A DNA stretch of 64,000 nt from the NCBI RefSeq assembly GCF_000007005.1, contig NC_002754.1; one strand, given 5' to 3'. This DNA comes from Saccharolobus solfataricus P2 (GTDB lineage Archaea > Thermoproteota > Thermoprotei_A > Sulfolobales > Sulfolobaceae). A model generated the notes under the pieces. That model saw only the letters and a list, made by a program, of their open reading frames with translations. It did no database searches and was not told the origin of the DNA. Positions within the stretch are counted from its first letter, which is position 1, and each line of letters begins with the position of its first letter. Positions 1 through 64,000 of the stretch are shown piece after piece. Made by a program: the position numbers and the translations under genes.

Positions 1-584
1 AAAACACACGAACTAGGCTCCACTGAAAGCTTTTCGCATGATATTATAAACGGCTCTAGATTAGGCTTTGGTCTAATACCCCCCTCTCCAGCTATCAATA
101 TCAAATCGAATTTATCTATTAAAGGAAAAGTTCTTAATCTACTACTTTTATTCCCGCCTTCTCCATCACTATTTGTAACTAGACCAAGTTTATATCCCTT
201 ACTATCTAGATATTCTATTATTTCCTTTGCATCTTCATAAGGTTCAGTTTGACTTGCAATTGACCAATACAAACTAGTCCAATCATAGAGCTGAGACTTA
301 TCTATGTGAACGATGTTTAATGATTTTAGAATATTTTCCCACCATTTATTTCTATTATACTCTCCTTGACTATCTAATTTCCGACTTTCCTCTTCTACTA
401 ATTTTCTAATTATATTTATGTTAATCTCTTGTTGATAATTTTCCTTTATGTAAGTATATATATCCTTACTTACTGCATCTAATGCCTCTTTCGCCTTAGA
501 ACTAAAGTCAACTAATGTATCATCAAAATCAAAAAGCACTGCCTTTACATTGTTAAATAATTTGTAATTAATTGACAATTTGAC

Positions 585-2795
585 TCACGACAAGAAATCT
601 TCCACTTTTGGCAATTCTTTAGGTAACCCTTTCCTCTCTCTAATCTTAGTAACTACATCCAGTAAGATACTATCTGGAACTGGAGCCCATCTGCTAAACT
701 CAGTACCCCAGAATGCTCTACCTCCAGTGGAACCTCTTAGCTCACTTGCCATATCATATGACTCCGAAACGGGGATCTCAGCAGTTATCCTAGACATGTT
801 AGCTATTTGAGAAACATCAAGGATTTTACCTCTTTTTCTAGTTATGACTGCAGTGACGTTGCCTATAAGATCTGCAGGTACTCTTATATCTAGTTTCTGT
901 ATTGGCTCTAGTAAAGTCGGCCTTGAAGTTAAGAATCCAGCAAATATAGAGTTTCTAACTGCAGGATATATCTGTGCTGGTCCTCTATGGGCTGGATCTT
1001 CGTGTATTACAGCATCATGTAGGATAACCTTAACTCCCCTAATTGGCTCATGAGCTAAAGGACCTTCTTTCATAGCTAACCTAAATCCTTGAAGTACTGT
1101 ATCCATAACTTCCCTCAAGTGCTGCACGCCACTAGTTAAATCTACAAACACGTTAACGTTTTCATCTATTGCAATAATCCTCTTAGCCTCATCATAGTCC
1201 CAACTGGCTTCATCTCTTAATATCTTTGCCATTTCTTTGCTATCCATATCCTCCCTTATCGTACCATTACTTATTAGCTCTATAGTCTTGTCATTCAAAG
1301 GCTCTACACTCAAATAGAACTTATTATGCTTATTTGGAGACTTCCCTTCAAATACTTGACTCTTGGCTCTTATACTTTCCCTATAAACAACAATTGGCGG
1401 AGTAGTAACTACATCAATACCGTAATTTTCACGTAATAATTGTAATGATACCTCCAAATGTAAGAAACCCATTCCAGATAGCAAGTATTCTCCAGTTTCT
1501 TCATTTATCTTAACCACTAAGTTTGGATCTTCGATACTAAGCTTCCTCAATGCATCAATCATCTTAGTTAAATCTTTAGGATTCTTAGGCTCTACAGCTA
1601 TAGTAACCACGGGCTCAGATATGTAATGTAATCTTTCAAAACTTCCTTGGACATTACTGAAACCAACAGAAATTGCTGTCTCTCCGGATCTGGCCCTGTC
1701 TAAACCTAATACTGCCGCAATATTGCCTGCTGGAATTTCCTCCGCAAGTTCTCTAGTTGGACCCATGTATAAGCTTACTTGAAGTATCCTCTGTGAAGTC
1801 TTAGCGTTAACTAACCATAATTCCTCACCAGATCTAAGGGTACCTGAGAATACTCTACCTGTTGCCACTAACCCTGCATGAGGATCAACCTTCATATCGG
1901 TTATCATAAATACTATGGGACCATTCGGATCAGCATTTAACATTGCTTTAGCTAATTCATTATCTAGATCCCCTTTCCAGATTTTTGGAATCCTATACTT
2001 CTGCGCTTCAATAGGATTAGGAACGAACTTTATAGCAGCATCTAATAATGCTTCATTAATGGGAGCTTGTGCGGCTAATTCTTCAAGTTTAGACTTATCA
2101 GAAGCAGTGTACGCATCAATAACATTCTTCATATTAATTCCTTTTTTCTGTGCCATAGGTAAACTAAATCCCCATTTATCTTTTGCAGACCCAAATATCA
2201 CATTTCCAGCTTGTGGATTAATCATCCATTTTTCTTTAAATTCCGGTTCTCCATACATATCAATTAAATTATTAACTTGTCTAATTATATCTAATAACCT
2301 ATTTAACATTTCTTGGGGACTTAACTTTAGTTCCTTTACTAATCTATCTACTTTGTTTATAAATAGAATTGGTCTAACTCTCTCTTCTAAACTTTGCCTC
2401 AATACTGTCTCAGTTTGTGTCATAATTCCTTCTACTGCATCTACAACTACTATCGAACCATCTAAAACCCTTAGACTTCTTGTAACTCTTCCGCTGAAAT
2501 CAACGTGCCCAGGAGTATCAATTAGATTAATGACGTAACCTTTACCCTCCGCTTCGTGATATAAACTAATGTTAGCAGCCTTTACTGTTATACCTCTCTG
2601 TTGCTCTACGTTTAAATAATCTAAAGCCAAAGCTTCGCCGGCTACTTTAGGAGATATTATACCTGATGCTGCCAGTAACGTATCGCTAGTTGTGGTTTTT
2701 CCGTGATCCACATGAGCAATTATACCTATATTTCTAACTCTTGTTCTATCTTTCATTAGGCTTAGAACTTGCTCTACTGTCTTATATCTAGGCAA
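585..2795 (-). CDS. fusA: Translation elongation factor aEF-2
   Basis: 736 aa; G1 [14 protein letters not shown] and NKVD GTPase motifs; diphthamide loop HEDPAHRG. Confidence 0.98.
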
Positions 2796-2873
2796 ATGAA
2801 ATCACCAACTTCTTGCACTTAAACTTATTTAGACCCATATTAAAAGGTAATGCTAAAAAAGAGACTAAAAAAT

Positions 2874-3575
2874 CTAAAGGAAATCAAATAAAGAGGTAGT
2901 TTTCTTACTATCATTATCTAAGTTAGTTTTAGAATAATGCGTCCTTAAAATTTTATAAATATCTTCAGCTTTTTTCCTACTACCTAGTGCTTTTTCCAGT
3001 TCTGATATAGATGCATTGCAAATATTCTGTATAGTTCCAAACTTAAGTAGTAGCCTTTCGGCTAGGATAGAACCAACATTAGGAAAAGACTCTACAATGT
3101 AAAGTTGTATATCAGAAACACTTTCCAATTTAGCCTTATTATGTAAACTAATTCGATTACTCTTGTTTTCACCAAATTGGAATTTTTCAGCTATTTTTTT
3201 CAAAACTTCTGCCGTATCTTTTTTGTCCCTAGAATAAAACACTTTAACATCATAATCAATTGTAGCAGAAATTAACGCATTGTTAATTGCTCTCCACTTT
3301 TCAGTTATCTTCCTAATATCATTAATATCGCCCTCTACGAGTAATATTGGAAAACGATAAACCTCTGAAAGCCTGCTAATTTGGTCAAAAAACCTTTTGT
3401 CAAAAACTGAATTTACTAGATCATTTACTGATTTCCTCTCTACTGCAACATCATCAGTTATTACATAATCAGCTACAGTAAGTTGAGAAAATATTACTGT
3501 AATTCCTAACTCCTTTAATAATTCTGGTATGCCACTAGCCTTTTCCCTATCATCAGCATAAATTCTAATTACCAT
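2874..3575 (-). CDS. xpf: Crenarchaeal short XPF/Rad1 structure-specific endonuclease
   Basis: ERCC4 motif ADYV...VERKS..D, C-terminal HhH2 (FPNVGSILAERLL), PIP-like C-terminus TSLFDFL. Confidence 0.93.
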   Translation of the reverse strand: MVIRIYADDREKASGIPELLKELGITVIFSQLTVADYVITDDVAVERKSVNDLVNSVFDKRFFDQISRLSEVYRFPILLVEGDINDIRKITEKWRAINNALISATIDYDVKVFYSRDKKDTAEVLKKIAEKFQFGENKSNRISLHNKAKLESVSDIQLYIVESFPNVGSILAERLLLKFGTIQNICNASISELEKALGSRKKAEDIYKILRTHYSKTNLDNDSKKTTSLFDFL

Positions 3576-3596
3576 AACACTAATAAGTTACTTTGC

Positions 3597-3977
3597 TTAA
3601 GCTTTTATACCTGTTTGGCCACCTTGCGGATAATACTTCGATAGCATGTCATTTATTTTAGCCTGCAAGTCTTCTAGTTGCTTTCTTAAAATACTTTCTT
3701 GCTTCTGATAAGTCCTCGATCTGAGTTCTAACAATTCCTTCCTATCATTAAGCTCCTTTTCTACTGATGTCTTATCTGACTTAACTAATAGATTCCCAAC
3801 AATCTTATAAATGGTTGCATCTGCATTGAGAACGGATAACTCTTCCAATACCTTATTTATCTCCCTTAACTCATTCTCTATGGTAGACTTTTCTAACAAT
3901 AATCTATCAAGCTGATCTTTTAACTGTTGAAACTTAGCTAGTTGAGCTTGAACTTCTGGAGGTAATTTCTCGGCCAC
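3597..3977 (-). CDS. pfdB: Prefoldin beta subunit
   Basis: Coiled coils flanking beta hairpin [11 protein letters not shown]; superoperon context. Confidence 0.93.
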
Positions 3978-4209
3978 TTTTTTCCACCTCTTCCAGTGAC
4001 TTTAGAATTGTATAGATCCAAAGTATATAAGAGTTCATTATAGCCCTAGCTCTTGTAATTGATGGTGCATCTATCTCAATCTGCAAAGGAGATTTCCTAA
4101 TTTTTACATATTTAGTATCTATCTTTTCAATTATTATTGAATTATATATAATTTCTTGTAGTTCGATCTTATTGGAATTATCTACATAGAGCGAAATCTG
4201 TATTTTCAC
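3934..4209 (-). CDS. pcc1: KEOPS subunit Pcc1
   Basis: 91 aa with [21 protein letters not shown] motif; position in superoperon. Confidence 0.82.
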
Positions 4210-4718
4210 GCTTCTAATATCATCTTCAAAAACTTAATATTTTTCGTAGTTAACATAAACAGAAGTTCACAAATATTGGTATGGATAAGCCTTGAGTTCA
4301 CAACAACGTCACAATTATTTGTTAAGTTGTACATATTCATATCAACTAGAAAATCCCTTAGAAAATCACATTCGTTTAGTTTTATGCACACATTACTATG
4401 CCCTTTTATCTGGTTTAATGATACGTTGTAGTCAGAAGGTAACGACAAACCACTTAATTTAAAAAAGTATTTTATAGAGAGGCTCTCTAAATCATAAACA
4501 ATTATCCTTAGTGGATTCCCATTCTTGGCTAATACGAACAATAAATATAATGCCCCTAAATTAATAGCCCTTTCAAATATTTCTATCTTACTTTTTTTAC
4601 CACGCGTAATTTTAACTGAATCTGGCAATACAAAAGTTAAAACATTTAAAAAATTTCTTGTCCTAATACTAGGGTCTCTAGACGAAGTTATAACTATTCT
4701 AGTACGGTGTATATGCAA
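4206..4718 (-). CDS. Brix-domain ribosome biogenesis protein
   Basis: N-terminal ITSSRDPSIRTRNF...RGKKS Brix signature; context. Confidence 0.85.
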   Translation of the reverse strand: MHIHRTRIVITSSRDPSIRTRNFLNVLTFVLPDSVKITRGKKSKIEIFERAINLGALYLLFVLAKNGNPLRIIVYDLESLSIKYFFKLSGLSLPSDYNVSLNQIKGHSNVCIKLNECDFLRDFLVDMNMYNLTNNCDVVVNSRLIHTNICELLFMLTTKNIKFLKMILEA

Positions 4719-4911
4719 GACCTGCCCACTTAGAATTACATTTCTTGCAATACCATATCCCGGAAGCTAACCTGATAACCTTACCGGTAGTCTTACAATA
4801 GGGACATTGATGTTCATCGTACCTCTTCTCCATTATTTCTTTCCACTTTTTCCTTAGAGTAGATCCATATCTAGCTCCGAACCTTCCCGAAATTCCCGTG
4901 ACTTTACCCAT
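4699..4911 (-). CDS. rpl37ae: Ribosomal protein L37Ae (eL43)
   Basis: GRFGARYG motif, CPYC...CKKC zinc ribbon; ATG at 4911 preferred over the ORF-track start at 4920. Confidence 0.95.
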   Translation of the reverse strand: MGKVTGISGRFGARYGSTLRKKWKEIMEKRYDEHQCPYCKTTGKVIRLASGIWYCKKCNSKWAGLAYTPY

Positions 4912-4927
4912 AATTGTCACCTAATAA

Positions 4928-5755
4928 TTAGATTCCTAGATGCTTTTTAAGTTCTTCTAAAAGCTTAACTGCTGTTGATCTTGCTGTATTCTCAGCTTGA
5001 TCAATGTCTTGTAAAGACATACTGCCCTTTCCACTCTTTTGAATCCCTACTATTTTTAGATCAGGAGTATAGGAAAAGGAAATTTTAGCATCCATTATTG
5101 ATTCTTCATCCAAATCTGGATCTACTACCAAATATTTATCAACTTTTGCTACAGAAATTGTAACTACTGGATAGTTCAATGGTAATTTTCCCACAACCTC
5201 ATTTTTATTAACGCTAATCCCGTTAGAATGTTGTTCTACCTTGTACACTTTAGTATTATACAATGCTGCAACTGAAGCTAACGTGCATGCGTCTAGTACA
5301 TTTCCACCATAATCCAATACATAAACATCTAGCCACACTGTCCATACGCTTTTACCTGGTTCTATCACAAGTTTAGTTAGATCTAAAGCTTTGGAATCTC
5401 TTAAACTTCTATCTACTACTCTAGCTAATTCAATTGCATTCTCATCTGGAGGTCCAGGCTCGAAGGTCTCATAAGCTAACGGTAAAAGTTCAACGTTCAC
5501 GATAAGGTTGCCTTGGTTAGGAGTATCTTCGTAAGGTTTGTCTATTTCGAGTTTGGTCCCAGCTAATACCATTGTTGTGCCTAACTTAACTAAAGCAGAA
5601 CCATCAGCTTTTTTTGCGTAATCTAGTGTTATCGAAAGAGGCCTATAATCCGTTAATTTTCTTCCATCTTGCCTAATGCCTTTCTCAAAAAGACTTACTA
5701 TACTTTCCTTTTTAATTATAGGTATAATATTCTGGTTTGATGGAGTAGAAGACAA
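4928..5755 (-). CDS. rrp42: Exosome subunit Rrp42
   Basis: RNase PH fold, RQDGRKLTDYR, non-catalytic subunit type; next to rrp41. Confidence 0.96.
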   Translation of the reverse strand: MSSTPSNQNIIPIIKKESIVSLFEKGIRQDGRKLTDYRPLSITLDYAKKADGSALVKLGTTMVLAGTKLEIDKPYEDTPNQGNLIVNVELLPLAYETFEPGPPDENAIELARVVDRSLRDSKALDLTKLVIEPGKSVWTVWLDVYVLDYGGNVLDACTLASVAALYNTKVYKVEQHSNGISVNKNEVVGKLPLNYPVVTISVAKVDKYLVVDPDLDEESIMDAKISFSYTPDLKIVGIQKSGKGSMSLQDIDQAENTARSTAVKLLEELKKHLGI

Positions 5756-5757
5756 CG

Positions 5758-6504
5758 CTATACACCCTCTTCTTTAAACTCTACATACTTACTTTTTAGA
5801 GCCTCTCTCTCTAAATTATATATTATATTTATACCCTTAACTGCTAGATCAAAAGCTTGCCTAAACTCATCTGGTGTCATACTACCATTTAGTTGAAATA
5901 ACGTTACTTGGTTTAAAGATGGCATCATTGCAATAGGCATGTCAGCCTCTCCCCACATATCCTCGGTTTCATTTAAATCTAGAATTATTACACCATCAGC
6001 CTTCCCTACAGCCACTCCAGCTATTAAATCCCTCATAGGAATTCCAGCATCTGCTAGTGCTAAGGAGGCGGCCATTAATGAAACTAATCTGGATCCAGCA
6101 TCTGCTTGTAATATTTCAGTAAATACATCTATAGCAGTTCTAGGAAACAGCTCTACTAAAACTGCTGATTCTAAAGCCTCTCTTATAACCTTAGAAAGCT
6201 CAATCTCTCTTCTGCTAGGTGCTGGATTCTTTCTCTCATCCGTAGAGAATGGTGTCATGTGATATCTCACTCTAAGTACTGCCCTATCTGGAAGAGATAG
6301 GTGCCTTGGATGCATCTCCTTAGGACCGTAAACTGCAGCTATAGCCTTCGTATTTCCCATTTCAAAAATTGCCGAGCCATCAGCATTTTTGAGAACACCT
6401 AATTCTATCTTTATACTTCTTAATTCATCTGGCTTTCTACCATCTGTTCGCTTTCCATCATCAAGAATTAGTTTTGGTCTCTCCACTTGAAGCATTTCTC
6501 TCAC
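5758..6504 (-). CDS. rrp41: Exosome catalytic subunit Rrp41
   Basis: [18 protein letters not shown] phosphate-binding motif, DLNETED. Confidence 0.97.
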
Positions 6505-7210
6505 CTAATTTTTCCTCAATGAATTGTTTTATTCTATCTGTTAATCCTTTTATATGTGACTCATTCTCGATCTTCCTAATTGCCTCAATTAAAATTTCTT
6601 CAGAAAAGCGTGAAGGGCAAGTAGCCCATATCCTACCATTGTTAGCAACAAAAATACTACATCCGCTTTTTGAGGTTAAGGTCTCATACATACTTTTATT
6701 CTTACCTATAACGCGTGGGACTTTAACTGGCATTATATCGATGACTATACCATTACTTACACGCCCTAGATCCTTGCCTTTAACGGATAAGACGGGATCT
6801 ATTGACCTATCAAAATTTTCAATTCTAGCTATAACATAGTCACCTACATCTAAATATCTCCTTAAGTCCTCTCCAACATTAATAGACCTCCCTAAAAGAT
6901 TTGAAGCTGGTAAGTAAGCCTTATAAGGTGCTTTTATATCAACCACCCAGCCATAGATCTCAACGTCCTCCACTAAACCTATTACTATGTCATTAATCTT
7001 AGGATAATAAAACGAGCCTTCCAAGGGAATTACCTCAAATTGAGTATCTTTTACATCAAAAAGCCCAACAACTGTGGAGTAGTATTTGCTGTTAATCTTT
7101 AGTATATAAGGAGACCAAGGAATCTGAAATTCGCCTTCTGCTAATAACTCACCAGGAACTACTATTGACCTTGGCTGTAAGACAATTTTCTGGGACTGAC
7201 TCATGTTCAT
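6461..7210 (-). CDS. rrp4: Exosome cap subunit Rrp4
   Basis: VVPGE N-terminus, S1 domain, KH domain [11 protein letters not shown]. Confidence 0.95.
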
Positions 7211-7908
7211 CTCACTTGCAATACTTTAACTTCAACTTCTCCTTTTGTAAGACTATTTAACTTATCTATAACGTCTTGCTGTGCACCGGCAGGTATTTCC
7301 AATTCCGCAAGTAGCGTACCATCTTCTAACCAATTGGCCTTTTTTACCTCCCCTAAGTTATGCAATTGAGATTTAACCTTAGAGCTATATTCTGATGGTA
7401 CTTTAATACTAAGCAAAGCCCTTGCTATTTTAATTGGAATTATCTTAGAAATCTCCTTTACTATTTGCATAGCTTGTGCTTCCACGTCTTTGTTTAAATC
7501 GATTTGTATTCTAGCTTGTTCCATTGCCATCTCTAATCTGGTTGGCGGAATTGGCAAATTAGTTTTTGGATCAACTGCGTTCCTATGAATAAAATCAATT
7601 ATTTGCTTTCTCTTAGTTTCTAGCATTTCTTTCCTTTGTTCTGCAGTTACTGGTAATTCACCTTTAAGTAAAATTTCTTTTACAATTGTCTCGAAATCGG
7701 TAGTACCAAAAACTTTTTTAAGTGATGCTGGAGACGCTTTTAAACCTTTCTTTACGTCCTTATAAATAGTATCAGAAACCACTACATCAGAAAGACTTAT
7801 GCTCTTCCCACTTCTAAAAGCTAATGCTTCTTTTGGCTTAGCTAATATCTCAAACCTCTCTCCATGTGACTCATATTTAACTATTACATAATCACGCTCC
7901 TTCGTCAT
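7207..7908 (-). CDS. Ribosome maturation factor SBDS/Sdo1
   Basis: GERFEIL and [12 protein letters not shown] signatures. Confidence 0.95.
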
Positions 7909-7925
7909 GAAAAAAATCCACCTTA

Positions 7926-8651
7926 TTATAACTTCTGTAAATACATATTCTTATCTTCATTAGTCATTTTCAGAAATAACCCAGTCTGGGTTGAGGCATA
8001 TCCTATTTCCACAGTATTTGGAGTTAACTTTTCATTAGGCTTTAGAGTAGCCGATAAGGCCTTTAAAGCAAGCAATATAGTCTCTTCCACATTCAAATCC
8101 TCCTTATAATTCTTCTCTAAAAACTCAGTAGCTGTATAGTAACCCTGCCCTATTGCAACAGCTTGATATGGCATATATTGCCCACTAGGTTCAGTCATAA
8201 ATAATTTAGGAACTGATTTATCTATTCCCGCAATTACTAGGGCAACGCCAAATGGTCTAACTCCTCCATGTTGTGTATACATTTGCTTAACATCAGCAAC
8301 TGATTTGGTTAGATAATCAATGCTAACTGGTTCATCATATATTAACCTGTGTTGTAATGCTATATTCCTTGCATAGTCTATTAAAACTCTTCCATCAGAA
8401 GCTAATCCAGCAAAACTGCACCCTACGTGATCGTCGATTAAAAATACTTTCTCTATGCTATCTACATCTAGTAAAGATTGAGCTTTCCTTTTCTCACTTG
8501 CAATAACAACACTAGACTTTGATTTAATACCAATTGCTGTCCATCCCTTTTTTACAGCTTCAAATGCATAGTCTACTTGATATAGTGATCCGTCGGGCGA
8601 GAATATGGTTATTGCCCTATCATATCCCATAGCGGCTGGTCCGAACGCCAT
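7926..8651 (-). CDS. psmA: Proteasome alpha subunit
   Basis: [20 protein letters not shown] alpha signature, RPFGVA. Confidence 0.97.
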
Positions 8652-8699
8652 ATACTATTCACTCATGAAATACTGAGTAATCCCTAATTTTAAAAATAT

Positions 8700-8756
8700 C
8701 GTTCAGCTCGTCGCAGAGAACATCATCGATACAGTCCGGAGCGGCTTCATCACTTT
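8700..8756 (-). ncRNA. Box C/D methylation-guide sRNA in the rnp2-psmA intergenic region
   Basis: Minus strand GTGATGA-AGCCGCTCCGGA-CTGT(D')-ATCG-ATGATG(C')-TTCTCTGCGACGAG-CTGA(D); box C overlaps the rnp2 stop codon. Confidence 0.75.
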
Positions 8757-9181
8757 AATCCGATTAGTTTTTTCGCCTTTTTTAAGCTACCGGTTGTCCT
8801 TCTAGGAACTATTAGAATTTTATTATTATTAATTTCCTTAGCAAAGGGTAAACTAGCTAAAACTGCCTTGTAACCTACCCTATTAGTGGATATAATTCCT
8901 TCTTGAGTATCTTCTCGATAGGTAACAACTTTGGGGTTTGCAATGTTAAGCCACACACTACCTAATAAGTCCTTCAAGGAGTTGCGAATAACTCTCTCTA
9001 AATCATCGCCTTTTACTTTATATTCAGAGATTACATAAAATACTATATACCTTTTAGCTCTTATTATTTTCTTATTTTTTACAATATCAACATTTAATTG
9101 TCTTCTTTTAAAATATAATACAGTTAATATAAGAATCCATAATATTAATATAATGTCAATTATTAATTGAATTGAGTTCAT
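8750..9181 (-). CDS. rnp2: RNase P protein Pop5/Rpp14 family
   Basis: KRYIVF and RTTGSLKKA motifs; hydrophobic N-terminal extension. Confidence 0.88.
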
Positions 9182-9716
9182 TCAACAACTTTATGGGATT
9201 TATTATAACAAACTTATAAGCTTCCTCTTCATCAGCTCCCAGTACAGTCAAATAACTTATTTTGGAGATTGGACTCCAGATTTCATCAAAAGAGCTTGCA
9301 TACGAGGAGAAAATAATATTAGGTATCCATTTATATGCAAACAGTATAGCGTTATATAATAACCCGCTAGAAGATTTAAGGGAAATCTCAACAAATTTGC
9401 CATAAGATCTTAACAGATTTAGCATGCTTTTCTTAAATATTCTAATATTATCATCATCTAATACCACAGCATTAACCCTCTTATTGATAACAGCGTACTT
9501 TAAGGCATCTATTGAAAGGGGTTTTACAAAAACCAAAACTTCCTTACTAACAAATTGCTTCTTAAACGCCTTTTTCAGTTGATTTCCATTTTCTACTTTT
9601 ATAGTAACTCTTTTTATACCAACTAAACCATCTTCACTAAAAATCGTATTATAACCTAGCCTTTTTGCATAAGGAAACAGCTTAGAGTTTAGAATGCATG
9701 ATTCGACTATTAACAA
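9156..9716 (-). CDS. rnp3: RNase P protein Rpp30
   Basis: TIM-barrel-like pattern, FVEISL and SSYAS...EIWSP; conserved position next to pop5. Confidence 0.8.
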
Positions 9717-10131
9717 GTTTCTTTATCTCCTCCTTTATATTCTCCAAGGAAGTATTAAACGAAATTATACATTTAATGACATCATCGCCCTCTTTAAGAA
9801 CAAGTCTATGCTCAGCAATTAAATATTGTTTATCGAATCTCAAATATAACTTACTTCCATCTATATGAGAATCTATAGTTGTAAGAATAAGCATTAGTTC
9901 TGATGTTTCAATTTTCTCCAATATTATTTTAAAAAATTGCTCCCCACTCTTCCTATCAAATCTGTATTCCAATATAATTATTTTATTACCGTAATGACCT
10001 TGAGCAGTTGTAACATTTTTCTTTGAGTTAGAGATAAGAGGAGAGAAAAAACTCTCTATAGTATTTACTATTTTATTGTAATCCTCAGTCTCATGAATAA
10101 AAACTGAAATTATTGCTTGATTTATTTTCAT
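9682..10131 (-). CDS. DUF54-type RNA-binding protein
   Basis: HETED, GHYGN, LYLRFDKQ motifs; lies between rpl15e and rpp30. Confidence 0.8.
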   Translation of the reverse strand: MKINQAIISVFIHETEDYNKIVNTIESFFSPLISNSKKNVTTAQGHYGNKIIILEYRFDRKSGEQFFKIILEKIETSELMLILTTIDSHIDGSKLYLRFDKQYLIAEHRLVLKEGDDVIKCIISFNTSLENIKEEIKKLVNSRIMHSKL

Positions 10132-10133
10132 AC

Positions 10134-10787
<654 letters not shown>

Positions 10788-10824
10788 TTCTCAAAATACT
10801 ATGCTAAGCATCTAATTAATAAAT

Positions 10825-12051
10825 GTGTCCACTAAATCAGAACATATGATTACCATTGGAATTATAGGAAAGACCAATGTGGGTAAAAGTACGTTTTTTG
10901 CAGCAGCAACGCTAAAAGATGTGGAAATAGCTAATAGACCATTTGTAACTATAAATCCAAATGAAGGCATAGGATATGTAAAAGTAAAATGCGCTCATAC
11001 TGAATTCAATGTGAAGTGTAATCCAAAAAATTCTATATGTATTGAAGATTACAGATTCATACCAGTAAAACTAGTAGATGTAGCTGGATTAATACCTGGC
11101 GCTCATGAAGGAAGAGGATTAGGAAATAAATTCTTGGATGATTTACGTCAAGCTGATGCACTAATACACGTAATCGACGCAAGTGGGTCCACAAATGAAG
11201 AGGGCGTCCCAGTAGAGCCCGGATCTAGAGACCCTGAAGAGGATATAAAATTTATAGAAAGTGAGCTAGATGAATGGTTTTATTCAATTATTAATAAAGA
11301 TTGGGCTAAATTTGCCAGAACATCAGATTTATCTGGAAAAGATCTAGTAGACGCGTTATTAAGCAAACTATCCGGAGTATCTGTAAATAGATCACACATT
11401 ATTGAGACTTTAAAAGTTACAAAATTGGAAAACCTAAAATTAATGCAGTGGACGGAACAAGATCTAAGAGTATTTGCTAAAACTTTACGATCAGTAAGTA
11501 AACCTATGATAATTGCTGCGAACAAGAGCGATCTACCGCAAGCTAGAAATAACATTAGGAGATTAAAAGAGAAATACAAGTGGGCTATTCCAACTAGTGC
11601 AGCATCAGAAATGGCTCTACGGAAAGCCGCAAAAGCTGGAATAATATCTTACATTCCCGGAGATAGTGATTTTACCATACTTAAACCATTAAACGAGAAA
11701 CAAAAGAGCGCTCTAGAATATATTAGAACTAGTGTACTACAAGTATATGGAAGCACTGGAGTTCAGCAAGCAATAAATACAGCAATCTTTGATGCGTTAA
11801 ACATGATTGTAACATATCCAGTTGAAGATGAGAGAAAACTAACTGACAAAAATGGAAATGTTTTGCCAGACGCAATACTCTTAAAGAAAGGGTCTACTCC
11901 AAAAGATTTAGCTAATGCCATACATACGGAACTAGCTAAAGGTTTCTTATACGCTATTGATGTGAAAAGAAAAATGAGAGTGGGAGAGAATTATCAACTA
12001 CAGAATAATGATGTAATAAAGATTGTTTCAAGTACCGCTAGACCTTCTTAG
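10825..12051 (+). CDS. Obg-family YchF-like NTPase with C-terminal TGS domain
   Basis: GKTNVGKST, DVAGL, ANKSD; TGS motif AIHTEL. Confidence 0.9.
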   Translation: MSTKSEHMITIGIIGKTNVGKSTFFAAATLKDVEIANRPFVTINPNEGIGYVKVKCAHTEFNVKCNPKNSICIEDYRFIPVKLVDVAGLIPGAHEGRGLGNKFLDDLRQADALIHVIDASGSTNEEGVPVEPGSRDPEEDIKFIESELDEWFYSIINKDWAKFARTSDLSGKDLVDALLSKLSGVSVNRSHIIETLKVTKLENLKLMQWTEQDLRVFAKTLRSVSKPMIIAANKSDLPQARNNIRRLKEKYKWAIPTSAASEMALRKAAKAGIISYIPGDSDFTILKPLNEKQKSALEYIRTSVLQVYGSTGVQQAINTAIFDALNMIVTYPVEDERKLTDKNGNVLPDAILLKKGSTPKDLANAIHTELAKGFLYAIDVKRKMRVGENYQLQNNDVIKIVSSTARPS

Positions 12052-13251
12052 GTAATATGGAACATATTTCTCTCCTTTCTCAACATCTCTATCAACAACA
12101 GCTCCTGGATAAATCCAAGCATATGCACCAATCTTTACCCCAGGCAATATTGATACATTAATCCCAGTTCTTACATGGGCACCTACTATTGCACCTAATT
12201 TCTTTCTACCACTGCTTACCCTTTCGTTTTTTATATTAACCTTAACTTCCTCTTCATCAAACCGCAAATTCGCGGTTATAGTTCCAGCTCCAAAATTTAC
12301 ACCCTCACAGATTACACTGTCTCCGACATAACTTAAATGCGGAATCTTTGCGTTTTCCATTATCACGCTTTCCTTTATCTCGTTAAACGCACCAACCTTA
12401 ACGTTACTTCCTATCACACTATATGGCCTTATATACGCATTAGGTCCGATAACAGAATTTTTACCTATATAAACGGGACCCTCTATATAGGTACCAGATT
12501 TTATTATAACCCCATCTTCAATAACTACTTTACCTTTGATTTTAACATTTTCTTCGATTACACCTAGATTTCGATCCTTCTCCTTATCTAAAAGTACCTT
12601 ATTAGCTTCTATTAAATCCCAAGGCCTTCCTATATCTAACCATATTCCATTGTACGTAACTACCTTAACCTTATTTCCGATAAGATTTACAGCATCTGTA
12701 AGCTCAAATTCACCTCTACTTGATAAACTTATTTTATCAATATATGAGAAAATATCATAGGTAAACTTATAGATACCTGCGTTAATTATATTTGACGGAG
12801 GATTCTCAGGCTTTTCGACTATTCTCACTAATCTATTTTCTGAGTCTTTCACTATAACTCCAAATTTTCTAGGATCTTCAGACTCTCTAGCTAGAATTGC
12901 CTCCCCCTCAGTATTTACTATTTTATCCAATGCATCTTCTTCAAAAAGAAGGTCTCCGTAAATTACTAAAAATTCTTCATCTCCCTCAAGATATTTCTCG
13001 GCTGCTCGTAAAGCTGCAGCGGTACCTTTTCCTTCAGTCTGTTCAACTAGACTAACTCCTTCAATAGTTTTGAAATAATCCTTATGGTTAGAGTTTATTA
13101 CAATTATAATCTTATTTATATATTTCTTTAATATCCGAATATGCCTTAAAATTAAGGGAGTTTCAAGAACAGGAACAAAAGGTTTAGGTCTTGTATGGGT
13201 TATTGGTTCTAATCTCTCTCCTTTACCCGCTGCTAACACTACTGCTTTCAA
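12028..13251 (-). CDS. Bifunctional sugar-1-phosphate nucleotidylyltransferase/acetyltransferase (GlmU-like)
   Basis: LAAGKGERL...PKP motif and C-terminal hexapeptide repeats. Confidence 0.9.
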   Translation of the reverse strand: MKAVVLAAGKGERLEPITHTRPKPFVPVLETPLILRHIRILKKYINKIIIVINSNHKDYFKTIEGVSLVEQTEGKGTAAALRAAEKYLEGDEEFLVIYGDLLFEEDALDKIVNTEGEAILARESEDPRKFGVIVKDSENRLVRIVEKPENPPSNIINAGIYKFTYDIFSYIDKISLSSRGEFELTDAVNLIGNKVKVVTYNGIWLDIGRPWDLIEANKVLLDKEKDRNLGVIEENVKIKGKVVIEDGVIIKSGTYIEGPVYIGKNSVIGPNAYIRPYSVIGSNVKVGAFNEIKESVIMENAKIPHLSYVGDSVICEGVNFGAGTITANLRFDEEEVKVNIKNERVSSGRKKLGAIVGAHVRTGINVSILPGVKIGAYAWIYPGAVVDRDVEKGEKYVPYYLRRSSGT

Positions 13252-13849
13252 CTTGTTTACCTAAATTTTCTGGTACTTTAAGCACTTTAGTTTTTTCTAT
13301 CTCAGCCTTCCTTAGTGGATATATCTTCTTTGCTGCTTCAAATATTTCGTTAGCTAATCTCCCAAATACTACCTCTTGCGTAAAATCATCGAAAGAAAGT
13401 TCACTGGCTTTTTTAGATACGGTCTCATTAATTATTTTTCTAATCGCTGTTTTTTGGGATTGATGGCATTTATACGTAGTCAGAACTAATCCCTTAACCC
13501 TTACCACATAACCATCCTTAGTAGTAACATCGAATATACTATTTATTTTAGAACTTTTTCTCCTAATTAAAGATCTTAAGTAATCCCTTGAGAGTTCATG
13601 CCCTACAAATCTTGTAATTAATCTATCCCCTTCATTACCTATAATTTTAAAATATAAGTGGACATAAACTTGGCTGAAATCACCAGTGAGATCGTATAGA
13701 GTCGTCTCAACTCTTCTTCCTATAGTTTGAGTTATGTCGTAGGCTGGGGTAGAGCCTAGCGAAACCTCTCCAAAGGCTTTAGGCGTTATTACGCTGTACC
13801 ATTTCTTCATTTTCCACTTATCCTTAATTGCTCCTCCTTTAGCTGACAT
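13223..13849 (-). CDS. rps3ae: Ribosomal protein S3Ae (eS1)
   Basis: DKWKMKKWY and KIYPLRKAEIEK motifs. Confidence 0.96.
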   Translation of the reverse strand: MSAKGGAIKDKWKMKKWYSVITPKAFGEVSLGSTPAYDITQTIGRRVETTLYDLTGDFSQVYVHLYFKIIGNEGDRLITRFVGHELSRDYLRSLIRRKSSKINSIFDVTTKDGYVVRVKGLVLTTYKCHQSQKTAIRKIINETVSKKASELSFDDFTQEVVFGRLANEIFEAAKKIYPLRKAEIEKTKVLKVPENLGKQVESSSVSSG

Positions 13850-14552
13850 TATTCATCTCCTTTTCATTGTGGATTATTCTGGTATAAAGTTTTCTCAAAA
13901 AGTGCACGATGACCCTAGCCTCTTCCTCGTCCTTTACTCCCTTTATTATTGCGCGCTTTAGTGCTATATACATCTTATAATCATCATCAGACCTTTTAAG
14001 CAATTTATAAAGGATTTCAGTATATTTATCTATTAATTTTATGGATTGATCTGAAATTGTAGAAGTCTGAGGATTGGTCAATAATTCTCTATTTTTCCAA
14101 ATTTCATATAATACTATGCCGACAGCATGTGAAAGATTAAGAACCGGATAACTAGGATTAGCTGGAATATAAAGAAGAAAATCGCATTTGAATATTTCTT
14201 CCCTAGTTAAACCAACGCTCTCTCTACCGAAAATTAATGCGATCTTCTTACCTTGAATTAAAGGCAATATTTCCCAAGGTCTTATGGACTTCCTTAAAAT
14301 ATCTCCATTATTATCTGCTATACTAGAAGTAGCTATCTTAATATCAACATCATTTATAGCTTTATCAAAAGTATTCACAATTTTAGCTTTCTCTAAGATC
14401 TCTCTCCCGCCAGCGGAAAACCTAAAAGCTTCGGAAATGTTAGCCCTTGGATTAACTATATAAAGTTCATCAACCAAAAAATTTTTACATAATCTAGCAA
14501 CAAAACCAATATTGTATTCACCCTCAGGCTCCACTAATACTACCCTTATCAT
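13839..14552 (-). CDS. trmJ: SPOUT tRNA position-32 2'-O-methyltransferase (TrmJ family)
   Basis: LVEPEGEYNIG, IFGRESVGL, YPVLNLSHAV. Confidence 0.88.
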   Translation of the reverse strand: MIRVVLVEPEGEYNIGFVARLCKNFLVDELYIVNPRANISEAFRFSAGGREILEKAKIVNTFDKAINDVDIKIATSSIADNNGDILRKSIRPWEILPLIQGKKIALIFGRESVGLTREEIFKCDFLLYIPANPSYPVLNLSHAVGIVLYEIWKNRELLTNPQTSTISDQSIKLIDKYTEILYKLLKRSDDDYKMYIALKRAIIKGVKDEEEARVIVHFLRKLYTRIIHNEKEMNNVS

Positions 14553-15147
14553 ACTCCTTCACCAACTCTAATCCTATAAGTCTCTCATAACCGATAACCT
14601 TCTCGTACTTCTGTGAAATTTTGAATCTCCACTTATTAATAGCATATACTATCTTCTCTTCATCACTTAAAGAAGAATACAGAGTATAAATTCTATTAGC
14701 TTTTACAGTTTTCAAAAAATCAATAAGAACTTTACTTCCATCATTTCCACCAGACCAGCTATACTCTATCCACTCATTATATTCCTCCACTGGTAAATAG
14801 GGAGGATTAAAAATAGCTACATCGAAATCATATTTTCTGAGACAAGACAACAAATCGCAATTAAGAACACCGTAATAGTTTGGAGTATTATATAAATTAT
14901 TAACTTTTAAGGAGCATAATGTAGATAATGTTGCATATGGATTTATATCAACAAACACTACCTTTCCTCCCATCATTAGAGACCATATTCCTAAAATCCC
15001 AGAACCAGATCCCATATCTAAGACCTTATCTCCTTTACCTACTCTGAGTAAGCTAAGGAGAATATCAGTATCGTCAGAAGGTTCGTATGTCTGATCATTT
15101 AAACATAATCTTATCCCACGGAATTCAATAATTCTAACACTTGCCAA
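14524..15147 (-). CDS. HemK2/N6AMT1-type methyltransferase
   Basis: YEPSDDT, DMGSGSG SAM motif, FNPPY. Confidence 0.88.
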   Translation of the reverse strand: MASVRIIEFRGIRLCLNDQTYEPSDDTDILLSLLRVGKGDKVLDMGSGSGILGIWSLMMGGKVVFVDINPYATLSTLCSLKVNNLYNTPNYYGVLNCDLLSCLRKYDFDVAIFNPPYLPVEEYNEWIEYSWSGGNDGSKVLIDFLKTVKANRIYTLYSSLSDEEKIVYAINKWRFKISQKYEKVIGYERLIGLELVKEYDKGSISGA

Positions 15148-15755
15148 GGTTTAAATTCCCTCACCTTTAAGTCGTTATTAGAACTAAAACCACACAACTT
15201 GGAGGCCTTTCTTAGGGTTTTATTCCTATATCTACTAATACACGAAAGTATGCTATCAACCTCCTTATCATATTCTCTTATCCTATTAAAAATTGTAATA
15301 ATCGAATAGACTTTCGGACGAGGACTGAAACAACTTGGCGGAATTATGTCTTTGATTTGTATATTATAAATGTAGTTAAGCAAAAAAGAAATATAGGTAG
15401 AATCGTTAAAAATCTTATCTACAAAATCTTTTTGCAAAATTAATGTAAGTTTACGTATATTATTAAGTTTAATCACTTCTTTGAAAAAATCTGAAGTTAT
15501 CTGATAAGGTAGAGAAGAAACTAATTGTCCCCTTAATACTGGTAAATATCTTGCATCAGCTATTACAAGATTGAAGTTTTTCAAATACTCTATCATTTTA
15601 TCATCCAATTCGATACAAATATCCGGTTCTAAAAACCTTGTAATATTTCCCTTTCCACAGCCAATCTCTAAAATGGGCCTAATCCCATTATCCACATATG
15701 AAATAAACTTCCGTATAAAATTCTCATCAATAAGAAAAACTTGTGAAAGCCTTAC
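15111..15755 (-). CDS. rsmA: 16S rRNA adenine dimethyltransferase KsgA/RsmA (start codon uncertain)
   Basis: LEIGCGKG, SSLPY, FSPRPKVYS; frame stays open 20 codons upstream of the track start and encodes RLSQVFLID, resembling the GQxFL motif. Confidence 0.88.
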   Translation of the reverse strand, partial: VRLSQVFLIDENFIRKFISYVDNGIRPILEIGCGKGNITRFLEPDICIELDDKMIEYLKNFNLVIADARYLPVLRGQLVSSLPYQITSDFFKEVIKLNNIRKLTLILQKDFVDKIFNDSTYISFLLNYIYNIQIKDIIPPSCFSPRPKVYSIITIFNRIREYDKEVDSILSCISRYRNKTLRKASKLCGFSSNNDLKVREFKPWQVLELLNSVG

Positions 15756-16378
15756 TTTAGCTTTTCAATATAGCCCACATAAATGAATTGCTGCTCCAAT
15801 CTTTTATTTTCATCTGGTATAAGAGGGTATACAAACAGATAGTATTTCTCTCCACCTTGCATCTCCTTTATTATCCTCTCTACTAGTATTGAAGCTACAT
15901 CCTTAACACCTATTCGGGATTCTATATCTTTAAAACTCTCAAAGGGTTTTTTCTTTCTCTCCTCCAAAATTATCCTTAAAGTCTTTTTACCAATATTTGG
16001 CAGTAACTCTAATGCATGAAGCCTTAACGTTAATGGCTCAGCTTTATTAAAAATCTCTACGAAAACTTTTTCTTTCTCGAAAACAATTTTATATAAAATC
16101 TTAGGTAAATTATCCCTAGATACTGATGTAAGGTCTTCGTAAGAAATATGAGCGTCTACTTTAACGCTGGAATTTGAGTCTAACTCTATCTTATCCTCCG
16201 GAAGGAAATCTAAATTATAAGATAAGGGAGTTAGTTCAAGCAACAAGAAATAATCTTCACCTACGGCTTGAATGAGAGGCTTATCCCTATGAAACTTATG
16301 CTTATCTAATGGATTACCCTCTCTCATATAATCTAAAACATAAACTACTCGCTCTCTTACTATCCTTTTTCTTTGCAA
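15752..16378 (-). CDS. DUF655 family putative nucleic-acid-binding protein
   Basis: VLDYMREG, LRLHALELLPNIGKK HhH-like motif; usual neighbour of rpoF and ksgA. Confidence 0.85.
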   Translation of the reverse strand: MQRKRIVRERVVYVLDYMREGNPLDKHKFHRDKPLIQAVGEDYFLLLELTPLSYNLDFLPEDKIELDSNSSVKVDAHISYEDLTSVSRDNLPKILYKIVFEKEKVFVEIFNKAEPLTLRLHALELLPNIGKKTLRIILEERKKKPFESFKDIESRIGVKDVASILVERIIKEMQGGEKYYLFVYPLIPDENKRLEQQFIYVGYIEKLK

Positions 16379-16419
16379 TTCTACTTCCCTAAGTAGTAAT
16401 AGATTCTAAAAGTAAAAAC

Positions 16420-16761
16420 TCAACTCTTGATGTATTTCCTAATTATATCAATTATTTTTTGTATATCCTCAGAAGTATATGTCTTATTAGTATCCATTAC
16501 TAAAATACTCCTTACCTCATCAGATGTAGTAGGACAGATACTAGCTAGAATAGCTCTAACATCTTCTCTACTTACGATATTACTTAATTCTTCAATAACC
16601 TTCTGAGCAGACTCCGCATCACATTTCTCCACACTATTTAAATAATCATAAGTCCTTTGCAATAAATTAGACGAACCTCCAGATCTAATTACATCAGTTA
16701 GTAATTTTTTCGCTACTGAATAAGGAATATAATGCTCCTCAACTATATATACAGATGACAA
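16420..16761 (-). CDS. rpoF: RNA polymerase subunit Rpo4 (RpoF)
   Basis: HRDC-like pattern, [13 protein letters not shown]; adjacent to rpl21e. Confidence 0.93.
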
Positions 16762-16768
16762 ATACTAA

Positions 16769-17074
16769 TCACCCACTTGAATTAAAAGGAACTAAATGTT
16801 CCGGCCTAACAATTATCACCTTTTCCTTATCACCCAATGTAACCGAAACTAAATATGCTCTACCTCTTTTTCCAATAATCTTCCCTACTTTACCTTGATA
16901 ACGCCTATGAGGCATACCTTGATGTACTGATGGATTTATCTTTACCACTACATTATCACCTTCCTTATATTCAACCATTAGCTTGCTTAGAGATGGAACT
17001 GCACCCCTTTCTCTAGGACTCTTTCTTAGTAGACTCCTTGACCTAGTCCGATAACCCTTCGAATGTTTAACCAT
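16769..17074 (-). CDS. rpl21e: Ribosomal protein L21e
   Basis: SKGYRTRSR and GMPHRRYQGKVG motifs. Confidence 0.97.
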   Translation of the reverse strand: MVKHSKGYRTRSRSLLRKSPRERGAVPSLSKLMVEYKEGDNVVVKINPSVHQGMPHRRYQGKVGKIIGKRGRAYLVSVTLGDKEKVIIVRPEHLVPFNSSG

Positions 17075-17163
17075 AATATTCCCTCATACTCATTATATAC
17101 CACATAATTAAGATTTTTGTTGGAAAAACATATAAGGTAAAACTGAACTCAGTATAATAGATT

Positions 17164-17263
17164 GCGGGGGTGCCCGAGCCTGGTCAAAGGGGGCGGACTT
17201 AAGACCCCCAAGTAAGAGATCCGCTGGCGAAGGCCTGCACGGGTTCAAATCCCGTCCCCCGCA
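17164..17263 (+). tRNA. tRNA-Leu(UAA) with 15-nt intron at 37/38 (17204-17218)
   Basis: Acceptor stem GCGGGGG...CCCCCGC-A, long variable arm, BHB motif CUUA/UAAG with AGA bulges. Confidence 0.95.
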
Positions 17264-17317
17264 TGATAGTTCTATTCGTTCAATTTTTGGAAAAAGAGTA
17301 AATTAATACTACAAAAA

Positions 17318-17587
17318 TTAACACGAAATCCCATGATTTGACAAGTAATTCGTGACCTCTTGTAGTAAATAATCCTTTAACTCGTTGGGACTCCAATCTG
17401 GATTTGCAAGTGGTAAAACGTCATTCAGATAATCCCTTACCATTTGCTCATACATTGTCTTCTGATTCCTAGTTAAACCGGGATAAGCTTCAATGCAGTC
17501 ATTTATTGTAGATAAAACCTTATTATACACGTTTTGTAATTCCCTAGCCCTCTCCTCAGCTTGCCTATAACCCTCTTCATAAGACAC
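17318..17587 (-). CDS. Hypothetical small acidic helical protein
   Basis: 89-aa ORF, third gene of a tightly spaced cluster; no family recognised. Confidence 0.7.
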   Translation of the reverse strand: MSYEEGYRQAEERARELQNVYNKVLSTINDCIEAYPGLTRNQKTMYEQMVRDYLNDVLPLANPDWSPNELKDYLLQEVTNYLSNHGISC

Positions 17588-17593
17588 TTCAGA

Positions 17594-18010
17594 CTAATCA
17601 ATGGCAAGTACAGCTAACTCAGCAATGGCTAATGGAAAAACTGCAGAAATCCCAGCAATAGCCTTTTTCTCCTTATTAAGGGCATCTATTATCACGCCAA
17701 ATCCCTTGCTTATGTTCAGCTCCTTAGTGTAATTTGCGATACCAGCTGTAGTTAAATCAGTGGGAGGCTTAATAACGTCCAAAAAGACGAATTCTACTGG
17801 ATATTGCAAATTATTACCAAGTGGCACATTAATAGCTCTTGTCGAGAAGGATTTGATTAGTCCCACTAATCCAAATTCTGAACAATAGGTCGCACAGAAT
17901 TGTCTACTGAACAATGGAGCACCGATATCAATATCATTAAACTTGAAATCGAGAGTAAACGGTTGAAATACAGTTCCTACTACAATTCTTGTACAATACT
18001 CACTAGGCAT
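17594..18010 (-). CDS. Hypothetical protein with hydrophobic C-terminal helix
   Basis: 138-aa ORF ending IAGISAVFPLAIAELAVLAID. Confidence 0.7.
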   Translation of the reverse strand: MPSEYCTRIVVGTVFQPFTLDFKFNDIDIGAPLFSRQFCATYCSEFGLVGLIKSFSTRAINVPLGNNLQYPVEFVFLDVIKPPTDLTTAGIANYTKELNISKGFGVIIDALNKEKKAIAGISAVFPLAIAELAVLAID

Positions 18011-18013
18011 GAT

Positions 18014-18754
18014 TTAATTACAATTATTTAGGACCACATCAATTGGACCATTAACCGTAACTGCAAGATAATTTGATAAACCTAACCCACTAGCTACTTG
18101 CTTAAATGAGGCCAAAGCCAGATAGATGAAAGGATATTGATCAGAAATAGTACGAAGTTCATCAGAACTCTTTGCTCCTAACGAACTCCCTATGAGCGTT
18201 TTTGAAACATAATAACTACCACTACTACCGGGATAGACTAAATCATCTATACTTCTTGGAGAAGAAAGCGTTATTTCTGATGCTAAACTTGCAATTGCAA
18301 CCACTAAAGCAACACCTACTGTAGTTATGTAATCCCAAATTGCACCAAGTAGACCTTGGCAAGATTTAAACCTAGCTGGATTGTACCATTCGATCTGTGC
18401 TGATACCCTTTTTAACGGTATAATTCCAATTTCTCCATTACTTATAAAAATATCCCTAGCCTTAGCAGGCAATTTTACTAAACCCCTAAACGCCGCACCA
18501 CCTTGATATACTGCAATATTACTACCACCTATCCACACTGGTGATATTCCTCCAATGTAATAATATTCTCCAGTATCCTCAGTCCTAATCACAATGCCTT
18601 GTCTAAAAATCTTAGTTTTCAATTCATAAGCACTTGAACTGTTTGACACGGCAACAGCTAATATTCTTTCAGCAACAGCTATGGCAGGGTAAATCTCATA
18701 CATCTTTTTGTTACCCTCTCTTTTATATTTATAATACTCTTTCAGTGAAATCAT
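18014..18754 (-). CDS. Hypothetical protein with internal hydrophobic helix
   Basis: 246-aa ORF; likely true start MYEIYP after a GAGGGT SD-like sequence; hydrophobic segment GLLGAIWDYITTVGVALVVAIASLA. Confidence 0.7.
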   Translation of the reverse strand: MISLKEYYKYKREGNKKMYEIYPAIAVAERILAVAVSNSSSAYELKTKIFRQGIVIRTEDTGEYYYIGGISPVWIGGSNIAVYQGGAAFRGLVKLPAKARDIFISNGEIGIIPLKRVSAQIEWYNPARFKSCQGLLGAIWDYITTVGVALVVAIASLASEITLSSPRSIDDLVYPGSSGSYYVSKTLIGSSLGAKSSDELRTISDQYPFIYLALASFKQVASGLGLSNYLAVTVNGPIDVVLNNCN

Positions 18755-19034
18755 CTCACACTGTTGCTGTGCTATGTCTAATGAAGCACCTATTGCTCCA
18801 ATAATCCCGCCTATTGTACTTAAGATTGAACTTAGAGATATTCTGGCCGCAGTTCCTATAGCTATATGAAATTTAACTGGTCAATGTTTAAATATTTTCT
18901 CATAACAATAGACAGTTGATATATATACGCATTCATCCATGTAACCATTAAAATCATGTTTAAAAGAAAAATGTAATCCTTCTGCAGTTATAATGGTAAT
19001 AATTTATTACCAAAAACTTCTACTTTATTTAAGT

Positions 19035-19119
19035 GCGGGGGTGCCCGAGCTAGGTCGAAGGGGGTAGGCTCAGGCCCTACTGGTGAAGGCCTTCGCGGGT
19101 TCAAATCCCGCCCCCCGCA
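19035..19119 (+). tRNA. tRNA-Leu(CAG)
   Basis: Cloverleaf; anticodon arm GTAGG-CTCAGGC-CCTAC; long variable arm. Confidence 0.96.
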
Positions 19120-19194
19120 GTGATAAAATTTGCATACTTGGATAAACAGATAAAAATCCTAAGCTTTTTATGTTCTTTCGATAAAAAACTTCCG

Positions 19195-20448
19195 ATGAGC
19201 TACAAAATAAAAGACCTTTCTCTCGCAAGTGAGGGAAAAAAGCAAATAGAATGGGCAGAAAGACACATGCCAACATTGATGGAAATAAGGAAGAGATTTA
19301 AAGCTGAAAAACCACTAAAAGGTATTAACATATCAGCAGTGCTTCACGTTACCAAGGAAACAGCAGCACTAGTTAAAACACTTAAAATAGGTGGAGCTAA
19401 CGTTGCTTTAGCTGGAAGTAATCCCCTTTCAACTCAAGATGATGTAGCAGCAGCCTTAGTAGAGGAAGGAATCTCAGTATTCGCATGGAAAGGAGAAAAT
19501 GAGACAGAATATTATTCCAATATTGAAAGTATTGTAAAGATTCACGAGCCAAATATTGTAATGGATGATGGTGCTGATTTACACGCTTACATTCATGAAA
19601 AGGTAAGTTCTAAACTTGATATTTATGGCGGAACTGAAGAAACCACAACTGGTGTTATTAGACTTAAGGCAATGGAGAAGGACGGTGTCCTTAAGTATCC
19701 TCTCGTCGCAGTAAACAACGCGTATACCAAGTACCTTTTCGATAATAGATATGGAACTGGACAAAGTGCCATAGATGGAATACTTAGGGCTACAAACATT
19801 CTAATTGCAGGGAAAATTGCAGTTGTAGCTGGATATGGATGGGTAGGCAGGGGCATAGCTAATAGATTAAGAGGAATGGGCGCTAGAGTCATAGTAACTG
19901 AAGTAGATCCAATAAGAGCTCTTGAAGCAGTGATGGACGGCTTTGACGTTATGCCTATTGCAGAGGCCTCAAAGGTTGGTGACATATTCGTAACAGCTAC
20001 CGGAAATACAAAGGCTATAAGAGTAGAGCACATGCTCAATATGAAAGATGGCGCAATATTATCTAATGCAGGTCACTTTAACGTAGAGGTGGACGTAAAA
20101 GGGTTAAAGGAGACTGCGGTTAAGGTAAGAAACATAAGACCTTATGTTGATGAATATACTTTACCTAACGGTAAGAGAGTATACTTGTTAGCAGATGGTA
20201 GGTTAGTGAATTTAGCTGCAGCAGAGGGTCATCCTAGCGAAGTAATGGATATGAGCTTTGCCAATCAAGCTTTAGCTGTAGAATACCTAGTTAAGAATAG
20301 AGGAAAATTGGAGAAGAAAGTATACAATATGCCAATGGAGTTGGATTATGAAGTGGCTAGAATAAAGTTGAAATCTATGGGCATTCAAATTGATGAGTTA
20401 ACAGAGGAGCAAAAAGAGTACTTGGAACAATGGAAATCAGGAACCTAA
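19195..20448 (+). CDS. ahcY: S-adenosylhomocysteine hydrolase
   Basis: [31 protein letters not shown]; ATG 19195 (MSYKIKD) preferred over the track start that abuts the tRNA. Confidence 0.97.
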
Positions 20449-20496
20449 AGGTTTAAACGCAAGTCTTAAAAACAGTTTTTCGGTTATTGTATATGT

Positions 20497-20570
20497 GGGC
20501 CCGTAGCTTAGCTCGGTAGAGCGCTCGGCTCATAACCGAGTGGTCAGGGGTTCAAATCCCCTCGGGCCCA
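20497..20570 (+). tRNA. tRNA with CAU anticodon, most likely tRNA-Ile2(CAU)
   Basis: GGGCCCG acceptor stem of Ile type; lacks initiator A1-U72 and GGG/CCC anticodon stem; loop CTCATAA. Confidence 0.85.
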
Positions 20571-20930
20571 TGAAATTTTTACTTTGAATTTGCTACTACA
20601 CTGCTTGCAAATAAGAAGATTAAACCTAAGGCTAAATTAGGAAAAGATTATAAATTAAGATTTACAAGTTTCAAATTTCAATTGGACTCTCGGAGAGGCT
20701 GAAAAATCATCCGTTAGATGTTGCCAACTATTATTTTGTGTGTTATAGAATAGAATATTTTAAAAAGTAGAGAGTAGGCGGTGGTTAGACTAAAACTCAT
20801 TGCTAAATACGATAAGATCTGTTAAATGGAAAAATAGGATTATAACAATGAGGTAAAGAGGAACTATTACCTTAAATGTCATGCATAATTGTGACCTTAT
20901 CATTTTAAAAATTCTATAGGAATTGATATA

Positions 20931-21038
20931 CGCCGGGGACGGGATTCGAACCCGTGTGCCTCAGAGAGGCAGTAGGTCCCTCGCAGTAACGCTGGAAAGG
21001 TCTCGAGCCTACCCCCTTGACCGCTCGGGCACCCCGGC
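20931..21038 (-). tRNA. tRNA-Ser(CGA) with 24-nt intron (20978-21001)
   Basis: GCCGGGG acceptor stem, long variable arm, BHB motif CUCG/CGAG. Confidence 0.95.
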
Positions 21039-21070
21039 AATTAAATATATATCGATAAAAATTTAAAAAA

Positions 21071-21976
21071 TTAAGCAGGAACGTAAATCGGATCTTTTTC
21101 TGTGGATATTTTAGTTATCTTCTGGAATTCACTTTTTATATTCTTAGGCAAACTAAACGAAATCTTATGAGAATAGCCGTCATAGAATCTTAGCTGTCCA
21201 TCAATACGTTCGTTTATTTTGGAATCTACTTCATCCTCCGAAAGTAGGTCTGGCCTTACTCCTCCATAGACGAATCCCCATAATCCATCAAAGGATGCCA
21301 TATAGGTGTATGAAGCTGATGCTTCCTTAAATACCTCCTTTATAGTGTTATAAATCGTCACATATACTTCTAGAGAAAATGATGGAGATGTGGCTTGTGT
21401 TACTATGCCTCCTCTCTCATTCAATATTTCTCTTAATTTCTCATAGAACTCCTTAGTATAAAGCATATATGATGTAGAATTCTTGATTGGATCTGTTAGG
21501 TCTAGAATTATTGCATCATATTTCTCCTTTGTTTCTTTTATAAACTTTAAACCATCAGTAATTACTAGGTTAGTCCTCTTATCCTCAAAAGCTCCCTGAT
21601 GCCACTCATATAGATACTTCTTAGCAAACTCTATAACCTTCTCGTCTATATCAACCATTACTGCTTTTTCTACAGACTTATACTTAAGAACTTCTCTAAG
21701 CGTTGCTCCTTCTCCACCGCCTAAAATTAACACACTCTTAGGAGGTTTTGTTAATGATAGTAATAATGGATGAACTAATAATTCATGATAAATATGCTCA
21801 TCATATAGTGTTGATTGCACTTTTCCATCTATGATAAGCCCTTTTCCAAACCTAGTGAATTCAACTAATGTAACATGCTGATATGGAGTCTTCTCTTCAG
21901 CTAATACTTTTTCTATTAGGTGACCGTGAAACTCATATGGCGTTTGCCATTCTAGGAGCCAATGCCAACCAAACAT
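21071..21976 (-). CDS. speE: Polyamine aminopropyltransferase (spermidine synthase family)
   Basis: [22 protein letters not shown]. Confidence 0.93.
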
Positions 21977-22161
21977 TATCTTATTCTGACCCCATTAACC
22001 TTCTTATTTTGCCAGCTATATCTCCTTATCTTCTTCGTCCTTCCAAATCCACAAGCTGCACAGTAGTGCTTACTTACATTATAAGCGTTCCGGCCACATC
22101 TTCTGCATCTTATGTGAGTGTGAGATTTGTTCATCTTTCCAAAGGACGGTGTACCTTTCAC
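21976..22161 (-). CDS. rpl37e: Ribosomal protein L37e
   Basis: [14 protein letters not shown]...CAACGFG. Confidence 0.97.
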
Positions 22162-22175
22162 TTTAGCTCACCTAA

Positions 22176-22415
22176 CTAAGAAGTTTGTAGAGGAGAAATT
22201 AAAATTACATTATCTCCTCTTATTACTATAGTCCCTAATTTTTTACCACTACCATCACTTTGTATCTCTTCTGAGTCTGATAGGACTAAATTCATATGTT
22301 GATCATAGCTCCTTAACATACCTCTTACTTCCTTATTTCCCTTTAGTTTGACTAATACTAAGTTGTTTAATGACTCTGCTAACACCTTATGCGCTGTTTC
22401 TGCCAAAAAATTCAC
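22176..22415 (-). CDS. Sm-like (Lsm/SmAP1) protein
   Basis: Sm1 motif [14 protein letters not shown] and Sm2 motif IRGDNV; coupled to rpl37e. Confidence 0.95.
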
Positions 22416-22463
22416 CTATCAAAATCATCTTGAGCCGGATTTAAAAATTATTGGGTAAAGAAG

Positions 22464-22552
22464 TCCCGCCGCGGGGACTTGAACCCCGGACCACCCGGTT
22501 ACTGTCCCCTATCTACAGCCGGGCGCTCTAAACCGGGCTGAGCTACGGCGGG
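22464..22552 (-). tRNA. tRNA-Tyr(GUA) with 13-nt intron (22500-22512)
   Basis: C1-G72 acceptor CCCGCCG; BHB motif CUGU/ACAG. Confidence 0.95.
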
Positions 22553-22879
22553 TCTAATTAGAGTTATTTAAGTTATCAATTATAAGTTTTATTGCCGTCT
22601 TGTACATGAGAAACGTTAATATATTTTGAAAAGAATACTAAGGTATTGTCAGCTACTTTTTTAATATGTTATGGTTTCTAACTCTAGAAAGGCAATATTC
22701 TATAACATCATAATAAAAAGTTCTTTAATTTCCCTAAAGGTGTTCAAGAGTTTAGATGATCTTCACATTACCTTATAGTATTTACTTATCTTGAGGGCTT
22801 CTGCCTTGTAGAGACATTTTGCTGGTTGTTTTTCAGTAGTTTTAAAAACTAACTCAGAATGTATTTTTAGGGCTGGATA

Positions 22880-23587
22880 ATGTTTAAGAATAACGACTTT
22901 ATTTATATAGAATATACTGCAAAAATCAAGGATACTGGAGAAATTGTTGATACAACTAATGAAGAGGAGGCAAAAAAGGCTAATATCTACGACGAGACTA
23001 GAAACTATGGTCCTAGGCTTGTGATTTTAGGTGAAAATAGATTAATTAAGGGATTAGAAGAGGCTTTATATAATTTTAATTTAAACGAAGAGAAAACAAT
23101 AGAAATCCCGCCGGAGAAGGCATATGGAGAGAGAGATAACAGCAAAATTAAGATTGTACCTCTGGGGGAACTAAGAAGGCAAGGTATAACAGCAGTTCCA
23201 AACAGAGTGTTAAGATTAAGCGATGGTAGTCTTGCAGTAATAAGGAGCGTAAGTGGAGGTAGGGTGGTCTTAGATCTAAATCACCCGCTGGCCGGAAGAA
23301 CTTTAGTTTACAATGTTAAGGTCGTTAAGGTTCTTAATAACGCTAAGGATAAGATTATGGCTTTGATAGAGCGTAGGTTTTCCTCAAAATACGCAAATGG
23401 TTTTAACGTTGAGTTAGATGATGGAAAGAAGAGTGTTAGAATTACTATACCAAAGGATCTTTACTTAGTAGAGGACTTACAGATTAATGTTTACTCTTTA
23501 GCTTATGAGATAGTAAACTATGTTCTTGCAGATTATACTGTTGAGGTTTTACAGCAATATAATAAAAGTACTTTCTCTTCCTCTTAA
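22880..23587 (+). CDS. slyD: FKBP-type peptidyl-prolyl isomerase (SlyD-like)
   Basis: [10 protein letters not shown] and [11 protein letters not shown] motifs. Confidence 0.92.
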
Positions 23588-24639
23588 TCTATAATTTTTG
23601 TTACTCTTGCTATTTTTTCTGCAGAACTCCAAGTTAGACCCCTATCCCCTAAAATTGTGTACCTCTCTGGTCTTATTGTATGGGCTATTGTTAAGGCCTT
23701 TATCACTTCCTCATCAGAAAGACCTAAGTCTTTCGCTTTCACTGGGAATCCTATTTTTTTAAGTCTATTTCTTATTATTTTCCAATTTATACCATGCAAG
23801 TAAGCCATAATAATTGTTCCTAAACCAACTAGTTCACCATGCAAAATTCCCTCTGGATGTATTAACTCAACTGCATGGGCAAATAGATGTTCAGAACCAC
23901 TTGCTGGTCTGGTGCTTCCAGCCATTCCCATGGCTACTCCGCTACTTATTAACGCTTCCATTAACATTCTTACCCCGTATTTTATGTCCTTATTAATAAT
24001 CTTAGTGCATTGAAACGCGTGTTTAGCAGACATTAATGCTAAAGACGCTGTGTAATCACCATAATATTCTCCTCTTAACTTAGCCGCTAACTTCCAATCT
24101 CTCACTGCTATTATCTTCCCTATTGTATCACCTATTCCTGCATTGATTAATCTTCTTGGGGAGAGGCTTAGAATTTCTATGTCCGCAATAATTGCTAATG
24201 GTTCTTTTGCCTTTACTGAAACTGGCTTCTGTAACCCCTTTATGGAAGCAAATGGCGATGTAATTCCATCATGTGATGGAGAAGTAGGTATACTAACGAA
24301 TTCTAAGCTATTTCTAAATGCAGCATATTTCGTGACATCTATAACTTTACCCCCACCTATACCTAGCAGTAAACTAGGACTAATCCTCTTGATAACTTCC
24401 TCTACCATATATACATCGTCTAAAGTAGCACTATCTATTTCGACTACCTCATATTTAGCATCTTTTGGGAGATTTTCTATGACTTTATCCGCTATTTTTT
24501 TAGTATATTTTGTTCCAGTCACTATTAGAAATGGAGGAGTTACACCTAGTTGTGAGAAGTAGATAGAAATGTCATATACTATATCATGTCCTACGAAAAC
24601 CCTTCTCGGTAGACTAATCACGTGTTCTTTTACATTCAC
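23584..24639 (-). CDS. egsA: sn-glycerol-1-phosphate dehydrogenase
   Basis: [24 protein letters not shown]-like [16 protein letters not shown]. Confidence 0.95.
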
Positions 24640-24709
24640 ATATAAAAGGAGAAGATTTAAATATTAAAAATTAGCATAGATAAGTTCAGTTGTAGCTATT
24701 TCTTAAAAG

Positions 24710-26629
24710 TTGGTGAATAGGTTGGCATCTCTGGATAGGTTTAACAGAATATCGTTAATATATTCTGAACTAAAGGAATTAGGGATAACCAGAATTGAAT
24801 ATGAAGGACCGACAATAGCTGTGTATGTAAAGAAACCAGCACTGATAACAGAAAAGGGAGAAGTAATAAAGAAAATTGCAAAGGATATTAAAAAGAGAAT
24901 AGTAATAAAAGCCGACCCTTCAGTAAGGAAAGATAAGAAGGAAGCCGTTGAAATAATAAAGAACCTTGTACCCGCCGAAGCTGAAATTGTAGATATAAAA
25001 TTTGATGATGACTTAGGTGAGGTATTAATAAAGGCAAAGAAACCAGGATTAGTAATAGGAAAAGGTGGCTCATTACAGCAAAGAATATTTGCTGAAACCT
25101 TTTGGAAGGCGGAAATAGTTAGAGAACCACCAATAAAATCTAGAACATATGATAGTATCTTAGAGCATATTTACAATGAGACTGAATATAGAGCTAAAAT
25201 ACTAAAGGTTTTTGGAGAAAGGATACACAGAGAGACGATATTTCAAGATAAGTACGTAAGAATTACGGCATTAGGAGGCTTTCTAGAAGTTGGTCGGTCT
25301 GCAGTATTAGTAGAAACTCCAGAAAGCAAAGTATTGCTAGATGTGGGACTTAACCCTAGCGCGAATATGTTTGGAGAGAAATTATTCCCTAAGCTTGACA
25401 TTGACCAGTTGAAGATGGAGGAATTGGATGCTGTAGTTATCACACATGCACATTTAGATCATTGCGGAATGGTGCCTTTTCTATTTAAGTATGGATATGA
25501 AGGGCCAGTATACACTACTGTACCAACTAGGGATATAATGGCATTAATGCAATTAGACTCGCTTGACGTTGCAGAAAAAGAAGGCAAACCCATACCTTAC
25601 TCCGCAAAAGAGGTAAGAAAGGAGTTATTACACACAATAACGTTAGATTATGGAGAAGTTACTGATATTGCACCTGACATAAGATTAACATTCTACAACG
25701 CTGGCCACATATTGGGATCTGGGATGGCTCATTTACACATTGGAGATGGAAAACATAACATAGTCTATACTGGTGACTTCAAATATGCAAAAACTAAACT
25801 GCTTGATAAGGCAAACACGGAATTTCCAAGAGTTGACACGTTAATTATGGAAACTACTTATGGTGCACAAGATCAGCCAAATAGAGAGGAATCGGAATTA
25901 GAGTTGCTAGAGATTATAAATAAAACACTTAATAAAGGAGGAAAAGTCCTAATTCCAGTACTAGCTGTAGGAAGAGGACAAGAAATTATGCTCATAATAA
26001 ACGATTTTATGAAAAAGAAGCTAATTCCAGAGGTACCGGTTTACGTAACGGGATTAGTTGATGAAGTTACAGCTATACATAATGCGTATCCAGAGTGGTT
26101 AGGAAGAGAAGTGAGAGAAGAAATATTGTATAAAGATGAAAATCCGTTTACCTCAGAACACTTTAAGAGAATTGAAGGATATAAAGAGGATATAGCAAAA
26201 GGTGAGCCATCTATAATTTTAGCAACTTCTGGAATGTTAAACGGAGGACCCGCTGTGGAATTCTTCAAGACCATGGCACCAGATCCTAAAAATGCAATAA
26301 TATTTGTAAGTTATCAAGCAGAAGGTACATTAGGTAGAAAAGTGAGAGACGGCGCAAAAGAAGTACAAATTCTTGATAGGGACGGAAGAGTAGAGTCAAT
26401 ACAAATAAATATGGAAGTCGAGGCAGTTGAAGGGTTTTCTGGACACTCCGATAAAAGACAACTCCTTAACTTCCTTAGAAATATCGAACCTAAGCCCAAA
26501 AATGTAATATTAAATCACGGAGAAGCATCTTCAATAAGAGCTTTTGCAAACTATATAAGAGAAGATAGATTAGGGTATAAGCCCAATATATATACACCAG
26601 CTATATTGGATAGCCTAAGAGTAGCCTAA
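24710..26629 (+). CDS. aCPSF1 (FttA) KH/beta-CASP ribonuclease, transcription termination factor
   Basis: N-terminal KH domains, THAHLDH, AGHILG, FSGHSD. Confidence 0.95.
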
Positions 26630-26821
26630 ATGCTTTATTAACCTATTGAATGTTTTTCCACTAAAGACTATATTATTTTCCTTTCAATAATGATCAATAA
26701 TGATTAGATGCATAATTTCTTTTCTTCACACCTCTTAACTCTCTGTGAAAATTCAACAAGTCCGCAAAGCATAGCCCAAAGAAAACTTTTAAAGTGAAAT
26801 CGTTATTAATCAAATAACTAG

Positions 26822-27078
<257 letters not shown>

Positions 27079-27202
27079 ATTTCCACGTCCAGCATTATAG
27101 TTGCCAAAACGCGTTTATAAGCTATTGGCAATCGTTAATTTTTGTCGTTAAAAATCGTTGAATTGAAAGTAGACGGCAAAAATTCCTTAGTTTCGCAAAA
27201 AT

Positions 27203-27322
27203 TCAGATAGAATTAAGAAACACCTCGCTAACTAACGCCTCATGCCCGTCTTTGCGGATTAGATAATAAACACCAGGCCGATATTTCCCTCCGTCGTAGA
27301 TAAACCCGCCGTCGCTCGTCAT
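27203..27322 (-). CDS. Possible 39-aa mobile-element ORF or gene fragment (MTSDGGFIYDGGKYRPGVYYLIRKDGHEALVSEVFLNSI)
   Basis: Hand-translated ATG-TGA frame in a locally GC-richer patch; below track cutoff. Confidence 0.35.
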   Translation of the reverse strand: MTSDGGFIYDGGKYRPGVYYLIRKDGHEALVSEVFLNSI

Positions 27323-27430
27323 TTGAGCCCGCTATGTACCATATTGTACTTTAACATATTTAAATTTTGTGGTAATTTGTGGTACATTAAAGTTTTTATA
27401 TTGAAGTACAATAAAGTATATTGAGGTAAA

Positions 27431-27658
27431 ATGCCCAGGCCAGGTTATAAGTCGGTCTACTTCCCAGATGAGGAGCTATGGAAGAAAATAGTGGATGAGG
27501 CAGAAAAAAGGAAAGTAAGTGTATATGAGGTGTTAAAAGACGCTTTCAATTGCTATATAAGGGAAAAGGAAGGGAATAAGGTAAGTATGGAGGAAATAGT
27601 AAAAGAGCTCCAGGAATTGAAGAAGAGGGTTGAGGAACTGGAAAAGAAAGTTAAATAG
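27431..27658 (+). CDS. Ribbon-helix-helix (CopG-like) DNA-binding protein with C-terminal coiled coil
   Basis: YKSVYF strand followed by two helices and a heptad tail; typical of Sulfolobales plasmids and viruses. Confidence 0.75.
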   Translation: MPRPGYKSVYFPDEELWKKIVDEAEKRKVSVYEVLKDAFNCYIREKEGNKVSMEEIVKELQELKKRVEELEKKVK

Positions 27659-27665
27659 AATTTTT

Positions 27666-27693
27666 TATTGATAAACTGGGGAGTTAACTAATC
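27666..27693 (+). repeat. Conjugative-plasmid recombination motif / dif-like site
   Basis: TAAACTGGGGAGTTAA at 27672-27687, one mismatch from the recalled pNOB8-family motif TAAACTGGGGAGTTTA; 11-6-11 layout. Confidence 0.65.
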
Positions 27694-27784
27694 TTCTTAT
27701 TCAAATAATAATTCTATAGGGATACTAACTTAGTATAAATAAAAACAGAAAGATTTTCAAATCCCAAAAAATAAGAACTAAATT

Positions 27785-27856
27785 GGGGAGCGGGGAAATG
27801 ATGAGGGTTCCAGAGCTGAAGCGTGATGAATGGTTGACACGCTGACCCCGCTCCCC
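27785..27856 (+). ncRNA. 72-nt box C/D-like guide RNA with 11-bp terminal stem (copy A)
   Basis: GGGGAGCGGGG-AA-ATGATGA-GGGTTCCAGAG-CTGA-AGC-GTGATGA-ATGGTTGACACG-CTGA-CCCCGCTCCCC; TATA-like box 23 nt upstream. Confidence 0.88.
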
Positions 27857-27903
27857 TAATTTCCTTTGAGTTAGTGACAATAAAGTTTTCTCAATTCACT
27901 ATA

Positions 27904-28110
27904 TTATCTTCCTTTTCTATTTCTAGAAGAAGCCCTGCTTACTATGTCGTCCGGGACTTTCCTTATTTTACCCACAACATACCTGTATAGAGTACTCCTA
28001 CCTATACCTAACTTCTGTGCAACATAACTCAGCTTGTACTTTTCTACTACCTTTTTGAGTACCCGAATTTTTTGCTCATTATCGAGTCTATCTAAGTCAA
28101 TCTTTACCAT
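27904..28110 (-). pseudogene. Truncated pNOB8-type integrase (N-terminal HTH only)
   Basis: MVKIDLDRLDNEQKIRVL...LGIGRSTLYRY...KVPDDIV resembles the recalled pNOB8 Int N-terminus; directly downstream of tRNA-Glu; stops after 68 aa. Confidence 0.78.
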
Positions 28111-28223
28111 AATCTCATATACCAATATTAAATGGTGAGAGTGTTGCAAAAATATCCTTTGCTGTTGCAAATCTCTTATCTCTGTAGAGAACGTAATTTT
28201 CTTTCAAATTATCATAAAATTAG

Positions 28224-28313
28224 TGCCGCGGCCGGGATTTGAACCCGGGTCACGGGCTCGAGAGGCCCGCATTCTTTCGGTGCCTGCGCTTGACCGGGCT
28301 AAACCACCGCGGC
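28224..28313 (-). tRNA. tRNA-Glu(CUC) with ~15-nt non-canonical D-arm intron (28276-28290)
   Basis: GCCGCGG acceptor stem, loop CTCTCGA; BHB motif CGGU/ACCG with CAA and AAA bulges; removal restores a normal 75-nt tRNA. Confidence 0.93.
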
Positions 28314-28345
28314 GTTTTCGCTATAAAATAAGTAGAGGATGTAAT

Positions 28346-28834
28346 TTAAAGTTTAGTGTTTTTTAGTATCTCGTTAATAACATCGTCTTTGTTACCTTCA
28401 AAGAACTCTGCATATATTATTTCGTCGTAAAGAATTAGATATCCTTTTGCACTAGTCAGCAGAGAATATTTATATCCTCTACATCCCTCACAATAACCTC
28501 TAACCTCTTTAACTAGTAAATGTTCAATCACAGATAGTTTAATATTTCCTTTTTCAATTATTTCTATATCATTATCTTTTTTAACTGATAATCTCTTAGC
28601 TAAATAATAAAGTGCGACCTGAATTAGGTCGGTAGTATTTATACTTTCTTCCCTTAGTTTTTTAGATATCTTGTATTCTCTATCCGCTTTCTTTAATACT
28701 TCCTTTACTTTTCTCCTTATCTCCACAGAATCTGAAAGAAGTTGCATACATTCCCTTGCTAATTCACTTGCTGTTTTATAATCTCCAATCCACGTTAAGA
28801 TATAAGCCTTATGAAGATTCTCAATACAGTTCAT
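28346..28834 (-). CDS. Hypothetical protein
   Basis: 162-aa ORF, helical N-terminus, CEGC motif. Confidence 0.7.
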   Translation of the reverse strand: MNCIENLHKAYILTWIGDYKTASELARECMQLLSDSVEIRRKVKEVLKKADREYKISKKLREESINTTDLIQVALYYLAKRLSVKKDNDIEIIEKGNIKLSVIEHLLVKEVRGYCEGCRGYKYSLLTSAKGYLILYDEIIYAEFFEGNKDDVINEILKNTKL

Positions 28835-28845
28835 TTTTTCTCACT

Positions 28846-29460
28846 TTACGGTTTTATTAATATCATTAGATCATATAGTTGATTATTGTATTTTATAATG
28901 TAAGAAATTAGACCGTAATTGTCTGGATACCTCAGATTTTCTATTGTAACTAAACTTTTTGATATCGTATTAACGATTTGTGATCTCCTAAAGGTCATTG
29001 TTGCCTTAGCTTCTACAAATAGTAAACCACTCTTAGCATTTAAAAATTTTCTTAATGTATCGTATTTTTCTATATTTATAGCCAAATCCGATATTGTTCC
29101 TAGGAACTTTACATTTCTAAATGGTAATATATCATTAATACTTATGTTAAACAACTGATTTAGAAGAGCATATGTTATGGTTTCTCCTATAACAGTGACT
29201 ACGTCTCCGGATAATAGCTTACCCCATCTTCCCATTTCGTAAATTCTTATTGACTTTGGAATGTCTTGTAGTAGTTTTGATGAGAAAATAGAAGTTATTG
29301 TCAATATTTTATCATCCAATTCGATTTCTTCTGAGTGCCCTCCTATTTCGAAGGCCTCAAGAATTTCGTTACTTATCAATTTTAGATCTTCTGGGGAGTC
29401 TAAATCTGAATGTGGTAATAAATCTTGACTAAGCTCTATCCATGAAATTTTAAGTTTCAC
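28846..29460 (-). CDS. Hypothetical protein, possible PD-(D/E)xK nuclease fold
   Basis: GE.I...ISDLAI...LFVEAKA spacing. Confidence 0.6.
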   Translation of the reverse strand: MKLKISWIELSQDLLPHSDLDSPEDLKLISNEILEAFEIGGHSEEIELDDKILTITSIFSSKLLQDIPKSIRIYEMGRWGKLLSGDVVTVIGETITYALLNQLFNISINDILPFRNVKFLGTISDLAINIEKYDTLRKFLNAKSGLLFVEAKATMTFRRSQIVNTISKSLVTIENLRYPDNYGLISYIIKYNNQLYDLMILIKP

Positions 29461-29486
29461 AGTAACTTATAGAAAGGTTTAAAAAT

Positions 29487-30488
29487 TTAAGGCTTTACTA
29501 GTACCTTCCCAATCTTATGCTTATCCTTTAGTATTTCATATCCCTTATCTATCTCATCTAACCCTACTGTTGCTGCTATTACGGGATTTATTTTCCCTTC
29601 TCCAGTTAACTTGAGAGTTTCTTCTGCATCCCTCTTAGTTGCAGAGGCATGACCTATTATCGCTATATCTTTCAATATGACGTAGCCTAACCTTAGTTGA
29701 TATATTTGAGTTGGATCTACGTTACCTATTTGTACCAGTCTACCTCCCATCCACAAACTTTTCAGACTTTCATCTATGGTTGGTGTACCTACTGTATCGA
29801 TAACCACATTTACATCACCTATCTTCTTTGCCTCTTCTGAGAATTTACTACCTACTATTACATGATCAGCGAATTTCCTTATGAAAGCTGCTTTTTCCTC
29901 TGATGTAGTTACTCCTATCACTTTCGCGCCAAGTGCTTTAGCTACTTGTATGGCATGAATACCAACACCACCGCTAGCCCCCGTAACTAAAACTGTTTCC
30001 CCCTTTTGCAACTTTGCCCTTCTCAAACTTCTATAGACCATTCCAGTTACACAAGGTACTAAAACTGCTCCCTCGTCTGGAACGTTAGTGCCAACTTTTA
30101 CTATGCTTGTAACTTTTACTTTTGCTTTTTCAGCAAAGAAGCCGTCTAATTCCTCTGAATAACCTACCCTAGAGTGACAATATGCTTCCTCACCCATTTG
30201 ACAATAATGACAAGTTCCATCAGGTGCATAAAGAAGTGAAATAACCTTATCACCTTCTTTAAAGCCTTTGGCGTTTTCTCCAATTTGTTCTATCGTACCA
30301 ACTACTTCATGTCCTAAAATTACTGGATATTTCATTCTGGGATAGAAACCTTGCAGTTGCAATAGATCTCTATAGCAGAGTGCCGCTCTATTTACTCTAA
30401 TTACAACTTCATCTTTTCCTGGAATCGGATCCGAAACTTCTTCTATTCTATACCCTTTTTGCTTGCCCGGAACTACTACAGCTTTCAT
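29487..30488 (-). CDS. Acryloyl-CoA reductase (Zn-dependent MDR family, 3HP/4HB cycle)
   Basis: LCYRDLLQLQG, GHEVVG, GASGGVG; resembles recalled Sulfolobales acryloyl-CoA reductase. Confidence 0.85.
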   Translation of the reverse strand: MKAVVVPGKQKGYRIEEVSDPIPGKDEVVIRVNRAALCYRDLLQLQGFYPRMKYPVILGHEVVGTIEQIGENAKGFKEGDKVISLLYAPDGTCHYCQMGEEAYCHSRVGYSEELDGFFAEKAKVKVTSIVKVGTNVPDEGAVLVPCVTGMVYRSLRRAKLQKGETVLVTGASGGVGIHAIQVAKALGAKVIGVTTSEEKAAFIRKFADHVIVGSKFSEEAKKIGDVNVVIDTVGTPTIDESLKSLWMGGRLVQIGNVDPTQIYQLRLGYVILKDIAIIGHASATKRDAEETLKLTGEGKINPVIAATVGLDEIDKGYEILKDKHKIGKVLVKP

Positions 30489-30695
30489 CAGTTAGATTGT
30501 GTTTAGACTGTATAAAAAATATTATCTATCATAGTAGGTTCGATGTATTTTTAAAAATAATATACATATAGTGTTCCCATAAGAGATTATTTGCAAGCTT
30601 TTATTACCAAACTAATAGTATTATAACGATGAGGGAAAGCAATAAAGATCCAATCCTTAAAAAGTTACCTGAACCATTATTCTGCGTGAGGGAAG

Positions 30696-31892
30696 ATGAA
30701 ATTAGAAGAATTAAATTCAAAATATAATGCATTTATAACCCTCCATACTATCGAAGAAGGAAACGATAAAGGCAAATTAAAGGATGTTACATTCGGAATA
30801 AAGGATGTTATTTTAACTAAGGACGTAAGGACCACTGCTGGATCAAGAGTTTTAGAAAACTATGTTCCACAAAGAAACGCATACGTTGTGGATGCTATAC
30901 TTAGAGAAGGAGGAAAGATAATAGGAAAAACTAATACTCACGAATTTGCGCTAGGTGCTACTAATACATCAAGTATAGGAGGACCTGCAAGAAATCCTGT
31001 TGATCCAGAAAGAATAAGCGGTGGTTCTAGTGGCGGTTCCGCTGTTGCGGTAAAGTTAGATATGGTCGACGTGGGAATTGGTACTGATACCGGAGGATCT
31101 GTAAGGATCCCTTCGTCTTTATGTGGAGTAATTGGATTTAAACCAACTACTGGGTTGATACCTAATGATGGCGTAATACCCTTTAGCTGGTCATTAGATA
31201 CTGTGGGGATAATCGTAAAAGATAACATTAGATTATTACGAAGAGTTTTTGACGTTGTTCTGCCAAATGAAAAAAGAAAAGTTGAAATAGCTAAATTAAG
31301 AACAAGACCGCGTCTAGGTTTATTTCTATTCGATGATATGGAAGTTTCAAGAATATTGCTGAAAGATATATATGCTAAATTATCTTCACACTTTGATATA
31401 GTCGAGGTTGATCTTCCTTTACTAAGGCAATATGGCTCTAAAACTAGAAGAACTATATCATTAGCTGAAGCTGCTTCTTATCATAAGGATTGGATAAGTG
31501 AATATAGTGATAAATACTTCAAAGATACCTATACCTTACTCCTTGATGGTATGAAAATATCTGCTACCGACTATATAGATGCGCTTAGACATAGGAGAGT
31601 ATTAATAGAAGAGTATGTAAAAGTATTTAAGAATATTGATTTCATTTTATCTCCTACAACAAAAATTGTTGCACCTAGAATTTCTGACGTAATCTCTAAC
31701 CCTCTTCAATTTAGAGAATATCTAATAGCTAATACTGAACTATTTAATGTAGTTGGAGCACCATCAATAAGTGTACCATTCTCTACCCTTAATGACTTAC
31801 CGGCTGGTTTAATGATAAGCGGAGAATTGTATAAAGACGGGGATTTACTTGAAGTCGCTGAATATATTTTAAACATTGTAGGAAAACATTAA
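30696..31892 (+). CDS. Amidase signature family protein
   Basis: [12 protein letters not shown] and [11 protein letters not shown] catalytic motifs. Confidence 0.9.
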
Positions 31893-31905
31893 CGATCTAC
31901 TGGGA

Positions 31906-32583
31906 ATGAACCCTAAATTAACTGTCACCTTTTTATTCTTGCTTTTAATGGTAATTATGGGGAATGAGTTGCAATTAGAAAATAAGATACTTAAGGGAAC
32001 TACAACTGTAGGAATTAGAGTAAATGATGGAGTAATCCTTGCGGCAGATAGAAGAGCTAGTGCAGGGTTTTTCGTAGCTAATAAAATGGTTAGAAAAGTA
32101 TTATATATTACAGATAAAATCGGAATAACTACCGCAGGTAGTGTAGCAGATTTACAGTTTATATACGATGTATTGAAAAATATATATCATTATAATAGTA
32201 TTACTAAATACGGGCCAATTTCTATAAAGGGAATTGCAACCAGGCTAGCAAATGTATTATCTGCAACAAAATATTTTCCCTATATCGTTCAAATCTTGAT
32301 AGGTGGTTACGATGATCAGCCAAGATTATTCAACTTGGATTATTTAGGCGATATAACTGAAGAAAATTACGTCGCAACTGGTTCTGGTTCTCCAGTAGCT
32401 ATGGGAGTGCTAGAAGATGAGTATAATCCCAAAATGACTTTAGATGAGGCAGCTGACCTAGCTAAGAGAGCTGTGTTCTCAGCAATAAAGCGGGATTCCT
32501 TTACGGGTACAGGTGTTATAGTAGCAAAAATTCACAGTAAAGGACACGAGGAATTAGAGTTCTACTTAAATAAGAAGATGTGA
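31906..32583 (+). CDS. psmB: Proteasome beta subunit
   Basis: KG|TTTVG processing site, ATGSG, RDSFTG; true start probably the downstream MGNEL. Confidence 0.95.
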
Positions 32584-32596
32584 AGCGTTTTTAATT

Positions 32597-33070
32597 TTGA
32601 ATAGTGAAAGTATATATTCGATGAGAGTAGTATCTTCAGCCTTTAAGAATGAGGATTTTATACCTATTAAATATACTTGTGATGGACAAGATCTGTCTCC
32701 GGAGTTAGAGTGGGATCTTGTTACTAACGCTAAAAGTTATGCGATAATCGTAGAAGATCCAGATGCGCCTGGAGGAACTTTCATACATTGGGTAATATAC
32801 AACATAACTACCAATAGATTGCCAGAAGGAGTGCCAAGACTGTACAAATCACAATATGGTGTACAAGGTGTAAACGATTTTGGGAATATAGGGTATAACG
32901 GTCCGTGTCCTCCTAAGACACATCCACCTCATAGATATTATTTTTATGTTTATGCAATTGATACAATACTACTTGAAATTAAAAATATTAATGCTGATAA
33001 GTTAAAATCACTAATGGAGGGACATGGGATAGAGAGAGGATTCGTAATGGGTAAATATAAGAGAAAATAA
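32597..33070 (+). CDS. YbhB/YbcL (PEBP/RKIP-like) protein
   Basis: DPDAP..FIHW, GPCPP, HRYYF. Confidence 0.92.
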   Translation: MNSESIYSMRVVSSAFKNEDFIPIKYTCDGQDLSPELEWDLVTNAKSYAIIVEDPDAPGGTFIHWVIYNITTNRLPEGVPRLYKSQYGVQGVNDFGNIGYNGPCPPKTHPPHRYYFYVYAIDTILLEIKNINADKLKSLMEGHGIERGFVMGKYKRK

Positions 33071-33091
33071 TTTCACTTATGTGGTGAGATA

Positions 33092-35727
<2,636 letters not shown>

Positions 35728-35744
<17 letters not shown>

Positions 35745-35964
35745 TTTTATCCAGCTCTTCTAATAGGTTAATCAAGATTACTACTTTAGGGTTAGAGTAA
35801 TTTAATCTTACTATTTTTTTATCACTACCTATTACTTCAATTAAATCCATCTTCTGTAAATCTTCCAGTTCTCTTCTTAGTTTATCATAGTGGATTTTAG
35901 ATAATCTATATAATTTAGTGATGTTCATATCACCGTTTTTTATCAATATATACAATATTTTCAT
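35728..35964 (-). CDS. Small winged-helix protein
   Basis: 78 aa with wHTH-like pattern; co-oriented between cdc6-2 and moaC. Confidence 0.65.
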
Positions 35965-35981
35965 TTTAGATGGATTATAGA

Positions 35982-37223
35982 TTAAGCTCTCGATTTTAAC
36001 CTCACCATTATTTGTTGCATAATATAATCGTCTAATCTTTTATCTAATGGAAGAGAAAGAGAAACGAGAGTCGTTCTTCCTCTCATTCCTTTTCCACTCT
36101 GTCTTGTATTAATTATCCCTATTACCTTAAGTTTTCTCAGATACTCATAAACTTGCGTATGTCTTCTAGGTTCCTCATTAAACTCTCTTGATAATGATAT
36201 GTATTCCTCTTCTAAGGTTCCCATTGTGATCTCATCAGCTTTAGTCTTATTTAAAGCTCTTATCAACGCTTTTAAGAGTATAAGTTGATGCAAATCGAGA
36301 TACGATAAACTATCTATAATCTCTTGAATCTCCGGATTTATTGTAGAATTAGCCTTCTTAGCATGATCTAACAATACCACTGGCGATCCCTCCTTCTCTG
36401 CTATCTCTCCAGCTAAACTTAGAGTCTCTATTGCAATTCTAGCATTACCATTACCTCCTTTATCATAACCATAAGTATTGGATATAAATTGTAATACCTC
36501 ATCGTCTACAGCATTGTCATTAAAAGCCTCATCCACTCTATACTTCAAAATATCGTAAAGTTCCATAGACTTATAAGGAGGAAATTCAATTAACCTTCTA
36601 GCTATATGATCCCTTATACTTCTATCTAATTTATAAATTGAATGACTCTCATTAACTATAAATATATAACTAATTCTCTTTATTATTGCAGATATTTCAT
36701 CATACAATCTTACTAAGAAGTATATTTCCTCAGTATTTGCTGTATTTAGAAAATGCCCAAATTCATCTAGTGCAACTATTAGATGTATATTTCTTCTATC
36801 TAGATATTCATGGATCATCTTAAATACTTCTTGTGCCGATAGTCCCCTCGAAGGTATAGGTAGTTTTAACGCGTTAGCTATTTCTTGGCTTATTAAATAC
36901 AGCGTTCTATGTCTATAACAATTTATATGAACATACTTTACTTTAACCCCATATTCTCTCTCCGCAATATCTTCAAAATTTTTACCAAACAATCTAACAG
37001 TAGCTGTTTTCCCAGTACCTGTCCTACCTAGTATTACAACTCTTTCAGAATCTTTAGCGTCTCCAGCTAATAGATCTTTGAATATAAATCCTAACTCCTT
37101 AATCTTCTCTTCTCTATGTGGTAAATTTTCCGGTACATAATCTGGTGAAAGCTTGTCCTTATGTTTAATTATCAATACAGATGATCTTAAACTATCTGAA
37201 AGTATGTCCTTAGCTGAAACCAA
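35982..37223 (-). CDS. cdc6-2: Orc1/Cdc6 protein (Cdc6-2 type)
   Basis: GRTGTGKT, LDEF, GNAR, C-terminal wHTH RGRTT; linked to gins-mcm. Confidence 0.92.
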   Translation of the reverse strand: MVSAKDILSDSLRSSVLIIKHKDKLSPDYVPENLPHREEKIKELGFIFKDLLAGDAKDSERVVILGRTGTGKTATVRLFGKNFEDIAEREYGVKVKYVHINCYRHRTLYLISQEIANALKLPIPSRGLSAQEVFKMIHEYLDRRNIHLIVALDEFGHFLNTANTEEIYFLVRLYDEISAIIKRISYIFIVNESHSIYKLDRSIRDHIARRLIEFPPYKSMELYDILKYRVDEAFNDNAVDDEVLQFISNTYGYDKGGNGNARIAIETLSLAGEIAEKEGSPVVLLDHAKKANSTINPEIQEIIDSLSYLDLHQLILLKALIRALNKTKADEITMGTLEEEYISLSREFNEEPRRHTQVYEYLRKLKVIGIINTRQSGKGMRGRTTLVSLSLPLDKRLDDYIMQQIMVRLKSRA

Positions 37224-37258
37224 AACTTTTACCCCAATCTAAATTAAGTGGTATTACC

Positions 37259-37777
37259 TTATATTTTATCTAAGAGAGTAGCCCGAAACTTTTCTTGATT
37301 CTTTCTCAAAAGCGATATCCCAGCAAATTCCTTTAGTACATTAACGTGAAGTACAACCTCAGGATCTTTAAAATCAACATTAATTAAACCCTTCAGCCCT
37401 ATTCCTACTCCCATTTCAATTTCTCTACAATTTACGTCAATTCCCCTATTATAACAGCGAACGTAAAATGTTTTGAGATCTTTTGTCTTATTTTTTATAA
37501 AATTTATTACATTAACAACAATTTCCTTTTCATTGGTGGAATTTATAATCAACTGAAATGGATATACTTTTTCAGCACAAGACGGAGGAGAAGCAAAAAG
37601 TAAACCATAAACCACTAATGAATCTAAATTTGAGTAAACAATAGCTACGTTTTGCACATATTCTATAACTCTAGCATCAATATCCTTTATAAGTATCCTA
37701 TTCAAAATCTCATTTATACACTTTCGACCTTTACCAGGCTTTGTAGTTACAAGAGCCTTTGGGTTCTGCCACATCAA
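37259..37777 (-). CDS. THUMP-domain protein
   Basis: FYVRCYNRG and VDFKDPE motifs. Confidence 0.8.
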   Translation of the reverse strand: MMWQNPKALVTTKPGKGRKCINEILNRILIKDIDARVIEYVQNVAIVYSNLDSLVVYGLLFASPPSCAEKVYPFQLIINSTNEKEIVVNVINFIKNKTKDLKTFYVRCYNRGIDVNCREIEMGVGIGLKGLINVDFKDPEVVLHVNVLKEFAGISLLRKNQEKFRATLLDKI

Positions 37778-38349
37778 ATATAAGGTTTTGTATTAAGAAA
37801 AAATATATTATGATCGAAGTAAAACTCAGAGCTATTAAAAGATTGTCAAATGTTTACACTCGCCGAGTTATGATAATAGAGGATTGGAATGGAAGCTCAA
37901 TAACAACGGGTAACATTGAGTTAGTAAAAGGAAGCGAAAATCAGTTACCACAATGGTTAGCTATTATCTTAGAAGGAAAAAAGGTAGCTAAAATAGAAGA
38001 TAAAATCTCAATTGAAGATTTAGGAAGAATTCTTTTCCAAGAAAGGCAAAATATGAACACGCCAGCTTCTTTAGTTCCATTAGGTAAGGATTTCACAAGC
38101 AGAGTACAACTTTATCTAGAAACCTTAAGGAAAGACAACAATGTTGAGAGTTTAGAAAAACTTAGAAAATCAATAGGCATACTGAATGAAATCATTAAAA
38201 TAAGACTAAGAAAACTAATCCAACTCGCATTTCTTAACATCGATGATCAGAACTTAATTAATGGAATGACAGAAGAAGAGCTTTTAATCTATAAGACAAT
38301 AAAACAACTTATTAAGGAATTATATGGTGATATAATTGGAAATTCCTAG
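37759..38349 (+). CDS. gins23: GINS23 subunit
   Basis: LPQWLA and IRLRKLIQLA; overlaps the start of mcm. Confidence 0.88.
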   Translation: MGSATSNIRFCIKKKYIMIEVKLRAIKRLSNVYTRRVMIIEDWNGSSITTGNIELVKGSENQLPQWLAIILEGKKVAKIEDKISIEDLGRILFQERQNMNTPASLVPLGKDFTSRVQLYLETLRKDNNVESLEKLRKSIGILNEIIKIRLRKLIQLAFLNIDDQNLINGMTEEELLIYKTIKQLIKELYGDIIGNS

Positions 38350-40396
38350 TAAACAGATTGACTATAGAGACGTATTTATAGAGTTTCTGACAACTTTCAA
38401 GGGTAACAATAATCAAAACAAATATATCGAGAGGATAAACGAGCTAGTAGCGTATAGGAAAAAAAGTCTTATAATAGAATTTTCTGATGTACTTTCGTTC
38501 AATGAAAATTTGGCTTATGAGATAATAAATAATACCAAAATTATTCTACCAATTCTGGAAGGTGCATTGTATGATCATATCTTGCAATTGGATCCTACAT
38601 ATCAACGAGATATAGAAAAAGTTCATGTTAGAATTGTAGGAATACCTAGAGTAATAGAACTTAGAAAAATAAGAAGTACCGATATAGGTAAACTAATAAC
38701 TATTGATGGAATCTTAGTTAAAGTTACTCCGGTAAAAGAGAGAATTTACAAGGCAACTTATAAGCACATTCACCCAGACTGTATGCAGGAGTTTGAGTGG
38801 CCAGAAGATGAAGAGATGCCAGAAGTATTAGAAATGCCAACTATATGTCCAAAATGTGGTAAGCCTGGACAGTTCAGACTAATCCCAGAGAAAACAAAGT
38901 TAATTGACTGGCAAAAAGCGGTAATCCAGGAGAGACCAGAAGAGGTACCCTCAGGTCAGTTACCTAGGCAGTTGGAAATAATACTTGAAGATGATTTAGT
39001 TGATTCTGCGAGACCTGGAGATAGGGTAAAAGTAACGGGAATTTTAGATATAAAACAAGACTCCCCGGTCAAAAGGGGAAGTAGAGCAGTATTTGACATT
39101 TATATGAAAGTAAGTAGTATAGAAGTTTCACAAAAAGTATTAGATGAGGTAATCATCTCTGAAGAAGACGAGAAAAAGATTAAAGACTTAGCTAAAGATC
39201 CTTGGATACGTGATAGAATCATATCATCGATAGCACCATCTATTTACGGTCACTGGGAACTAAAAGAAGCTCTAGCATTAGCATTATTTGGAGGAGTTCC
39301 TAAGGTTCTAGAAGATACGAGAATAAGAGGAGATATTCACATACTGATAATAGGTGATCCCGGTACTGCCAAATCACAAATGCTACAGTTTATCTCAAGA
39401 GTAGCCCCAAGGGCAGTTTACACGACCGGTAAAGGATCCACAGCTGCAGGTTTAACAGCTGCTGTAGTAAGAGAAAAGGGAACTGGAGAGTATTACTTAG
39501 AAGCTGGTGCGTTAGTACTTGCTGATGGTGGAATAGCAGTTATTGATGAAATAGACAAGATGAGGGATGAAGATAGAGTAGCCATTCATGAGGCAATGGA
39601 ACAACAGACAGTCTCAATAGCAAAAGCTGGAATAGTAGCTAAATTAAACGCTAGGGCTGCAGTTATAGCTGCAGGGAATCCGAAATTCGGGAGATACATA
39701 AGTGAAAGACCAGTGTCTGATAATATCAACCTACCTCCAACAATCTTGTCAAGATTTGACCTAATATTTATACTAAAGGATCAACCAGGTGAACAAGATA
39801 GAGAACTTGCGAATTACATATTAGATGTACATTCAGGAAAATCCACAAAAAATATTATAGATATAGATACATTAAGAAAATATATAGCATATGCAAGGAA
39901 ATACGTTACACCAAAAATTACTAGTGAGGCTAAGAATCTGATTACAGATTTCTTCGTAGAAATGAGGAAGAAAAGCTCAGAAACACCTGATAGCCCAATA
40001 TTGATAACTCCAAGACAATTAGAGGCTTTAATAAGAATTTCAGAAGCCTATGCCAAGATGGCTCTTAAGGCTGAAGTCACTAGAGAAGATGCAGAAAGAG
40101 CAATAAATATCATGAGACTTTTCCTAGAGAGTGTAGGAGTTGATATGGAAAGTGGAAAAATAGATATAGATACAATAATGACTGGTAAACCTAAAAGCGC
40201 TAGAGAGAAAATGATGAAAATAATAGAAATAATAGATAGTTTAGCTGTAAGTTCTGAGTGCGCAAAAGTTAAGGACATACTAAAAGAAGCTCAACAAGTA
40301 GGCATTGAAAAAAGTAATATAGAAAAATTACTTACAGATATGAGAAAGAGTGGTATAATATATGAAGCAAAACCAGAATGTTACAAAAAAGTCTAG
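38336..40396 (+). CDS. mcm: MCM replicative helicase
   Basis: Zn motif HPDC...CPKC, GDPGTAKS, IDEIDKM, SRFD. Confidence 0.98.
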   Translation: MEIPSKQIDYRDVFIEFLTTFKGNNNQNKYIERINELVAYRKKSLIIEFSDVLSFNENLAYEIINNTKIILPILEGALYDHILQLDPTYQRDIEKVHVRIVGIPRVIELRKIRSTDIGKLITIDGILVKVTPVKERIYKATYKHIHPDCMQEFEWPEDEEMPEVLEMPTICPKCGKPGQFRLIPEKTKLIDWQKAVIQERPEEVPSGQLPRQLEIILEDDLVDSARPGDRVKVTGILDIKQDSPVKRGSRAVFDIYMKVSSIEVSQKVLDEVIISEEDEKKIKDLAKDPWIRDRIISSIAPSIYGHWELKEALALALFGGVPKVLEDTRIRGDIHILIIGDPGTAKSQMLQFISRVAPRAVYTTGKGSTAAGLTAAVVREKGTGEYYLEAGALVLADGGIAVIDEIDKMRDEDRVAIHEAMEQQTVSIAKAGIVAKLNARAAVIAAGNPKFGRYISERPVSDNINLPPTILSRFDLIFILKDQPGEQDRELANYILDVHSGKSTKNIIDIDTLRKYIAYARKYVTPKITSEAKNLITDFFVEMRKKSSETPDSPILITPRQLEALIRISEAYAKMALKAEVTREDAERAINIMRLFLESVGVDMESGKIDIDTIMTGKPKSAREKMMKIIEIIDSLAVSSECAKVKDILKEAQQVGIEKSNIEKLLTDMRKSGIIYEAKPECYKKV

Positions 40397-40611
40397 GCTA
40401 ATTTCTTATATATTGGCAGAGGAGACCACATTACCCATGCTGGTACTTGCTTTATTAATTCGTAAGCTTCCTCCCAACCAGAGAGCCCTAACCTTTTTGA
40501 TAGTTCTTCTAATGTCATCTGTGTTCTTACGTATTCGTTAAGAACCGCTATCGTATCATCGTTTATCTCCACTTCTCTACCACTTGAGAGCTTTATCTTT
40601 AACATTTCCAT
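40393..40611 (-). CDS. Conserved hypothetical protein
   Basis: 72-aa ORF with HTH-like MTLEELSKRLGL. Confidence 0.7.
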   Translation of the reverse strand: MEMLKIKLSSGREVEINDDTIAVLNEYVRTQMTLEELSKRLGLSGWEEAYELIKQVPAWVMWSPLPIYKKLA

Positions 40612-40622
40612 GGATAATCATC

Positions 40623-40952
40623 TCATATCCCAAATATAGATTTTACTGCATTAATTCCGTATATAGACCATATGGCTAAAACTAAAATTATAAGCGAAAT
40701 TAGAATTGACATTGCACCTAAACTATGCTCATTTCTCTCCATGAAGTAAACTCCCAGGAGCAAAAATATTATTATAATAACTCCTAGCGCAAGGTAACCA
40801 GCACTATTTAATGCTTGTCCGTTATTTAACGGTGAAATATAATAGGGAAAAGCAATGACTCCCAATATACCAATAATTAAAATAAATATTAGAATCAAAA
40901 TTACATAGCTATTTATAACCTCGTTGTAAAGTCTGTTATACTTTTTTGGCAT
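40623..40952 (-). CDS. Hypothetical membrane protein
   Basis: Three hydrophobic helices. Confidence 0.75.
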   Translation of the reverse strand: MPKKYNRLYNEVINSYVILILIFILIIGILGVIAFPYYISPLNNGQALNSAGYLALGVIIIIFLLLGVYFMERNEHSLGAMSILISLIILVLAIWSIYGINAVKSIFGI

Positions 40953-40961
40953 GATATTACT

Positions 40962-41462
40962 TCACCATGGGACATTTTTAATTTTTAGCAAATAAGCAAC
41001 GTAGTTTGTCCCTTGATGCAAAAAGAAAGCTAATCCACATATGAACAAAAACTGATACCACGTAATATTTACACGCATCAACACAAGTATTAGAGAAGCT
41101 CCTAAGACAAAATCTAATTGATCTAAACCTAAAACTCTTCCACCCCTAGGTATACCAAGTCTCCTCTTTATAAAGGCACCAATCATATCCCCTATCATTG
41201 CGAATAAGGACTCTAAAAACGATATAAGAGTCCACTCAGCTGTAAAAAATTTAGATATAATAACACCTACTGTAGTACCGAAAGTTAATGCAACAATTAG
41301 GCCCTCAAAGGTCTTCCCATCTCCAAATAGTCTCCTCCCATCTACGAAATTCTTACCAAAATCTATTGGAGTCCCCCTTTTAATGAATGGACCACTTCCA
41401 TTAGCGACAAATGCAGGTAGATATATGAGAATTGATAATAAAAGATCGTATGCTATAGACAA
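40962..41462 (-). CDS. carS: CDP-archaeol synthase
   Basis: [30 protein letters not shown]. Confidence 0.93.
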
Positions 41463-41980
41463 CCAATTACACCCCTTTCAGTTATCTTAAATTTACATCT
41501 CCTAAGGTTACCTATAATATAAGATTTAGTAATCCTCAAAACATCATCGGAGAACTTTCGCATAAATTTTTCCCCAGCCACCTTATTATTGGCTGATACT
41601 TCCCAAACTAATAGAATTTTTACGTTAGACTGGGCGATCGACCTCAAAATAATTAATAGCTTTAAGAAACTATGTACATTCCGTTCATATCTATAAAACG
41701 TATTAATTGTGTCAACTACTATAAGACTGGGCTTATATTCCAAAGAATTGATTATTCCATTAAATAGTTCAATATTGCTTTTAACAGAAGCGAAATAAAC
41801 TCCTTGACCAACCTTAATCTTTTCTAACCTAGCCTCGAAAAGAGAACCTTCAGTCGAGATGAAAACGGAAGTCCTTATTTCCAAGGCCAATTCTAACGAA
41901 AGACTAGTCTTTCCTACCCCAGACTCGCCGTATATTGACACCAAATTTCCCCTTTCAAATACAAATGTTGACAAATTCAA
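41453..41980 (-). CDS. RadA paralogue (aRadC-type RecA-fold ATPase)
   Basis: [19 protein letters not shown]; lacks the RadA N-terminal domain. Confidence 0.82.
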
Positions 41981-42012
41981 AGCTTATAACTCACTAAATA
42001 AACATCTTACAT

Positions 42013-42546
42013 GTGAAAATAAAAAATGTAGCAATTATCACTGATTCTCCTAAAGTATATAAGAACATATTAGATGAACTAAAGAGAAGAAATATACAGA
42101 TTTCTGAGAATGGAGAAGTGAAAATAGTAATAGATTCAGTAAAGGAAAGAAGTGATATTCTTAGATATGTGGGCCGTATAATAGCTATCTCAAGGGGAAA
42201 ACAAGAATTCAACGAACTACTAATAGGCATAGATACCAATTCACCCTATCTAACTGTTGTTGCACTCATAGATGGAGAATTGATAGAATATAGAAGATCT
42301 TATGGACTTCAACCTTTAATTAACGCAATTAGTGAAATCCTAATTACATACCCAGCAAAAAGAAAAATAATAGGAGTAGGTATTGGAAATAAATATGGAA
42401 AAGAAATATATAGTGTTCTCTCAATGATCTATGAAAATGTAAAGAGTATAGACGAGAAGTACACAAATGCGAAATCACCCTTTAATCAGATAAAGGATAA
42501 AGACATAAGAGCAGCGTATAGTATAGCCTTAAGGGCATCTTCATGA
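42013..42546 (+). CDS. Hypothetical protein with RNase H-like (YqgF-like) C-terminal domain
   Basis: IGIDT...GVGIGN...DE..T pattern. Confidence 0.55.
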   Translation: MKIKNVAIITDSPKVYKNILDELKRRNIQISENGEVKIVIDSVKERSDILRYVGRIIAISRGKQEFNELLIGIDTNSPYLTVVALIDGELIEYRRSYGLQPLINAISEILITYPAKRKIIGVGIGNKYGKEIYSVLSMIYENVKSIDEKYTNAKSPFNQIKDKDIRAAYSIALRASS

Positions 42547-43625
42547 AAAAAGAACAGATAATACAAGGGCCTTGTACAATAAAAGTTTTAGAGGGAGAGG
42601 CTAGAATACTCGGAATAGAGATACAGAAAAACGATTTGTTAACAATACCATCAGATAAGACGTATACTCTTGTTTATGATGAAAATACAAGGTTAGAGAC
42701 GGATTGTAAAAAGCTGTTAGACAATTTAAATTTAAGATGGGATGAAATAGTTGAAGAGATTATAAACACAGTAGGAGTAGTATTGCTTCTAGGAAATGTA
42801 GATTCCGGAAAGACTTACTTGACCAATCTATTCACCAATCTTGCCACTTCTTACTTGAAGATTATAGATGCAGATGTTGGGCAATCCACTTTATTTCTAC
42901 CAACCTTCATAGCAGAATTAAAACCGATGAGAAAAACCCTTAATCTAGAGGAGCTTGGATATGATACTCTAGAATTCTTTGGAGATATAACACCTTCAAC
43001 GAATCCTAGACTACATGTTCAAAAAATATTGAGACTCTATGAAACAACACCAAAGGAAAGACTAACAGTAATAGATACTGATGGGTGGACTGTTGGACTA
43101 AATTCAATGTTACACAAATTCGAATTAATATACACAATTGATCCTGATTATATAATAGTATTTGATCAGAAAATAAAAGATTCATTACCTGAAAATTATA
43201 GAAACAAAGCAATTCTTTTAAAAAGTGTAAATCTGCATAAGTCTAGATCTGAAAGAAAAGCAAATAGAATAGCAAAATATGAGAGATATTTTAAGGAAGC
43301 AAAAAACATAAAAACCCTATCTGAAAATTTATTAGGAAAACAAATATCAAACATTCTATACTGTGCATGGGGAGAGTATATACAATTATCAGACGAAGAA
43401 CCATGTACAGACTATTATATACCACTTAATTTACTAAAAGGAGCATTACTAGGCATAATAGAAAATAAGAAAGTCATAGGAGCCGCCCTATTAGATGACC
43501 TAAAAGAAAACGAAATAACAATACTAAGTAGAGTAAACAAGTTTACAGGGTTAGTTTTAGGGTATATTAGCTTAAATGATAAATTTGAGGAAAGAAGAAT
43601 TAGATTTAGAAAATGCAAAAGCTAA
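42543..43625 (+). CDS. Clp1/Nol9(Grc3)-like polynucleotide kinase
   Basis: GNVDSGKT, DADVGQ, DTDGW, lid motif RSERKANR. Confidence 0.85.
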   Translation: MKKEQIIQGPCTIKVLEGEARILGIEIQKNDLLTIPSDKTYTLVYDENTRLETDCKKLLDNLNLRWDEIVEEIINTVGVVLLLGNVDSGKTYLTNLFTNLATSYLKIIDADVGQSTLFLPTFIAELKPMRKTLNLEELGYDTLEFFGDITPSTNPRLHVQKILRLYETTPKERLTVIDTDGWTVGLNSMLHKFELIYTIDPDYIIVFDQKIKDSLPENYRNKAILLKSVNLHKSRSERKANRIAKYERYFKEAKNIKTLSENLLGKQISNILYCAWGEYIQLSDEEPCTDYYIPLNLLKGALLGIIENKKVIGAALLDDLKENEITILSRVNKFTGLVLGYISLNDKFEERRIRFRKCKS

Positions 43626-44182
43626 TTGCAATTGAAGGAATAGATGGGTCAGGCAAAACAACACTTGCGAATCTATTAAAGGAGCATCTAGAATCTAAAA
43701 TGAAACTGAACGTGATTGTTACGAGAGAGCCATTTTCTGAAGATATAATAAAGTTAATAGAAAAAATTGGCTGGAATGATCCAATCCTATTAGTATTGCT
43801 CTTTGCAGCAGACCGAGAAATACACGTTAATTGGCTATCTAAAATAAAGGATGCTGATCTAATAATACTTGATAGATATTATTTCTCCAGCATAGCCTAT
43901 CAAGGGGCTCTAGGAGTAGATGAGCAATGGATAAAAATGGTGAATTCCTATTTCCCTAAACCAGATATGGTAATATTATTAGACTTACCAATTGAGGTTG
44001 CTATCAGTAGAATAAAAAATGATAAATTCAACTTCGAAGAAAAGATTAAAAGCCTTGCAAAAGTTAGGGAAAAATACCTAAAACTTGCAAAAGAATATAA
44101 TTTCTACGTAGTAGATGCAAGCAAGGATAAGAATGAAGTATTAGAACAAGCAATAAAAATTATTCAGAAGAATTTATTTTAA
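43613..44182 (+). CDS. tmk: Thymidylate kinase
   Basis: [25 protein letters not shown]. Confidence 0.95.
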
Positions 44183-44516
44183 TCTTCCTTAATCGTTCTA
44201 ATGCATCTAAATACCTTATGATCTGAATTATCCTTTCAGAATCTAATGGATCCTCCTTCATCTTTTTTGCGCTTAAATATAGACCATCAATCAATATACT
44301 TTCTATTTCATCTAACTGCAAATTTCTCTTTACGATCTTCTCCTCATCATCACTCTTCACTATATAAACTTTCCCGTGAACTGGACATACAACATCACCA
44401 TTTTTCAATTTAAATAGCGGCATTTTGCATATAGGACAAGCCTCTTCTAACATTGTAGCGCCTTGACGTAAAAGTTCAGCAGCCTTCTTAACACCTACCT
44501 CACTTTCGTTAGTCAT
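44160..44516 (-). CDS. Zn-ribbon protein, Sjogren/scleroderma autoantigen p27 family
   Basis: [16 protein letters not shown]...CPVH. Confidence 0.85.
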
Positions 44517-44566
44517 AAATAATTCTTAAACTCCCTAATATTAAAAAGTAATAGAGGTGTTTTGAC

Positions 44567-44836
44567 ATGTCAATGCCTTATGACAATGAAGCTAAGATAA
44601 AACAAGCAGTAATTTTATTACAGAAGATAGTTAATGATACGAGCGTTCCCAGAAACATTAGAAGAGCAGCAACTGATGCAATAAGAAATCTTCAAGACCT
44701 TGGTTTAAGTCCTGCAGTAAGGGCTGCAAACGCGATTGGAATTTTGGAAGATATAAGTCAAGATCCTAATATGCCTACTCATGCTAGAATTTCCATCTGG
44801 AACGTTGTTTCCATTTTAGAGACAGTAAAGGACTAG
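44567..44836 (+). CDS. UPF0147 family protein
   Basis: [10 protein letters not shown] and DPNMP motifs. Confidence 0.9.
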
Positions 44837-44869
44837 CTTTTTTAAATCTCAATTTTTATTTTATAATGC

Positions 44870-44954
44870 GCGGGGGTGCCCGAGCTAGGTCAAAGGGGGC
44901 AGGCTTAGGCCCTGCTGGCGAAGGCCTGCACGGGTTCAAATCCCGTCCCCCGCA
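44870..44954 (+). tRNA. tRNA-Leu(UAG)
   Basis: Cloverleaf, GCAGG-CTTAGGC-CCTGC, long variable arm. Confidence 0.96.
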
Positions 44955-45148
44955 CTGTTTTTAAACTCAATTAAATTTCATCTATAAGATTAAATGTTTT
45001 AGAATATATTGAATGAATACTAATTCTCAGAAATAATATCTAAATATCACTATATTTCAAGAATTAGTAAATAATTATCTCTAGTTGGTTAATTGCTGAA
45101 ATATTTTACTTTTTTAGACTATAGCTGGAGTTTGCAAAAGCTTATAGC

Positions 45149-45176
45149 CCGTAATTAACTCCCCAGTTAAACCAAT
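45149..45176 (-). repeat. Second recombination motif / dif-like site
   Basis: TTAACTCCCCAGTTAA at 45155-45170 (reverse complement TTAACTGGGGAGTTAA); homologous to the 27672 site. Confidence 0.6.
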
Positions 45177-45263
45177 GTTGTAAGTCTTATCACTATAAAT
45201 AAAACTAAAATTCTTCATTAGCTTTGAAGCAACGGACGTGAACCATTTCACACTTTAAGTGTA

Positions 45264-46081
<818 letters not shown>

Positions 46082-46126
46082 AATGAGAAGAAAAAATTAA
46101 TAACGGTTAAAGATAAGAGTAAATTA

Positions 46127-46198
46127 GGGGAAAGGGGTCAGCTCCCAAGCCGTTCATCCTGGCTCAGTTCTGGCGTGGCTCATCATTCCCCTTTCCCC
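46127..46198 (-). ncRNA. 72-nt box C/D-like guide RNA with 11-bp terminal stem (copy B)
   Basis: GGGGAAAGGGG-A-ATGATGA-GCCACGCCAGAA-CTGA-GCC-AGGATGA-ACGGCTTGGGAG-CTGA-CCCCTTTCCCC; TTTTTAAA box 23 nt upstream. Confidence 0.88.
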
Positions 46199-46287
46199 GT
46201 TTTCTAGTTTTGCAAAATAGGTTTAAAAACTTTTCTGTTTTTATTTTTGTCCTTTTAATATCTCATTAGGAATAATATTTTAAAAGG

Positions 46288-46677
46288 TTATTTAACTTCC
46301 TTCTTCTCTACAACTATTATTAAGAAACTCATAGGGGGTAATTTAGAAGAGACGTAACAAGACACTTCTAAAGGTTCCTTAGCTCTAATTACGCTCTCTT
46401 TTATGAATTTTAAATGAAGATCAGACGACACTAATACTAAATACTTAGTACTATCAGGAATAAAAAATCTAAAGAACTTTTCATAACTAGAAATTATTCT
46501 AGCGTTAATGAAATAAATAAAATTAATTTGCTCCCGATTTATAACCCTTAATAAATCCTCATCAACATAAGTTTCTAGTTCTTTAGGGCTTAACGATTTC
46601 ATATAGTATATATCATGTGTGAAGACATTTATTAAGTTTATTATAAATTCTTTAATGGTGTAGTTCCATTGCTGCAA
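46288..46677 (-). CDS. Hypothetical protein
   Basis: 129-aa ORF; true start may be MKSLSPK. Confidence 0.55.
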   Translation of the reverse strand: MQQWNYTIKEFIINLINVFTHDIYYMKSLSPKELETYVDEDLLRVINREQINFIYFINARIISSYEKFFRFFIPDSTKYLVLVSSDLHLKFIKESVIRAKEPLEVSCYVSSKLPPMSFLIIVVEKKEVK

Positions 46678-47137
46678 ATATCATTATAATTCCTAGTACT
46701 ATTGCCAATCCGTTAATTAATGAGCTATCATACGAGAAGTGGGCTAATGCTACCCTCTTCCACTTTCCGTTTCTCTTAACGTAAATCCCATTCTCAGTGA
46801 AGACGTCTAATAGCATATGTGATGGTCCAACTAAAATCCCATCAATTAACGCTGTCAAAATTTTTGTGTTTAACATACCGTATGCTAAACCTAACACTAT
46901 TATTACTGGCATTGAGGAAATTAAACCCCAAAAAACACTTCTTGGCAGGGTATGAGTTAGAGGAGTCCTAACCGGAATTTTCCCATACCTTGTACTTATC
47001 TCTTTATGCCCCAACCTATCGATAAGGGTATTTCCTAAGACACTTATAATAGCAGATATTATCAAAGAAAAACCGAAAAAAGAACTAGCCAAAGTCAACA
47101 ACCCAATAGAAAACACAAAATGAGTTTTTAACTTCAT
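46652..47137 (-). CDS. DUF1286-like membrane protein (putative metal-dependent hydrolase)
   Basis: MKLKTH, IDRLGH, RTPLTH, SHMLLDVFTENG; start taken at MKLKTHF. Confidence 0.75.
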   Translation of the reverse strand: MKLKTHFVFSIGLLTLASSFFGFSLIISAIISVLGNTLIDRLGHKEISTRYGKIPVRTPLTHTLPRSVFWGLISSMPVIIVLGLAYGMLNTKILTALIDGILVGPSHMLLDVFTENGIYVKRNGKWKRVALAHFSYDSSLINGLAIVLGIIMIFAAMELHH

Positions 47138-47268
47138 ACAAGTCTTTTTATTAAATAATATTAGCTTATAAATAGAGAGGTATTCGGTGCTGTTCAACCC
47201 TATGCTCATTACTAGTAATCCCGTGATGATGCTGCTGGCCCTGCTAACTGACTTCCTCATGCCCTTTA

Positions 47269-47548
47269 CAGTAGACCCAAAATCACCTCCTTAAGCGTTT
47301 CTACTAGATGGAAAAATTCTCTGGATCAATATCCTATTTGAAGATTATTTTGGTGAGGGATACTGAGTGTTATCATTTTGCTCTCTCACGCGTAATGCAC
47401 CTTCTCCCTCACCTTAAACTTTTTCTCCAAATCTTTCATATTGTTACAAATTTCATTACCCTTCATTAATGCTATATTATTATATCAGGGTTATTTTTTA
47501 CAATATGATTTTGTGTCTATCGTGAATGGTGAGGCTTTCATTTTTCTG
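47269..47548. mobile_element. MITE-like element copy 1 (left TIR internally deleted)
   Basis: TA|CAG...CTG|TA ends; homologous throughout to 54561-54869. Confidence 0.75.
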
Positions 47549-47950
47549 TAAGGTAAGCAAGCATTGCTCCACTTATAGTAATACTATTAGTAAAATAATA
47601 TTTTTATCGTTAAGTTTCATATGTGACTGTATTACCTAAGGGATATATAAACCAACGTATACTAATTCAATTTTACCTTTCTAATAAATAATATATGTTA
47701 TATCTTTCTTAGAAAATCAAATGCCAAATTATTTATCATTCTCTTATTTCCAGCATTTAATTGCATATTCCTTCATTTATATTGCATATTTATTATAAAA
47801 TATATAACATAATACGTCATGAACGGTTATAAATATGATTTTGAGAATTAATTATTACAAAATTTGATATAATATTACTAACATATTTTTATTAACAGTT
47901 AATTTATGATCTGTACTTTCAAATCCAATTATAAAATTTAAAGATTTATA

Positions 47951-48595
47951 ATGGGGCTACTATTAGTTGATATAGGAATGAAAAAGCTATATAGCGTAAA
48001 GGTTAGAATATTACATAAAGGATGTTGGACTGAAAAAATAAAACAGTACAAGATAAGGACTATTAAGATCTCTCCTTACGGGAGCAAAAGAGTGAAAGTT
48101 ATAATAGCGTCACCAAGTCATCAGATAATAAAGGACTTAAAGGAGTCAGAAAACGTAAATGAAGTCATTAAATATAGAAAATTAAACGGCGGATATTTAA
48201 TTGAGTTTTCGGAAGATAAGGATAATACTATAGCTGGAATGCTATTAGAATTTGAAGACAAGATATTGAATTACTCTAACGTCATCAATAAGGGGGTTGA
48301 GTTTTGGGACTTCGTTGCTACAAGTAAGGGCGTTATAAATTCTCTTAAGGAGAGGTTTGGAATAGAGGACATCGAAGTTAAGGGGGTGAGTTTAGATAAA
48401 TTTTTAGGAAACGCGTTAACTGAGAAGGAGGTATTGATCTTAAAGATAGCATTAAATATGGGATACTTTAACTATCCTAGAAATATTAAGGCAAAGGATA
48501 TAGCTGAAATATTAGGTATTTCTAAACAAGACTTCCTTTATCATCTAAGAAATTCCATTAATAAAATAATTACCTCAATAGATTTAGACAAATAA
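47951..48595 (+). CDS. Transcriptional regulator with C-terminal bacterio-opsin-activator-like HTH
   Basis: LTEKE...ALNMGYFNYPR......IAEILGISK...HLR. Confidence 0.85.
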   Translation: MGLLLVDIGMKKLYSVKVRILHKGCWTEKIKQYKIRTIKISPYGSKRVKVIIASPSHQIIKDLKESENVNEVIKYRKLNGGYLIEFSEDKDNTIAGMLLEFEDKILNYSNVINKGVEFWDFVATSKGVINSLKERFGIEDIEVKGVSLDKFLGNALTEKEVLILKIALNMGYFNYPRNIKAKDIAEILGISKQDFLYHLRNSINKIITSIDLDK

Positions 48596-48737
48596 GCTCT
48601 ATATAATAATTTCTTTAAGGGAGTTTAAAATATTTTAAAAACTTCTCCTTTAACAGTGTATAATGAAAGATCGTAAAATCTTATCGTTACGAAATGTAAA
48701 GAAAAATAGATAGTTTTGTTTATTAATATATTTAAAC

Positions 48738-50138
48738 ATGGACGAAAAAAGAGAGCTAAAAAGAGAAGTATTGGGAACATGGCTAGTCGCGAGTTATGGA
48801 ATAGCCGCTAACGCACCTATAGCTGTAGCGACACTATATTTTGTTGGTATTGCAGGTTTAGCTGGAGGTTCAATGCCATTGGTTACAGTTCTCTCATATT
48901 TGATCTACGCCACAACGCTCCTAGTGGTTTACGAGTGGAGTAAAGATATTGCAGCATCCTACGGTTATCTCGCTATGATTAAGAAGGGATTGAATAGTAG
49001 CTTAGCAGCTTTCACTGTAGGGTACGGTTATATATATCAATATTTAGTTGCGGGAGCAGCAGGTTTCGGAGTATTAGGGGTAACTTCTTTCCTCTATCTC
49101 GTATCCCCTTCCATAGCCTCTAGTATGCCTTGGTTATGGGCTGTAATATCAGTAATCGTAACATTAGAAACTACGTTAATTATGTGGCTTGGCGTTAAAC
49201 CTGGAGGTATGTTAAATCTCATAGTGGGCTTAATATCTATAGTATACCTAATAATTACTTCCATAGCCCTTATCATTATAGCCGGAGATAAGAACACCTT
49301 AGCACCCTTTACAGCACAGCCGGTTAACGGAAATTGGGTGTTAATATTAACTTCAATGATATTCGGAATTACTACTTTTGGAGGTGCTACTACACCAGTA
49401 GGAGTTGCTGAAGAGGCGAAGGTACCTAAGAAAACTCTACCTAAAGCCTTATTATTGGAATTCTTACTGTTGGGAGTAGGGCTAATATTGAACGCTTACG
49501 CTCAAACCGTAGTCTACGGTGTAAATAATATGTTCAATTACGCTAATCTTCCAGATCCCATGGTGATAATATACAGTAAATATTTCAGTACCATTACAGT
49601 GTTAATACTAATAGTTTTAGTAGCGTTCATGTTCAACTCTTCCACCATAGCTTTTGCTACGAGTGGAAGTAGAATGATTTACGGAATGGCAAGAGATGGA
49701 GTACTATATCCTAAGATTTTCACTAAGATAAATAAGTACGGGGTACCAGGTAACGCCATTCTGTTAACCGGTATAATTACGGGAGCCCTCAGTTTGATAA
49801 GCGGATATATATTAGGACCTTTAGAGGCTAGCATATTTCTGATAACTTTCGGCTCTTTTTACGTGTCATTGGGCCATCTATTTGCCGCAATAGCGTTAAT
49901 TAGGCATAAGGTTAAGGTGAGAATGATTAATATCGTTAAACACGTTTTAGTACCTATAGTTTCCTCAATTGCTTATATTCTTACAATTTACTTCGGTACT
50001 TATCCCGCTCCAGCTTTCCCACTAAATATAGCGGTTTATGCGGCGTGGGCTGTACTCTTAATACACGTGATTCTATACTATATATTAAAATCTAGGAATC
50101 CAGAGGCCATTAAGAAGTTAGGAGATTTCAGTCTGTGA
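48738..50138 (+). CDS. APC-family amino acid/polyamine permease
   Basis: About 12 TM helices; AEEAKVPKK and SRMIYGMARDG motifs. Confidence 0.9.
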   Translation: MDEKRELKREVLGTWLVASYGIAANAPIAVATLYFVGIAGLAGGSMPLVTVLSYLIYATTLLVVYEWSKDIAASYGYLAMIKKGLNSSLAAFTVGYGYIYQYLVAGAAGFGVLGVTSFLYLVSPSIASSMPWLWAVISVIVTLETTLIMWLGVKPGGMLNLIVGLISIVYLIITSIALIIIAGDKNTLAPFTAQPVNGNWVLILTSMIFGITTFGGATTPVGVAEEAKVPKKTLPKALLLEFLLLGVGLILNAYAQTVVYGVNNMFNYANLPDPMVIIYSKYFSTITVLILIVLVAFMFNSSTIAFATSGSRMIYGMARDGVLYPKIFTKINKYGVPGNAILLTGIITGALSLISGYILGPLEASIFLITFGSFYVSLGHLFAAIALIRHKVKVRMINIVKHVLVPIVSSIAYILTIYFGTYPAPAFPLNIAVYAAWAVLLIHVILYYILKSRNPEAIKKLGDFSL

Positions 50139-50235
50139 TAAAATTTTAATTTCCTTTTTCATGCTTGATTTACACTTCCTTTTTTATTACTTAGTTAAAG
50201 GCTATACTTTAATATGGAAATGCGTTATCTAACTT

Positions 50236-50423
50236 ATGGAGCTTAACCTGATTAAAAGGTTTGAAAAAGAGTTCGGTGACAGATTTACAACTGATGAAAG
50301 AATTATAGAGGAGAAGTCGAAAGCCCCTTATTTGGTCTCTCCCATTCTCTCGAAAATGGGCAAGAAGGCATTGGGCGTTTTGTTTGCGAAAGACGAGGAG
50401 GATGTTTTAAATATATTGAAATT
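50236..50423 (+). pseudogene. FAD-binding oxidoreductase, 5' part interrupted by IS
   Basis: Removing the IS and one TSD copy joins ...NILK to LCDEYRIP in frame. Confidence 0.88.
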
Positions 50424-51862
50424 CAGTGGTGTTTCACCAAATTATTTCATTTGAAAGATATAATATTAGTCCTTTCAAAAAGAGATTGATATAGAGAAAA
50501 ACAATAAAATTATTATGAAACATAACATGTTAAGGTAATTTGCAAAAAATATAGCGTACAATTCTAATAATAAGAGGAGAATTCTGAATTTTTCTCACGT
50601 GGTGAAAACGACGTGCATAGTCTCCTCTGAACACCGAGAAAGTTAGAGAAGCTTGACGAATGAATCGAAGGACAAAACCTTCTTACACGTGGACTTGAAG
50701 TTAAAGAGAAGATGATTCACTAGATTCCACGCAGAATCCAGAACCGTGTAATAGAGGAACAAGAAGATCTTATTACTCAACTTCCTAACATACCTTATCC
50801 TTGCCTTCCTAACCTTGAAACCCTCCTCAACCTGCCACCTCAACCTATAGAGTTCAGCCAGTTCATAGGGATCTCCCTCGAAGTTCGTCACGAACATAAA
50901 GTGCCTCGGCTTTCCCTTAACGTAAACCACATCGTAATAATAAAGCCCTTCAAATTTCAAGACCCTATACGCAACGTAAACCTTGTCCTTAACCTCGTAT
51001 CTCTTCTCAACTAATGGAACGTTAGATAGTTCCTTGAATCCCTTCAAGTTCGACTTCCCTCTCACAATGGTCTTCACGGGCATTTCCTTGATGACCCCTA
51101 GGTTCAAGAATCCGGCGTCAGCTACAACGTAATCTATTTCCATGTATTGGCTTACTTCCCTCACGCTCCTGAGTAGGAACTGTGATGGACTGTCGCTTCT
51201 CAAATCTGCTACCTCCACTAGGAGGGGTAACCTTAAGGGATATACGAGGTCCAAGGATCTCATCTTTACTCCTTTTCTCTTCCAGTTGTAGAGTAGAAAG
51301 CCCTCTGCTTTTTCTTGTTCCTTTTCTCCCACGGTTAATCCGGTCTCATCTACAGCGACTACGTTGATCTCTCCCTTTACTTCTCTGTAGATTGGGTAGA
51401 ACTTGAAGGTTCTCTGACCTTTACTAATTACTTTCTCGCCTCGTCTTACTACCTTCAAGTAGTATTTTCCTCTGTTTCCGGTTAGCAAGGATGGTGCTGC
51501 TTTCACTATTTCCGGGTCTAGATCTTGAGAGATAACGTTAATATTGTTTGTTGCTAAATTTATAGCGAGGGACTTCAGCTCCGTTTTGGATACTTGTATG
51601 GTTTGCATAACGGAGTTATGGAGTCCCTCGCTTTAACCTTTTCTTGTTCATCTCGTCCTTCCACCTACTTTCCTCTATTGATAATACTAGACAAATGGTA
51701 TTACTCTTTATATATAAACTCGTTTTCTGTTAGTTTCTTCAACAAATATGAAAATTTTTTGCTTCTTGTGTTGAAATAAGCCGATTTTTCTAACTCCGCT
51801 CTGATATTTTTCTCTTCCATAGAAATTGTATCATTTTGAGTAAAATTGGTGAAACACCACTG
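50424..51862 (-). mobile_element. ISC1439-type insertion sequence (ISH3 family)
   Basis: Exactly 1439 bp; TIRs CAGTGGTGTTTCACCAA / TTGGTGAAACACCACTG; 9-bp TSD ATTGAAATT at 50415-50423 and 51863-51871. Confidence 0.93.
50643..51608 (-). CDS. DDE transposase of the ISC1439-type element
   Basis: 321 aa; AVDET, VADAGF, YRLRWQVEEGF. Confidence 0.92.
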   Translation of the reverse strand: MQTIQVSKTELKSLAINLATNNINVISQDLDPEIVKAAPSLLTGNRGKYYLKVVRRGEKVISKGQRTFKFYPIYREVKGEINVVAVDETGLTVGEKEQEKAEGFLLYNWKRKGVKMRSLDLVYPLRLPLLVEVADLRSDSPSQFLLRSVREVSQYMEIDYVVADAGFLNLGVIKEMPVKTIVRGKSNLKGFKELSNVPLVEKRYEVKDKVYVAYRVLKFEGLYYYDVVYVKGKPRHFMFVTNFEGDPYELAELYRLRWQVEEGFKVRKARIRYVRKLSNKIFLFLYYTVLDSAWNLVNHLLFNFKSTCKKVLSFDSFVKLL

Positions 51863-51871
51863 ATTGAAATT

Positions 51872-52922
51872 ATGTGATGAGTATAGAATTCCATTAGTGC
51901 CAAGAGGTGCGGGGACTTCTACTATAGGGCAAGTCCTTCCTATTTACTCCTCAATTATATTAGACATGAATGATATGAAGGAGGTTATAGAGATTGATGA
52001 CAAATGGGTTAAGGTCACTCCCAGCGTGAAGATTTTAAGGACTTTAGATTACTTAAGGAGAAGGGGGAAGGAGTTAAGGGTTTACCCTAGTAGTTTTTAC
52101 ATCGCGACATTAGGGGGATACATAGCCGGAGGAGATGTTGGTATTGGATCCTTCCAGTACGGTTATCATTTCGATAATAACGGTATTAATTCCGTGAGAG
52201 TTTTAGGAGTCACCGGTAAGTATACTTTAAATGGAAAGGACACTTTAGCAGTGGCTCAAGCAGCAGGTACTACTGGAGTTATAACTGAGGCGGAATTGGC
52301 GATAATAGACTATGAAGACTGGAAAGATCAATTAATAAGGTTAAATGATTTAGAAGAGGTAGTGAAGATTTTAAAGAAGTTAGGAGAGTTTAGGAGTAAA
52401 ATTAGGAGAATCACAGTAGAGGATTATGAGGCATTATCCTTAGTTGGGAAGGATAGGTTAGATAAAGTAGGGAAGTGGAACGTTATAGTAGCGAGTACTT
52501 TAAGCTTCGGAGAGGAGGTTAATTTGAGGTTTTTAGATGAGTTAGCTTTCGCTGCTATTTACGTTACGATGAGTAAGCTGACTAAATTTAAGGATTACTT
52601 TTACGAGGTTAGGTTGCTTTCTTTGGATAGCTTTCTGAGGGTTGTTAAACAAGTTAAAGAAGCTCTAAACTCTAACGTTTTAATACACGGTGATGTAATG
52701 ACTTTAAGAGGTGAAATAATAATTTATACTGTATTTATTTCTGATAAATCAAATTTTGAAATAATAGACTCGATAATGCTAAAGGAAGGGATACCGTTTG
52801 AAATACACTCAATAGAGGTAAACGATAGGGTTGATGAGGAATATAGACTTGAATTAATGAAGAAATACAAGCGAATTATGGATCCACATAATATTCTGAA
52901 TCCAGGGAAGTTGAGACTATGA
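51872..52922 (+). pseudogene. FAD-binding oxidoreductase (VAO/PCMH type), 3' part
   Basis: PRGAGTS, ATLGG, C-terminal DPHNILNPGK. Confidence 0.88.
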
Positions 52923-53809
52923 TGCTTAAATCATTAATTGATGCTATAGAAATACTCGAATCTAAGGACCCTTTAAATCTACTGAGAAGTAAATTAAAGG
53001 GTGTGGAGTACGAAGAAAAGAAAATAGGAGAAGTAACTTTCGTAAAGGTATATTACGGGAGTGGGGGAAGGGAAAAGGTTGAGATTTTAGGTAGATTAGG
53101 AGCAATTCAGATGCAAAACGCAAGCAAAGGATTGGTTTCAGATGCCGATGGTGCGATAGTAACATTAGCTGTACTTCTAGAGCTCTTAAACCTTAAGGAG
53201 AAGGGAATAGCTTTAGACTTAGACGTATCTTTCGTAACGAATATTTCACTTAACGCTAAGCTAATTCCCCATCAACCATTTAACTTTATGGTACCTCTTA
53301 TAGGATTAGATGAGGCGTTAAAGGAAGAAGTAGACCCTAAGGCTGGCCTAATCCTTTCTATAGATTCAACTAAGGGAAATAGATTAGCTAAGTTTGATGA
53401 CTTCGCTCTTACACACGTAATTAAGGACGGTTATATATTGAAATTAAAAGATGAGGTAATAGACATTTATAATAGAGTAACTGGACATGAAGTGTATTTA
53501 GTTTCTTTAACTACGGGCGATCTAACTCCATTAGATTTCAATGTTTACCATATAAGTACTTTAATTTCCCCTTGGCTGTATACGGATTCACCAATAATCG
53601 GCATAGCTACTGTTTCTAAGCAGATGATTCCTGGTTACGTTACGGGGGTTCAAGACATAGAAATGTTAGAACACGCTTCTAGATTCTGCCTAGAAATGCT
53701 AAAATACGTTGAAGGTGGAGGTAAGGTCTATGACGAGAACGAGTTAAAAGAATTAAAGGAGAAGTTAGGAGAATCTAACCTACAGAGGGTAAAGAAATGG
53801 AAAACGTAA
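52919..53809 (+). CDS. DUF1177-like protein
   Basis: VSDADGA, SIDSTKGNR, YHIS motifs; operonic position. Confidence 0.75.
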   Translation: MMLKSLIDAIEILESKDPLNLLRSKLKGVEYEEKKIGEVTFVKVYYGSGGREKVEILGRLGAIQMQNASKGLVSDADGAIVTLAVLLELLNLKEKGIALDLDVSFVTNISLNAKLIPHQPFNFMVPLIGLDEALKEEVDPKAGLILSIDSTKGNRLAKFDDFALTHVIKDGYILKLKDEVIDIYNRVTGHEVYLVSLTTGDLTPLDFNVYHISTLISPWLYTDSPIIGIATVSKQMIPGYVTGVQDIEMLEHASRFCLEMLKYVEGGGKVYDENELKELKEKLGESNLQRVKKWKT

Positions 53810-54560
53810 TTAAGATATTATCGGAATTGGTATCTTTTAAAACATATAACTCTCCTGGAAAAGATTACGATAAAATAGCTTACTATCTAAGGGATCTATT
53901 TGAAAGTATAGTTTTTCTGTTGAGTTAATTGAAATACCAGAGGAATATTTAGATAGAAATTATATTTATTCTCCAAGACATAAAGGAAATAAAAGGATAA
54001 TAGTTTTAGCTAAAAATAATGATGAGCCTTTAATTCACTTCAACGCTCATTACGATGTTGTTCCCGCAGGTAACGGATAGTTAACAGATCCCTATAAACT
54101 GAAATTGGTAGGTGATAAGGCTTATGGAAAAGGAGTATCGGACATGAAGGGAGGAGTAGTTAGTATGTATTTAGCCTTAAGTGAAACTAAAAGACCAGTG
54201 GAAATTTCACTGGTCCCAGATGAGGAGAGCGGAGGTATAGGTACTAAATATTTAACTGAAGTGAGGAAAATAAGAGCTAAATACGTAATCATAGGTGATC
54301 CTAGCTTCCCTAATATATACATAGGGCATTTGGGAATAATAAGGGGTGTTATTAGGCTTATTGAGAAACAAGCTCACGCAAGCAAGACTAAAGAAGGAGA
54401 AAATGCTTTCATAAATGGGGCAAAATTAGCTTTAGAAATACAGAAAATTTATGGTGTTAAAGAAGTATCGTTAAATCTAGGCGGATATACGATCAACTCT
54501 TCAGATAATGATGGCGTAGTTCCGGGGGAGTTTGTTTTCAGTTTCTACAGAAGTACTTTA
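53797..54560 (+). pseudogene. M20 (ArgE/DapE-like) peptidase pseudogene
   Basis: HFNAHYDVVP, GKGVSDMKGG, PDEESGG; frameshift near 53910, TAG after AGNG, 3' end lost at the MITE. Confidence 0.88.
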
Positions 54561-54869
54561 CAGAAAAATGAAAGCCTCGCCATTCACGGTAGACTCAAAA
54601 TCACCTCCTTAAGCGTTTCTACTAGATGGAAAAATTCTCTGGATCAATATCCTATTTGAAGATTATTTTGGGAGGAGGTTGTATTATAATCTTGCTTCAT
54701 CATGTAGTAATGCACCTTCTCCCTCACCTTAAACCTTTCTCCAATTTATTAAATCTTTCATATTGTTACAAATTTCTTATCTTTATGAATAATACATTAT
54801 TATATCAAGGTTATTTTTTGTAATACGATTTTTGGGTCTACCATAAAGTGCGAGGCATTCATTTTTCTG
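54561..54869. mobile_element. MITE-like element copy 2 (complete, 309 bp)
   Basis: ~43-bp imperfect TIRs starting CAGAAAAATGAA; flanked by TA on both sides. Confidence 0.8.
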
Positions 54870-54908
54870 TAAAATAGTTATCACGTTAAATTCAATAAAA
54901 CCGTGGAG

Positions 54909-55976
54909 TTAAACTAACTTTTCCATAATTTCCGTTAACTTATTTGCGTGGTTTCTCCAAGAGTATTTCTTACTTGTTTCTAAAGCGTTAATTGAAAGGC
55001 TTCTTCTAAGCTTGTGATTCTCCAAAACCTCGTTTATTCTGTCTACAGCCTCCTTCCAATCTTTTACCACATAACCGTTTTCCCCTTCAATTACGAATTC
55101 CTTTCCTCCTAATCCGTCATTTGCTATTACAGCCGTACCATTACATAGAGACTCTAAGACAGCCATACCTGGTCCTCTTTCATTAAATCCAAAGCGTATA
55201 GTTAAGGACGCTTTTTTATAAAGTTCCCTCAGTTTATCTTCACTAATATTGCCAGTTACTATAACTTCTGGGTATTTTCTTTTAAACTCCTCCATAGTAT
55301 CCCTTCTTGCCCAAGATCCCGCCATTATTAGCTTTCCCTTTATTCTTTTAGCTATCTCGCCGTAAATTTCTGGTTTCCTCCCCTCATCCCACATTGACAC
55401 CGTTAGAACGAAATTTTCCTTGTCTTCTTCAATCTTATCTATTGGATAACAACCTGGATATAACACTTCAGCTTTTATACCTTTATCCTCTAGGATTCTT
55501 TTGTTCCATTGTGAATTTGTAAGAACGATTTTAGCGTCTTCCAGTACTTTTCTTTCCATTACTTTAGGTATTAAATATTTAATACCCTTTAAAGTTAAAG
55601 AAGTTTCATGAAGGTATATAGCGTAATCTTCTCCATCAAATACCTTACGTAAATAACCAGTAATCCCAGCAAATTGATCGTGAAACAGTGCGGGACCCTT
55701 AATAATTCTAGACGCCTTAACTATAAGATCTAAATCCACAGTTGCCTCATCACCCCTATTTTTAGCGTAAATTTCCGTTATCCTCCTAAAGAGAGGTGTG
55801 AGAAATCCTTTCTCTCCTTTCCTTCTCAAGAATTCAACGTATATTCCACTGAGATCGTAATTGTAGAAGGATTCTCTATATACTAATAATTTAGCCTTAG
55901 CGTTCCTAGCCTGTTCCACTGCAATTCTGGCAACTCCTCCATTCCATAAAACTCTTAAAGCGATGGTAAACATCAC
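54909..55976 (-). CDS. GT4-family glycosyltransferase
   Basis: GGVAR N-terminal motif; ERGPGMAVLESLCNG acceptor motif. Confidence 0.88.
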   Translation of the reverse strand: MMFTIALRVLWNGGVARIAVEQARNAKAKLLVYRESFYNYDLSGIYVEFLRRKGEKGFLTPLFRRITEIYAKNRGDEATVDLDLIVKASRIIKGPALFHDQFAGITGYLRKVFDGEDYAIYLHETSLTLKGIKYLIPKVMERKVLEDAKIVLTNSQWNKRILEDKGIKAEVLYPGCYPIDKIEEDKENFVLTVSMWDEGRKPEIYGEIAKRIKGKLIMAGSWARRDTMEEFKRKYPEVIVTGNISEDKLRELYKKASLTIRFGFNERGPGMAVLESLCNGTAVIANDGLGGKEFVIEGENGYVVKDWKEAVDRINEVLENHKLRRSLSINALETSKKYSWRNHANKLTEIMEKLV

Positions 55977-56024
55977 ATATTATCTAAAAAAGGGCGTAAA
56001 TATAAAAGTTAACCTAACTTTCTC

Positions 56025-56134
56025 CCGTTTGTCCTTACACTTTCATTTCACTCATTTTATTAAGTGTAGGGACTTAGCCCTCAACCACCTTTTAGGTGGG
56101 TCATGGGAGCCCAACAGCACGGGGCTCACATCTC
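56025..56134 (-). mobile_element. Orphan right-end fragment of an IS607-family tnpB element (omega/reRNA region)
   Basis: Reverse complement aligns with 62521-62652; identity stops at GACAAACGG. Confidence 0.8.
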
Positions 56135-56229
56135 TATAATTTGGGCATAGCCCACATCGGTGTGAGAGATCATCTTTTTATCAACAAAAGCATTATAAAC
56201 TAATATAAAAAGTTTTCTATTAACATGAA

Positions 56230-56798
56230 GAGTGTGTCCAATTATTTTTGTTTTTTGTATAAAATTTTAGTAGGGCGGTGAGATGGTAATATAATATGAG
56301 AAGCAAGTTGGAACGCCTCATCGCCCTTAAGTTATGTTTTTCATTAAACATTTCCCCTCGTACTAGGGATGAAGTTGCAAGAGTTTTATCAGCCTGTTGA
56401 GGAGGGTCGAGGCATTATTTCACGTATTGTGTCGGAGGAAGTTGGGCGAGTACCCTCACCCTATGCTTTTGATGAGAATTAGGGTAGTCAATAACTCAGT
56501 TTATTGGGTCGTGAGGGATTTAAACACGGTATTTGTGGTCTGAGACTAGGATTAAACTTTGAGGGATTAAGCTTGACTGGTAAAATACTTCACGACGGTG
56601 GACCTTGGTATACTTTCTGCTTTTGGTGCAAAGCATGAGACATTCAGTGAACTTGGTAGAACAAGCAGAAGTTTGAAGTTAAGGCTTGCAAATTGGTAAA
56701 CACTTCCTACACAACGCTTCAATAATGAGGTGGATTAAGACGTTCTTTACTTTATACAACCTATTACAACAAGGTGAATAAAATTGTTGGACACACTC
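56230..56798 (+). mobile_element. Internally deleted IS, probably IS5 family
   Basis: TIRs GAGTGTGTCCAA(T/C)(T/A)ATTTT 569 bp apart; interior full of stops; no TSD seen. Confidence 0.65.
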
Positions 56799-56844
56799 GC
56801 TGAGTAGTACAAAAATTTATTAAAACGTAGGCTTAAAATAACGT

Positions 56845-57078
56845 ATGGAAAGTCGCAACGTGGTTCTAAACTTTAACTCTGTGAGTAATGCTCAAACCCC
56901 TTACACTACTTACTCCTTCTCTTCCTCAAATACAATTGTTATTGATAACAAATCTGGCATCATAATAAGGTTCAAGCCTCACTGGACAAGAGTGGAGTAC
57001 CACGAAGGAAAGGTAATTATTTACCGAGACGAAGACGGAAGCGTAAGTATCGTCGAGGTAGAATACGAAGATGAGTGA
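56845..57078 (+). CDS. Hypothetical small beta-rich acidic protein
   Basis: 77 aa; TATA-like TTTATTAAAA upstream; first of three overlapping ORFs. Confidence 0.65.
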   Translation: MESRNVVLNFNSVSNAQTPYTTYSFSSSNTIVIDNKSGIIIRFKPHWTRVEYHEGKVIIYRDEDGSVSIVEVEYEDE

Positions 57079-57490
57079 GGCCGTTTATACATTTGACGTG
57101 ACTCTAATTAAACCTACCGTGTTCAAGTTCACAATTGGGGAGGAAATAGTCACCGTAATGCTTTATCTCATCCCTCAAGCTGTTATAATTTCAGAAAAAG
57201 AAGAAGAAGGAAAGAAACTTCCCTCAGTAGTATCGATGGGCACCCTCACTGTAGTGTCTAATAAGCCAAAAATGGGTGAGTTATGCTCTGCAGATAAGTT
57301 CTCAAGGCACACGCCTTTTATTCCAAAAATAGAAATTGTGAGCAATGGAGTGACTGAGGTTAAAGTTAACTATATGAAGATTAAGATTAGCGCAAAAGTC
57401 ACTAACGTTAACGTTTACCCAGATTTGAGAGATAGTTTGGGAAACCCGTGTGTGAACGTTTCATGGATTCAATTGATAAGTGTAGAATAG
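57071..57490 (+). CDS. Hypothetical beta-rich protein
   Basis: 139 aa; overlaps the upstream stop. Confidence 0.7.
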   Translation: MSEAVYTFDVTLIKPTVFKFTIGEEIVTVMLYLIPQAVIISEKEEEGKKLPSVVSMGTLTVVSNKPKMGELCSADKFSRHTPFIPKIEIVSNGVTEVKVNYMKIKISAKVTNVNVYPDLRDSLGNPCVNVSWIQLISVE

Positions 57491-57852
57491 AGTGCAAATT
57501 CGTTGAGAACAAGGATAAAAGGGAGTTTCTTGCTGAAAGGCTTAACAATCTCACGAGGTATTTAGAGAGAATATGCAGGGCTCTAAACGACGTCTGTAAA
57601 AATTCGGCAACAGTGTCTTGTTACCAGTGCTTTGACGAGGTAAACAAGGCTTATAATACTGCCGTCTGTGAGGATTCGTGCAAGGGGAAAAGTAGGTTAT
57701 CGTTTTGCTTCTTACTGAGTGAGGGGCTAATACTTAATGTTATAGCAGAAGACGAAGGAGGATGCAGAACAATAATTACTTTTTACCCCATTAATAGAGA
57801 CCGTGAAAGGACTATAGAAAAGAAGTGCGATAAAATATTCAACCAGGTTTAA
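57448..57852 (+). CDS. Hypothetical Cys-rich protein, possible BrnT/RelE-like fold at the C-terminus
   Basis: About 12 Cys; C-terminal LILNVIAE...IITFYP strands. Confidence 0.55.
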   Translation: MCERFMDSIDKCRIECKFVENKDKREFLAERLNNLTRYLERICRALNDVCKNSATVSCYQCFDEVNKAYNTAVCEDSCKGKSRLSFCFLLSEGLILNVIAEDEGGCRTIITFYPINRDRERTIEKKCDKIFNQV

Positions 57853-57872
57853 ACGAGAGACTATAAGTGAAG

Positions 57873-58988
57873 TCAATCGAGAGACACCATCAACTTACGA
57901 TAAGACCACATGTTCACTGTAAACTTATTACCCTTCTCCTGCACAATGTTAAATGGATAACCTAGATAAATTGTTGACACTCCTAGTTCGTGGAGTGTTT
58001 CAATAAGGTGGGAGGCTAGATTACGGTAGAGGTGAAGGAGCCTCCTAGTTAGTTTCTTAAAAAACCTCCTCTTTTCCCTCAACAATTCTAGGTACGCATC
58101 ATATTCACCAATGTTTCTGGTTCTGTCAGCTAACGATTGCACTTCTGAAATCCTTCTTTGGAAGTAAAAGTAGTCCTCCTTTGTTCTAACACCCTTGTAG
58201 AGCAACCAAGTTCCGTCGTTAACTACTACACTAGCTATTACGTTGATGCCTAGATCGATTGAAGTTACTTTGTTTCCCTTTGGTTTGGAAATCTGGATGG
58301 ACTTTCTCTCACCCTTGACGACGTGCTTACTCTTCTTTCCAGTTTCCTCAACACCTACTTCAATTGGTATGTGAGCATACCAAGCGTTCTTGGTCTCGTC
58401 AAAAATTATTTCTAGTCTACCTTGTTTACCATACCATTTTAGTCTACCGACAAAGTCTATTTCCATGTCGAAATCCTTGAGGATTAATTTGTGATTTCCA
58501 GCATCTACCTTGTAACGATCTTGTCTAACAACTAGTATTAGCTTTCTTTTCCCTGCTTCTCTGTCCTTCCAGTATCTAGGCGGAGAAACGTGGTTCATGT
58601 GTGGTGGTAGTTTTCTTTCCTTCTTCAGTTTTAACAAGGAGAAGAAGGATGACCACGCTTCATTATTCTTCTGAAGGACAGCTTGAGCATTAACACCCAG
58701 TATGGCCTTGTACTTCTCGTAGTATTTGTTCCACGTTCCCTTAAAGTCTACTTTCCCTTCGTGAAAGAATTGTTGCCTCCTTTCGAAGTTCACTTCGTTG
58801 AAGAGTTTTGCAGAGAGATTAGCTAACCTCCTCAGCTTTCTTTCTTGAAAACCATTTGGAAGAAGACGAACTACATTGGTTCTTCGATTTGAGTATTTAA
58901 CTTCGTAGACACCCTCCTCTGGCATTGCGGGAGTAGGAGTCGGCTCCCGCTCCTCATCCCCTAAGAGTTGACCAGAGGAGGGTGCCAT
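57873..58988 (-). pseudogene. tnpB: 3'-truncated TnpB (IS200/IS605 family, no tnpA)
   Basis: SIDLGIN RuvC-I present; ends at WSYRKLM before the Zn finger and RuvC-III. Confidence 0.88.
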
Positions 58989-59023
58989 AACTAATCGTTA
59001 TTGCTGAAGTTTAAATAGCTTTA

Positions 59024-59046
59024 CCCTGCCCCTAGAAGGGGCGAGG
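59024..59046 (-). repeat. Subterminal hairpin at the left end of the IS605-type element
   Basis: CCTGCCCC-TAGAA-GGGGCGAGG just upstream of the tnpB TATA box. Confidence 0.7.
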
Positions 59047-59720
59047 TTTGTCTCTCATTTTATCACGACATGGAGTTTTAGTTTGTTGTAGGACCTAATG
59101 GTTCTGGAAAGGCTTTAACACTTTTACTAAACCACTCGCTATTTTAATCATTTCTAAATACAGTTTTGAATAATTATATTTAGGTATTACGTGTATTTTT
59201 ACTAATAATCTCCAAACTGGTGACTGCTCACTTAGGAGTTACGTTTCCCTCGTAGGGTGCATTACCAATTAAGCCCGTGAGAAGTTACGCCACACGTTGT
59301 TTGAGTCCGCCATTTACTCCACTACGGCGAACTAACACTTTCAGAAAGAGCTTACAGACGAAATGATAGCAGCATAGCTACGCTTATTGCTTTAAAGGGA
59401 TATGGAGCAATAAGAGCATTTGAGTGCTTGCCAAGAAGACCAGAAGGTGATTACATTTTGCTTAAAGTGATGAGGAGTAAGAACATTTTTCTCGAGGAGT
59501 TTTATCTACACTAATAAACCCCTGGTTTTTTAGTACTCGGTATAGTTCTGACGGCAATTTATTTGCCGAAGCTTTTCCCTCTTCTTGCTATGTTGATCGC
59601 GTCAGTTATACCTCAAACAAGGGAGTTCTTTCAAGGCTTTGAGAGGTGAAATGTGGAAAAAGGAGAGCAAGTAATCTGTGATATTCATGGAGTAAGTTCA
59701 TATAAGAATAGCCTTGGTTT

Positions 59721-60596
59721 TCATTTGTTGGAAATTAACTCGTTAATATTTTTGATTACTAACTTGCCTAATGTATTCTTAATTTCCATTGCATGTCCTC
59801 TAAATTCTCCGCGAGGGTCTACTTTCCCCTTTATAATATCATCAGAATAATTTAGAATAGCCCTATACATTCTTTCAAAATCATTATCATCAGTAATAAA
59901 AACAATATTATCGTAAATTCCTTCGCGTAAAAGCAAGAAAAGATATTGGAATATTAACTGATCCTTCCTACTTGGTACTTTTTTATATCCTTGGGATTTT
60001 AAATTACGCAAATGTCTATTAATACCCTCATAAATTAGTTGAATTTCCTTAATAACATAATCATTAATAAGTATCTTAACGTTGTCAAGTACAGTAAATT
60101 TTTGTTTGATTATAGCTTTTACACTAGACAGATAGTCAATCAGATCTTCAGTTCGCCCATTTAAAGCTATATGGTTTCTAAGGACTTCCGGATCCAAGTT
60201 AACTACCTTATCTTCTAACTTTTTAAAGAACTCCTTCGCAAGTATTTGCCTTATTCCGCCGGGCGAGATCAGTTCATTATAATGGGTTTTTCGTATTTCA
60301 TCATAAAGCCGATCAAAATTCTTTCTTATATCATTAATAATTTGAAATTTACCTTTTATATCTAATTCTTTCCAATCAGATCTTGACAGTATCTTCTCGT
60401 AGATGATATGAGATACCATGTTATATGCGTCATTGATTATCGATTCGAATTCGGATAAGTTAATATCAAGTATAATACATTGATCTTTGCTCAATGAAGA
60501 AATAAATCTTTCAATATCTTCTTTCTCGTTCAAGAGCTTTCTATATATCCATTTTACGAGAATGTTAGTATCTAAGAAAAAAGTCTCCATATTCAC
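59721..60596 (-). CDS. Large PIN-domain protein
   Basis: FLDTNIL, SEF, SRKD.LI, FITDDNDF with long helical inserts. Confidence 0.78.
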   Translation of the reverse strand: MNMETFFLDTNILVKWIYRKLLNEKEDIERFISSLSKDQCIILDINLSEFESIINDAYNMVSHIIYEKILSRSDWKELDIKGKFQIINDIRKNFDRLYDEIRKTHYNELISPGGIRQILAKEFFKKLEDKVVNLDPEVLRNHIALNGRTEDLIDYLSSVKAIIKQKFTVLDNVKILINDYVIKEIQLIYEGINRHLRNLKSQGYKKVPSRKDQLIFQYLFLLLREGIYDNIVFITDDNDFERMYRAILNYSDDIIKGKVDPRGEFRGHAMEIKNTLGKLVIKNINELISNK

Positions 60597-61300
60597 TCAT
60601 TTTTTGCATGAATTCTGGAAAAAAGATAATATCCTAACGAGTCCCTTGAGGGAATAGGTGCCTCGTTGGTTAATGTGTGTAGCAATACTCCACTTAGCTC
60701 CGATATATAAGGAAATACCTCCTTCGTCTTTAGATAGTGCAGAATAGGCATGCCGAGTAGTCCAACGATTAAATTAACGAAATGAAGCGTATTCTTAAAC
60801 GGAGAGTCTTTCGTTTTGACGTCGTTCTGTATATTTAACTTGGACAATTTTGCATACACGATTGTTAAATAACGCAGATACAGTGAGTAGTACGTAGTTA
60901 ATAAGAAATTAGGATTAGTAGAATTTACTTCATCGTAAAACTTCTTCTCATTTTTCCTTAGTCCGTCAATAAGTTTGCCCAACGCGTTAATTGTTATTTC
61001 TAAGTATTCTCTTATGGTAGTATTATTTTCGAACAAAGAGGCGTATAATTCAAAATCTTCCTTTATTTTCCTAACCTCCTCTAATAGCATTTTTATATCT
61101 AAATCTTCAGGGTTCAGAGCTATTGCCAATATGCCTTCATAAATCTCAAACAAATTTGTCTCATACTTCTCAAGCAAATAGTCCAGCATCTTTTCTAAAT
61201 ACTGTAAAGGAAAATTCCTGTTTTTCACTCTCTGTAAAGTCTCGTAATATTGCTCAAAAGGAGTTGAAAGTTCTACTGACATAGATATCAATCTACACAA
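60593..61300 (-). CDS. Hypothetical all-helical protein coupled to the PIN gene
   Basis: 235 aa; 4-nt ATGA-type overlap with the PIN gene; start probably MSVELS. Confidence 0.72.
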   Translation of the reverse strand: MCRLISMSVELSTPFEQYYETLQRVKNRNFPLQYLEKMLDYLLEKYETNLFEIYEGILAIALNPEDLDIKMLLEEVRKIKEDFELYASLFENNTTIREYLEITINALGKLIDGLRKNEKKFYDEVNSTNPNFLLTTYYSLYLRYLTIVYAKLSKLNIQNDVKTKDSPFKNTLHFVNLIVGLLGMPILHYLKTKEVFPYISELSGVLLHTLTNEAPIPSRDSLGYYLFSRIHAKNE

Positions 61301-61477
61301 TATGTTTATGAAACATTTTATAAAAACTTTCTGCTGTATTTTAGTCCCTGCCTTACTGCGAGAATCTTTTTTACGAAAATGAGGGAAAATTGGTTTGGAC
61401 TAAGGCAAATGGTACAAAAATATATTTTGTGGCGATAGGGACTAACCTTGTGTCTAGGAGGCGATTAGACGAGTTTT

Positions 61478-62593
61478 TTGCAAGTGTTAAGCATGATATT
61501 TACTAGAGAGATTCTAGAGGAGGCAATAAATTACGGGCTTACAAAGAACACAACATCATTCACTAGAATTAAGGCCGGGATTTACAAGACTGAGAGGGAG
61601 AAGCATAGGGACTTACCATCCCATTATATTTACACCGCTTGTGAAGATGCCAGCGAGAGGCTAGATAGCTTCAATAAGTTGAAGAAGAGAGGAAGGAGTT
61701 ATACTGACAGACCGTCAGTTAGGAGGGTTACTGTCCATCTTGACGACCACTTGTGGAAGTTCAGCCTCAACGTGATTTCAATTGCTACTAAGAGGGGTAG
61801 GGTTTGCATTTCCCCAATCTTTCCAAAGATCTTCTGGAGGTATTATAACGACAATTGGTTAATTGCTAGTGGGGCTAGGTTTAAACTGTTGAAGGGGAAT
61901 GTTGTAGAGTTCTTTATAGTTTTTAAGAAGGATGTTAAATCTTACGATCCAAGGGGTTTTATTCCAGTTGATTTGAATGAGGATTCAGTCTCTGTATTAA
62001 TTAATGGGAAACCGATACTTTTAGAGACTAACACTAGGATGATTACTCTGGGTTATGAGTATAAAAGGAGGTCGATAACTAATGGTAGGTCTACTAAGGA
62101 TAGGGAGGTTAGGAGAAAGTTGAGGGAGAGGGATAAGAAGCTTGATGTTAGGAGGAAGTTTGCTAAGTTGATTGTTAAGGAGGCTTTTGGGAGTAGGAGT
62201 GCTATAGTCTTGGAGGATTTGCCAAGGGGGGTTCCGGAGCATATGGTTAAGGGTGTGAAGGATAAACAGCTTAGGTTGAGGATTTATCGTTCGGCATTTT
62301 CTTCAATGAAAAATGCTATTGTTGAGAAGGCTAGGGAGTTTGGTGTTCCCGTAATCTTGGTTGATCCTTCTTATACTTCTTCTATTTGCCCTGTTCACGG
62401 GTCGAAGATTATTTATCAGCCCGATGGGGGCTCTGCCCCAAGGGTTGGTGTTTGTGGGAAGGGAGGAGAGAGGTGGCATAGGGATGTTGTTGCGTTATAT
62501 AATTTGAGGAAAAGGGCTGGAGATGTGAGCCCCGTGCCGTTGGGCTCTAAGGAGTCTCATGACCCACCTGTCGTGCAGGTGGTTGAGGGCTAA
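61478..62593 (+). pseudogene. tnpB: 5'-truncated TnpB of IS607 type (ISC1904/ISC1913-like)
   Basis: DLPSHYIYTACEDA; RuvC PVDLN, VLEDL, HRDVV intact; N-terminus and tnpA missing; late frameshift. Confidence 0.85.
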
Positions 62594-62652
62594 GTCCCTA
62601 CACTTGATCATGATTAATAAAATGAGTGAAATGAAAGTGTAGGGACAAACGG
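62521..62652 (+). ncRNA. Putative omega/reRNA region and right end of the IS607-type element
   Basis: Overlaps the tnpB 3' end, ends in GACAAACGG; boundary defined by comparison with the 56025 copy. Confidence 0.6.
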
Positions 62653-62697
62653 TAGGTTACTGATGATCTCACTTAATGCTGCTGTTGTTAGCTCCCA

Positions 62698-63090
62698 TTA
62701 AACCCCTTTTATCAACTCCTCTAATGTAATAGCGTTGGCCTTTCTTATCAACTCACGATTGTTAGATACTAGAGTGAGGCCTAAAGACTCAGCAACGTAT
62801 ACGTAAGACGCATCATAATAAGTTAAACCCTTGTCTATAGCGACCTTCATTACCTTATCTAAAGGTGGGTCTTCTACTACGTTAAAGCGCCTAAGTAAAT
62901 CGTTAAAAAGCATAGAAAGGGTTATTGGGTCCTTTACCTTCTTGTGTATATAATACTCTTTCCATATCGCGTTTCCTACCTCGTAAAAAGTCAAGGTAAG
63001 TATATAAATTTTCTTGACGTCAATCTTGTCGATGTAGTCTAAAAGTGGGTATAAAGCTGAAGCGTCGAATAAAAACCCGTTACCTTTCAT
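62698..63090 (-). CDS. vapC: VapC PIN-domain toxin
   Basis: LFDASAL, YEVGNA, LTYYDASY, LVSNNREL. Confidence 0.9.
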   Translation of the reverse strand: MKGNGFLFDASALYPLLDYIDKIDVKKIYILTLTFYEVGNAIWKEYYIHKKVKDPITLSMLFNDLLRRFNVVEDPPLDKVMKVAIDKGLTYYDASYVYVAESLGLTLVSNNRELIRKANAITLEELIKGV

Positions 63091-63778
63091 TCCTATTTTC
63101 CCTTATGACTGTTGCCCATTCTTCCTCGTTCACGTCTTTCATAAGTTCCTTAATTTTTAGCGCAGTTTCTCTAAGCCTTTCTTTTTCCTTCTCCTTTATT
63201 GCCTCATCCAAGGCTTTTTCTACAACTTCCCTAATATTATCCTCTCCCTTATCTAGTCTCGAGAGAAGATAAGCTAAGATTCCAATTGCACTTAAAGCTC
63301 CTACACTGACTGTTATTGGCTGCAAAGCTGTTATTGATCTGGGTGGGTTTAAGGTTACAAAGTAGTGCGTCTTTACTTCTTTAATCCATTTCTTAGCACC
63401 GTTGTCAAAGATGTGTAATTTATCATAAACTGTTCTGTAGATTTCAAATACTTCATAAATTGAAGGGATTGTGGGATACGTCAAGTGTTCAAGATAGTCC
63501 CTACTGACTTCAAAATGAGCGTCAATAAAGCCATCATCATATATTCTGACGTGAAGTTCCCAGATGTTGAAAAACTTTGTCGATAAAGAGTATTTCTCAC
63601 CTTTAAACCCTGCACTCTTTAAAGCATTAACTACATCATTAATCTTATTTTTTGGAACAAACAGTCTTAAATTACCTTCCTTTATTACATATTCGTGAGG
63701 TAACGTAACGGAGGTTCCGTCAAAGTAAACTACGTCTCTGGGTAGATATGTTGATATCGAATATTCTACAACCTGCAT
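63080..63778 (-). CDS. Unknown domain plus TM helix fused in frame to a VapB-like antitoxin C-terminus
   Basis: C-terminal NIREVVEKALDEAIKEKE...WATVIRENRNER resembles Sulfolobales VapB; overlaps the vapC start. Confidence 0.7.
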   Translation of the reverse strand: MQVVEYSISTYLPRDVVYFDGTSVTLPHEYVIKEGNLRLFVPKNKINDVVNALKSAGFKGEKYSLSTKFFNIWELHVRIYDDGFIDAHFEVSRDYLEHLTYPTIPSIYEVFEIYRTVYDKLHIFDNGAKKWIKEVKTHYFVTLNPPRSITALQPITVSVGALSAIGILAYLLSRLDKGEDNIREVVEKALDEAIKEKEKERLRETALKIKELMKDVNEEEWATVIRENRNER

Positions 63779-63834
63779 AACGTATCCTTAATAATATAAT
63801 TACGCAAAGTATTTAAACTTCATAGTTTGTCGAA

Positions 63835-64000
63835 AACTGTCGGCATCCCTCATCTGGTGGGCAGTCGGGTGGTCCAGAGAACCACCCTTGTTTAAATTCG
63901 TGATAGCAACGACGTCACGATCAAACGAGGGGCAGCGAAAAGCAATCTCAACCATCTTCTTACCACACTTTGGACAAGAGACGGAAGAGTACCTATGGAT
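63835..64000 (-). pseudogene. tnpB: Degenerate tnpB 3' fragment (continues beyond the window)
   Basis: [13 protein letters not shown]...FRCPS..DRDVVAI.NL...QMRD with internal deletions. Confidence 0.8.

Follow-up and report, generated by a model that had tools for sequence, protein, structure and literature searches.

Box C/D guide-RNA cassettes in integrated plasmid remnants in Saccharolobus solfataricus P2: probable accessory module of Sulfolobales conjugative plasmids

The DNA analyzed here (the window, 64,000 nucleotides from Saccharolobus solfataricus P2) contains two loci at which a small cassette with the layout of a box C/D guide-RNA gene lies beside fragments of integrated elements. 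At locus A, the following features were assigned:

26822-26898, plus strand: tRNA-Val(TAC), overlapped by the SSV-type int(N) fragment
26857-27078, minus strand: SSV-type int(N) fragment (PF07935, E = 3.9e-35; 77% identity to the pSSVi integrase)
27305-27330, minus strand: remains of a third cassette, of the "locus 2" type known from pKEF9 and the related-strain contig L058, assigned by alignment with both
27431-27658, plus strand: copG-like gene (75 aa) left of copy A, 91% amino acid identity to the pKEF9 homologue
27737-27784, plus strand: copy A promoter, with AAATAAAAACAGAAA at 27737-27751, the BRE/TATA-like GATTTTCAAA, the TATA at 27754-27761 and then 23 nt
27785-27856, plus strand: C/D box sRNA gene, copy A, 72 nt
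27785-27795 and 27846-27856, plus strand: stem arms of copy A, GGGGAGCGGGG and CCCCGCTCCCC, 11 bp
27798-27804, plus strand: box C of copy A (ATGATGA), with AA between the 5' stem arm and the box
27805-27815, plus strand: D' guide of copy A, GGGTTCCAGAG, 11 nt
27816-27819, plus strand: D' box of copy A (CTGA), followed by the spacer AGC and the C' box GTGATGA at 27823-27829
27830-27841, plus strand: D guide of copy A, ATGGTTGACACG, 12 nt, followed by the D box CTGA at 27842-27845
27857-27862, plus strand: TAATTT directly 3' of the copy A stem
27904-28211, minus strand: truncated N-terminus of a pNOB8-type (non-partitioning) integrase with upstream region, right of copy A
28223-28313, minus strand: tRNA-Ser(CGA), adjoining the truncated pNOB8-type integrase

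Locus B comprises the following features:

about 45265-45301, minus strand: tRNA 3'-fragment
45401-46081, plus strand: SSV/pSSVi-type int(C) (PF16795, E = 2.8e-61), convergent with copy B
46127-46198, minus strand: C/D box sRNA gene, copy B, 72 nt
46188-46198 and 46127-46137, minus strand: stem arms of copy B, GGGGAAAGGGG and CCCCTTTCCCC, 11 bp
46180-46186, minus strand: box C of copy B (ATGATGA), with a single A between the 5' stem arm and the box
46168-46179, minus strand: D' guide of copy B, GCCACGCCAGAA, 12 nt, followed by the D' box CTGA at 46164-46167
46154-46160, minus strand: C' box of copy B (AGGATGA), preceded by the spacer GCC
46142-46153, minus strand: D guide of copy B, ACGGCTTGGGAG, 12 nt, followed by the D box CTGA at 46138-46141
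46199-46246, minus strand: copy B promoter, with AAATAAAAACAGAAA at 46232-46246, then TTTTTAAA, 23 nt before the stem
46288-46677, minus strand: DUF4898 gene upstream of copy B
46652-47260, minus strand: DUF1286 gene upstream of copy B, 58% identical to the pARN3 DUF1286

Direct reading of the boxes, stems, guides and TAATTT confirmed that copies A and B are two 72-nt cassettes of one design, as a previous sequence-only reading of this DNA had claimed. In both copies, box C near the 5' end and box D near the 3' end are joined by a terminal stem, the internal D' and C' boxes are separated by a short spacer as in archaeal box C/D sRNAs, and guide segments of about 12 nt (11 + 12 in copy A, 12 + 12 in copy B) occupy the C-D' and C'-D intervals. 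Two occurrences of the scaffold pattern were counted in the window, with an expectation of 0.00 from 100 shuffles, and a box-based scan of the 64 kb detected no further canonical C/D cassette. For copies A and B, the predicted folds contain the 11-bp terminal helix with energies of -31.9 and -31.5 kcal/mol (z = -3.8 and -3.7, respectively). Judged from this architecture, both copies are most probably genuine archaeal box C/D guide-RNA genes. The TAATTT 3' of the stem, which is common to copies A and B, pYN01 and pB12E5, may be an end or trimming signal; it would be weak as an oligo-T terminator.

The proposal that the upstream promoters are homologous, with a TATA-like box 23 nt from the stem, also held, since the same 15-mer and the same spacing are found in A and B. 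Exact matches of the 15-mer AAATAAAAACAGAAA in the window are restricted to position 27737 (plus strand) and positions 46232-46246 (minus strand). In both copies, 33 nt separate it from the stem, and the TATA-like TTTTCAAA or TTTTTAAA ends 23 nt upstream of the first stem G. The same promoter precedes the cassettes of pRT2, pSOG1, pSOG2, pB12E5, pHVE14, pARN3, pARN4, pYN01 and pTC. From this geometry it would appear that each cassette has its own BRE/TATA promoter and that transcription starts at or beside the first stem G. Because the promoter geometry is intact, copies A and B may still be transcribable.

Both cassettes had been placed inside SSV-type integrase remnants. This turned out to be incorrect: both are located in remnants of pNOB8-type plasmids, which abut SSV-type integrase fragments. 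At locus A, the DNA of the copG-like gene also matches pKEF9 and pB12E5. The integrase fragment (27904-28211) shares 83% DNA identity with the integrases of pSOG1, pSOG2 and pARN4, and its amino acids 21-81 correspond to the first 61 amino acids of the pSOG1 integrase (70% identity, E = 3e-28). The T-arm of tRNA-Ser(CGA) has CCGGGATTTGAACCCGGGTC in common with an attP-like plasmid sequence located at the left end of contig L058, and this tRNA gene is probably the attachment site of the plasmid remnant holding copy A. No convincing att direct repeats delimiting the remnants were found. Contig L058 displays the plasmid order of attL-like sequence, plrA, second cassette, copG-like gene, copy A and integrase fragment. 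In the window, this additional cassette has decayed (box C changed to ATGACGA and D' to TTTA, the 3' half gone). Copy A itself is identical in 10 contigs from several S. solfataricus-type strains. It had also been suggested that copy A marks the site of a deleted int(C). This suggestion was wrong, because the SSV-type int(N) at tRNA-Val belongs to a separate integrated-element remnant neighboring locus A; the flanks of copy A are the copG-like gene and the pNOB8-type integrase at tRNA-Ser.

At locus B, copy B does face the 3' end of int(C), as described before. The two are convergent and the int(C) stop at 46081 is 45 nt from copy B. Homology to conjugative plasmids begins exactly after this stop, and window positions 46082-46280 are 72-84% identical to 10 conjugative plasmids. 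According to the plasmid gene maps, DUF1286 is the gene preceding the cassette on plasmids. Between two strains, copy B differs by only 2 substitutions in 181 nt.

Homologous cassettes were found on 12 of the 14 Sulfolobales plasmids examined (pNOB8, pB12E5, pSOG1, pSOG2, pYN01, pHVE14, pARN3, pARN4, pRT2, pHGQ25, pKEF9, pTC), and there was none on the whole of pMGB1 or in the examined 7.2 kb of pAH1. Most of them occupy one locus, which is flanked by DUF1286 and plrA, and follow the promoter AAAATAAAAACAGAAAnnTTTTTAAAT at a distance of 23 nt. The non-coding DNA from plrA to DUF1286, in which the cassette lies, is conserved and contains many repeated motifs. All plasmid copies carry box C and box D with terminal stems of 6-12 bp. 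D' and C' are degenerate in many of them (TTGA; TATGATA, GATGAAA) with the UGA/GA cores kept, and the guides comprise 11-13 nt, pARN3 having one long segment. Homologous cassettes with their flanks on free plasmids, together with plasmid genes beside the chromosomal copies, identify the cassettes as cargo of pNOB8-type plasmids. The sequence-only reading named homologues confined to fixed chromosomal loci, and never present on free elements, as its refutation; free plasmids do carry homologues. Of its mobile-element-borne guide-RNA family, the mobile element, the conserved promoter and scaffold, the covarying stems and the replaced guides stand, but the SSV-type carrier does not. A scaffold scan with one genome per species returned 46 matches, most of them chance matches in GC-rich bacteria, and no match in a record labelled Sulfolobales. 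The few useful archaeal matches came from metagenome-assembled genomes (L044 and L020), and the L044 homologue combines the stems and flanks of copy A with different guides.

Taken together, copies A and B are probably box C/D guide-RNA genes that form an accessory module of plasmids of the pNOB8/pKEF9/pARN/pSOG/pTC type, survive in decayed tRNA-integrated remnants and would use host proteins. In the full-text literature, searches that included exact guide-plus-box strings yielded no description of plasmid-borne C/D sRNAs, an older mention being possible. A plasmid-borne guide-RNA family with a constant scaffold and differing guides thus appears to be undescribed.

The claim that the stems covary was supported by the plasmid copies, in which the arm sequences differ yet remain complementary (AGC/GCT, AAA/TTT, ATGA/TCAT, GGCGGGG/CCCCGCC). 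Such covariation without sequence conservation points to a constraint at the RNA level and not at the DNA level. The mean pairwise identity amounts to 0.76 for the upstream region, 0.73 for the downstream region, 0.87 for the boxes and about 0.6 for the guides, which is near random for gapped 12-mers. When pNOB8 was compared with pYN01, 53 of 53 non-guide positions versus 10 of 25 guide positions were identical (Fisher p = 7e-10). Because the non-guide part is completely identical, uniform drift cannot confine 15 differences to 25 guide positions. The near-random divergence of the guides is also compatible with relaxed guide constraint. On the other side, the D' guide GCACGACACGAG is invariant in pNOB8, pB12E5, pSOG1 and pSOG2, the flanks of which are only ~80% identical, and we read this as a guide that would be constrained where a target exists. 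The four window guides had been called unrelated. This is roughly true, except that the D guide of copy B is 1 nt off the pHVE14 D guide.

Complementarity to rRNA was scored on Sulfolobaceae operons with a shuffled-guide null; operons of S. acidocaldarius and of metagenomic Sulfolobaceae served as proxies for those of S. solfataricus and S. islandicus. A target would require that the guide forms 9-10 or more base pairs with rRNA or tRNA and thereby places a nucleotide at N+5. Here, we found that the pKEF9 D' guide pairs perfectly (11/11) with CCCGUCGCUCC at E. coli positions 1402-1412 of 16S rRNA (N+5 = U1406, p = 0.007). The L058 D guide forms 10 bp with UCGUAACAAG at 16S positions 1494-1504 (N+5 = U1498, p = 0.007), and the D' guide of the pNOB8 group forms 10 pairs, including one G.U pair, with CUCGUGUUGUG at about 1069-1080 (p = 0.03). 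By this complementarity, a minority of the guides is clearly predicted to be aimed at host 16S rRNA. For the D guide of copy A, there was a marginal match to the 530 loop of the proxy rRNAs with two G.U pairs (p = 0.08). The D' guide of copy A, both guides of copy B and most plasmid guides scored no better than shuffled guides on the proxy operons. None of the guides was complementary to the 8 window tRNAs, and their complements in the window and the fetched plasmid sequences were only the antisense strands of the genes themselves. The A and B guides had no match in the seven-species archaeal rRNA alignments or sRNA lists of Dennis et al. 2015 (PMC4644070). Thus, the search for guide complements suggested by the sequence-only reading gave no clear target for A or B in the proxy rRNAs, the window tRNAs or window and plasmid DNA.

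As a separate observation, a CCAAGCC core is common to the D guides of copy B, pHVE14 and L044. In part of the Sulfolobaceae-like operons, it matches a 16S helix near E. coli positions 270-280. Only pHVE14, when compared with operon L076, also agrees at the positions beside the core, and we regard this match as a tentative lead.

For the plasmid module, the following mechanism is probable. The 6-12-bp G/C terminal helix would close the box C/D kink-turn, the D'/C' pair retains the GA cores needed for a predicted K-loop and the two guides of ~12 nt are held in the canonical register. As expected from the family, the plasmid RNA would assemble with host L7Ae-Nop5-fibrillarin; use of host proteins is suggested because L7Ae, Nop5 and fibrillarin are absent from the consulted annotation of the cassette-carrying plasmids. 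The 2'-O-methyl group would then be added to the target nucleotide opposite the guide base that lies five positions upstream of D or D'. Scaffold, promoter and flanks are kept across plasmids and the guides are replaced. A more far-reaching scenario, which we offer tentatively and consider rather doubtful, is that the module hijacks host L7Ae-Nop5-fibrillarin so that host RNAs, the 16S decoding region (U1406, U1498) among them, receive plasmid-specified 2'-O-methyl groups. Guide turnover would then be adaptive (e.g., host range, incompatibility, toxin protection, counter-defence) and not drift, and integration would provide chromosomes with new guide RNAs.

The cassette might also have a role that does not depend on the guides, exerted by the RNA or by the inverted repeat in the DNA: as decoy or sponge for L7Ae/Nop5/fibrillarin, as stable structured replication or copy-number RNA or as part of the origin region. 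Boxes and stem alone would then be under constraint, and the guides would drift. Guides that are near random between plasmids next to conserved boxes, stems and flanks are consistent with such a role, and so are the lack of a detectable rRNA or tRNA target for most guides and the location in the motif-rich plrA-DUF1286 stretch. A putative origin of replication, containing repeats in direct and inverted orientation, has reportedly been placed in a conserved plasmid section. However, the guides keep to 11-13 nt and fit the box register exactly, the stems covary instead of keeping their sequence and the differences between pNOB8 and pYN01 are confined to the guides. Moreover, the 16S rRNA matches of three guides exceed those of shuffled controls, and among these guides is one that four plasmids share unchanged although their flanks are ~20% different. 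We regard a guide-independent role as unlikely.

Whatever the role of the family on free plasmids, the window copies could be inert leftovers of old plasmid integrations, which are no longer expressed or used. Both are located in remnants of ~1-2 kb with truncated integrases, and the neighboring cassette has already decayed. For three window guides no target was detected and for the remaining one the match is marginal, the genome scan gave no sign of conservation beyond close strains and L044, the sole homologue of copy A in that scan, carries other guides. This scenario is quite improbable in view of the perfect boxes, 11-bp stems and promoters of both copies and of the low strain variability (A identical in all 10 contigs, B with its 2 substitutions).

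Are the cassettes ordinary housekeeping chromosomal C/D sRNA genes (e.g., sR3) beside tRNA integration hot spots? Archaeal sRNA and tRNA genes are frequently clustered, and copy A scored 41.5 bits against Rfam sR3 (RF01133), just passing the gathering score of 41. Copy B reached 41.5 bits against snoPyro_CD, which is under the gathering threshold of 45, and apart from the marginal case of copy A the cassette family was not recognized by Rfam at gathering scores. In the sR3 alignment, the D' guide of copy A is gapped and its D guide matches at 6 of 12 positions. Thus, the sR3 match is driven by the boxes and not by the guides, and conserved guides indicating the same target as sR3 were not found in copy A. 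The housekeeping origin is contradicted by plasmid DNA on both flanks of A and on the B flank and by the 12 free-plasmid homologues. With the A and B guides also absent from the sRNAs of seven archaeal species, it is very improbable.

SSV-type int(N)/int(C) fragments adjoin both loci, and a composite element (SSV-type integrase plus DUF1286-sRNA module) may have existed, because copy B abuts the int(C) stop. The search for fusellovirus carriage, which had been recommended with the original claim, detected no cassette: 45 fusellovirus records match the locus B integrase only, with no match to locus A or to the cassettes, and BLAST of the two loci against phage records likewise gave no cassette match. 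pSSVi also matches the integrase only, and no cassette was found in fuselloviruses, pSSVi, pSSVx or viral contigs. Four pattern scans of IMG/VR returned no family member (scaffold pattern, 0 matches; canonical double-box pattern, 1 chance-looking match). IMG/VR matches to the promoter pattern and to the pNOB8 D'/C' core were located in unrelated contigs and were rejected as chance. That the cassettes are cargo of SSV-type viruses, pRN or SSV-integrase elements has, on these data, almost no probability.

The preferred reading, a guide-RNA module of conjugative plasmids, can be compared with known systems. Box C/D sRNAs have reportedly been described in Sulfolobus. The cassettes share with Sulfolobus sRNAs (sR1, sR3; RF01133, RF01152; PMC4644070) the boxes in register (C RUGAUGA, D CUGA), two guides of ~12 nt and a core of ~55 nt, and in both groups some guides are complementary to conserved 16S sites according to the N+5 rule. 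In contrast, the cassettes are plasmid-borne at a conserved locus and have a dedicated shared promoter and a 6-12-bp G/C clamp; their guides differ among close relatives through replacement and mostly lack an rRNA target. Since the S. acidocaldarius sRNAs of Dennis et al. 2015 (PMC4644070) are without long terminal stems, the G/C clamp appears to be a trait of the plasmid cassette family. Randau 2012 (PMC3491384) proposed "mobile C/D box sRNAs" in Nanoarchaeum equitans and cites mammalian snoRNA retroposons (Weber 2006). The idea of moving and diversifying C/D guide genes is common to these cases, but they involve chromosomal rearrangement or retroposition, whereas the cassettes travel on self-transmissible plasmids and reach chromosomes by integration.

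Epstein-Barr virus encodes v-snoRNA1, a C/D box snoRNA that uses host core proteins. Like the cassettes, which would do the same, it is a C/D RNA encoded by a mobile element. However, v-snoRNA1 is a single intronic gene of a eukaryotic herpesvirus without a family of constant scaffold and variable guides, and its evolutionary origin is unrelated to the cassettes. Spacer-repeat (CRISPR-like) arrays have reportedly been found on Sulfolobus conjugative plasmids. TIGR-Tas guide arrays occur in phages, and the Tas proteins share a Nop domain with Nop5 (PMC12045711). In both array systems, as in the cassettes, a mobile element carries short programmable guides in a constant scaffold. The cassettes differ as single C/D units with no dedicated effector nearby, and the expected chemistry is 2'-O-methylation by host proteins and not nucleic-acid cleavage.

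C/D guide RNAs are usually regarded as chromosomal housekeeping genes of archaea and eukaryotes, and the fast turnover of archaeal guide sets between species is an open question. A specialist review of 2021 considered mobile features of C/D guide genes as still to be discovered. The plasmid cassette provides a tangible means by which guide RNAs could spread horizontally and new ones arise, and host RNA modification might be reprogrammed by a mobile element. Pairs of Sulfolobus plasmids and hosts constitute a tractable system for direct testing. If the more far-reaching scenario is true, the integration route would supply the "mobile feature" that has been sought for archaeal C/D sRNA genes.

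The window contains two complete box C/D cassettes and a decayed third one, which are embedded in the following features.

26822-26898, tRNA-Val, overlapped by an SSV-type int(N) fragment (PF07935)
27305-27330 (-), decayed half of a cassette
27785-27856 (+), copy A, 72 nt
28223-28313, tRNA-Ser, located behind an 88-codon integrase ORF
45401-46081, SSV/pSSVi-type int(C) (PF16795) with a tRNA fragment ahead of it
46127-46198 (-), copy B, 72 nt

Direct reading of the DNA confirmed exactly the cassette design that had been proposed for copies A and B. Both involve a perfect 11-bp G/C stem, box C (ATGATGA), a guide of 11 or 12 nt (D' guide), box D' (CTGA), a 3-nt spacer, box C' (GTGATGA in copy A, AGGATGA in copy B), a 12-nt guide (D guide) and box D (CTGA), which is followed by the complementary stem arm and TAATTT. 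Two occurrences of this scaffold pattern were counted in the window (0.00 expected); the observation is real and non-random. Exact matches of the 15-mer AAATAAAAACAGAAA are confined in the window to the regions upstream of the two copies, where a TATA-like octamer follows and ends 23 nt before the stem. The predicted folds include the terminal helix (z about -3.8), and these data establish promoter geometry, gene anatomy and predicted fold of the cassettes. In Rfam, copy A was classified as 'sR3' (41.5 bits, gathering score 41) with an alignment that matches the boxes only; copy B remained under the threshold and no plasmid copy was recognized at gathering scores. Further canonical C/D units were not found in the 64-kb window.

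The sequence-only reading had placed the cassettes in SSV-type integrase remnants, and copy A where a deleted int(C) should have been. Both assignments proved to be wrong; the carriers are conjugative plasmids and not SSV-type viruses or elements. At locus B, conjugative-plasmid homology begins exactly past the int(C) stop codon, and the segment that carries copy B and its promoter (46082-46280) shares 72-84% identity with ten plasmids. The DUF1286 gene upstream of copy B is 58% identical to its pARN3 homologue, and when fusellovirus records were compared with locus B, the integrase was matched and nothing else. At locus A, the DNA truly flanking the cassette is of a different kind from the neighboring SSV-type int(N). 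On the left, there is a copG-like gene (75 aa, 91% identity to the homologue of the conjugative plasmid pKEF9). On the right, residues 21-81 of the 88-codon ORF correspond to the N-terminal 61 residues of the pSOG1 integrase, which is of the pNOB8 type (70% identity, E = 3e-28). A contig of a related strain (L058) has retained a larger part of the element, arranged as on the plasmids: attP-like tRNA fragment, 126-aa gene, plrA, an additional C/D cassette, copG-like gene, copy A, integrase fragment. The decayed cassette of the window, in which box C now reads ATGACGA and the 3' half has been lost, belongs to the type found in pKEF9 and L058 between plrA and the copG-like gene (second locus), and its intact relatives are complementary to 16S 1402-1412 and 1494-1504.

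Several other observations were made in this region. The motif TAAACTGGGGAGTT (reverse AAACTCCCCAGTTTAC) is present at 27670-27688 after the copG-like gene and recurs, at times repeatedly, in the plasmid non-coding stretch from plrA to the cassette (e.g. L059:3893-3910, L062:25900-25916); possibly, this repeat binds a regulator or is related to the origin. Several short-read assemblies (Logan contigs L053-L055, L052, L056, L057) break off upstream of the copG-like gene, at a distance of about 100 nt or about 450 nt. These breakpoints lie at or close to the decayed cassette and the plasmid-derived DNA, which suggests that the genomes in question contain further copies of this sequence. Identical versions of window proteins are encoded in the S. 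solfataricus assemblies LT549890.1, ACUK01000205.1 (98/2) and CP160827.2. The ORFs at 26694-26921 (-), called as a gene in a public gene index (L050:9264-9491), and at 45205-45321 (-) are spurious and run through tRNA or tRNA-fragment sequence. Rfam tRNA genes of 100 and 108 nt at 17164-17263 (+) and 20931-21038 (-) were missed by ARAGORN, presumably due to introns, and tRNA-Leu(CAG) at 19034-19120 was reported by ARAGORN only and is absent from the Rfam table.

For comparison with free elements, we inspected 14 Sulfolobales plasmids (pNOB8, pSOG1, pTC and pMGB1 completely, the rest as matching 5-8-kb regions). The sequence-only reading was to be abandoned if homologues were confined to fixed chromosomal loci with constant guides and never occurred on free elements. 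It withstood this test, since we found them on free conjugative plasmids.

Cassettes of plasmids and of L058 (stem 5' arm; D' guide; D guide)
pNOB8, pB12E5: GGGGATGAGGGG; GCACGACACGAG; GGACGCCGTTGCT
pSOG1, pSOG2: GGGGTTAGGGGG, imperfect, 6-bp perfect core; GCACGACACGAG; GGATGCCTGCCGT
pYN01: GGGGATGAGGGG, as pNOB8; GTAGGGTCAGAA; GGACACTCGGCAG
pHVE14: GGGGGCTGGG, imperfect; GACGGGCTATAG; GACGGCTTGGAAG
pARN4: GGGGGGCGGCGG, imperfect; ATCCGGCTAGAG; GGAGGCGTGGAAT
pARN3: GGG, 3 bp, long variant; long segment; ATGCGTGGCCCG
pRT2, pHGQ25: GGGGGC, 9 bp with AAC/GTT; GGAGCGACACG; ACCTGTTACGAG
pTC, second unit: AATGGGGGCC; ACTGGCCTAGAC; TGGAATCTCAGG
pKEF9, second locus: GGCGGGG; GGAGCGACGGG; ACGAGTTACGAG
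L058, second locus: GGCGGGG; GGGACGACGGG; GCTTGTTACGAG

The main plasmid site is located downstream of DUF1286 and upstream of plrA, with the promoter AAAATAAAAACAGAAAnnTTTTTAAAT followed by 23 nt (pNOB8, pB12E5, pSOG1, pSOG2, pYN01, pHVE14, pARN4, pARN3, pRT2, pHGQ25). In pTC, two tandem units are located elsewhere on the plasmid and the first of them is also present in pRT2; pKEF9 and L058 carry their unit at the second locus. No cassette was detected in the complete pMGB1 and in the examined part of pAH1. These data establish the plasmid origin of the cassettes and the conservation of their scaffold. When compared with host sRNAs, the plasmid family is distinguished by a conserved promoter of its own, by conservation of the downstream flank (TAATTTAnTCTTA...CTATTAAGCTTTTCTTCT) and by a 6-12 bp G/C terminal clamp, the arms of which vary in sequence between members but keep their complementarity. 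Such terminal stems are absent from the S. acidocaldarius sRNAs in the list of Dennis et al. (2015).

An additional, different C/D-like unit was seen just upstream of the main cassette in pRT2 (L060:2436-2490, +) and pTC (L220:19009-19071, +), with the D guide G(A/G)GACGACAAG and short or AT-rich stems, and thus, some plasmids carry two tandem units. Genes of TnpB (IS200/IS605-type RNA-guided endonuclease) are located <=1-2 kb from the cassette locus on pRT2 and pHGQ25 (L068) and are frequent on pMGB1 (L221) and pNOB8 (L061); in the cassette-less pMGB1, three of them occupy the expected position of the DUF1286-cassette module.

The proposal of a mobile-element-borne family with constant scaffold and swapped guides proved to be right. 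pNOB8 and pYN01 are identical at 53/53 non-guide positions of the cassette, but only at 10/25 guide positions (Fisher p = 7e-10), and a locus A homologue on a MAG contig (L044) has alignable flanks, matching stems (11/11), identical boxes and different guides. Among nine cassettes, mean pairwise identity was 0.87 in the boxes, 0.76 in the 60 nt upstream and 0.73 in the 40 nt downstream; the guides reached about 0.6, close to what chance gives for gapped 12-mers. Taken together, these data demonstrate guide-specific replacement. Locally, guides are constrained as well: an unchanged D' guide, GCACGACACGAG, is shared by pNOB8, pB12E5, pSOG1 and pSOG2, the flanks of which are about 80% identical. 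The core GGCTTGG is common to the D guides of copy B (46142-46153), pHVE14 (L064, about 3571-3583) and L044 in the same register to box D, with the pHVE14 guide differing from that of copy B by one base; the D' guides of copy A and L044 have the core TTCCAG in common with a 3-nt shift. Copy A is identical in ten related-strain contigs, and copy B differs from CP160827 at 2/181 positions, one of them within the D' guide.

Searches of IMG/VR with four different patterns and of fusellovirus records did not recover any family member. A one-genome-per-species scan with the A/B scaffold gave no match in records labelled Sulfolobales and detected L044 as well as a Thermoprotei MAG with a cassette (L020:1570-1633, -). 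This cassette has plasmid-type D' (TTGA), C' (GTGATAG) and downstream flank. Its upstream region is GC-rich and lacks the usual promoter, and its neighbors are chromosomal genes (MFS transporter, protein kinase); this copy may have been domesticated or orphaned.

To score the guides, positions 2-11 were compared with S. acidocaldarius 16S (Dennis et al., 2015, supplement) and, as stand-ins for hosts, with the metagenomic Sulfolobaceae-like operons L156 and L137 (flanks of the latter 36% GC), using shuffled guides as null.

Guide complementarity to 16S rRNA (E. coli numbering; expected site N+5; p)
pKEF9 D': CCCGUCGCUCC, 1402-1412, perfect; U1406; 0.007
L058 D: UCGUAACAAG, 1495-1504, 10 bp; U1498; 0.007
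pNOB8-group D': CUCGUGUUGUG, 1069-1079, 10 pairs, 1 G.U; U1073; 0.03
copy A D: GGUGUCAGCCGC, 530 loop, 2 G.U pairs; U518; 0.08

It can be seen that three guides are complementary to rRNA. Because the pKEF9 D' and L058 D guides match 1402-1412 and 1495-1504, the second-locus cassette resembles, from its sequence, a double guide directed at both strands atop helix 44. One host sRNA, Sac-sR129, is aimed at this same stretch (1405-1414) with an offset of 2 nt. With these proxy operons, the D' guide of copy A, both guides of copy B and all guides of pYN01, pHVE14, pARN3, pARN4 and pTC did not score above random. No guide matched the 8 window tRNAs, and in the fetched window and plasmid sequences only their own antisense was found. 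Separately, CCAAGCC, the complement of the GGCTTGG core, is present in 16S of several archaea near E. coli 270-280, and the pHVE14 D guide pairs over 10 bp with the 16S of another metagenomic Sulfolobaceae-like operon (L076).

This kind of RNA is already known, and 'mobile C/D box sRNAs' have been discussed for N. equitans with no vehicle given (Randau, 2012, PMC3491384). Full-text searches, exact guide-plus-box strings included, yielded no description of plasmid-borne C/D sRNAs; an earlier mention is possible in the older plasmid papers (Greve 2004, Erauso 2006) and in the S. solfataricus RNomics papers (Tang 2005, Zago 2005, Wurtzel 2010). As far as could be established, plasmid carriage as a self-contained, guide-variable module is undescribed.

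Mechanistically, transcription would be driven from the TATA box and start at the stem, and the RNA would form a kink-turn and a K-loop. It would then assemble with L7Ae, Nop5 and fibrillarin, presumably those of the host since the inspected plasmid annotations list none of these proteins, and direct 2'-O-methylation at N+5. The copies in the window may be domesticated or may simply not have decayed yet. For the plasmids, retention of the cassette could reflect selfish hitch-hiking, or the RNP or the inverted repeat might serve plasmid maintenance independently of the guides; alternatively, the plasmids might benefit from adjusting the ribosomes or other RNAs of a host that they have entered by transfer.
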